52,984 bases of DNA. Source: Dirinaria sp. TL-2023a. Lineage: Eukaryota. The stretch covers positions 1-52,984 of the forward strand of contig JAVEBF010000018.1 of assembly GCA_051941275.1 (NCBI GenBank), written 5' to 3'. A program made the translations under genes and the position numbers. Below, piece by piece: positions 1 through 52,984 of the stretch; the first letter of the stretch is position 1; every line of letters begins with the position of its first letter. A model generated the notes under the pieces. The model had not been told where the DNA came from. It did not search any database and saw nothing but the letters and a program-made list of their open reading frames with translations.

Positions 1-116
1 GTTGCAGTATTTGCAAAGCAGAACACAAATCAGAGATTGTGACCTTAATCTATTCTACTATAATTGTTCTTCCCTTTTTCTCCGCTCCATCAGCGTTCGT
101 GCACGACGTGGTGGTT

Positions 117-1755
117 TCACTCGAGTAACTGACTAGTGAAAATCCCTGACGGGTCCCAATGCTGTTTAAGACCTCGCAACTTCTCCAGCCGTGCTTTCCC
201 ACGGTACCGCATTTCGATAGGCCCAGTCCTGGTCCCATTGGGAAAATCTACACCATAAGACGGGTCAGAACCACGCATAATGACGATAACACGGTCGTTA
301 TACGCGTCCACCTTTTCACGGTTCGCAGGGTCCGTATACGAGATTAGATTGTTCCTTCGTGCATACGAGTGTCAGCGCAAAGCTGTATTTTCCGCGAACT
401 CAAGTCTCAGCTCCTGAATGACGGAAACAGAATTACTTACTGCCAGAACCGGATGTCGTGTAAAGACAGTGCGGAATCAAAATCTGGAGCTTTGGCGAAA
501 CGAGAGTCCCATTGGAAGTAGAAACCGGTGTCAATTGCATCAGGGCACTCGGCGATAAGACTGTTCCAGACTTTAATCGTTTCAAGGAACGCACCGACGT
601 CGAATTGTCGAAGACCGACAATACCAAATCGCTTATATCCGCCCTTGCCTCCGATGGCCTCACGCCCGTCGCTCACATTCTGGATCGGGACCTCGCCCCC
701 CTTGGCTACCAGTGGCTTGAGATCGTATAATGGCTTGTACGCCACTTCTGCATCGGCAGGGTTGCCATTATACCTTGCCGCGATCACCAGACAGGGATTA
801 CGGTGTGGCGGGGGTGCCAACGTCATTATTAAGCCAGCTGTGGCATAGCTGCTGTTGTCCATCAGCGACTTCATCACAAGGGCGACCTCCTTGGCGCGCG
901 CTTGAGGAAAGACGAAGCTGCCTGCCCATATGACTCCCCTATCGTTTCCTAATTCTGTCAGAGGGTACGCCTTAACGACCAGCTGCGTGACCAGGCCAAA
1001 GAATTGACCCGCTCCGCGAATTGCCCAAAGTAGATCAGGGTGTGATTGCTGATTTACATCCAGAAGTTCCCCGTTCGCGGCGACTACACGGGCGGAAACG
1101 ATTTGATCTGAGCCGTAGCCGGTTATCGAATTGACGATGGAGGCACCTCCGCCCAGAAAGTACGGTATTGCTCCCACAGTATTTCCATTGCCCAAAGCTG
1201 GATTCCAAAAAGTCAGATGAACTTAAATTTGACGGCGCGTATGCTGGTGAGCGGGCACCTATGGGCCACCTAGGATAAATTAACGTTGCATTGAGCTTAC
1301 CTGTGAATAAACCCGCATCCGCCAGGGCGACAGCGACTGGCTTCGCTAAAATGCTGCCTTTGAGTGTTGCAGTCTGTGCGTCTTTGTTCGCCTCGACCCC
1401 TGAGTACAAACTCAGGTCGATAATGAAGCCGCGGCTGTCAATAGTCGACCATTCGCTGTGACCTCCACTTCGAGTCACGAAAGGAACTGACTCCTGCACA
1501 GCCCATTGAACCTGTTCCGCAATCAGTTCAATTACTTCCACTAGTCAGGGAATTCTTTACTGTCTTTATGATATCATCTTCAGTAGTTGGGAGTACGATG
1601 GCTGCCGGGGTCTGCCTGTCGATGTCCGACCATCGTTTTGCGTATCCCCGAAATTTTTCGCTAGTGCTATCAGTCAGGACCTGGCAAGAGGAATTGACTA
1701 TTGCCTGAAGCTCGGAAATTCTTGCAATTATCGCCATATTTGGATTCAGCGTCAT
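117..1755 (-). CDS. FAD-linked oxidoreductase, berberine-bridge-enzyme/VAO-like (~466 aa, 4 exons)
   Basis: Exons 1755-1561, 1511-1301, 1197-441 and 354-117 join through GT..AG introns into one open frame (1401 nt). Motifs: 'PAAIVLPTTEDDI', FAD-attachment motif 'RSGGHS', 'DLLWAIRGAGQFFGLVT', and BBE-type C-terminus 'RLEKLRGLKQHWDPSGIF'. An alternative start is possible at 1737. Confidence 0.9.
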
Positions 1756-2725
1756 AATCTTGGGGTCTTTGCATGGGTTGATCTAATCGTGAGTTGAGAA
1801 AGAGTTGATCAAGGATAATTGCACCAACGGGCCTCGGGATTCGGGTTTTCCACACGAGCTGATGCCCCGTAAGCAGAACAGTGCGCTGACTCGCCGAACA
1901 AATCAGACATTTTGTTTTCCATGGCGGGAGGATTTATCAGCTGGCGGCACGGCATGTATTACTCCCTCTTGTGCTGACATAAGACAAGCGATGATGAAAA
2001 GCGTGCTCCTGATTGACGGAGAAAGATAACAAAGATCCACTGCTCAGGATCTGCGCAATTTTTTGGTTGTCTTGGCTGATGTTTTGTCGCACATGAAAAT
2101 ACACCAACCAACTCCGCTCAAATCTCTCCTGAGATGAAATCCGTAACAAGCGGAACAAGAAGCGCCTTCAAAGAAAATCTTTCTGTGTCAGATCGCCATT
2201 TCATGCTGTGGCATGGGTGGGAAATGCCATCTTCAATGCTGTAAAATGGGTGTACCCTAATGGCGATTTTCTTCCAAAGTGGTTTGACGTCCTCCCTGTA
2301 AAAGGTCTTTGCTAGCAATTTCGAATAGGACCAGTATATTAAATACACGCCCGTAGGTCGAAAAATCATCGAAAACATCTTTTACGGTAAGTAGCAAATC
2401 GAAGACGGTGGAGACGTGGAAGTAACTTCGGCCATCCCAACAGTGTGCTCTTTTAACCTGCCAGATAGGTGTGCATGGTGCAATACCCGAAGAGGATCGT
2501 CAATTGCGTTTTCTGTTGTAGCCTTGGCATAGCTCGTCTGCAATTTTCATAACGCATTCACTCGGGTAGGTACCTTTGGCCGGCTGATCCTACGTTACAG
2601 TCTTGGTTATGTAAAATGAATTTTTACCTCACTTTACCTTCCTTACCTGGTAGTCTAGCTACATTGTCGACTTTTCTCTCTCTTACATATATCCCCGCGA
2701 AACAATCACTGTTGACCCAGGCACT

Positions 2726-3901
2726 ATGGCACCGCATCTCATCTTCGGGACTGCCTCGTTCGGCTTCCACTCGACCGAATTTCAGGACCATTCATCAGTG
2801 CTAGTTCTTTTGCAAAATCTTCAAAGCTTAGGCATCCATCATCTCGATTCGGGCGCTCGCTACCCACCGACAAATCCAGGAAGAGCGGAGGACCTTATCG
2901 GCAAGGCGCGAGAATTGAGTGAAAGCTTCACAATTGACACTAAGGTGTATACCGATGTCCGCACCGACGGTAGTGGCGACTTGACTTGCGAAGCAATAGA
3001 GAGGTCGGCGATGGAAAGTTTGCAGCGGCTCAACAGATTAGATGGAGTAGGACCGAGCTTGATGCTATCTTGCGCTTATGAAGAAACGCAACTAACATTG
3101 ACTGTAGGTAAACATTCTCCACGCGCATAGAGCGGACCCTTCTACACCACTGATTGAACAGATCAATGCGTTCAATCAGCAGATCAAGCAAGGTCGCTGT
3201 AAAGCTGTAGGTACCAAAGAGACTCATACCTGCTTGCCATTTGACTAAGAATGGGTTTTTGGCAGTGGGGAGTGTCGAACTTCTCCCCAGAAGTCCTCGA
3301 GAAGATGCTTAGTCTGTGTGAAGAGAATGGTCTACAGAAACCCTGCTGTTATCAAGGCGAGTACAACCTCGTAACGCGCGCCATGGAGACAAAGCTTCTC
3401 CCGATCTTGAGGGCTCATCGCTTGACTTATAACGCTTTCAGGTGAGTAGTTGTTCCATCTAGCTGCATTCGGCCATCGACCGTACATAAGCTAGAAGACT
3501 GAGATAGAAATTGACCTCGACTGCATAGGCCCTTCGCTGTAGGATTCTTGACAGGTAAATTGGTCAACAACGAACACGCGGGCACCCGCTTTGGGGACGA
3601 GCATCCCTTTGGAAAATTGGCGCGAGGGCTCTACAGCGCGGAAGACCTGCATACCGCGATGAAGAAATTCGACAACGAGATTAAGCTCCACGGCCTGACA
3701 TCGGTTGAGGTCGCGATCCGCTGGCTCGCGTACCATTCGGTATTAGAAGCAGAAGACGGGATTGTCCTCGGTGCCAGTAAAGTTAAGCAAATTAGAGAGA
3801 CGGTCGCCATGATCCACAAGGGGCCTTTGCCGGAAGAAGTCGTAAATTCGGCCGAAAGCCTTTGGATTGCGGTCAAGGGAAGTCGGGGCGATATCATCTG
3901 A
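2726..3901 (+). CDS. Aldo-keto reductase, aflatoxin-aldehyde-reductase (AKR7)-like (~322 aa, 4 exons)
   Basis: Exons 2726-3046, 3108-3206, 3266-3441 and 3529-3901 stay in frame. Catalytic tetrad motifs LDSGARY, IDTKV and LHAHRAD are present, as are 'WGVSNF' and 'YQGEYN'. Divergent from the FAD oxidoreductase gene. Confidence 0.9.
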
Positions 3902-4141
3902 TTTAGATGCTGGCAGTTTATTATTGACTCAAGAAAAGTTTACGTAAACGAAAGATGACACTATTGAGGTTTTTCCGTAGTAAATAAGAATGCGTTTCTC
4001 CGGCCGTCCGAAATTTCTCTTGAACAAATGACAAACTTGCCAGACAGTAAATAGGCATGATGAAATGATAAGAAGCCCAGGCCACAGTGGCTGTTACAAG
4101 GCATCTTTGCGTGTTAGAAACCTTCGTTTTCTTTCGCCCTC

Positions 4142-4816
4142 TCAACTCTGCAATCTTAGCTGACCAGTACCAATCGAACGCGATCCAAGGTACCTGATTT
4201 CGAACGAGAATGCAAATGTATCAAATGTCGACACGAAGTCCAACACCCCTTCTATGGCCGTCAACAAATTGAACCATGTCAGTCTGTCAGAAGGGGTCAC
4301 TTCTAGAACCACATCTCTCTGCTTCCAGGACTTTATTATCGTCCCCACCGGCGCTAGCGGCCCGTATAACATGATTCCCTCGCCAGCAGAGAACCGCGCC
4401 TCAACCACTGTCGCAAAAACAGCGCTGCGCCTCATCACTACGCCATACTTATCGAAAATAACGGTAATGGTGCTTCCTGGGATGGCCAAGGGGTATGGAC
4501 TTTCCGGACGTTCCCCTAAGGAGCTACCATTGAGCTGCGGTTTCGCTGCGGCACTATCACCCTCGTCAGATGCTTGTGCTGCTCGCAAAGGAGCCTCATT
4601 CGAAAAAATAAATTCAATGCCGGGAAGCTTGACGCCCTTTAAACATCTCATTTTGAGACCAACGACCGACATCTCGAAAAGAAAAGGTACCTACGTTCTA
4701 TTTGTAGATTGGACGGGTGAAGTCAAATCTGTAGGGACTACTAGTGAGAAAGGCTTGGGAACAGTTGCTGCGTTGACAATCCCCAACAAAAGAACAATAG
4801 TCCGAACAGGCCACAT
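4142..4816 (-). CDS. Small secreted protein of unknown function (~177 aa, 2 exons)
   Basis: Exon 1 (4816-4695) encodes the signal peptide-like MWPVRTIVLLLGIVNAA and ends at donor GTAGGT. Branch CTGAC and acceptor TAG at 4556-4554 lead into exon 2 (4553-4142) in frame, ending 'LTWFNLLTAIEGV...FSFEIRYLGSRSIGTGQLRLQS'. Confidence 0.7.
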
Positions 4817-5778
4817 GATGTTCCCATTTCTCACTCCGCTGACTTAAGATGACGAGGGCGAGGATCGGGGAGGGAAGTGGGATGGTACTTACTGTGCGTG
4901 GGGATCGCAAAAGCCTACATGCGACTTGCGCCGTGCCAAATGATCTCGCTAATTGATTACTCCGAGAGTCCGAGACGCAACCGCACCGCACTTATCACCC
5001 ACTACCGTGTTCCCAAGCAGATCTGTCCTGTTCAACACGTTTCAATGATTCCATAATCAGGAAATTTTTGTTGATGATCAATGCTGAGCTTGATCTGGCT
5101 GCAACAACCCACGTGTCTGCATCGCTCAACGCTCCGGCTGCGACATAGTGGCATAAGGTAGTATTACGAACAGGATGGCGTAACTTTGGACACTATGGAG
5201 ACGATATTTGTGGGCTATCGCACAGCACGCTCTCTTTGTCATAATCATAAGGGAATGGCGGAGTGCATCACTGTTCTTGGAGTAGCATGCCCTGTAGAAG
5301 AGTTAAGATTACCTTGATGCTGAGGCTACTAATTCGTTAGCCAGCATTGATCATCCACAGTCTCTGTGGTTTTGGGACGCCAAACTTGAGTTAGATGCAA
5401 CACGCAGTGCGCTTGGCTGCAATTGATGCATCGAAACGAATAGTGTTAGCTTTCTGTTACTCAAGAATGCAGAATGGATGGTTCGATACTGGGAAAAGAA
5501 TGGAGATTCTTGCCTACAATTTCATTGGGCGAAAGGAAAAGGTATGAGATCAGGATTTTAGTAATATTCTCATCCTCAGCTTAGGAGCTATAATACCTTA
5601 TCAACCCAGTATGATAATGATACGAACCAGATCTATCACCCGTTTCCTGCCTGAAGTAGGCCCCTGTTGCTGACCTCATGAGCTTTATCCACCCACAACA
5701 CCTCGCTTGATTCGGACGGGATATCCGAATGTAGGAAAATTGGAGCTTTTGGTACGTAGCTGAAAGTTTCCGCAATGA

Positions 5779-7081
5779 CTACACCGCGTTAGCAGCAGCT
5801 ACAAGCTCGTCTCGCTGTTCTTTTGCCCACTCCCTCGCGTTTCTTAGCGCACTAGCCCCGTCCCTGAAGCCATCATAGTCGTTGTCCATTATCCAACCTC
5901 CAACCCTGGTCATGTGGTAGTCGTATTCGCGCGCAGGGTCGCTGGAAGGAGTGCAGTGATGCGCATATATGAAAACACTTGCTGGACTAGTATTATATGT
6001 AGCAGTGAGTGTGTAACAAGCTTCGTTCTTCGATATTTCATGACCAGCATATGATCGAAGCTCTCGCATCGCTCGAGCGCCCAAGGCACCATCATACAAG
6101 GCTTGACGCTTACATACAGCATGGCTTCCGGCCGGCCCTTTCCATTCTCCAAAAAGATTTGGCATGCACGGCGTACCAAATTTAGATGAGGGATTAATGT
6201 ACGAGTCTAGAGCGTCCAGAACCTTGTTATTCACCTCAGAAGGGCGGATACCGTCATAGAAGTCCGGCTGAGCTTTCTTAATCGTGCCATCGGTTAAATC
6301 TTCGAGGTTCTGGAAGCTAACGTTGAATTGTGTCTCAAATTCCGCGCTACCAGCAATGACTGGAAAAGTTTTGACCGTAGCCGTATTCTCGTTAGGCACT
6401 TCCCAATTGATATTTTGAAAACGCGTAAAGTCCTCCTCACAGAATCGTGATGGTGACAGAGATGGCCGTCGTTGTGTCAGTCGACGTTTGATGTCGTCGA
6501 TATTACTAGGCTTTGCTTTGCTTTGCCCTTCAGAAAAGATTCCAAAACGGTTGAGATGTGCTTCGAAGTTTGGGTCGTAGGCGGAAGATTTGTTATTGGA
6601 AGATTTTTCCTGGCGCTTCGAAGATGTGGTCGCTTCTTCTTCAGTTCTGCCGCGTTTCCTCGAGTTTGACCGACCAGAATCCATTGTTGGGCTATATATA
6701 TCTGCTTGTTCGGGCGATACGTACTGATATGTACTTAGCCGAGGTTTTACAGAGAGCGCAGGTTTGACTTACGCCTCTTAAATCGCTCAAGTTTGGCCCA
6801 CCGTGCCTTGCAAAGCGCTTCAGCTGTGTAGGACTAGTATGTGGTCTGCAAGATTGGTCACTGAATGCTTGGGGGGTTTGGGCTGTTGTCCGTCGGTCAA
6901 GTTCACGAAGTGCTCGAGAAGTGAGCCATATCTTGGGAAGATTATTCCAAAAGGAAGCGGGGTCTTTGCGTGGTGGAGGCTGCTCTAGCTTTGGCCTTTT
7001 GTTCGGTCCAGAATATGGCCGGGTATGATCGATGGTAGGCTCTTCTTCATGCTCAAGTTGACGCTTTGGTTGCGAGGGCAT
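5779..7081 (-). CDS. Uncharacterised fungal protein with a PD-(D/E)XK restriction-endonuclease-like core (~417 aa, 2 exons)
   Basis: Exons 7081-6773 and 6723-5779 flank a 49-nt intron (GTAAGT..CAG). The N-terminus has a basic stretch and 'LKRFARHGGPNLSDLRG', a motif I recognise from a fungal uncharacterised family. The core reads 'AQPDFYDG...PNLFGEWKG...KRQALYDG' (PD...ExK...Q pattern). Confidence 0.75.
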
Positions 7082-9067
7082 GAGAGTCTAGAAAGCTTGC
7101 GTTTGAGTTCGTGAGTTCTTCACTATCTCTCTTATAGTTCAGAGATGAATCTCGAGTTCAATGAAATTACAGCTGAGCTACCACAAATCACATAGGTGAA
7201 GGGTAGTATGAATGAACAGAAGAGAGCGCAGGGGAACTTATTCGACTGTCCTCTGATTGAGTACCGATCTCTACTTCTGGTGAATTTTGATATTATTGTC
7301 TTCGCGACGATTTTCGAAATGAGCAGTGTAAAGACCACTCTCGGGAGAGCTCGCTTATCTAAGGTTTGGCGTCTTGGCAAGTGGCGCGTGCTGAAATACC
7401 GCGTGAGCTCGGCGCACATGGAATCTCTTGTTTCCGCCTCGTTGTGGCAATTGCTCGATGACGTTTCCTCCGAGAGTGCTTGCGGAGATGCCGCGGGCTC
7501 AAATCTTCACATAAAAGCATTCGATATCGAAAGTCATTAATGAAGTTCAATAGAAAGCAAAAAAATCGACTACGTTGATCTATTAAGCTCGTGGACCTGA
7601 GAGGCTAAAGAAGTACACAAATAATTGCAGTGAGAGCACTTTGCCCTCGTATGAGTACAGTCCTTTCATCTGGTCAATGTGGACATCAGCGTGTGAGTTC
7701 AATGTCTACTAGACCACAATCATAGCCGATTCACAGCGATAACTCGAGAACCAGCCAGAGCGGCGAGTCAACATTGGCTCAATTGCAGACAAATGATAGA
7801 TTAATGCAGTAGTAATTGCAAATAAGGCCCAAGAGCGCCGCAAAGTAGCTGGACTGTCAGGTCTCCAAAGCTAATTCATAAGAATATCAAGTTACGACTT
7901 GATATTTTGGACGGCCATTAATGAATATGGGAGGAGAATCATTAATTTGAAAGGCTTACGGTAATTCCTCGTCCTTTCTCTTAATATCCTGCCTACTTAC
8001 TATGCAGGACCTGTACAGCGAACAGCGGCGAGACTCAAACGGAAAGACTGAGCTAAACAGCTCTGCTTCTCCTCAATAACAAAAATTTAAGTCACGGCAC
8101 TTGGAGTCTGATATGACCAGTTAGCCTATATTTTGTCAGTGAGATGACGTCCACTGGATTTCGGATCCTTGGCTCGGAATTCGCCTCGATACTTGAGAAA
8201 TGGGAATGCCTATGCCACCACACCATCTTCCTTCCCCACTACATATGACTTAAACTCTAAAACCTCATCACTCAAATTTGTTGCTTTCAATGGTAAGATC
8301 TTTGGAGACTATTTACTAGCGACTTTCGACTGAACGCTCTGGTGACGACATTTGGTCTGATGTATCGCCAAGCCTCATAGTATTTTCATTATAGAGTTCT
8401 TGAGAACTTACAAAGAAATGTTAACCCATCTGATATACAGGCAGGATAAGATTTGAGAGCACTTAACTCATGTTATTAGATTCGACCTCTAAATGATCCA
8501 TTTACTTCCCATTTCAATGACGCTATTGTCGAAACGACAGTTGCGAGAGCGGCCTCAGTTGCCATGAATCGAAGTAGTAGAACGAATGAAAGTTGCAAGA
8601 GGACTATCCCAACCCAACGGCATGCCATGCGGATTAACAATGGGCTGTAAAATGGGTATAGAAAAACACATTGTGGCATGAGCTCCGCCGTAAGTCCAGG
8701 AAGCTTAAAGCTCATGGCACGCTGCGAAAGCCTCCCACTGCCAATCTAGTGTCCATCAAACATGATCTTTTTGTACGGAGTACCTCGGTTTTTGCTAAAC
8801 AGAAATTGATCCTGGAAGGGTGCCTATTAAGCATAGCGTTCGACTGAAACCATGACTTCATTTTACTTTTTAGTGCCGAGGATATTGAGCTTTCGTCGTC
8901 ATATCATGGCTTTAGTTTACATAGAGCATGTGGCTCGCATGACCAGCAACTTCTGCAGACTTCCGGCAATCCATTGTGCGATAAGGCTTGCATATCTCAA
9001 AAGGGCTTTGCTACAATCCCTCATATTCCCTCATGCGTCTTCAAGACACATCTCAGACCTAATATCC

Positions 9068-9075
9068 TATATAAA
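9068..9075 (+). promoter_or_regulatory. Putative TATA box of the ammonia-lyase gene
   Basis: TATATAAA 40 nt upstream of the ATG at 9108. Confidence 0.5.
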
Positions 9076-9107
9076 CCTCAACAAAGGTTCAACTGTTAGA
9101 GACAGTC

Positions 9108-11533
9108 ATGCCGTCAAATGGATGTTCCGATGGCTCAGCCTGCGCCTATGCCGGAGTGGTCTACAAAACTTACAAGGCACTAGAAAGAGTAAGATGCCTC
9201 AAAGAAGTCAAGGTTGACGGGCAGAGTCTTGACATCTCGTCCGTTGTCGCTGTCTCGAGGTAAGATTGCTCCTCGTTGCTTCGATGATAGGGCCTAAATT
9301 GGCGCTTTTCTCCCCAGATACGCCGTCGAACCGAGACTTGACGATGGTGAAGTTCCCAGTGGTCGTATGAATGCTAGCGTAGCTTCGCTCAATAAGCTGA
9401 TTAACACGGGAGATACTCTCTATGGTATGTTGCAAATATTTCATCCACTCCGTCTCCGTTAGTGCGAAAAGCTTTGCGCCAGAAGCGTGTTATCGGCTTC
9501 TTCAGAATTGCTGCAGCTTTATGCCCGAATTAGGATGACCGCCTTTGGTGAAATTGGTACATTGAGCCTTACAATTGTTAGGCGTGAACACAGGCTTTGG
9601 GGGCAGCGCAGATACTCGCACAAGTCAAGCCGAAATCCTACAGTCCGCTTTACTCCAACATCACCAATTCGGACTTCTATTGAGGACGGACAAGGGTGAA
9701 CAGAGCCTATCATCAATCAACGCCCAGTCTTCCCACGCGATGCCATCAGATTGGGTTAAGGGTACCATGGTCGTACGATGCAATTCTGTTGCTCGCGGCC
9801 ACTCGGCTGTCTCGCTCGATGTCATCAAAACAATATTGGCGCTGGTTCGGGAGGAACTAGTGCCTGTGATCCCTCTCAGGGGTAGCATCTCTGCATCTGG
9901 TGATCTTTCGCCACTGTCTTACATTGCGGGTGCTGTCTGTGGCAATCCTGACATCTATGTTCAGAGTCGGACGGGAGCTATATCAGCTAAAGCAGCCCTT
10001 CAACGAATCGGAATTGACCCCAAAGTACTAGGGCCTAAGGAAGGGTTAGGATTGATGAATGGTACAGCTTTGTCCGCCGCTGTCGCAAGCCTTGCGTTGT
10101 ACGAGACGCACCACATTACAATCTTGTCTCAAGTAATTACTGCCATGGCCGTTGAAGCACTGTTGGGTAACGCAGGGAACTATGACGACTTCTTCGCGGA
10201 GACCCGTCCACATAAAGGCCAGTTAGAGTCAGCAAGAACAATTCGCCAATTCGTACAGGGATCGCTGCTTGCTCGAGGCTTAAATCAAGTGGACGATAAA
10301 TCGCGGGACGGCGGTATCCTATACCAAGACAGATACGCGCTGCGAACAGCTTCGCAATGGATTGGACCTCAGCTCGAGGACCTTCTACTTGCTCAAGAGC
10401 AGGTCACTACGGAATTGAATTCCACTACCGACAATCCTCTGGTCGACATCTCAGGAGAAACGGCTCACCATGGAGGAAATTTCCAAGCTGTTTCAATCAC
10501 CTCGGCTATGGAGAAAACGCGTCTGTCACTTCAAATGATTGGCAAACTGCTTTTCGCACAATCTTCAGAGTTGATCAATGCCACGCTGAGCAATGGGCTC
10601 CCGCCCAACTTGGCGGTTGATGAACCGAGCTCATCGTACACGATGAAAGGGGTAGATATCGGCATGGCGTCTTATATGTCTGAATTAGCTTTTCTGGCGA
10701 ACCCCGTCAGTAGCCACGTCCAGTCAGCCGAAATGCACAACCAAGCAGTCAACTCATTGGCCTTTCTCACCACGCGTTTTACATCACAGAGTGTTGATCT
10801 GGTCTCGCTAATGAGTGCCTCGTGTCTGTATATCGTATGCCAGGCATTGGACCTACGTGTGTTGCAGAGTACATTCTTCCAACAGCTCGAACCCGTGCTC
10901 TACACTGTAAATCGGGACGTCTTTGGCAGATACCTTACAGCAGCGGCGTTCGACGAGCTTCACGCTCAGCTCTGGGGTCATGTCCAAGGCACGTGGCTAT
11001 CAACCTCAACCAAGGACACTCGGGATCGCGTTAATTACACTATTGACACTGGCATTGGTATACTCGCCCAGTCTTTGTTCTCTAAACCCGATGTCCCCCT
11101 ATATGAAGCTTCTATTGCTATAAAAGCGTGGAAGCCACGAGCGTGTGCCATTCTAGCCGAAACCTATGCTACTACGCGTTCGTGGTTCCTTGCGGAGCAA
11201 AATACTGCCGATTATCTGGGACTAGCATCCAAGAAGTTGTACATATTCGTTCGGCGAACACTTGGAGTACCGTTTCATAAAGGTCTTGAGGATCATCCAA
11301 CGCCTACAGAGCCCACCTCCGCAGATGGTAGGCAAAAGAAAACAATTGGCTCTTGGATCGGGATCATCTACGAAAGCCTCCGAAACGGCGAGTTGCACAA
11401 GCCACTCATGGGCTGTCTCTTGGACGCCGGTTTAGTAGCAGATGTGAAACCTGCTGACAGAACTGTGGAAGCGATTGACAAGACTATAGTTGACAGACAT
11501 GTAGACAACGTACACGAAGAGTGGCATTGGTAG
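9108..11533 (+). CDS. PAL: Phenylalanine/tyrosine (aromatic amino acid) ammonia-lyase, MIO-dependent (~736 aa, 3 exons)
   Basis: Exons 9108-9259, 9318-9424 and 9582-11533 stay in frame. Motifs: catalytic loop YGVNTGFGG, MIO motif GSISASGDLSPLSY, KEGLGLMNGT, QDRYALRT, NSTTDNP, HGGNFQ and AEMHNQAVNSL. Confidence 0.95.
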
Positions 11534-12614
11534 AAACAAGATGGCCTCGTGGTCTGGATGTGGCCTTTAGTGGCATACCGGGATTTGACCAACTCATGTC
11601 GACCTGACACAGGAGTGTACAGTATTTGCGAATGCTGCACGGGGCCGCCGACAAGATCTCAAACTGGCATGTGGGTTGTATGTGATATACGATGGGAGTC
11701 GATCATAGTAACAGTAATGGACTATCTAAGAGTAAAGAAGTCAGTACAAATCCCTGTCCTCACCGAAGCGAGAAGCCAATCAAGTAAGGAAGTAATGATT
11801 CCACCAGCCCAAGAAATTACTGGTTAGACAGATTTAGCCGAGCACGCGACAGGCGTGCCGTAACTTGTAAGTCAGCACGAGCATTCATGCTGCGAAAGCT
11901 TGGCGCCTAGTTTCTTCGCTTCATTAAGGTACACGCGCAGTATTAGCGCGTCTGAATATGCTATCACCAGGTGGCCATGTTCCCTCTATCCACTCATGAT
12001 CGGCCCAATTGATCAATTGTTGAAGCTTCGAGTATACAGCCAGAAGCACCTAAGTCAATTCATCTGTTTCAGGCCTTTTGCATGCATCGCAAGGCCGAAG
12101 GCTTTGGCCATCCTTGCGATGTAAGGCGTGCTGTGATAGAAGGAAATAACGTGTCAAGCGCTTTTGGAGCTGCTTTCCAAAAGACTTGATGTACTAATTT
12201 TTGATTCCGGAGGATTAAAATGTGTTTTGCAGGGCCGACTCAGTCCCTGAGTGCCGCCATTTTGTCGCCGCTCGCAGCGCTTACAGATTTGATTCGATAG
12301 CCGCACGGACTAGGAGCCAGATCTCTTCCTATCCAAGTCCTGTCCTTGGGGGCTGTTGGTCCGTGAAGCTACCGTTGGAGTACTGTAGGTCGCATCCCGG
12401 ACACTTTTGGTCTTGTAGACGCATGGATCAATGGCAAAGTATTTCTTATCTAGCACAGAGCTCCCAAGCAGCGAGTCGATCATGATTGACGCGTCGGGCT
12501 AAGGTGTCGCATAATTCTCGTTATGTTTAAAAGTTTCGCCCACTTTAACTCTACTCTCCCTCTCATTACTCCGAACCGGCGGTGTTCGTCGTATTCCAAG
12601 GTGTCTTTTTCATT

Positions 12615-13835
12615 ATGCTGTTGTTGACCTGCTTTTTGGCCCTCGGTGGCCTATTTCCGGGCTTTGTACTATCAGCAGTACCGTCAGCTGCGGACAGCCA
12701 GTCCATTACTCTGCCATTGAACTCTTCCGGCACAGCCCAGAACTCGACTCTTGGCACATTATCACAAGCAACGGAACTTTTCGACGCCGAAATTGCGTGT
12801 GAGCAGACACGCTTTGGCAATCCTCCATCTGCAAGTTGTCGGAATGCACTCGATCAAAGCCCTCACGATGCAATGACTTTCTTGCATGACCGTCTACGTA
12901 GCTACGGACCGCGTGGCCTGGCCATTCAATACGATGTTGGCCTTCCAAAACGGTGGATCAGCTGTGAGCTTATCCAAATCCGGATATCATATATTCGTGA
13001 TATGAGAGCCTGGCTAACGCTCGGCGATAGCGGATGGGATGTGTATCATTACCCTTAGCAAGGAGTCGTTTCCCTCGCGCGTCAGGGACATCGACATCTA
13101 CTCAGCTGCACACATCATTCAAGATCAGTGCCTGGATAAAGGGCAGCCTCCATTCGGGGGTGCCTGCACCAAATTGGGTGTGTTATTTAGGCTGAGACCC
13201 GTTCAGAGAACGGGTCCCCTATTCTGCGAGCCTAGCTGCTAATCCGAGTCTTCATAACAGGCGTAGAGGAGAATTTTGGGCTCACCACGCAGGCCTATGC
13301 ACCAGGAGTCGTTAGATGCGAGGGAGCACCGCCAGCAAGACGCCCGAGTTCGCAAGCTTGTCAGCAGATATTGGCAACGATGAAAGCCTCGACTAAAATG
13401 ACCTCTTTCGGCGCTGCAGCACTCCCAGACGTAAGAGCAGAAGAGGTCCTTCCTCAAACTTTGAGAGACCGTAAGTGATGACTGCACTTCAGAAAGGGTT
13501 AGAATTGGGTCCCTTAACTAACAAGCATCGGTTGCCCATCAACAGCGAGCGGCCAGTGCACGATAACCATTGATATTTTCGCGCCCGAGGATAGTGCTTC
13601 TTGGTATGACATCTGGCAGGCAGCGGTCGCGTTGGACGGCATGTGCGCTCGACAAGGGAGGGCTGGAAGAAAGCGCTACCTGGGTGAGATTGCTCCCTTC
13701 GTCAACGCTATTTCTTGTGCACATTACTGAGAAGCTCTAGGGGCGCGTCGGAAAATGGAAGTGAGGATTGGCAGAACAACCACTGGGAGCATCAATGTTG
13801 AACGCAGTAATGAGCTACTTATGAACCATATATAG
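12615..13835 (+). CDS. Secreted cysteine-containing protein with two tandem KP4/Ecp2-like domains (~312 aa, 5 exons)
   Basis: Exons 12615-12963, 13031-13177, 13261-13470, 13546-13683 and 13741-13835 are all GT..AG and stay in frame. Signal peptide-like MLLLTCFLALGGLFPGFVLSA. Two copies of C-x9/11-C..(Y/F)G..LP..xG(M/Q)CxIT..DI..AA..(Q/M)C..G..LG. The fold assignment is inference. Confidence 0.75.
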
Positions 13836-15863
13836 CAACAGAGAAAGGTATGAGATTATTGCCTACATCTGTACAGGGAGCTCTAGGACTCTGGGTGGCA
13901 ATCCCCAGGCAAGTAGGCTGAGAAACGCCAACTTCAGCTGCCATCTTTGTGGTCTGATACAATTGAATGTAGAAGATTTCTTGCTGCGCTCGTGCGGAAA
14001 GCTGAGCCATGTTAGTCGTGATGATCAAACTTGGTGACTGGGTACGCCTCACAGGAGCGACTTTGCATGTTGGACGATGGTAGTCAAAATTTTGGGCAAA
14101 GCACTTGTGCGAAGCCAAGGGGTTAGGGGAATGAGAGGACCAGTCTCGAAGTGATGACAGCCAATAAAGTAAGGACAATGAGCTGCAGCTACTGATCTAG
14201 CAGCAGCATCACCACGCTACTGATGTACATATCTGTATCCAATTAAGTGGTTGTGTGGATCGTACTAGCCCAAGACTAACCTCTTTGGCTGAACGATGCT
14301 AATGTCATGATAATGGATAGAGCGGCTATTTTAGCCGCTACCTTCTCCTATATTATCGTTCAGCCATACATCACTGATCATCTCCATGCCATTCAGTGGA
14401 ATATGCATTAATATCGACTTGAGAACAGCCCGTAAGTGATGGTTCTAGTGCAAGATGGAATAGCCACTTCAGTGGCTGGCTAGTCAGTTTTTGCTGCTTC
14501 AGCCTGTAGATTCAGCTCATGTCAGCATGTCGTCTTTGTCTATACATACTCGTACACCAACGATTTCACCGCTAATACTCGATTAAATGCTGTGCTTCCT
14601 ATTTCTACCATATGCTGCTTATAAACACTCGGCTACAACGATGCGATTACGTCCAGGCACACTTCGAGGCCCCAACGGAGAATCTTGTAGGTCTCGCGCG
14701 AAAGAGTTCCTGACGAGACGAGTCACGAACATGATGGGCGGCCAAGGGAGCGATAGGACCCAGACAGTCCCCAACATTTACTCCAGACCGATGTAACCAG
14801 ATCCGTTATTGAAGGTATCTTTGTAATCTTTGTGCAGGGATACACAAGGTCTCCCTGTCTTACGCAAGTTCTCTTTGCTCTCTTCATCCCTTGTTCTAGC
14901 GAGCAATTGCCGATGGGTGTTGATCAGTGCTACTCTTCCACTGCAAGCGGAGCTCGTGCCCACCGCCATCCTATCGCCACCAAACCTCCCTCACTTTTGA
15001 TTTTGGTAAGAAGTTATGCAGAATGCAAGCCTCTATAGGAGCGGAGCGACTAGGGGGTGCGCCGGTTAACGACTTCGAGTGAAGCATTTCTGACCTATGT
15101 GCAGTACCTAGGTCTCTTAAAAAGACGTCAGCGTTGGTTTCCGATTTCCAGGCTAGATTTCAATCGTGCTAAACTGCCATAATAATGCTTTTCCTGGCCG
15201 TAGCGTAATTCATTATTTGCTATCGAGGTCAAAGGCTTGCTAAGCCCGCTCGCAATCACCTCCTTAGCCGATCAGAACGGATCGTCTCCTAGCAAGATTG
15301 ACCCGCATAGCGATGCATAGAATGCATGCTTTCAAGTTGAAGATGTGGTAGAGTAATCGTCGTGCCTCGCTGGGAAAGGGATTTTAACAGCTTTCACGAG
15401 CTTTGGATGACTAAAGAGAGCGCGATTGAAGTCTTGAAATCTCCAATAACTCATGTAAGCTGGATTTTGCGGAGTTTGATGAACGCCTTGGCATCTCATA
15501 TCGGGCTAGCCTTGTCGCGAGTATCGACTATTGCAGCTTAGTGCTTTCGAGCGCTAAGTTCTGGAAAGCTTGGGCGTAGGATTCTGCTGGGCACATATCA
15601 GAAGGGCCCCTATGGTTGTGTCTAGCCATGTCAGGAGATACTCTCGAGGTGGCGATAGTCGCGATGCTCTTGATGTCTAGCGGGAGAAGATGCTTATACA
15701 CGGGGCGGGCTTACAGCAGAAGTCCGTTAACTGCGTCCAACCTGAGTCGAGAGTGGATTCCTCTTCTTACATATAAGGCGCCGCCGTTTGCGAATGCTGT
15801 AGCAAACATCGATACTCTCTAAACGCTTCCCTTGGACCCCAAATTATTTCACCCTTCGAGAAA

Positions 15864-17048
15864 ATGTCGGCGCCACCCGTCCCTACTTCGCTAAAAAGCA
15901 GTCTAGAGGCCACCAAAGTCGAGTATGTCCAGCTGGGCTCCTCTGGCCTCCGAGTCTCTTCCCCGATCCTCGGTACCATGGGTATTGGCAGTAAGGATTG
16001 GCAGAATTGGGTGGTGGAGGAAGAGGAAGGGTTGGATATACTTAAAGCAGCATGGGATAGAGGTAATTAAGACATGCAAACACATTGGAGGTCTATCACT
16101 AACTAAGTCGTAGGCCTCTCAACTTGGGATACCGCGAACGTCTATTCCAGTGGCGTAAATGAGGAAATCGTTGGGAAAGCGATCAAAAAGTTCTCCATAC
16201 CTCGGCAAAAGCTTACCATCTTAGCCAAGTGCTGTGGAACAGTCCCAGAGGAGCCGGGAATTTTCAATTGGCCATTTGAGGCGCAGATGCGGGAGAGCAA
16301 AGATTATACCAATCAAGGCGGTAAGCTCCTCTACCAACGTTTGTAGGCGCCTAGGCTGATTATGTTGGGCTGGATAGGGCTATCACGAAGCGCGATTTTC
16401 AAAGCGGTCGACGCCTCGCTCAAGCGCCTGGGAATCGACTATATTGACCTTCTTCAGATCCACAGGTACGATGCCTCAGTCCCCCCTGAAGAGACAATGA
16501 AAGCGCTGCACGACCTCGTGCAAAGCGGCAAAGTCCACTATATTGGCGCAAGCTCCATGTGGACGTACCAATTCGCCCGCATGCAATTCCTCGCCGAGAA
16601 TAATGGGTGGACCAAATTCGTGAGCATGCAAAACCGATACAATCTATGCTACCGAGAGGAAGAGAGGGAAATGAACAAGTTTTGTAATGAGACTGGTGTG
16701 GGTTTGATCCCATGGGGACCTTTATCCTCAGGCTTGCTGGCAAAGCCACTAGGTGTGGAATCTGCCCGGTCAAAGGGTGTAATCGCTATGAGCGGTGGCA
16801 TTACAGAAGCAGATGAAATCATCAACAAGCGTGTCCAGGAGCTGGCCGAGAGGAAGGGATGGAAGATGAGTCAAGTTGCGCTGAGCTGGATCAGAGGAAA
16901 GGGTTGCGTCCCGATCGTCGGCCTGACCAGTACCAATATTCAGAGGCTCGACGAAGCGTGTGCTCTTCGGGACATGAAGCTGACTGACGATGAGATGAGG
17001 TACCTGGAAGAGCCATACGTTCCGAAACCAGTTTCTGGACATGTATAG
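15864..17048 (+). CDS. Aldo-keto reductase, aryl-alcohol-dehydrogenase-like (~358 aa, 3 exons)
   Basis: Exons 15864-16062, 16114-16320 and 16378-17048. Motifs: '[19 protein letters not shown]', [23 protein letters not shown] and '[19 protein letters not shown]'. TATA-like ATATAA at 15771-15776. Confidence 0.93.
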
Positions 17049-17120
17049 CGCTAAAGGCAAAGCCGATGGCGGGACAGAAAGTTGTTTTAGAATCAGGCAG
17101 AAGTAGCACCAAAAGTGCTC

Positions 17121-18600
17121 ATGACGGCCATCAATCAACAATACTACTCCAACATCCAAGCCCATGAGTACATTGAAATAATGTAATAACAATGGCATGC
17201 AATCAAGTACAACGACATTGCCTCCGAGTACCAACCAAGAGAACAGAGTTTCCAAAGCTTGCAGAATCGTGCCTGAAGAAGAGCAAGGGCGAAGGGACTG
17301 GCGCAAATGTACTGGAGGCGGGCATAGCTGGCTCGCCTGGGGAACAACTTTTGCAGCCTGGGTTCTTGTCAGACTCGAGGCACCGTGAAACTTCTCTATT
17401 GATCTTCCACGAGAGTGATGATGACTTTCTCTTGGTCATATCGACGAGGCAGATGGATCCCTTTGAATCTCTTGATGGCAGAGAGTTCGACGTGATCATG
17501 AACAAACACCGCCTCGTCCCTGTTTACGGCTGTCCGCCTCAAGATCATCAACTTCGGAAAAGCGTGATGATCCTCAACGAGAGAGACGAAATATTGGTAG
17601 AGTATGCGTTGCATAATTCGGAGAATGTTAGGAAGCTCCAGCGAGCGTTGATAGAATACCGTGTCTATCATGACATGCGATTTTCGAGCCGACTCATCAA
17701 GGGGTCTGAGTATAACACCCTTCTCAAGAGCGGACTTTTACAGCTCTGGCAATATAAGCCTCTATCGCCGATCTCCACATGAGCGCCACCGAAATGCTCA
17801 AATGCAGACTCGTCTTTGAAGAGCTCAAGATCACCGATACCGAGCTTTGGCTCAGGACTTAACCAATCCGAGTATGCCGAACTTGCTAGTTGTGAAGGAC
17901 AAAAAAATGATTTAGCCGACTTCGTAGGCGAGCATGGGTCCCCGAATACGCCTTGCGCTGAAGTGTCTTGCAGACGTCAACGGCAAATTTCACCTTTCAC
18001 GGAAGTAGCAAGCGCGCAATGGCGAGACGCAAATCACTCATCGCGCTTTTCAAACACTAACCGAAATAGCGGTTTCGAAAGTAATCTATCGTACCGATTG
18101 CTATCGAAGACTTTAGACGTAGGGCCCAGATCTAGATCCACTGGTCAAGCGACAGAGTTCAGATGCTTAACAGCAGCATTCTCTCACCTGTTCAGAGACC
18201 AAGGCATAATGATACTCAAGCTTTGAAACCAGCGTCACCTGTACTTGTCATTTATCTCTTGTGCAACGAGAGATTTAGCTTTCTGCACCTGAAACGTAAG
18301 TTTCAGCATATCGACTCCACTATCATTTTTCACTTATCAAAAAGTAGTGGATGAGACTATATATGTCAATCCAGACTCATGTGACTGTCGAAATTCGAAG
18401 CTGCAATGCAACAGAGTCGTCCTCAAATCAAAGGAAAGAACTTTTACTATACGCACGCTGAGCGCTGATCAGAAAGGCGACAAAGGTTTCTACAGTTGGG
18501 ACTTGTTCGTTTCTCGTCGACCTTGGTTAGTAAAGCTCTAAAAGGCGATTAATCATGAGAATGTAAAGACATTCGACCTAAAGTTCGCGAATGAAAACGG
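17121..18600 (+). pseudogene. Probable disrupted gene of an uncharacterised fungal protein
   Basis: Protein-like blocks ('LQRALIEYRVYHDM..SGLLQLWQYKPL', 'PASPVLVIYLL..FSFLHL', 'DETIYVNPDSCDCR..CNRVVL..WDL') are separated by in-frame stops (TAATAA 17184-17189, TGA 17780-17782, TAA 18539-18541) and frame changes. A GTAAG donor lies at 18296. Boundaries are approximate. Confidence 0.4.
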
Positions 18601-19541
18601 TGAATCGAACGCGTGTGTCGCTCAGAGTCGTGCTGACGGGCCTCAAAAAAAGCTTTGTTTCTTAAGAAACTCGCATCGCTGGTCAACTGTAGGAAAGCTG
18701 ATCAGAACGACTATGAGAAGAGTCTAAAAGAAGCGAGTCAAATTCTGAGCGCGCTGCATCGGCGATGTTAGTTTGAGATGTCGGACCTCGTCCTATTATG
18801 ACTCGGGATGCTAAAAAACAAGCCCGGCCAATGCTGTTGACTTTTAGCGATAGCATATGTAAATACATCTACAGAGTAGTATCAGTCATACGTGTCCAGA
18901 CACTAGGTGTGTGTGACAGCACTGCTCTCCACAACTAAGACCGATGAAGGAGATTCACTGTTGCGATAGCAGAGACCGATGAACGCGAAAGCGTTTGACG
19001 ATCATTAGGACTGCCAAGGTCCCTATTTCGACTCTCCCTACCTGAAGATCAGAAGATGAAACGGGAATGATGCAAATCTGAGACAGAGGAAGAAGGCTTT
19101 TGGGTGAGTAGAGGAGGGGGGGATGGTGCCATTGGGAAGAGGAGGGGTGTGCCATCAGGAAAGGGGGTGTGTGCGCCTAGCGGCGCCCTAATTTTTGTTG
19201 TCAGCAACACATGAGGCTTTATGTATATTGGCAGTTGGATTCCGTGACTTTCATGGCCGGTAAGGTTGTTCTGCTCTCTTAATCTAAGTCGCATGCGCAG
19301 AGATGAATTTCTAGCTATGATTCAGTGGAGATATTACAGATCTCAAGCCATCCATGTAAAAGTGATATGGAAAAATCCTGAAGCCGAATCGTATGGCTAT
19401 TTCCAATTTTACCATGCATAATGCTGCCTTCTTCATAGCATTTTGACAGTTCTGCTTCATACTTTTCGCGATGCGGGCTCGACAGCAACCACAATGCTTA
19501 TTCAGAATCATACACAATAAATGTGCGGTAACATTATAAAA

Positions 19542-19622
19542 GACACCGCTGAGATCGAACCCAACATGAAGCTTTGGACTCGAAAGAACAGGGCTTGCGA
19601 AGTTTCCAATCCTTAAGGTATC
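19542..19622 (-). pseudogene. Degenerate tRNA-like sequence (tRNA pseudogene or relic)
   Basis: The minus strand reads GATACC TT AAG-GATTGGAAA-CTT CGC AAGC...GCTT CAT GTTGGGTTCGATCTCAGC GGTGTC TTTT. Acceptor-like pairing GATACC/GGTGTC, a D-like arm with GG, a GTTCGA T-loop and a T4 tail are present. The T-stem is imperfect and the anticodon loop is oversized. Confidence 0.3.
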
Positions 19623-20782
19623 ACCGCATACTGTCTTACCATAGCTTATGACTACTGAATGGCGTCTTTAATACTTGAATTGTGCCGGTTCAGTACATCA
19701 GCAGCATGTGGAGGAGGATTTGGCTGAGGCTAAGAATGCCTCTAACGATCGCATCAAACATTGTCTTTTCATAAGATACTCAGATACGACTCTTTAACCT
19801 CAAGTAGCCTCCTCTTTATGAGATCGAACGCATTTTAACATTGCCGACGGTAATTTGATAGCTTGTTACGCACCTGTCATTGCCTGGTTACCTTGTTGCC
19901 CAGTTGCCTCTTTAATAGTCGCCTGGAACAAGCAAGGCTGAGCATCTGCCGTGGTCCTCAAACTTGCGGTGATACTTTCTCAATATCAGAGCCTACCATT
20001 ACACCGACTGGCTGGGGTAGAGCCGCCTTGAAATACTTTCAGACTACACCATCGATATGCAGTCAGATAAACCCATTTTGTCTTCACCTTAGAGAATACT
20101 CGTGTTCAAATCCAGTTGCACAGGCTTAAATCTCGACTATTAGCTTGCAAGGGTACTCTGCTAAAGCATTTACGTGATGGATTACCAAAAATGATTGAAC
20201 CAACCTTGAGAACCAAGAATATGCGTTCTTTTCTATGGTTCAAAGGATTCCACTGCCGCCACACCACCCTCGCCAGTCTCCACAATTAATTTTAACCTAT
20301 TAGCCCCCGCCGATCTCTTGCTGCGTCACCATTCCATATACCCTTTCCTCTACTCTAGCGGAGAGACGAGTTTTAAGCAAAGAGTGTTTTCACCAAGTGA
20401 CGATGGACTGGTTCGAGATGAAAGTGCGATTGTCAATACAACACATCACTAGATTTTAGGTGATGCTAGAACAAGAGGATTTCGCAATTCTGATTCTCAA
20501 GGATTGAGGTGTGAAAGATGAAATTACTAGACCACAGTCAGTGTTGGTGAGGGTGGTGCGTCAGTAGAGTAGGATGGTTTGGCGGCGGTGGGATTCGGCT
20601 TAATTAGCTGGGAAGGTGACTGAAGGAACAACACATTCATACAACACTTGGATACCGGCAACACTTCCAACATAGATAAAATTTGTTTGATAAGAAAATA
20701 CCCAAAGTTCTCCTGATTTAATTCCTCCACTATTCATGCTACTTTCATCTCTGCCTAGGCTTCAATCAATGCAAGAGCCACA

Positions 20783-22305
20783 ATGAGCGACTCAACTACC
20801 ATGTCCACACCGGAAAAAAGGGGAGCGGTCTCGGAAGCCCTGGCTGCGCCTCCTCCTCCTGGTGTCATACCCAATGTCCAGAATCCGGCCAATCTCGACA
20901 ATTACGTTGCATTGACCCTTACTCTATGTATCCTTATTTCGACAATCGCCTTCTTTGTACGCATGTACACCAAACTATTTGTCAACCGGACTCTGGCAGC
21001 CGAAGATTGTAGGTTGCCCACTCTTTCAGACCGTTCGTTCGTTCGTTCTAGTGCTGATGTTATCTAGATGTGATTGTTATAGCCTGGGTACGTCGTCATG
21101 TTGAACGAAACTCCAATCTCCTCCCTGACCCCTCAAAGCTCTTCCAGATAAGCGAAGCAGTCCCGACTGCCATCATGACCCGATATGGCGGAGGAAGTCA
21201 CATGTGGGACGTCAGATACAAAGACCTCCTCGAGTTGCTCTACGTAAGATATCACCAAGCAAAAGCGCCGTGCTCAAAACTGACGACTCACCGAGTGGGG
21301 TAATGTCTCAGGTATTCTGTATGGGCTGGCTATATTCTTTACCAAGCTTTCCATTCTACTCCAATACCTGCGAATTTTTGCACCGACAAGGAGAGGTAAC
21401 ATGCTTATGTATGTCGGTGCCCATGTCTGTATATGGACCAGCCTTGTGTTCTATTTCACTACGACGGTGATCTACATTGATCTATGCAGTCCTCGTTCGA
21501 AAATTTTTAATCCTGGGGTGAAGAATGGTCATTGTCATGACACAGGTGCGACTTTCAAGGCCACCGGCGTTTTCAGCGTCATATCAGATTTTGCGATTCT
21601 CGTTCTGCCATTGCAGTCCATTTGGAAGCTGCGCATGCCACTGAGAAAAAAGCTTCTAATCAGTATGGTCTTCGCGACAGGTATTTTGTAAGTCATCTCT
21701 CCTCCTCAGAATCCAAAATTGCTGGAAGTCCCCTTCCTTTACAAGCACTCTCTCTCTCACGCCCGAGTGACTGACTACCTTCGTTTGACAGTACCTGCGC
21801 GAGTTCCATCTTGCGGACTTACTATACTTGGAAACTCTTCGAATCCCGCGATCTGAGCTACTATATGGTGCAAATGGGCCTCTGGGCATATGCCGAGCTT
21901 GCCACTGGTGTTATCATTAGCTGTCTGCCCATAATTCCCAGGTTCTTCCAGGAGCTTCGGCCCAAGATCAAAATGGCTTTCCAGCTTCCAGGTGAGTGCG
22001 AAACAAGTCCTGAGAAGATCCTGAAGTCTCATAAAGCCTTAGAAAAGATAACAGCCAGCCTAAAATCTAAGCTGCCATACTCCAAGCGTGAGAGTATATC
22101 TAGCTCGGTAGAGCCAAGCAATGAACCCCCAAACCAAGATGCTCGGCTCACAAGGGAGGCCATCCCATTTGAGGAATACGCTACTGTTGATGCAGGCAGT
22201 GATACGGCCAGAGAATCGAAACATTCACCAGTATCAGGGATTCCGGCGACGAGATCTGATCTGACCGGGTCTCATGTTCAGAACCAAGCAACTGGTTTTG
22301 TGTGA
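20783..22305 (+). CDS. Pth11-like (fungal rhodopsin-domain) multi-pass membrane protein / GPCR, no CFEM domain (~415 aa, 5 exons)
   Basis: Exons 20783-21008, 21068-21087, 21148-21243, 21296-21687 and 21792-22305 stay in frame. Hallmarks: 'APPPPGVIPN', 'RMYTK', 'GGGSHMWDV', 'KLSILLQYLRIF', 'SDFAILVLP', 'KLRMPLRKK' and 'WAYAELATGVIISCLP'. Confidence 0.9.
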
Positions 22306-24242
22306 TTTTTTAGCGGCACTCCAGTCCAGGCAGCCTCGATATGAATGGTTTGTATTGAGTAAATTCGCCCGTAGAAGAGGCAGAGCCATGTCGGACTCTG
22401 CATGTCTTTAAAGACATTATCTTAATAGTCTCTAGATAGCAAAATGCCAATAAACGCCTAGTAGATAGCTATGACTCGTTTTATTAATTTGAAGAACTGT
22501 ATCCCGGCGGGACACATGTGATCACTTCGCCTTCCCTGCCGTACTAGGGCTTACTTCTCTACCCAATACAAACTCTCACATGTTCGCCCTCCCCTTACCC
22601 AAGGGTCTTCTGTATATAATTTCCTCGTAGATCTTTTTGAATGTCCCCCTCATAACTCAAACAACGATCCATTTCGATAGCATTTCCATACCTTGTAAAG
22701 CCTATACACAGTACTGCAAGGACTTATATAGATGGAAGAGATGTCTACAGAGAGTATATCGCAGCCTTTTGTGTGGGGTTAGAATAAGAAACACAAAGTA
22801 AAACACCGAATGTCCACCCGCCACGCCCATGGACCGTAGAGAGTTAAATCAACTAACGCGTGCAAAACCGCACGACCTAGGGGCGAAGTGATATATACTA
22901 TCGACTCTAACATAGTTTTCCTCTGCTGGGGCGCCTCACTCATGTCTCTCTTATAGAAAAAGATCACAACCGCATCGGGCGCCTTACAACGCGTTTCTCT
23001 CCAGTATACATTCTGATAACAAGGCTCTCATGGGCGCCGATTCCCTCACGCAGTAAAAGATCCAAGTGCAGCATTTGTTCTGCAGAGACGCAGCATCATG
23101 TCCGGCTCCACGTTAGTGAAATGAGTCACTGTAAAGTGACGGCAGGGTTACTTGCTTGCGCGCAACTTAGTCTAAGACAGGTTGCAGTGCGCTGAGGCCC
23201 CATGGCAGCGGAGGGTTTGCAGGCTGCTTTTGGGCAGCGTTCAAAGACTCCTGATCGAATTCGCCTTTTGTTGGAAATGCGGCGATGAGGTGCATGCGAG
23301 CAAATTTGTATTGCGCTTTCTGGTAGCTAAGGATATGTAGTGAGTCTCAATATGAGGTAGTGTGTAGTACTACATCATCGAACGAGTGCAACGGTAGACC
23401 AAACTCAGATGAGAAAAAGATATTGGTCCCGAAGCCTCAAAGCGGTGCTATGAAGGATGGCCGAGAAAAGATTGAAAACCACTGTTGGGACGATTAGTCT
23501 TTAGGAAACAGTTTAAGACTACCTTCATTTGACATATTCCCAGTAGGTGTGGCCTTCCCGTAATAGTTTTTACAACAGAAGCGGTTATTATCTGGCCTTT
23601 TTGGTATGCATAGCGGTGAGATTGCAGTTTGTGATCTGGCATTGACATAAAGTACTACATGTGAATGCAGGCGGATATGCGAGATGCAGTCGAATATCCG
23701 CTCTTTTTCACTGGCGCTTGAACGTAGTGGTGGGATTTCTCTTGAGGGTTGAGGCGCTAATCTCCTTCATCATTGTTTCGACCGTGGGGGCTCAACTTTC
23801 GCCACTTCGATCTCACCATATGTCCCCCACAAAAAAATCAACCATCAACCGGTATCTTACTATGGTTTACCTCTAGTGAAGGACGTACGTCTAGGAGTGA
23901 GAGAATCTAGGGATGGCTTCTCCCGATGACATCGACGCCAATGGATCTCGGAGATACTATCCATTATGTCCGAGCCAGACGGACTTTGGACCATTTTAAT
24001 GTCCGAGTATTGTTGTACGTGTCTCCTTTTAAAAGATCACCGATGTCTTTAAGCTTATTGTTCCCAGTGCTGGGCACGTAATTCTCAATTGTCTTTGTGG
24101 TCCCTGAATCTTTATCGAAAGCACGTCGTGACATCTTGGCGATCCAGTCTTTAACTTTGTGCCATCATAATCAGTGAACTACTAGAATAATTGATTCGGA
24201 AACCTCAAGACTTCACCACCGAAATTAACCTCGACGGCCATC

Positions 24243-25187
24243 ATGAGCAGTATTTTGGTAGTGTTCGGCGCCACGGGCCAGCAAGGCGGATCCGTAATAG
24301 ACTATGTCCTAGCAGACCCGATTCTCTCCAAACGCTTCACTCTCCGTGCTATAACCCGCAATATCAACTCATGCCGAGCGAAAGCGATAAAGGAAAAGGA
24401 CGTTGAAGTTGTTGAAGCTGATGCAGATGATCTACTCTCTCTCAAGTCAGCACTGAGAAATGCGCACACCATCTTCGCAAATACAATTACGGATTACGAT
24501 CATCCGGACCTCGAAGCTCACGAGCTTAAGCAGGGAAAGATGATCGCCGATGCGGCTGTGGATGCTGGTGCCCAGTATATCATTTATAGTACGCTTGCTC
24601 ATGCTGGTAAAATTTCCGGGGGAAAGCTCAAGAATATGGGGCACTTTGATACAAAAGCCGAGGTTGAGGCATACATCCGCTCTCTGTCACCGAAGATCAA
24701 GAGTGCCTTCTTTGCTCCGGGAAGCTTCATGCAAAACTGGCACCAACATGGCATGGGACCCCGCGCCGTGGGCGATGGCACCTACGCTCTAATCAATTTC
24801 GTGAATCCGGACACTAGACTAGCCTTAATTGATATTGTCGATGATACTGGTAAATATGTTGGCGCTATTCTCGCTGAGCCCGAAAAGTACGAAGGAAAGA
24901 CTATGAGCGCCGCGACGGGTTTTTGGTCCTATCGTGAGATTGTAGACGAGATGAGCAGAGCTTCTGGCAAAACGGTAATTTATAACCAGCAACCGCAGAA
25001 TGACTGGGCTCGCTTTTTGCCGCCAAAGGCAGCATCGTACTTAGTGGATATGTTTCTGTGGTTTCAAGATTATGGCTACTGGGGTCCTTCAAGCAACGAA
25101 GATGTCGAATGGACCATTCAGCAGGCTCGAGGGAAGTTGACGACGCTTGAAGAGTACCTGAAGAAGCATCCTCTTTCTCTGGGCTGA
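24243..25187 (+). CDS. NmrA-like family NAD(P)-binding protein (HSCARG-like), 314 aa, intronless
   Basis: Rossmann motif VFGATGQQGGSV, 'LRAITRN', 'HFDTKAEVE' and 'DTGKYVGAILAEPEKY'. Confidence 0.92.
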   Translation: MSSILVVFGATGQQGGSVIDYVLADPILSKRFTLRAITRNINSCRAKAIKEKDVEVVEADADDLLSLKSALRNAHTIFANTITDYDHPDLEAHELKQGKMIADAAVDAGAQYIIYSTLAHAGKISGGKLKNMGHFDTKAEVEAYIRSLSPKIKSAFFAPGSFMQNWHQHGMGPRAVGDGTYALINFVNPDTRLALIDIVDDTGKYVGAILAEPEKYEGKTMSAATGFWSYREIVDEMSRASGKTVIYNQQPQNDWARFLPPKAASYLVDMFLWFQDYGYWGPSSNEDVEWTIQQARGKLTTLEEYLKKHPLSLG

Positions 25188-26983
25188 TATCCTCGCCACT
25201 GATGATGACAGCTTCTTCTGAAAGCTTGAATAACCCGAAGAGCGACTTGGACTGTGCTGTACATTTGAATTATGCTTGGTAGAATCGACTGCTTTCATGG
25301 CATTGAACTTGAAATTGCTAGATGGGTTGCGGTCGTTGTATACACCACAATGAGGCTATCAACGCGGAACATGCACGATTTACCTTTGCAATTTTGTGTG
25401 CCATGATTTCAGTCTAATGTTGCGGCCCCTCGCGCTCAGACCAAACGTATGAATAAGGGTATAGCAAGTCGTCATCCGCAACCCTAATTTTGGAAAATTT
25501 GCTGCTTTTTGTTAAGCCACGTGCAAAAGGCTTGCATCTGGGGGTCAACCTTCCAAAAAATGTCTATATTAGCGAGAATTACTGAAACGTGGAGTTCATC
25601 GTATCAGGCATGCAAATTTTGAGCGCTGAACCCATAGGCCAATGCGAAAGCTTCCTAGGGCCCTGGAGAAATTCGAGGTGCATCCCTCCAGCTGATTTTG
25701 GGACTGACATGGGCGCCAGGAAGGGACAGCATGAGGCCACGATGCTCATCCGGATCCTAAGAGGATTGTGCTATAAATCATCCTATGTTCTTGGTGCTGG
25801 CCATTTTGGTAATTCGGTAACCCGCAAGTATCACCACAGGCGAGCAAAGCCTCGTCCACGCATTCTCAAGGACAGGGTTCTTGACGGTGACCGGAGGTAA
25901 GAAGGTATATGTCATACCAGAAGAGCTCTCAGTAGCAGCCAATTCGGGGTTCTTCACGATTTTTTATCTACCGACGGAGTACTGAACGGGAGTGGGATCT
26001 CTTGCCAATCTCTCCGCGGTGTTTTGAGAAGTGAACGGAGTGCCGAACACCTTTCGCTCCTGCAACATCGGCAATGTCTGCTTGCTTCTCTTCGACATCG
26101 AAATTGACTTGAGCGCTGAAGATGCACGAGATCAGAGGAACTTGCCAGAAGATCGCTCCAGGATCTCCTCAAAAGTAAAGCGATTTTTAATACGAATGAT
26201 TGGTCGCCGCGAGAAGTTTTGCATCCAAGTGACGGCCGCTATGTGCCGAAAGATGGAGGCGGTCTTAAGCCAATGTGTGCTAAAATGCCACCTTGTTTTA
26301 GGCGTCTAAATAAAGATTCAAAAGCTTTTTGAGCGCTTCCACTGCGACGTCTAATGTCGGTTGAAAACGAGAAAGATGCTACGAGTATGAAGCTAAGGGG
26401 GTATTGTGGAAGTCACCGCCAAAGACGAGATGCTAGAGGCAAAATAAGACGATGGCAGTTGGTAAGCATTCGTTTCTTATCTGTCTTTGTAGGAAATGAA
26501 TCATTTACCGCAGCTTGTTCGCTGCATTGTTGAATGATGACTGCCAAGCAGGCGAGCGACGAAACGGCTCAAGTGCCGAGATCTCTGAACCAACTCTGAT
26601 TTAATGAAAGCTGCTATATCGGTCGTAGCGGGATAGAAATTCAATGGGTCTCGTTTGCTAGACTGCTTCACGTTGTCAGAGCATCTTGATCTTTGTGGAT
26701 GAGGAATAAGTCAATCGAATCACCAAGCTTAGGCGCCCCGAAGTCCGGCTTCAGGCCTCATTAAGGAGGTTCGGAATCTTCGAGCACTCCGGCTGACTAT
26801 TTAGTTGCTTCGGAGCTCAGACTCATGGAAGAATTTTGTGAGGAGTGCATATTTATGTATGTGTAGAGATTGTGTGTGTAGAGATTATGATTTATGAAGA
26901 AGGGTTAGGGCCGAGCAAAAATCTTCCATAAGCGAGGAATTTGCAACCCTAGATAGATTATAGATAGATTACTACCTGCCCAA

Positions 26984-27012
26984 GGGTAAGGTAAGGTAAG
27001 GTAGGTAAGGTA
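26984..27012. repeat. (GGTAA)n-type short tandem repeat
   Basis: ggtaaggtaaggtaaggtaggtaaggta. Confidence 0.8.
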
Positions 27013-29571
27013 CGTAGCGACAACCCTAAGGAATTTTTCGTCCATAGGTCTGAGTACTGAAGCAACGATTTCAGTTGATTATGATTTTGTATCTCAGCTC
27101 TCTCGAAACACGAGGCGCTCTGCCAATATATGGTGCATGCAAATTGACAAGCGAAATCATGGCCCAGGCTACTGGTAGAAGGAGGCGTTGGTACCCGAGC
27201 CTGCGCGGGATAGAATACCCTATGTTTCAGGGATTAAATAAGATAAGACCGCCAAGATAGTGGAGACCTTTTGTGATCCAAATTATGCAAGCCGCGAGCT
27301 GAGTCTGGCATTTTCATGTACTGCGCATTTCTGCTTTTGGTGGGTTTTTGGGCGTAAGAAGGAAATTGGCCTACTGCAAAGACAACTTCACTACCAAAAG
27401 CCCAGCTGGAACGATTAGCGCCACATCTGCCTGGTTGGAGGTGTCCGGGGGATTACCCAGCATCACTATATAGACTGTGCAATTCGCTATGTATGCGAAC
27501 CCAATCCTCCTCGAGGCGCAATTGTAGTCATTTAGATAACCCCAATGGCGCAAGTTTAGCGCTGATCCTGCTGGCGAGCCATTTGAGTGTTTGACGTTCA
27601 CCACCTGGTCAATCAGATAGAGTAGGCTCGGGGTGGTAGGATTTCCATGTTTGGCTGTCTCTAGTTCTGCTTATCTTCAATCACTTTTCGAAATATTTTG
27701 GTCAGCGCTTGAGTTAACGCTTTCATGCTTCCCTGAAGAATCCTTCGACGCTTAAATGAGATAGTCGTGGATGTTCACGCCAAAAGAGAAAAAAGCGAGG
27801 TATTCGATTTTCCAACTCCGTCGCTCACAACGATAGGCTGGTCGTAAGCCATGCGGGCGTGAATGCAACCCCTGAGAAGCTGAGCTAAGCGAGCAATTGA
27901 CATCACACCTCATTTAATTGGCTACGTTGCGACGATATCTACTACTCCAGACCTGCATTGAACACAGATTTCCACATCAACGAAATCACGCTAAAGTAAC
28001 CCATGGTTCAACTCATCAGGAAAGTGTTTGCGTTTGTGCATGTGTACTGGAAGGAGACAGCTGCATCGATCTGCAGCGATATGTATGTAAACACACAGCT
28101 CATTGGTACTATTATGCCACTCTTAGGTCAGTTCCATTGCAAATTCGACTCATCCCAGTCAACCTGACGAATTTCTTGTCATAATCACAACGCTAAGTCT
28201 TTCATTCAAATTTAAGCGGCGATTTTATACATGACAGCTGCATGTTGCGATAACATGATTGGAAGGAGTCAAGATTGGAGAACCTTCTACGTGATGAGGT
28301 AGAACCCTAACCCTCGAATCTACTGCGCCCAGTTGATGGGTGATACTGATCGAGATCCGGGGATCCCGAAGGATTTTTAGGCGACGAGCCGAGCCAAGAT
28401 TAGCGAGAGAACCCCTGCGTTAGTGCCCGCTTGACCTCTTACTTTACTCTACCTTCTGTAACAAGAATTCAATCGACATTTCTCGTCTTCTCGTTCTTGT
28501 GATAATCAAGGGAAGGACTGATTACGATCGGGAGATTCTCTCAGCTCTCAGAAGTCAAGGACGATGTGAAGCAGCTGGGTCGAGAATGACCGCAAGCACA
28601 AACAATCTGCCGTGCGGCCCTTTTCAGCTGATCTTCAGCAAGCCACATTACCCTTTACAGACTTGACAGCCAGCACACAGACCCACGATCAGCATCCATT
28701 GAACCACGTTCGGGCGGTTCAGTCCTGCAATGATATCAATCGGGAGGTTCAATCAATCTTCCGACGTTGGATCCCTTGTCATTCGGTCAGCCAAACCCGC
28801 CGTGGAAGCTGAATAGCATTCTGCAACGACGCAAGCCGCATCGCGCATGAGAAAGCTTCTTTTGCACATCTGCGTTCATCAACCTCACAGATGCCCATGC
28901 TCTATTCCTTAAGCGGTCAAACTCAGCTAGCCACAACGATCCGGGGAAGATAATCCCGGGGCTGCGCCCCGTTCCGCCAATCAAATCCACACCCATGAAA
29001 CCAGTGCTGAGTCTACCCCAATTATCCCGATCTGAAAGAGCCAATTGTCGTGGTTAATTGGAATTTGAAATGTTCGGCTCGATGCCTTCGGCCGTGACAA
29101 CGTTGTCTCGACCTCTTCCGTCTTTATGCTCCGCCACGGAGAGGGCGAAGATCTACAAAGCTCTCCTATCTTTTCTTTCAATTGGCCGGTTGGCAAATTG
29201 CAATTTTTGCATTAGAAATGCAGCAGGGAGCCAAATCTCGGTGACCCCAATATGTAGCCCCACGTAACCCCCTATGCTATTAGCATTTCCTTCTGGGATA
29301 CTTGATGCCCGCTCATCGCTCTAGTGCATCCTGTAGAGCAAAACGTAGATGCTGCTGTAAGATATTTCTCCCTTGGTGTTGTATGCTAGGTCTGCGTGGC
29401 AAGCCTTTAAGTACGAGCCCCTCAACCGAGTCACGCCCATCTTTGCTTTGTATCGACAAATTGATGACCGCTATTATAGACAGGCACTCTTCTGAAGTCT
29501 CGGACCGTCCAAAATTTGCAACTGACACAATTCCTTACCAGAGATCAACCGAAAATTACAGCAATCAAAAA

Positions 29572-32500
29572 ATGGAACAGGTGGAGACGATGCGCAACGG
29601 GGCTTCTGCTACCAAATCATCGTCAGTACAAGGTGCCAACGGCATGTCGAACGGTGTATTGTCCCGGAATGGGAGCTACAACCACGCAATTACTTCCCGT
29701 TGTAAGTAGGATTTCGACTCGATCATGCGGTCATATGTCTTATTGGAGTCGACTTTGCAGATTCCGATACTTATTCTGCTACGAAGTCTTTTACCGAGGA
29801 ACAACAAGTCACAGTGTTGCACGAGTCTGTCACAGTGACTCGGCGAAAGTTTCTCGCAGAAATCGGGGATGTGGAAGAGTCTTATATCGACGACATCACC
29901 ATTGAAGATTTCCTGGAATATATTGAACGGCAGCGCCTGACGCATATGCCACCCAGAGGAAGTCATTGGGACAAAGTCCTCAAATGGGCCGAATTCTTTG
30001 CATTCCAAATATCTGGATATGCCGCCGCTGTGGGCCCATTCGTACCCAACAGTAAGAATGCTGCCCAACTGATCTGGATAGCTTCAGAGTCGCTGTTAGA
30101 TGTGAGTTTTCCGCACATCACATAAAAAACTTGCTGATCCGTCCAAGCTCGGCCCGGATAACGCTCAGGCTCTCGAGACAACATTCGGAGTATTCTACCG
30201 CCTAGGTCTTTCCATCTCTATGCTCTTGCAAGATGGTGTCCTTCTATCCGCTAACAACCATGTCCGAACCGAGGTGGGCCAAGCCTTCAAGAGCCTCCTC
30301 ATAATGGTCCGTGAAGTCAGCCTCTACTATAAATCAAAGTCTCGTACTTCGATAGGACAGACCAGCTTCGACTTTAATGGCGTATTTGGTGGGCACATTT
30401 CAACATTTCACCAGCGCAAAAACCATATCCTCGATGCGATGTGGGAGTACAGCCTCGGAGACGAAGCAACCATGGAAGTCAAAGTTCTTCGAAAGTGGCT
30501 CGGTCCTCACGACTCTGGCTTGCAGAAGTTGTTAAAGGCGGACCACTCTGCACCCGGGGATCGGGACGAATATACGTGCGAATGGTTTCAAAGCCACCTG
30601 CTCTCCTTCTCGCGGAGTCAAAATGATATACTTGCTATCCACGGCGGCGCTGGCTGTGGCAAAAGTGTTTTGTGGAATTGGATCGTTGAGCGACTGCAGC
30701 GATCTCTCGGCAAAAAAGCTTATGTGACATTGTCTTGCACCATTGGTAAGTTTTCCCGGAATTTTTCATAACAAGGTACATCACCCTCTCTGGCATAGCA
30801 TTTCAATTCGAAGCTCTTGAATGCCGTGAGAGACTCAATCAGGAGTGAAAAAGTGGCTCCGGAACCAGTTAATTGTCCGGTAGAGCAAAGCGAGGTGCTT
30901 GTCATGGCATACAGGCTAGACGAGATACACTTTCCAGTTTAGCAAAGTACCAAGCGTGGGCTGGTTTCGTACTCGGATTAGACACATTATCGGTTGTCTT
31001 GTTTACAGCATTTTGCTTCTACCAATAACAAGAAATATACTAATTATTAGAATAGAGGCAGATATTCCCAGCGAAGCTACCCTAGTTGCGGTCATAAAAG
31101 GTCTGCTCTACCAACTGCTCGAGAACAACGTCGGCCACAAGAATTTCTACAAGGATCTAGTCAAGGCGTATTATGTGTCTATGGGTAATGACCATGAAGA
31201 GCTAGAAAAGAATATGTGGAACTGCTTGGAAAGTGGCCTCAAACACTTTCAGGAGACAAGTCAGGTGATGATTGTAGTGGATGGTCTTGACGAGATCCAT
31301 GGCGGCTTGAAGACGGCAAATGCCCTCTGCAAGAAATTGGCGTCGCTTGCGGTCAAATATCCAGGCGTCCAATTAATCACGATGTCACGTGATTCATCTT
31401 TGGACTTTGGCGGGGGTAAGACGCATCGTTTTGAGATTACTCCTGACCATACTCATGAGGATCTCCGCATCGTCATCGATCACTGCTTCCAGAAGTACAA
31501 GCATTTCCAAAACCGCAACGAACACGCGCGAGAGCACCTTGTCGATCAACTGCTTCACGCGGCTAAGGGAAATTTTCTTTGGGCCTTTTTAACCACAGTG
31601 TTGCTCAAGCGCGAAACTTCCGATGATGGGTTTAGCAAGGCAGTCAAGGCTGCTAAAGAGGCACCAATGTCGCTCGACGACACTATCGCTAAGTTACTTG
31701 GCATGGTAGACCTCGCCAAGGGAGATACCAATCTACTAGTATCTCTAGCACTGAATGCCGTTAGGCCGTTGACTCCAGCTGAATTGAGGTGCCTACTCGA
31801 GGTCGACCTTGCAAAGAGATACTCAGTAGAACGGAAGACGGATATGGTGCAGGATACCAAAGCGGCTTTGGATCCTCTGGTTGTTGTTAGAAACGGATTT
31901 ATTCGATTCTATCACTCGACAGTCAGGTCTTACGTGCTCAAGGTCCAAGCAGAAGGAAAAAGATTACGTAACGCCCACACTGCTTCAACAGAGATGGCCA
32001 AGAGACTGCTTGCCTATTGCAATTTTAACCTGTCGAGGACCCGGGACGTCACTTTCGACCCAATTGCAAAGTCTGAGGCCGAGAGGATGTTCTCCACACA
32101 TCCTCTACTGGAGTACGCCGTGCGTACTTGGACCTTCCACTTTCGGTCTTCGACAATGGGTCATAACGTGGATGCACTTCAGCTTGATGATGAATTCAGA
32201 AATATCTTCCCAAGCACTACGCAGCTGTCTCTGTTAGAATGGATATGCTGGGGATATATAACTTCTCGCGCAGAGGCTATCAAGATCATGGACCTCGCAC
32301 TGCGCGTCCGCACAGCTACCTTCTCAGAACACCATGTTGCGGTCCTTCAAACTCTGATCGCTTACGGTAATGTCTTGAGGGAGACCACACAGACGACAGC
32401 GGCTGCTGATTGCTTTTACCGGGCCTCTATCATCGGTCAAAAAGTGCTGCCCAAGTTCCATAATATCATCGCTGCGTGTACTACCACGTTCTTAGTCATC

Positions 32501-35500
32501 ACAGATGCAATTGCGTTGTCCTCAAGGACAGAACTCGCCACGCGACGAGAGAAAATGCTGATCTACACTATTGACATGTACAAGTACCAGCATGGCAAAA
32601 CACATGACCTCGTGATTCAGTTTTATAAGCAACTGGCACAGTTGTACGTCGATATTCACGAGGAGCATAGAGCCGAGACAGTTTGGCGCGAGCTACGTGA
32701 GACTGTCATTCTCCGGTTTGGTAAAGGATCCGAGGAAGAGATTCGTGTCTCTGAGTCTCTGACCCTCGTTCTTAAAGAAAAAGGGGACACAAAGACTGAT
32801 GTCATCGGGTATGAACAAGGCATCTTCGACATCGTTACCGAGCTTAAAGTATGGGACACTCGACGTATAAAGCTCACCATGGAGCTAGCAACGTCTTACG
32901 AATCACGCAGCGAATTTATCATGGCAGAGGAACTTTACATCTTCCTTTGGAGGCGGCTCACAGAAGAATGCCATCATCCTCATCAACATCATGGTGTTAA
33001 AATTCACATCCAATTGCTCGACGTTGTTATCGACTATGTAGAATTTCTTCGACGTCGCGGTCGACATGAAGAAGCATCCAATGTTCTGATCTGTATCTGG
33101 AGCGAGTATGAAGAATATGACTTCGAGTCCGAAGTTATTTTTCTTCGACTTCAAACGGTGGGAAAGCTCATGCGATCAGTAAGTCTGTTTTCTGTGGCAG
33201 TAACAGTTTTCAAGAAGTGCATCACCTGGTTCAAATCGCGTGAAATGCACGAGTACTTAACTTCATGCGAGGTCATGGTTTCCGAAACTATGGAAGAGGT
33301 TTATAGGTCTACGATAACGAACACGACAACCTCCACCACAGAAGTCGTCATCAAAGAAGCTTTCGAGAAAACGCTTTCCCGCAGCATTGTCACTACGGAA
33401 ACTATTTCCATCTGTAAAAGCCTGATTTCTCGGTACATGAAGCTGGAGCAGTGGTCTCTAGCTATAGAGGCCACGAGGAAATCGTTGCAGGTTATCTGGC
33501 GCTCCATCTTGACTTCGAGCGGAACCATCGCCTTGCCACAAAGCTTTGGGACTGACGCCATCGATATTGCGGTTAGCCTCGCTATTTGCTACCACCGGTC
33601 TCATTATTTCCACGAGACCGAACAAATCTACGTACATATCTACCGTGCGTGCCGCAACTCGTGCCGCATAGATGATCAACGCTTGAAGAAAGCTCACATG
33701 GATTTGATCGCATTTTACGAAGAGCACCGCTGCTGGCAGAAGATATTCGAGACCTACAGAGAATTGCTCAAAGAGTATCAGCGCCATTTGGGAGCTAGTC
33801 ATCATCTTACCATCCAAACATTGTACAAATTAGCATACCTCTGCGCTGACCATGGTTATGGCGATGCCGAAGAGTACTTCGAGGAGATTGTGACCGTGCT
33901 CAATCGCGGATCCCATCTCTGCCATCTAGATGCCCTGGATGCGATGATATTTCTCTGCCGATATGATTACGAAGCTGGCTTATGGCAGAAACTCCAAGGG
34001 GTGTGTAAAACACTGTGGGAAACTTGGAAAGGCCACCACCACAGCCAGAACAAATTCACGGCGGACTTTGTGGAAAAACTCTATTTCCGCTACCGCTATG
34101 TACTGGAACATCACGCTCGCTGCGAATATTCTGTTCTTCGTGAGTTGATCATCGAATACCGCAACACATGCGTGAAAGTATTTGGCGTTGCGGCGGCTAT
34201 CACGATCAGGTCGAAGATTGAGCTGGCCCAAATTTATATGCGAAACGAGAAGTACTACCATGAAGCAATCACAATCTTCGAGGAGGTCCTAACCCAGACC
34301 AAAACAACCACGACGACTATCGTGTCCACCACAACAATCACCACAGTGAAGCAACAGTTGACAAGGGCCTACACTACAGTCTGCAGCTACGACTCTGTAT
34401 CTGTTGCGACTGTTGAGCGGGCCATTGCAGTTGTAAGCGAAACGTATGAGTATTTGAGGCTAACCTACGGCTGGGCACATGCCGAAACACTCTCATCTCT
34501 TCGCGAGGTGCTCCTGCTTTGGAAAAAATCAAAAAAGCAAGACTCTTCTATTGTAGTGTCACGCTTGCTCCTTGAAGCGACTGTCCAAATTATCAACAAG
34601 GAGAGACATTCCCAGAGCTTGCATGAATCTGGCCGGACTATGGGTAACATATTCATCGCCTGCGGTATGAGTAGCCTGGCCCTTGAGTTGGTTCAGGAGA
34701 TACGCTCACAAATAATCACCGGAGCTGCTTCACATGACAACAAGCATGGCGTGAAGGTTGACAAGTCGGCTGGTGCCATGTCTTTCGTTTTCTTGGTGAC
34801 GCTTGAGCAGGCCATCCGTGGACCGTTAGCCGCCAGCTACTCTCAGGTCATGGCAGACTATCTCACAGAGAGCGTCTTGTATCAGTCCTATCATCATTCT
34901 CTCAACTCTACAGCCATCAACATCATTACCCACACCGCTCGCCTTCGGGCGTTCCTTTTGAGTCACCAGCGGCGCAGCCAGCGAGAAACTCTGGAAAACC
35001 ATTCCTACGACATCTTCGTCAAGAAATGGGCGATCAATGCTCGATCTCGAGAGATTGGCCTGCTTTTCTACGTTTCGTTGCTCGTCCAAATCGGCGAAAG
35101 CATTCGTGACGTGCAGATTGGGAACATTGCCTGCCTGTCAAGTGTCGCAGAGGTTCGTCGACTGCTCGAGTCGGGGCAAGTACAGAAGGCTTACGAGGTT
35201 GCCGAATGCGCTTTTGGCTTCATTGAACAAAATCGATCCTATCATTATTTGCAGAACGTTCCTCTAGGCTTCAAGCTGTCAGGACTCTTGGCTGGCCGGG
35301 ACTATGACCCCTCCAACCTCCCAACGACCGATCCCAAGCTACGCGAAATGAAGCTCGAGCTCTCTCGGAAGATAATCCATAGCGTGCTCAAAGCTTGCCA
35401 AGAATCGAAGATCGACTTCGTTCGGCTGAAGTTGAAGGAAATCAACGAGCTCGTCGAGCTATTGGGCGAACAGCAGAATTACGCAGATCTCGAGGTAAGT

Positions 35501-36466
35501 CCTTCTCCCTATTATCAGCGCTGGTCATCTTCTTGATCCTCCCCTTTCTCCACTCGCAAGTTATCCAAAACCGTCCGCTAACGAGAACACCAGTGGATCC
35601 TCGAGCTGCTTTGGAAGTCGCGCGAAGTGCAAAAGACCTGGAAAGCCGACACCATTATCGCCATAGGCCGGCGCTTTGTGCAAGCGCGCTATCTCAACGC
35701 ATCCAAAGAGCGTCAATCCGAGGCCATCCGTCTCTGCGAAGACATCTGCTACAACATGCGACGAACATGGGGCTCCCTGCACCCGAAAGCGCTGGAAATG
35801 AACAACCTGCTCTCGGAACTCTACACCAACATGGGCCACACACGCGAGGCGCAGGGCGTGCACGAAGACATCTTGCGCCTCGTGGTCGAAGGCGAAGACG
35901 GCGACGACCGCACGCTCGACACCACCGATTCCGATACGGCGCTGCGCCAGATTGCGCTGCTGAAACAAACCTTCCTGCGTCTCGGCGGCTGGGACAAATC
36001 CCGCGATGTGTACGACAGCCTCGTGTCCGACCTCAAGAAGATGCCCGAGTACAGTTCCATCAAGGAATGGAAGTCGCTCGCCTTACCCAGCTCATGGAAC
36101 CCCAAGGAACCGCCCTCGAAAACCGAGGGCAGGTTCGTCGCGCCGACGTATTGGCAGTTCATAGGGCCTCAGGAGCAGGAGGAGGAAGAAGAGGTGCGCC
36201 GTGTCGCTGCGTCGCCCAAGCAGCCCGCTTCGTCGCCGCGTCATAACCAGAAGCATCACAGGCCGGGCATGGGCGTGAAGAGGGCGACGAGTAATTGGGG
36301 TCTGGGGCTCGTGCATAAATTCATGCATGGAGATCATGGACATGCGCAGAACAATAACATTGACGGTGCTGGCTCGCCGAAAATGAATGGGAAGAAGACC
36401 GCCGGGAAAAGGGTTTCCAATGTGGTGGATGATGAGGATGGGTATGAGAGTGCGAAGAGCTCGTGA
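29572..36466 (+). CDS. Large NACHT-type STAND NTPase with long TPR-like helical C-terminus (NLR-like), ~2126 aa, 5 exons
   Basis: Exons 29572-29701, 29761-30101, 30148-30745, 31056-35494 and 35594-36466 total 6381 nt in frame. Pre-P-loop 'TCEWF', Walker A GGAGCGKS, Walker B MIVVDGLDE, 'AKGNFLWA' and 'RPLT..EL' winged-helix motifs are present. TPR-like repeats include 'LGASHHLTIQTLYKLA' and 'GSLHPKALEMNNLLSELY'. Confidence 0.9.
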
Positions 36467-36619
36467 GCCCCGCCCGAGAAGGGGTGGTCTTTGATTCAGC
36501 TGCGCCCTATTGAACTTTTCTTTACTTAAACGGAGTTTGGATACGGGCGCTGGGGAATGGGAAGTAGTGGACTTATAATTGTAATAGGGGTGTACGTTCG
36601 GTTCTTCGTTCGACGACCA

Positions 36620-36648
36620 ACTGACTGACTGCCTAACTGACTGACTGA
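36620..36648. repeat. Interrupted (ACTG)n microsatellite
   Basis: actgactgactgcctaactgactgactga, just downstream of the NACHT gene stop codon. Confidence 0.75.
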
Positions 36649-36763
36649 AATCGCTTCTTCAGAATTTGGGATCTTGAGGGTTTTGTCTCTTCCTATAGTT
36701 ACTCTCGCGCGTACTGCTCTGTAATTATAGTTCAAAATTACTTCCGCACCTTCTCCCCAAGGA

Positions 36764-37345
36764 GTGGGTCTTGCTCTCTTGCATTTCGTCCAACAACTGG
36801 AGTGTGCCTCTAAAAACCCACTTTCCCCCTATAATCTAGGCCCGGTACACGGTATATCTAAGTTGATTATATTGAGATATAATCCTAATCTCCACGTATC
36901 GATTAACATTGAACATGTCAGAACCAAAACCGGGATTTTAGATGTTATGAGCACAATGTTGCTGGGGACTCGTGGATAAGATTATGCTGCTTTGGCAGCG
37001 AGAGAGCTAATGAGCGATGATTTTAACCATAAATTCGGAGGAGGAGGAGGAATTATGTTAGGGAGTGAGTGATTGTATCTGGTTATTATCGAGCTAATTA
37101 GTAGATTCTCTTGGTTAGTGGGCATGGAGTTTTGAAGGAAATGTATCTCCCTATCTTTCGGGCGATGGAGATTCCTTTTATTTCCTGGGGAATCGGTAAG
37201 GGGTAAGGTTTGGTGTAGGGATATGGTTTTGTTTAAATCTACGCTGGAAGGACATTTCATAGATATTATTATGGATTTTCTGGAGGAGAGCTGAATGCTA
37301 AGGAGGGCCAACATCGATAGCTAAAATGCCGACGTAGAAGATAAA
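36764..37345 (+). pseudogene. C-depleted relic reading frame, possibly RIP-mutated gene or element fragment
   Basis: One + frame runs ~190 codons, broken only by TAA/TGA at 36977, 37070, 37133, 37292 and 37322. Strong C depletion on the + strand (hand count for 37021-37080: 4 C vs 19 G). No identifiable family. Confidence 0.3.
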
Positions 37346-39091
37346 ATATTTACTTAAGTAAGTATAATGGTGTGCGCAGGGTATTCAATTGCCAGTACCA
37401 GGAAGTGTAAATAACACGACATACGTGGTATTATCGGACTCCTCCGAAGAGTAATTGTGAATAGTGAAGATAGCTACCGAATCCATATTATTCCCAGCCG
37501 GCTCATGGGGATGCTTGCATCAGCAGACGTACGACCCTTGTCCCACGTGCGGTGCTTAATAGAGTGAGAAACGACGGGTCAATGACCTGACTAGGGCGTC
37601 CTGAACATCTTTCTACCGTTGACATCGGTCATTGACCCCGGTCATTGACCCATATCGTGGATAAGCCATCTTCAGGACCTGGTGCGTTGCCTTGCTCGCG
37701 ATTTCTCGTGTGAAGACGTATTGAGGTCACCGATTGAATCGACTGCGAAAAGAAACCATGTGACCCATACTAGATTCGACCAGTTCCAGACGTCAGGAAG
37801 TCTTTCCTCTCAAGGGATCGGGTTTAGGATCGTGCTTCGTCTGAGTTCATAAATTGGCGGATATCAGGACTTTGCTAGTGTTTGGGTTGATTAAAGCTTC
37901 AGTCGCGATCTCTTTTGGCACAGATACGTTTGTGATAGATCCATTGTCCGGACATTGAGCTATGCCCGTAAAAATCAACAGAAGGCTCGCGCCTACAATG
38001 CGGACGGAGGAGAAGCCGTGTTTATCCTTTCGAGCTAGCATCATTACGTTTTTGCGCGGTGTATATGACTACCTCAAGTAGCAGCCGAAATGCGAGAAGT
38101 CACAGATCAAAGATGAAACACGAAGGGTGGCGGAAGATGGCGAGTTCTGATATGGTAGGGAGAAAGGCGGTTAGAAGTGAGGAGAGGAGGATATGGAATA
38201 ATGTATGTGAAAATCGAGTTGGGGAAGAATAAGACACGCATGTAGTGTCAAGCCGTTCAGTTTATCACGATTTCCGCCTCCGAGCGGAGCAGGATTACCT
38301 TGCCAGGCATCATTATGTGCAGTACGTGCTCTAAGGACAAAGAATTTGACTGCCTCCACAGCGTACAATTGAGGCAATGAGATACTTCTACAGACCATTT
38401 GTATGCTTTGAGGGTGGCTAAACAGATACGGGAGCTTGGGCTGCTTTTAAGTGATACTATTCCATGATCAAACTTATAGAGCGCAGTGGGTAGACTGGTG
38501 TTGCAGGTCGATTGAGTACGGTCGGATCTTTGGCATCGACAGCAGGGTGTACAAACGCGTCCAGCTTGATCAATAGGATAGTTAAATCCATTGTGCCCAT
38601 TGGTGTGCTGCTTTGAATAGTATCCTTTTCAAGCAATTTGCCAATGCGCCCACAACCAGCAGCGCTGGCAATCTGATGCCAAAGCTGATGAGCGAGATGG
38701 GAAAAAGCCATATGATGGCGTGGCACTGCTATCTGTAAGAGTGGGCACACAAATCGCAGATTTAAATCCCACTTACATTGGCTCATGATCCACCCTGATG
38801 TCGTGGTCCGCAAGTATCTCAATCCACAAGCCCTGGTGCTCAAGCGCACGTCATTGTAATTGAGTCGTGACCCATGGATACTCATGGGGCCTCTTTCTGG
38901 ATTTTATGGCGGTCAACTACCGCGAATGAGCAGCGCAAGTCTCGCCAATTCCTTCTAATAGCAAATGAGAAGAACTGGAGCCGTAAGGGCTAGCATTGAG
39001 CCTAGAAGCATAGGTTCGAAAGCACCGACTACATGCCTGTGAATCAAACCAGACTGAGGGTTTCAAACGAGGCGGCAGCCATGGTTTTGTT

Positions 39092-39898
39092 CTATTGCTT
39101 GGTCCCAAAGTCTTCAATGTTGGCTCCTGGATTCGGTGTGCTGGTCGCTGGTAATATTTTGACATCTGGCAATTTCTGCAGGCCCTCTGACTGCTCTCCA
39201 TTCTTTCTGCCCGTCTCAAGCTCAACCTTTTGCAAGAAGTCCATCATCATATCCGCCCTGGAGCATATAAAAGCCTCAATGTTATGTCGTGAAGCTCTTA
39301 TGGGTTCATGCGAAACTCTTGCACGTTGCCAAATGAATACCAGTGATTTCCTCAAGCGCTGCTCCAATACCTTCACCCCATCACATGCTTCCCCAGCCTC
39401 ACGACGCCCGAAAGTTTCCTTTATGTTCATCCATAGAGCGATTCTCCACAGTGTATCAGCGCGTGCATTTTCACCTGTCATCTTGTTTGCATGTACCCGA
39501 GAGAAAGCTGCAGAAAGTTTCTGAATTTGACACGCCGTCTGGACCAAGCTTTTGACCACCGCAAGCGTAGTCGTAGCTTTGATTATTCGCTTGTCACCAC
39601 CCTTGCTCGGGTCAAAAAGGTCCCGATTTAGCCAATTGTCGAAGGCTTCCCAGGTGGGGTATTCGGCTTGGATGCTGGAGGTGTTGGAACGGATGTAGCA
39701 AATATAGCGTGGAAAAGGTCTAAGACTGAGTGGCATGTTTGATATGATGGATTCGGTGATTTCAGCGTAGTTCTACTCGAAGATGTAGGCAGTGGCAGGA
39801 GAGGCAAGGAGGACATTGTGAAGAGTGGGAAGCGAGTCGAGGCTGGAGAGTATCAGATTCGGGAGAGGAAGAGGGAGAGTGGCGAATGGATCAGGCAT
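39092..39898 (-). pseudogene. Disrupted gene of an uncharacterised fungal protein with an F-box-like N-terminus
   Basis: MPDPFATLPLPLPNLILSSLDSLPTLHNVLLASP... reaches an in-frame TAG at 39775-39773. The same frame continues (NYAEITESIISNMPLSL... 'TLWRIALW') to a stop at 39094-39092. Degenerate remnants may extend to ~38460. Confidence 0.55.
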
Positions 39899-39956
39899 TT
39901 TGAGGGACGATCGCGGTAGAAGGAATTCAATCGTTTCCAATAAGAGTTTGCTGATG

Positions 39957-39980
39957 GATTGATTGATTGATTGATTGATT
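39957..39980. repeat. (GATT)6 microsatellite
   Basis: Six perfect GATT units. Confidence 0.9.
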
Positions 39981-41629
39981 ACTTCATTAGGCACTCGAAG
40001 CCCGTCCTCAATCTGGACTAGCTATGCGGCCATCAAAACAACCTATCTAGGTACAATTTCTGTATTTAATAACGATGTACTAATGAGTGGTTTCCTCCGG
40101 CACAATCGCCTCGATTCCCTAATCGACGTCTTCTCTGTCACTTCAGAGAGCGTTTCGGTACTCGTGGTTCATTCTGTGTAAACAAGTACAGAAACAACCT
40201 CTAGAACTGAAGCTCTTCCTCAGTCTATTAACATCTTTGTATTCGTAATATCGAGGTCTTCATTTCTTAAATCGTAGTACTCGTGACGTGTTGAATATCG
40301 AGGAGAACTTGCTAGCAGTTTACAAAACATAATACTGTAGCTGATGAAGAATGGCGAATCGAAGAGGATGTTCTCGGCAGTAACAGTATCGATGTCGCTG
40401 AAAGCGGAGTCGCGTGAAACAAGTCGAACTCTTTCTATCTTCTCTCTTGACTTCGTGTCAACGTAAAAACGTCAATCACGCAGAACAATCGACGTTGACG
40501 ACGCGGATTTCGAGTTCAGACGCGTGTAGCAGATCAGGTCACAGTTGTCATCACGAGAACACACTGCTCTCACTATGCCCTCATCGTCAACATAAAGGAG
40601 GATACTTGGCTCTATTGACATTGCAATAGGTTCGTAGCCGGCATCACGTACAGGTGATCCTCATCGCCGGCCTTTGCTGATGGATATTAGAGTAAATTCT
40701 AGATCATCGACAGGTGCTTCCCATTCTATCCTGCCTCGAGATTAATTAGTCATAGCTTACTAATGCATGATTTCCCCCGGCGGTAAACCCCCTGAGCCCC
40801 TTTTCGCTACAGTGTGTAAAATAGTTGTGTAGTGACCACATCACCCTAACTAATGAACCGCGAATGCTCAAGCTCCCGGCGACTTTCATCAATTAAAAGA
40901 TGAGTCGCATGATGCAGCGTCTCTTCCTGGCCAGGGGCGAAATCAAGCTATGCAAAAATTGTGCTCTCTGAATACCACTGAGAAATCTGTCATGAGACTC
41001 GCTTTGCAGGTGAGCCTAAATGCTTTAGCGAACTGACTTCTGGGTGCGGGCATGGCTCCACTGCCCAATGCTTCCCATTAAACCCTTACACAATCAATTC
41101 GCACGCTAAGAAATCATTTTTCAAGCTATGAAAACGTCCACGGGACTCTAGGAAACTATGCTCCCAATAGAGAAAGAAATAGGTTCGATACACATCCTAG
41201 AAATTGACTATTCGGTACGATAGTAGTGTTAAGAATCAAAAAACTTTTTGACTGCTAGGTATCAAGCTCTCTTCTGTGATAGTGTATTGCATTGAAAACC
41301 TTATGTACATGGGAATTGTAAGTCAATCGTGGACTCTTTTGCATTATGCCGCTCTTCGTACGTTGAAACTAGAAGAGATGTGTCACGTATTCTTCCCTCT
41401 TTGACAGGTGACTACTGAAAACCACTTTTGTTGTACAGAGAAGAAGAAATCTATGAGAAAATTGCACTGGTATCCTTGCAGAGTTTGTTATATCTGGACT
41501 CGACTCAGAGAATACCTTCCTTGAGGCTTGTCACTATGCTGAAACGCTATTCTAACGCGCCTGACATGGACTAAGAAAGATGATCACACAATACTTTTGT
41601 TGTCTACTCGTGATCTCGAGTTTATGCTA

Positions 41630-42658
41630 TTAGAATTTGCGTTTCGTGGCTGTAGTCTTTTTTGCATCTGCGGCACTTTGGTCGACGAGGAACTTTTCTA
41701 TAGTAGCGCGTCCGTGAGCCAGCTCTGTTTCGTTCAAGACCCGCGCAGTCTTTTCCCCGATCAACGTTGGTAGGTAAGGGGTATGTTGAACGATTGACGC
41801 AAACACTCCGTAAGTAAAACGGAAGTATCTTTTTTCGGTTTCTTTCGCCAGATCAGAAATACTCTCATAGCTCGAGGTCCAACACTTGGACATAATATCT
41901 CCGAGCTCGACCTCAGTGGTAGAAGGTACAAAACGAGGATCATCAGACACACCCCAATCATACTCTGTCCCGGTGAACAGCTCCCAAAGGGTGTTACCGA
42001 TACCAAACAGATCGTGCTTTGGTCCGCAACAGGTGTCGTACCAGACCCAAGCAGGCGCTACATTGAGCACGGGAACCTCGCCGTAGCGGCTCAACGTGTC
42101 GAAGTCTCCAAGCTTGACCTGTTCTTTGCAGTCGATGAATGTATTAGCTGGTCTGATATCGCAGTGTGCGAGCTTCAAACTTTCAAGGGACGTAGCGGCG
42201 CCGGCAAGCTCTTTTGTCCATCGATACTTTACTTGAAGGTTGATCTGATTTTCTTTGGCCGCAATGATCAGATCTTTGAGATTCGTCAGCATTCGAGGCA
42301 GGAATATGCCTTCCGCTGTAGACATAAAGCTCTGGAGTCTATGTGGATGAGGTGTGGCATCGAGAAATGAGTACCATGTTTTCTCATCTGCTATATTCTC
42401 CCTTGATTGCTTGGCATCAAGGAGGAAGAATGGTGGTATTTTATTGTCAGCCTCAGCTTTGTATCTGTGTGGGGTTTTGAGTACCACAAGATCATTGATG
42501 CGATGAACAAAGCTGCTGCCTCCGTAGCCCAAAAGTGTGTCGTCTGATAAACACTCAAAAGGATCTATATTTGCAATCGACAAATAAGTTGGTCGAATAC
42601 TGTGTATGTTCTGCATTGCTCTGTATTTACGCAACGAGCAATGTGACAATCTTTTCAT
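41630..42658 (-). CDS. Atypical intronless protein kinase-like protein (342 aa; start may be the downstream Met, MQNIH)
   Basis: Gly loop LGYGGSSFV, beta-3 Lys VVLKTP, alphaC 'IADEK', catalytic loop HCDIRPAN, metal motif LGDFD, alphaF 'HDLFGIGNTLWELFTG' and 'IMSKCW'. Confidence 0.85.
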   Translation of the reverse strand: MKRLSHCSLRKYRAMQNIHSIRPTYLSIANIDPFECLSDDTLLGYGGSSFVHRINDLVVLKTPHRYKAEADNKIPPFFLLDAKQSRENIADEKTWYSFLDATPHPHRLQSFMSTAEGIFLPRMLTNLKDLIIAAKENQINLQVKYRWTKELAGAATSLESLKLAHCDIRPANTFIDCKEQVKLGDFDTLSRYGEVPVLNVAPAWVWYDTCCGPKHDLFGIGNTLWELFTGTEYDWGVSDDPRFVPSTTEVELGDIMSKCWTSSYESISDLAKETEKRYFRFTYGVFASIVQHTPYLPTLIGEKTARVLNETELAHGRATIEKFLVDQSAADAKKTTATKRKF

Positions 42659-43862
42659 GAAGCGTCATTTGACCCTCAAAGACACGTCGCCAACATTAAG
42701 ATGGGAGTCTCGTGAAAGAGTCGGCCCGATTCTGTTGCATGATGTTGCTAGCCGTACACACTGTTTGCGAGATAAATAAGACATCAAACGCGTCAAGCCT
42801 CGCGACCTTTTCGAGTTTTGCTTCAAACAGACCGGAGTGATGTTGTTAAGTCGTATTTCACTTGCCGGTTTTAATTGATGGAAATTAGTAAAAGAGACAT
42901 CTTCGACTGCCAAATCCAAGAGGTGTCTTTCGTGAACACTCTCCACATGAAACCTGAAAAACGACATGTGTTGCCATTCCATCCCAGAAGCCAGCTTCCT
43001 TTACCGACACTATCTTTAAACCTCTCTATCAATCCCGGTCACATGTCAAGAAGCAATCAATCGGCCACGGTGACACTCTATGCACTGAAATGAGCAAAGC
43101 CTACATAGATACGCCCTGTGATGACTGTATCCGCGACGGCGTATGGCATCTCCTTTCGAGCGAGTAGAAAGCAGCTAAACGCTGTGAAGCGAATGTATCA
43201 TGACTAGGAATATACACACCATGATTAAACGTGTCCAAGGACTCCCACTCCTCCCAAGAATCAAGTTCCCATGATTGTCAGCGTTTATGCACACAAAATT
43301 TTCTGCTCAATGAGAAGGCAAACATACCTAGATCAGAGACTTGGATTCGCAGATCATCCCAGCCTAGGCTCATAGCTAACCGTTAGATCCTGATTTAGGG
43401 GGTTGTCAAGAGTTGATGCATTGTCACCGAGTAGATGTTGATTCTCTGATTCATAAATGATCTACCGTGATAGCTTTCCTTGTCTTATACAACACTGCAT
43501 GAATATCGTCATTTATATGAACAAAAAAGATGGTATATAGGAGAATCCGGGGAAAGGGGGGTTATTGCGACCGGAATTTATGTTATGAGTATATTTCTTC
43601 GGCCGCTCCATTAGTGACATTGAAAATGCTCTCTTTCCTAGAACGATTTGGTAATGCAAATAGCTCTTGTACATTCTAGCCCGGGATGCAAAGTCTGAAT
43701 TCCCATAAAGCTATGAAGCTAGTACAAGTTGCAATGAATTGCAGAATAAAGACAAGCGTGAATATATCCGTGGAGCTAGCCAGCTAACCATCTGAACGAG
43801 CATAAAATCATCCGCGACATAAGTACTGACACGTGACAGCTGTGAAGAGCTTCTGCATCCTT

Positions 43863-45235
43863 TCAAGCATTTGTAGGCTTCAGTGGACAACCAAAGTCTT
43901 TAAAAATCGGGTTCAGTTTCCCTGCCACCCAGTCCACGACCTGGAGCGGCAGATTTAGCACGCCGCTTAAGCTAGTAGGCGTGGCTTCAGTCGCCAGTTG
44001 ATAGATCAGGCACAGAACATTTTGCTGGGTCGCATCCAGTGCCCCGTTTTTGATCGGGCCAAAGCTCAACGCATCGAAATCTCCTTTCGCGATATTGCCC
44101 CCGAAGAGGACTGGATGTTCACCGTACAGCGATAAAATCTCTACGGCCACGTCGACAAGCGAGTAGGGTGTTTTGCGATTATACCAATTCGGTGGAATCT
44201 GCTCCTTGTTGTTGAACTTCCACCCTCCATTTCCGTCGCTTTCAGCACCAAAGAAGGATTCCATGGTCGCGAGATCGGGGTTTCCTGCATCTCCGAATGA
44301 AGGGAAAAGCTCGTATAGAAACGAGGCTGCGCCAAATATTAAGACACTAATGGGGCCGAAAAAAAAATTGGCGTTGTCGGCTAGGGATTGTTGATAGCGC
44401 TGGTAGCGGTACAATGCTAGGTTGTCCCGGTTGAAGTTGCCTTGACAGGTGTTGGCCATCATGCCGAAGAGCGTACCGTTAAAAGAATGGTCATCCCCAT
44501 TGGCGAGAAAGTAGTCGTTGCGGGTAAGAGACGTATCTTCCTCAAACTTCTATAGGGCTTTTAGTAGTATTCTTACAATGTACTAAACGAACAGGAGTGA
44601 GATGAAATGTAAGGGTAAGGGTAGTAAGGGCCTTTGGATGTCTTTAGGAAGAAAGAAGATTGGAAACAGCTTACATTGTGGCCATTGAGACCAAGTTCAT
44701 CTCCGAGAAGAGATCCTGTAGCAGACGTCCTACTGGTCGCGTCGCATCCGATTGAGAGCTTGCCTGTAACTACATCACCGTCAATGCCCACACCAAGTGT
44801 AGCCAATGTAACAGCAAGATCGTAGCCAACATTATACAAGTTTTGTTGGGCATCAATGAGTTCCGTAAAATTGGTGATGCCGTCATGGCTAAGGAAGTGA
44901 TGGTCGGCCGCCGTGTTTAAGCCAGGACATGGACCACGGATGTCGTTGGGTCCTGCAGCTTCGAAAGCGTGCGCAGTATCGCCATCAGCAGGGACCTTGA
45001 TGCCTCCAATGCCCGTGCCTGGGAGCCCATTCTTTGCTCCTGTATAAGGGTATTTCGAGTCATATGGGGCAGCCCCTTTGTGATTTGAGTTGAAAGGACA
45101 GCTGGATTGACGCCGATGATTGGGTGATCGTTTGGTATTGCGAAGGGCCGACGAGTCGACACCGGGCATCTGGGAAATGAAAGGGAAAGCCGTAGTAGTA
45201 GCCGTCATAACGGCTACCAGTAATAGAAGAAGCAT
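43863..45235 (-). CDS. Secreted heme-thiolate peroxidase (unspecific peroxygenase/chloroperoxidase family, long type), ~415 aa, 2 exons
   Basis: Exons 45235-44675 and 44549-43863. Signal peptide and pro-region ending in KR/RR. Proximal heme ligand motif RGPCPGLN, 'HNKFEEDTSLTRND', 'EQIPPNWYNR' and two C-terminal Cys. Confidence 0.92.
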
Positions 45236-45237
45236 GC

Positions 45238-45270
45238 TTTCACAGTGTTTTCACAGTGTTTTCACAGTGT
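45238..45270. repeat. 11-bp tandem repeat x3 in the peroxidase 5' leader
   Basis: TTTCACAGTGT at 45238, 45249 and 45260, immediately upstream of the minus-strand ATG at 45235. TATAAA on the minus strand at 45353-45348. Confidence 0.9.
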
Positions 45271-47444
45271 GATAGGGCGCTAGTGATAGTAATTAGCAGA
45301 ATGCTGACCTTCAGAACCAACCTACTTTGACACTGAGAATCTGCAGCTTTATAAAGAGATCAGGCGTGGCGATGCCGAGATATGGCCCGATTGGCGGCAG
45401 TGGTCAGAATTCTGGTTGCAACTGAGTTGATCGCGCCTCCAAATGCACTTCGGAGGTAGGACAGAAACTCAGTTCCATGTTTGCACGTAATTCGGATTAC
45501 TGTCATGCCAGTGATTGGACGAAACACCTGCCAGCCGAAGCCATTGGGTAAATGTAAGGAGCGACTCATAATTGAGGATGACGATCGACAGCGCTAATTC
45601 GATTCAGTCCATGAGCCGGAGATGATGCCATTTGCGGAAGCATTGGCTCGTCGGAGGTGCCGAAGTAACGAGACCTAATGAATATCGTTACTGGATTGAG
45701 ATAGCTCAACTCTAGGTACCTAGATACTTAAATTGGTGAGCCACACAGAGGAATTTCCCCACAGGTTTGCTTGTCTCGCTTGCTTTTTCGGGACCAATCA
45801 ATGCTTCGTCGGTGTAAGGAAGATCTCCCCTGCCTGGCTATGTGGCTTTCGAAGCCATATAGTCTAAAAAATCCGTGGATCGAATCGTCAAGTGCAATTT
45901 TCTGCAGCGAGTTCTTGGCTGTGGATTTCACGTAATCTTATTTGTTCCAAGCGTCGGCACCCAGATGCGGGTGCCTACCTCTTAGCTCCAGGGCGGCTCG
46001 AGCGGGCGAGCTCGGGATGTCCCGTGTGTGGTGTGCCCTTGGTGCCGCTGATCAGTTCTCGCCGCGCCAAGCTTTAACGCGAAGCCTGATCCCGGTGCTG
46101 CTCGCTTCAAAGTATGTGGCTACAGTAAGATTCTGTGAGACGTAATAAAGGACCTTCCATTACCTGTGGGGCTCTCTACGCACACAGCTATTTCGTATCT
46201 CGGCCCGAGTTCAAGAGAGAAGCGTCATTCTATGCCAGAGTATTTGACAGAGAGCAGCACGTAACTCAGCAGCTCACCTCCGCTTGGAGCTCGATAAAAT
46301 GAATCGCATACTCCAACACTTTCGGCTGACAATTATCCCAGTAGTCTCATTACACTGCTATCTTTCAGCTGATGGCGCTTGAACAATTGAAAATCATTAT
46401 GAGGCATTGACTCCGACCGGAATTTGGTCCATACGCCTTGGCTGATAGATCACTCCGTGAGTATAGGCCGAAGGCTGAAAAGCTTTGCTAATGATCCTGA
46501 ACCCATCCGCTAAGCCTCCGTAGACCTGCTACTTGACTTAAATGATATGCCGATAGCTTTGACCCGTTTTGTTTGCAATGATGTCAAAAAGATACAAATT
46601 TCTCGTCGTAAGAGACTTCAAACGTTTCCAACTGTGTTCTTGGAGGCAAACTTGGACATAGGACAAGGTTCCATTCCATAACTTTGCAGTAGCAGAGCAA
46701 TCGTAGCAATCTTCTTGAACTAGGAGCATCATCACAAGGACTGACGGTCCTTTACGCAAGAGGCAGCGTTTCCAATGATGGAAGAACATTCAATATATCT
46801 GGTCGGAATGGTTGTTGTCTTGTTCTTTCTGTCAGCGACCAGGCGCAAAATGGGATGACTGCAACTCAAGACTCTCGAATATCAAGCATTGCTGCTGTTG
46901 TTGAGGGTCACTCGAGCCGTGGTTAGCTGGAGGGCCGGTCTCGTTTGCTTGTCACCCGTTTCTCCCCGGCTTCAATTATGCTTGAGCTTTGCGTAGCAAA
47001 AAAGTCCGAGTCAGGGGTTCTTGAACGTCTGTAGTATACCGTCACAAATTCGAGCCTTGGATCATCGAATAAGATAACGCCTTGTGACTATATGTAAGCA
47101 TTTTGTAGAATTAGTAGTCAGGGGATCGTTTAAAGGTTAAAGAATGGCTTGATGGACTGGAAAAGACAACTCATCATACTGGGAATATATCATGATATTA
47201 TAGCCATCGCATGCATTACCGCACATTGACATTTCTATGATTCTATGAGTGGAAGTACTTGGGTTCTAGTATCAATACATGTACAAGATTTCACAACGGT
47301 AAAAGTTGCAGCCAAACCAGTAGCACTAGACTGTGCCCAAGGAATTGTTTCTGATAGAAATTGGGGTTCAGGGGTCAATTTTCGCTTAGAAAGTCCTGAT
47401 AAGATAAGTGTTGTAATTTAAAGGTTAAATAGTGGAATAAAGAA

Positions 47445-47788
47445 GGCTCGGCTACCGGTCCAGGAGCAATGGTCGAGTGGAAAACACCACTGTTTGAAAT
47501 CGAAAGCATCGCCCTTAACCCGGCGTAACCGAGTATGAAAGTAGGCTTCCATTGCACACCGGTCCCATGGGTTGAAAGTCCCTAAAGTAATGACCCCTTC
47601 GGGGTATCCCTTGGCCTACCCTCGAGGGCATGATTAACCAAGCTGATGATGAGATGCTCGCTGCAGACCTCTTCGGATCCCCAACGGGCAAGAGGCACCT
47701 CAGTAAGCCAGTGTGGCCGCACCATCCGTTACTTTTTGCATTTCGAAAGGTTCTGAGTTCGAACCCCCCTGGGACCCAAATCTTTTTT
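47445..47788 (+). ncRNA. Candidate structured non-coding RNA (identity unknown)
   Basis: Many nested helices, a UUCG tetraloop hairpin, A-box-like TGGTCGAGTGG, B-box-like GTTCGAAC and a T6 run at 47783-47788. See findings. Confidence 0.45.
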
Positions 47789-49785
47789 ATTTAGCGAGTT
47801 TTCTCTCAACAACACCCATACCACATCTGCTGGACATTAATTTTATTTTTCCCCCCCACCCCCTTTTTAGCCCAAGCAGACTCTCAAGGGAATTCTCGGT
47901 ATTCCCAAATGCTGTCAAGCACCCCACTCCAAAACCACCCGAACTGACACTTTCTGTGGGCGCGTGAGCATAGCTTGCAACGCATCTTGGGTTGATTCAT
48001 CAACTAGACTTTAACCCTCTTCCATTTTCACAACGCGCGCAATGTACGGTATCCATCCTGGCTGCTCTACAGGGCCAAAGAGATCTTACTCTTAGTTCGC
48101 AGCCATAACGATGGACCAATCAACAACACTGTCGGTCTGAATATGCATCGCACTTGGGCTTTGACATGCGGTTGCAAGACTTCAGTAGGGGAGCTGATTT
48201 GCCCTACGTCCCTTTAGCACTGGCTAATCATTGTCTTCTTCATCTTCTAGCTGCTTGAACTGAGGAGCCTAGAGAGAGCTAGACATCTACAGCCCTTACC
48301 GAGAAGCATTCCAGCGTATCCGCTTGCACGTCGTGCTCATTATACGGCTCAGTATACAAATATTAAGAGAGTTTACCACGTCTTCTTCTCCCGGCAAGAG
48401 ATGCTTTGATACCATCGATCAGTATAAATGCAAGAGAAATCTTCGAAAGTCAGCAAGATGAAGCAGGATGACTGCGATACATAATGCATGGGCCAGAGGA
48501 GGAAGCAACAGACGTGATCTGGAAGAGCGATGGGATGATGGAAGAGACTCACAAAGGTCTCACTGTGCAGCTCAGCCTCCCCGCCCGCAACAAGTGAAAC
48601 CTCGAGGATACATACGGCCTCTCGTTACCGCAGTTTCTATGCGACTACGAAAGGAAACATATTTCTCTGCCATACGAGCCACTTTAGGCACCTGCAAATT
48701 AGCAGAAGCCCATTCATCCGTGGACGAGATGGAGTTCTCACAAGCTTCTTAGTCATCGGGCTTGGCAGGCTTCGAAGGCGCAAGCGCCGGCCTCCCTGAC
48801 GGCGACGTTCCCTTTGCCTCAAGCTGGAAGAAACACTACCTAATTCCTTCTCATCTTCACTACAACACGCAAAGGTCAAAGCGCTTACAAGGCTTGACTA
48901 GCTATGACTGCCCGAGGCTGTGGTTTTCTCAAATTACTGCTCTAAGGAATGGGGAGTTCTAATTGCTGACGCGCACCCCCCGGCTCGCCATAACGATTTT
49001 CTTGGACATACATAGAGCTGGCTAGTCCCTCATTTCTCTATATGGATGAAGGCTGATTACATGGCCTCGATTCAATGACCACAGAAACTGTGCCAAGACC
49101 TTTTTCGACAATTGAACCTTCAGTGCCGAATTCCATTGCATCGTGCACATGCATCATGTGGGAGCTGGAAGCGAACTTCAAGTACTCACGAAAGAAAGTA
49201 GGATTTACATCTGATATGCTCGAAACTGCTAAGCCGTAGAATATGTTTTTATTGGCCTATTTGCTCTAAACCATAGCAGACTCCCATCGGAGTACGGAAC
49301 TAAAGTCGCTAATGATAAATGTGCTTCCGATCTCCAGAATAGATAGGTAACCACTCCCACTAGCAAATTTCTATTCGACAGGCACACTACCCTCCTAAAC
49401 ATAAACAATTCGACCTTCTGACAGTGGCGCTTTGGTGGTAATTCAGTCCATCATCGCTTCGTTGAATCATTTATGCTTAGAAACCCCATTCTGTAAGAAC
49501 AAGGAAATGGACGGATTGAACCCCGAAGCATCAAAAAGCGGGAGACATTGATAGGTGAAAACGAGTAGGGGGACGGCCTCGTGACAGCAAAGTCAGGGTA
49601 GTGTGGCGCTAGAGGGGTTCACTTTAGATGAAGTAATAGCCAAAAGCGCCAATCCCTGACTCATCCGCCAAGAACAGACTCTAAGGGAGCATCCTTCCTC
49701 CCTTCTCACTTCTTTCTTTAGATACCATGAAGCTCTAGTGAGGAAGGCCTGACAGACCTATCGCGACTTACAATCCTGAAATGAG

Positions 49786-50026
49786 ATGTTTCAATGCAAA
49801 TGCTCTCTCCTATTCAAGGCCACTAATGCTGGTCTCGCTCCTCTCTTCTCTTTTCTTCTTTTTTTCCTTTAAGCATTTGTATAGTAAGCATAATTACTCT
49901 AAGAATTTTATTATACCAAAAACCAATTACAATCATTTGCACTTTTGCTTTTGCCTTTCATTGAACACGGTTAGTTTTGCCGCTTGGGGCAAAACTTTGC
50001 CCAAGAAAATGGGGGACAGGCTGGCC
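49786..50026 (+). repeat. Dispersed direct repeat, copy A
   Basis: ATGTTTCAATGCAAATGCTCT...pyrimidine tract...TATAGTAA-N6-TTACTCTA...GGTTAGTTTTGCCGCTTGGGGCAAAACTTTGCCCAA...GCTGGCC. Aligns by eye with 51537-51769 and 52736-52984. Confidence 0.85.
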
Positions 50027-51536
50027 GGGGCTTTCCCTACGGCTATTATTATTTGGAGCTTAGAGAAGTGGTGTTAAGGCATCTATCCATCCTCACAGCA
50101 CAAAGCCTGATCTTGCTGGCACATATCTGACGATCCTTCAGGAAAGCCAGGCAAAGCTCCCGACCGGCTGCCCAGCGGGCAATTGAGAGGCAGTGTCGGT
50201 GCGAACAGCACCCGGCGTCTGCCCCCGTTGCCGGTGGAGGGTTTTCCAAGGCGCACAAAGGCCGCTATGTCTTCTTTGTGCGCCTTGGAAGGGGGCGTGA
50301 AGGCTCAATGCTTCACGCCTTCGAGCACTACTCTTAAGCTCACTCAGACACAACCGCTGGGCAACGTTCCCCGCAAAGATACTGAAAAGGAAAATAAAAA
50401 TAAACCCCCCGTTGTATAATCAATAAGGCTTTTCGATGTCTTCCGAACCACCATGGTCATTCTAGTATCACTGAGCAGTACCCTGCGAATAAACCCAGCG
50501 ACGTTTCTGGCTGCCAGTGGGTCTTTAGGAACACGTTCAGCTCGCTTGGCAGCAATATCTGGCAGTCCTTCAAGCATTCACAAGGTATGGCTCTTTAGAT
50601 GCAACTCTGCCGAACCTCTCAACTCTTGATCATTCGTTTGCTCACATCTTCACAAAAGGGGATACTGATGCTTTGGCAGCTTCCACTTGGGACGAGGACG
50701 ACAATGCAAGCCGTGATCAAACACGCAGAATATCATTGGCCCACTTGCACAGTTGAGGGCTACACGCCTACAATACTATGAGGCTGATACCTGGCGTGGG
50801 TGTGGTGGGCGCAAAATATCCTTCCGAAGTGCAACTTGGACACAATTGAGGAAGCTTAGAGAGGAGATGCGAGGACCTCATATACCTCGCTGGATTACTT
50901 CTACGGGCCTTGATGGCACTTTCGACCGCCCCGGAATATCACAAGTGCTACTGGGTGCTCAGTGACACCTAGATATGGCGTAGACTGTGAGGAGATGCCT
51001 CAACACTGCATATCTGCGACCCTAGACTCACTCAAGGTCAGAGTAGACACGTGGCATCAAGAATGACTCCCTTTGTCAACCTAGGAAAAGTCATCGGACA
51101 CTTACGCAACTCCGCGGCACCCTGCTTCCAAACCACTAGGAACGTAGGCCTGATCCTCAATCCTATCTTATGCTCGCCTCAAATATAATTCGATCCTGAT
51201 ATAATCTTGTAGCGTTGATATCCTCTATAAGCACTAGGCAATCAAGATGGACAACTGCTTGCGAAATGCTAATGACATCAGACACTGTGTCAACCCCTGA
51301 CCATAGGACTCACTTTCCGGTGTCCAGCACCAGAGATGCCTGATATCAACCACGAATTGAGCATGACGATATTCTCTTTAGGTGAAGGCAATCACAACAC
51401 ACGAATATCTTGGAGTCGGCGCCTAGCAATGGAAGAATTCCTTTTCAGCAACTGTATTTTGAACAACGAGACACATCAAATTATGGTTGAGTCATAGGTT
51501 ATTGTTATTGAGGCACGTCTCTCTAGAGTAAATGGA

Positions 51537-51769
51537 ATGTTTCAATGCAAATGCTCTTTGCCATTCAAGGCCATTGTTGCTGGTCTCGCTCTTCTCTTCG
51601 CTTTTCTTCTTTTTTTTCCTCCAAGCATTTTTATAGTAAACATACTTACTATAACAATTTCATTATACCTCCAACAACAACAATCATTTGCACATTTCTT
51701 TTATTCAACATGGTTAGTTTTGCCGCTTGGGGTAAAACTTTGCCCAAAAAAGGGGGGGACGAGCTGGCC
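51537..51769 (+). repeat. Dispersed direct repeat, copy B
   Basis: Same blocks and order as copy A: identical ATGTTTCAATGCAAATGCTCT start, ACAATCATTTGCAC and GGTTAGTTTTGCCGCTTGGGG. Confidence 0.85.
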
Positions 51770-52735
51770 AGGAATCTTCCGGCTGCTTTTCTCCTAGCTC
51801 TTCTTAATTGTATAACAAATCGCTGTGGTTCATGTACAGAATACTTTTCATAGCTTGAGAATAAGACGCAGATTACACTAGAGAGGTCTTTAGGTCAACG
51901 AGGTTACCTACTTTTGAACTGTCTGTTCCTTCTCTCTGATCTGGGTACTCTTCCTCGAAATCCTTCCAAATGCTTTTCTCACCAAAGTAGCATTGATGTC
52001 CCAATTGAGCTCTGATGAGAGCATGCGATAAATCTTGAGCACGAAAAAAGAGAGCTGACTGTCAATGTAAGTTGTTGTCTCCATCATGGAGACTTTTTAC
52101 TGATTGATCTTTATATTATAATTGAACACCAACAGCTTGTTCATAATCTACGGTGATAGCCTTTCTTAATATCGTTGGCACTGAAATGCTCTTCCTCGTA
52201 ATATTCTCAGCGTAATGACAAGACAATGTTGACCGCTAAAGACTCTGCTGTCAACTGAACATGCGACACTTAAGGTTAGCCCACCCAGTACAAAGGAGTT
52301 CTGTCTCAAGAGTGAGCGGAGGAGAATGCGGCGTCAAATATGTAAGTTAATTGAAACCAAGGATGGAGAGAATATTTATATTTTACTGCTAAAGCCAATC
52401 GACACATCTGATAGTCTCCGAAGCCTACTAAGGAACACTTTCAGAGCAATAGGCCTACGGATGAATTTATAGATATCTTGAGTAAATATTCTACCTGAGC
52501 ACGCATAACGCCTACTAGTCGCCCTCAAATACTTCTCTACTAGCTAAGTCCATGTCTGAGGATATATTGAGCTTCCAGAGAGAGCCGAAGATTCAGCGAG
52601 CAATAAGAGGAGATTAGGGACTACTAGAGTCCTGGCACTTACAGAAAGTTGCAAGTAATCGGGAAGGTACCATAGACAAGCGCCTGCCCAGAAGGCTCGA
52701 AACAGATATCATTGCGACTTCCAACGCTGGGGAAA

Positions 52736-52984
52736 GTGTTTCAAGGCAAGTGCTCTCCCGTTCGAGGCTCTTATGGCTGATCTCGCTCATCTCATCTCTC
52801 CTCTTCTTTTTTTTCCTCTCTTCACGCATTGATATAGTAAGTTTACTTTACTATAGCATAACTTATTGCAACATATCATCACAACCCACAACGCTCGCTG
52901 TTTTATTTTTTTTTTTCCACATTTATTTTTGCATTTTTATTTAAAAATGCCTTTTTATTTTTCCTTTTTCGCAAAGGTGGGGGA
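52736..52984 (+). repeat. Dispersed direct repeat, copy C (more diverged, runs to the window end)
   Basis: GTGTTTCAAGGCAAGTGCTCT...GCTGATCTCGCTC...pyrimidine tract...GCATT..TATAGTAA-N7-TTACTATA...TGGGGGA. Confidence 0.7.

Follow-up and report, generated by a model that had tools for sequence, protein, structure and literature searches.

The 344-nt non-coding stretch at 47445..47788 of the window (the whole 52,984-nt piece of Dirinaria DNA that was analysed) is tentatively read as a single-copy, narrow-lineage unit of the RNA polymerase III (Pol III) type, resembling a tRNA gene with a type 2 promoter, or as the decaying relic of such a unit. This reading is supported by an ordered triple of Pol III-like signals, a 3' end laid out like that of a tRNA gene, two helices with a mean pair probability of 0.99, low divergence in the interior, and fewer differences after 47567 than before it in a contig from a second study (X5). 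Directly observed are the motifs and the order in which they stand, both stable helices and the weak divergence of the interior. A chance explanation is nearly as likely, and the stretch is graded at most as a narrow-lineage small-RNA gene or decayed tRNA-like relic because its fold equals that of shuffled sequence, no known family matches it and the tests for RNase P/MRP RNA failed. The features are collected in Table 1, where mean pair probabilities refer to the unconstrained ensemble.

Table 1. Features of the element and its upstream flank (window positions, 5' to 3')
Feature	Position	Strand	Observation
AT-rich, TATA-like TTTAAAGGTTAAATAG	47417..47432	+	~15-30 nt before proposed start; read from sequence
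5' domain, irregular hairpin region with A-box-like motif	47445..47560	+	folding z +0.27; fastest-changing part in relatives
Helix GGCTCGG/CTGAGTT	47445-51 with 47753-59	+	7/7 pairs, 3 of them G-T; mean pair probability 0.00
Helix ACCGGT/ACCGGT	47454-59 with 47558-63	+	6/6 pairs; mean pair probability 0.00
Helix GCAATGG/CCATTGC	47466-72 with 47549-55	+	7/7 pairs; mean pair probability 0.20
A-box-like TGGTCGAGTGG	47470..47480	+	10/11 to TRGCNNAGTGG
216-nt domain closed by 7-bp GGTCCCA/TGGGACC	47561..47776	+	folding z -1.52; 8% of shuffles fold as well
Helix GGTCCCA/TGGGACC	47561-67 with 47770-76	+	7/7 pairs; mean pair probability 0.99
Interior block without difference from X1	47568..47752	+	0/185 vs 26/698 elsewhere in the aligned 883 nt
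GGGTTGAAAGTCCC	47569..47582	+	small hairpin with GAAA-containing loop, or 5'P4 (CR-I)-like GAAAGTCCC
Pairing GTCCC/GGGAC	47578-82 with 47771-75	+	5/5 pairs; mean pair probability 0.00
Long arm, 9-bp helix around multi-branch junction	47584..47735	+	in minimum free energy fold; arm alone z -0.64
Helix AAAGTAATG/CGTTACTTT	47584-92 with 47727-35	+	9/9 pairs; mean pair probability 0.99
Internal T5 run	47733..47737	+	read from sequence
B-box/T-loop-like GAGTTCGAACC	47755..47765	+	AGTTCGAACCC is 10/11 to GGTTCGANNCC
T6 run	47783..47788	+	Pol III terminator-like, 6 nt past closing helix

Taken singly, the Pol III-like motifs occur at chance frequency, and only their ordered combination is unusual. 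The window holds 18 A-box-like sites with at most one mismatch (17.7 expected) and 13 B-box-like sites (8.7 expected), and the terminal T6 is one of 10 runs of six or more T on the + strand; the B-box-like GTTCGAAC picked out by the initial annotation is present at 47757-64. An A-box-like motif followed by a B-box-like motif (30-400 nt) and then by T6 (5-60 nt) is found once in the window, at the element, against 0.005 expected per block-shuffled window (both strands, 200 shuffles), a figure that applies to a triple spotted post hoc within a scan of very many windows. It is quite possible that nothing discrete lies here and that short motifs and ever-present complementary segments of ordinary intergenic DNA in a gene-poor region have been over-read; the chance frequency of the single motifs favors this explanation, while the rarity of the ordered triple counts against it.

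The 3' end is arranged like the end of a tRNA gene, with a T-loop-like TTCGAAC, 5 C, a 7-nt strand, one base, a 5-nt trailer and T6, and the 7-nt strand pairs 7/7 with GGTCCCA. Between the A box (start 47470) and the B box (start 47755) lie ~275 nt, far above the spacing in tRNA genes. A section of PMC4490372 describes, in general terms, the tolerance of TFIIIC for varied spacing of the A and B boxes. The AT-rich stretch upstream is a possible TFIIIB/TBP site, and a 19-nt look-alike is present at 47129-47147. The internal T5, which precedes the B box, could act as a premature Pol III stop.

The helices and motifs listed by the initial annotation are all present where it placed them, and each helix is complementary as listed. 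Its description of the element as densely base-paired is not supported on the + strand. With a minimum free energy of -104.0 kcal/mol the strand sits at the shuffle mean (-104.2 +/- 6.1; z 0.03), 59 of 100 shuffles reach or surpass that stability, and a second set of shuffles (n=150) gives z -0.18; sub-regions range from +0.69 to -1.52. These values speak for the view that there is nothing discrete here. The listed helices are also in part mutually exclusive: the 3' strand of the ACCGGT helix shares 3 nt with the 5' strand of GGTCCCA, the GGTCCCA/TGGGACC helix is crossed by GGCTCGG/CTGAGTT, and it competes with the GTCCC/GGGAC pairing for one 3' strand. The junction of the long arm holds ACCCC-TTCG-GGGT, CTTGG..CCAAG, TGAGATGC..GCACCTCA around CCTCTT/AAGAGG, and GCCA-GTG-TGGC. 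Some short motifs are enriched, which argues against ordinary intergenic DNA: the element holds 4 GAAAG, where the window averages 0.62 per 344 nt (a count of 4 or more is reached in just 8 of 2106 sliding 344-nt windows), 6 GAAA where the average is 2.1, and 4 TTCG where it is 1.6.

On the minus strand the fold is somewhat more stable than that of shuffles, with z -1.91 and -2.04 over the full element and -2.4 and -2.8 over the 5' domain of Table 1 (several sub-windows tried), and the ordered Pol III-like signals are lacking. The two ends of the element could pair through 47445-54 and 47792-47800 (9 pairs, one bulge), a pairing that reaches past T6.

Sequence divergence was assessed with contigs from public runs, of which X1, X3 and X4 are RNA runs and X5 comes from another study and is guessed to be DNA. 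X1 and X3 derive from one sample, and the X1 relative is 95-99% identical. The 1030-nt X1 contig covers 47209-47236 and 47318-48200, the latter as one aligned piece of 883 nt, and X3 contigs tile the same span. The difference-free interior of the element (Table 1) has a scanning P of 0.046 (about 0.05), which weighs against the absence of any discrete element. Differences from X1 over the whole element and its flanks are similar (7/344 versus 19/539, Fisher 0.23), as ordinary intergenic DNA would predict, and the left half of the alignment (47318-47752) has 7 differences in 435 nt against 19 in 448 in the right half. The difference-free interior is thus perhaps not special, since the left half changes more slowly in general. 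The independent X5 comparison shows 2 differences in 123 nt after 47567 and 10 in 120 before it (Fisher 0.018), a contrast that again counts against a chance explanation. The 5' domain holds 10 of the 12 X5 differences and 5 of the 7 X1 differences within the element; X5 has an A inserted behind 47479, within the A-box-like motif. T6 is unchanged in the X1 and X3 contigs.

No homologues were found outside the two lichen studies and beyond near-identical relatives, a further point for the view that nothing discrete is present, and among the 14 differences in those relatives none changes both sides of a pair. In a relative, C>G at 47753 breaks a pair in the GGCTCGG/CTGAGTT outer helix and in a GGTTC/GAACC hairpin. 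Searches of metagenomes, prokaryote genome contigs, viral contigs and proteins found no homologues suitable for covariation analysis. Scanning metagenomes for a 22-mer taken from the invariant part, with 3 degenerate positions, gave 13 loci, of which 4 align by blastn over 22-31 nt at the pattern only and 9 give no alignment; these loci are therefore regarded as chance matches. Exact 25- and 29-mers from the interior had 0 matches in prokaryote genome contigs and 0 in viral contigs, and the literature text searched for AGNNNNAU, UUGAAAGUC and TTGAAAGTCC held no relevant mention of them. Within the window the element is single copy, as its sole blastn match there is itself and the next best is 19 nt (E 0.23). 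No compared record fits a second place in the stretch, with X1, X4 and X5 having one contig each on the element. An upstream diverged duplicate was considered and dropped at a local alignment score of 43 against 34.4 +/- 5.9 for shuffles (maximum 65).

Both ends of the element and both flanks lie inside the X1 and X3 contigs, and a discrete transcript is not demonstrated because these contigs from RNA runs extend through both ends. The X1 contig spanning 47318-48200 as one aligned piece is also what is expected if there is no element, in which case the RNA-run contigs may be background transcription or DNA carried into the library. The X4 contig (RNA, 175 nt) lies on 47440-47615 and the X5 contig (246 nt) on 47448-47690 from its sixth letter. 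Both start only a few bases from the proposed 5' end; this possible hint of a transcript start or repeat boundary was discounted, as the contigs of these runs are short throughout, same-sample RNA contigs run on and gaps in coverage carry no weight.

The element could instead lie within a Pol II transcript that measures ~1 kb or more (a non-coding RNA or untranslated region), in which T6 is no terminator and the boxes are irrelevant. This is rather unlikely. The X1 contig, which passes the end of the compared stretch, the tiling X3 contigs from the same sample and the possible pairing beyond T6 are consistent with such a transcript, but contigs cannot show strand, ends or level, DNA may sit in an RNA library, and the Pol III-like triple would be unaccounted for. 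Also against it, no coding gene adjoins the element, which lies downstream of a Peroxidase_2 gene (43863-45235) in 7.7 kb of ORF-poor DNA; within 45300-52984 no stop-to-stop frame exceeds 111 aa, the length of the longest. At E<=1, 23 of the 24 stop-to-stop frames in 46538-48962 have no Pfam match and 1 has a sub-threshold match only, and the protein search with the + frame gave no match. A 91-aa minus-strand frame has one protein match, from a 1030-nt contig resembling the near-identical relative; 68 of 73 residues match the middle part of the 134-aa ORF in the relative, and both ends differ, at places where the relative has single-base deletions (47567, 47764). The Pfam scan and the broken frame in the relative agree with the initial annotation that no protein frame explains the element.

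Two types of Pol III gene resemble the element in part. Like tRNA genes with a type 2 promoter, it has A- and B-box-like motifs (10/11 each), TTCGAAC, a 7-bp acceptor-like helix, a short trailer and T6; unlike them, its boxes are ~275 nt apart and it forms no cloverleaf by ARAGORN or Rfam. Yeast RPR1, SNR52 and SCR1 are non-tRNA genes with tRNA-like promoter elements, and ZOD1 and the ETC sites are tRNA-gene relics that are still bound by the Pol III machinery. The element shares with all of these A/B-box-type signals on a non-tRNA or decayed tRNA sequence and single-copy status. In RPR1, SNR52 and SCR1, however, the boxes are close together in the leader or 5' end, whereas the B box of the element is at its 3' end and the element is known from sequence. 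ARAGORN found 0 tRNA genes in the window and 0 on the element at the default and 90% thresholds with introns allowed, 0 of 6840 internal-deletion constructs gave a tRNA (12 control loci behaved likewise), and Rfam gave no tRNA match at E<=10 on the element inputs.

A badly decayed tRNA pseudogene confined to the last 80-90 nt (~47697-47788), with the upstream 250 nt unrelated, is quite improbable. Its parts would be the T-loop, an acceptor strand, a T6 of its own and, ~48 nt ahead of the B box, a weak A-box-like AAGCCAGTGTGG. This second A-box-like motif, the B box and the T-run are spaced as in a tRNA gene, and ARAGORN at a 70% threshold draws an 81-nt cloverleaf at 47697-47777. That call is at noise level (3 such calls in 600 nt at 70%, none at default or 90%), only 2 T-stem positions are paired, the D arm has a single pair, and the lack of an Rfam tRNA match likewise tells against it. 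A pseudogene of this kind would also leave the strongly predicted GGTCCCA/TGGGACC helix unexplained.

The initial annotation had also offered a tRNA-derived Pol III RNA or SINE. The Pol III part of that option survives, as a single-copy unit, and is the best reading left, but neither the SINE nor a tRNA-like fold (ARAGORN, Rfam) stands. Mg-SINE and Foxy are fungal tRNA-derived SINEs of ~300-470 nt with a Pol III A/B-box head, which is a likeness to the element. The element differs from them in being single copy in the window, in having its boxes at opposite ends and in lacking an A-rich tail and a clear target-site duplication, and the compared runs place it at one locus each. The direct repeat ACCGGTCC (47454-61, 47558-65) was rejected as a target-site duplication, as an estimated ~0.5 such repeats are expected by chance.

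Comparison with Rfam 15 gave 0 matches at the gathering score in the whole window, so the check for a known family came back empty, and at E<=10 the surroundings of the element gave box C/D and other noise only. The lack of an Rfam match is in line with the view that nothing discrete exists at this locus. A box C/D snoRNA was rejected, as the matches are UGAUGA-driven noise (SNORD48 E 1.5, sR10 E 2.6, sR41 E 6.7) and the relative carries a substitution in the CUGA at 47753. The core of the hammerhead ribozyme requires GAAA; the element has CUGAUGA, but GUAA stands at the place of the core GAAA and Rfam gives no match. SRP RNA, U3 and U snRNAs were rejected for want of Rfam matches, and telomerase RNA because the element contains only CCCTAA, the three AACCCTAA sites lying at 25-28 kb.

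A divergent RNase P/MRP RNA paralogue, in which GAAAGTCCC is CR-I and GGGAC the 3' strand of P4, is close to refuted. What suggested it was the 12-mer that the initial annotation had likened to the sequence following P3 in yeast RNase MRP RNA, which is present at 47569-80, and an element order that recalls P3, CR-I, P7/P5 and the S-domain (a long hairpin, the motif, then a helix enclosing several hairpins). The 8-nt AGTTCGAA fits an A-G-4N-A pattern like CR-IV of RNase P and could be read as CR-IV, a likeness to nuclear RNase P RNA (RF00009), as is the similar helix order. In a section of PMC1796607, the 5'P4 (CR-I) consensus is given as gaaAGuCCCC, with the lower-case U unpaired in P4; GAAAGTCCCT (47574-83) matches it at 9 of 10 positions. 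The 9-mer GAAAGTCCC occurs once in the window against 0.49 expected and at least once in 39 of 100 shuffles.

The partner strand is missing. In the same section, the 3'P4 acnnnanGGGGCUnannnu is sought 80-500 nt downstream, with at most 2 deviations or one pairing violation in the loosest search (PMC1796607), and no partner falls within these published criteria. Among 3'P4-like sites 60-900 nt downstream, the best, 542 and 753 nt away, miss 3 of the 11 specified positions; inside the element the best misses 5, and in 300 random 840-nt stretches the best site misses 2-4, so the observed sites are no better than random. The P4-type pseudoknot proposed by the initial annotation is real as complementarity, GGGAC being the only GTCCC complement found within the element, but the pairing has an ensemble probability of 0.00, a stronger helix competes for its 3' strand, and it engages the U left unpaired in the consensus given in that section.

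Other features of RNase P/MRP RNA were compared as well. Sections of PMC1796607 and PMC13184271 describe a P8 hairpin with a GARAR pentaloop in RNase MRP RNA. The claim that the canonical GARAR loop is absent proved correct: none of the 4 GAAAG forms a pentaloop where P8 would be, and TTCG is the loop of the first hairpin within the 9-bp helix. That absence alone is weak evidence, since some ascomycetes lack the motif according to the same sections (PMC1796607; PMC13184271). A passage of PMC13184271 places a three-base-pair P5 directly beside CR-I and gives RNase MRP RNA a six-nucleotide CR-IV, and in one of PMC1796607 CR-IV is AnAGUnA, 0-3 nt before 3'P2. In the element a 9-bp helix, not a 3-bp one, begins 1 nt after CCC, and AAAGTAA (47584-90) and TCAGTAA (47700-06) resemble AnAGUnA, neither preceding any 3'P2. 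The 3' strands of P1 and P2 are missing before T6. In nuclear RNase P RNA, as outlined in a passage of PMC13184271, CR-I, CR-IV and CR-V form a P4 pseudoknot and the S-domain carries the CR-II/III T-loops; here the inner long arm is bulged on one side only, by 10 nt, so the CR-III side is absent.

With lax filters, no RNase_MRP or RNaseP Rfam match was found at E<=10 in inputs of 236 to 2001 nt; the regions covered at E<=10 were 47350-47900, 47555-47790, 47430-47570 and 46800-48800, and none matched at the gathering score either. The likeness to RNase MRP RNA (RF00030) thus consists of GAAAGTCCC after a long 5' hairpin, a following helix that encloses hairpins and a length of ~340 nt, and the element differs from it, on the consensus described in PMC1796607 and PMC13184271, in lacking 3'P4 (GGGGCU context), the unpaired P4 U, the P8 GARAR and the P1/P2 3' strands. 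From nuclear RNase P RNA it differs in lacking an Rfam match, the CR-II/III internal loop and the P4 pseudoknot partner. The paralogue option raised by the initial annotation is not supported by these results.

The Pol III-type reading gains further from the enrichment of GAAAG, GAAA and TTCG, the single copy, the ORF-poor setting, the absence of a conserved frame and the flexibility of TFIIIC. Against it stand the + strand fold that equals shuffles, the ~275-nt box spacing, the internal T5 before the B box, the fast-changing A-box domain with its X5 insertion, the lack of tRNA likeness, the pair broken by 47753 C>G, the contigs that run through both ends, single motifs at chance, the post hoc triple and the lack of homologues.

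If the Pol III-type reading is correct, TFIIIC would bind the B-box-like and A-box-like motifs and TFIIIB the AT-rich stretch upstream, and Pol III would start near 47445-55 and stop at T6, with partial stopping possible at the internal T5. The product would be ~290-345 nt long and would join a 5' part that is loosely structured and evolves fast to a 216-nt domain, the latter closed by GGTCCCA/TGGGACC so as to leave a short U-ended tail outside. A closed domain with a short U-ended tail is a layout common to many Pol III RNAs. We infer protein binding, transcript ends and any function of the element; function may be nil. A more specific version, which is doubtful, holds that the element encodes a Pol III-transcribed structured RNA of ~220-345 nt, restricted to a narrow lineage, in a probably lichen-associated fungus, and derived from what was once a tRNA gene. 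From that gene it would have kept the A box, the B box/T-loop, the acceptor-like closing helix and the T-run, and a new multi-branched module without an Rfam relative would make up the conserved 185-nt interior.

Two lessons of method, which are more certain, follow from the analysis. As evidence for RNase P/MRP RNA, a 9-mer shared with CR-I and a plausible order of helices together stay at chance level, and a list of complementary segments does not make an element densely paired unless shuffled controls are beaten. If real, the element would be one of few documented examples, in filamentous or lichen-forming fungi, of tRNA-type promoter elements driving a non-tRNA small RNA, and it would provide an entry point to the roles of lineage-specific Pol III RNAs.

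Every helix and motif that the initial annotation listed for the 344-nt element lies exactly where it was placed, and every helix is fully complementary. The listed helices are not jointly formable into one structure: the ACCGGT and GGTCCCA helices have 3 nt in common, the closing helix GGTCCCA/TGGGACC is crossed by GGCTCGG/CTGAGTT, and a P4-type GTCCC/GGGAC pairing competes with the closing helix for the same 3' strand. In the unconstrained ensemble only the closing helix (0.99) and the 9-bp helix AAAGTAATG/CGTTACTTT (0.99) are strongly predicted, while GCAATGG/CCATTGC has a probability of 0.20 and the remaining three helices 0.00. Forcing the four nested outer helices yields -89.9 kcal/mol against a minimum free energy (MFE) of -104.0, a penalty of 14 kcal/mol. 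The element had been called densely base-paired, with shuffled sequence named as the control, and by this measure the plus strand is not above chance: dinucleotide shuffles fold at -104.2 +/- 6.1 kcal/mol (z 0.03, 59 of 100 folding equally well or better), and a second independent shuffle set gave z -0.18. Plus-strand z values for sub-regions were +0.27 (5' domain), -1.52 (216-nt closed domain), -0.64 (long arm) and +0.63 (conserved interior). The minus strand folds somewhat better (whole element z -1.91 and -2.04; 5' domain -2.4 to -2.8), and the element has no ordered promoter-like signals on that strand. The sequence features are real; the exceptional pairing is not.

Coordinates of features in and around the element
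Feature	Position	Strand	Detail
Element	47445-47788	+	344 nt
5' domain	47445-47560	+	
Closed domain	47561-47776	+	216 nt
Conserved interior	47568-47752	+	
Long arm	47584-47735	+	
Closing helix	47561-67/47770-76	+	GGTCCCA/TGGGACC
9-bp helix	47584-92/47727-35	+	
A-box-like site	47470-80	+	
T5	47733-37	+	
B-box-like site	47755-65	+	
T6	47783-88	+	
GAAAG	47502, 47537, 47574, 47745	+	two as TCGAAAG
Peroxidase_2	43863-44462	-	E 1e-9
Peroxidase_2	44573-45235	-	E 7e-22
Protein kinase domain frame	41630-42658		E 2e-8
Largest frame	30920-35533	+	1538 aa, uninterrupted
Repeat copies	49779-50029, 51530-51772, 52737-52858		
Frames over repeats	49742-50077, 51527-51853, 52618-52944		108-111 aa
Telomere-type motif	25480, 27022, 28303	+	

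The helix order had also been likened to that of RNase P/MRP RNA. One published search for MRP RNA pairs a 5'P4 motif, gaaAGuCCCC, with a 3'P4 motif, acnnnanGGGGCUnannnu, at a spacing of 80-500 nt and tolerates up to two deviations (PMC1796607). The element matches the 5'P4 consensus at 9/10 positions, and GAAAGTCCC by itself has an expected count of 0.49 in the window. Between 60 and 900 nt downstream, no 3'P4-like site deviates at fewer than 3 of the 11 specified positions; the best ones lie 542 and 753 nt away, and the best within the element misses five. The best sites in 300 randomly drawn 840-nt stretches of the window miss two to four; the candidates are thus no better than random and the 5'P4-like motif is without a partner. 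The proposed complement GGGAC pairs a U that is lower case, and so unpaired, in that published consensus, and leaves two A before the G partnerless. PMC13184271 describes three conserved marks of MRP RNA: a 3-bp P5 beside CR-I, a P8 capped by a GARAR pentaloop, and a CR-IV of 6 nt. The element has a 9-bp helix after its CR-I-like motif and TTCG as its first enclosed hairpin loop, and nothing between the supposed P4 3' strand and T6 is able to form P2 and P1. Rfam scans to E<=10 around the element returned no model for RNase P, RNase MRP, SRP, tRNA, U3, snRNA, telomerase, introns or ribozymes. The paralogue reading fell on these defining tests, lacking an Rfam match and a 3'P4 partner, and is extremely improbable.

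At gathering score, Rfam 15 gave no match in the whole window. At E<=10 there were two matches in 47350-47900 (SAM-III, E 8.3; SNORD48, E 3.5), three UGAUGA-driven box-C/D matches in 47555-47790, one in 47430-47570 (HOTTIP_3, 5.4 bits) and one in 46800-48800 (sR19), outside the element.

Contigs from four public sequencing runs were aligned to the window. Three runs from one sample (X1, X3, X4) hold a relative 95-99% identical, and X5, from another study, one 90-95% identical. The 1030-nt X1 contig covers 47318-48200 with 25 substitutions and two single-base gaps; of 26 listed differences, seven fall within the element and none in its conserved interior, a 185-nt run with a scanning probability of 0.046. 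In X5 (47448-47690), 10/120 positions differ before 47568 and 2/123 after (Fisher 0.018). Over its full length the element shows no stronger conservation than the flanking DNA (Fisher 0.23). The X1 contig also has an indel polymorphism some 130 nt upstream of the element, where 19 other letters replace 81 nt (47237-47317). Among the 14 distinct differences in the relatives there are no two-sided compensatory changes. A C>T at 47456 retains its pair as G-T, differences at 47515, 47519 and 47520 occupy loop positions of a CGCC/GGCG hairpin, and a deletion at 47594 leaves the CCC-TTCG-GGG hairpin; a C>G at 47753 loses a pair in both the annotated outermost helix and a GGTTC/GAACC hairpin, and a deletion at 47567 removes the last closing-helix pair. 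This placement does not speak for or against a conserved fold. A metagenome pattern scan gave 13 loci, none aligning past the pattern itself; exact 25- and 29-mers from the interior had no match in prokaryote or viral collections, and searches at the protein level recovered nothing beyond the near-identical relative.

The genes of the window are fungal in type, and its 31-mers are shared by only five public runs from two studies, all labelled lichen metagenome. A Peroxidase_2 gene of the heme-thiolate peroxidase type lies in two adjacent minus-strand frames (43863-45235), presumably separated by an intron. From 45300 to the window end the longest stop-to-stop frame is 111 aa and none reaches 150 aa, so the element lies in a non-coding tract of about 7.7 kb (45300-52984), unusually long for a fungus. 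GC content varies little (0.44-0.52), and in this tract it resembles that of the gene-bearing part. A same-strand repeat (about 120-250 bp, 75-83% identity) occurs there in three copies within 3 kb, each beneath a stop-to-stop frame; two of these frames lack a Pfam family, and the translation of the first, the sole one viewed, looks non-protein-like. Elsewhere, AACCCTAA, complementary to the telomere repeat TTAGGG, is present at three sites within 2.8 kb against 1.1 expected per window (at least three in 6/100 shuffles).

The initial statement that no protein frame explains the element held. At E<=1, 23 of 24 small frames lack a Pfam match, and a protein search with the plus frame found nothing. 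A minus-strand 91-aa frame has a single match, from a 1030-nt contig, with 68/73 residues identical in the middle and both ends unrelated; these ends coincide with the relative's single-base deletions. Protein coding is ruled out as far as is feasible. The element occurs in contigs from RNA libraries that also cover its flanks (unbroken on both sides in X1, to 47889 in X3). Contigs are uninformative on transcript ends, strand and level, and they therefore give no evidence of a discrete transcript. Their cover fits a transcript some 1 kb long and carried-over DNA equally well; a longer Pol II transcript that includes the element is unlikely.

Counting those of the element, A-box-like sites number 18 in the window (17.7 expected) and B-box-like sites 13 (8.7 expected), and chance occurrence in ordinary intergenic DNA is a serious, if doubtful, explanation. 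The ordered series of A-box-like site, B-box-like site (30-400 nt) and T6 (5-60 nt) occurs once in the window, at the element, against 0.005 per window in 200 block shuffles, with both strands counted. The 3' end resembles that of a tRNA gene (TTCGAAC, five C, TGGGACC, one base, AAATC, TTTTTT), its TGGGACC pairing 7/7 with GGTCCCA 200 nt upstream. A tRNA pseudogene limited to the last 90 nt is distinctly improbable: ARAGORN found no tRNA in the window, nor with introns allowed at the default or 90% threshold, and gave poor cloverleaves at 80% and 70% (two and three calls in 600 nt). Deleting all internal segments that start within 47480-47569 and end within 47685-47760 gave 6840 constructs, none of which yielded a tRNA; 12 control places treated alike yielded none either. 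GAAAG (4 copies against 0.62 per 344 nt; at least four in only 8/2106 sliding 344-nt windows), GAAA (6 against 2.1) and TTCG (4 against 1.6) are also enriched in the element. A 19-nt look-alike of the TATA-like stretch before the element (TTTAAAGGTTAAA.., 47417-47435) stands 290 nt upstream of that stretch (47129-47147), and the A-box region (47473-47491) has one of 15/19 at 47153-47171; local alignment of both regions scores 43, not above shuffles (34 +/- 6). Three features weigh against a functional type 2 unit: the A and B boxes stand about 275 nt apart, T5 precedes the B box, and the A-box-bearing part is the fastest-changing in the relatives. Tentatively, and only slightly ahead of chance, the element may be a Pol III-type unit in single copy whose ends resemble those of a tRNA gene, whether still active as a small-RNA gene of a narrow lineage or surviving as a relic, and its interest is low unless a discrete RNA is demonstrated.
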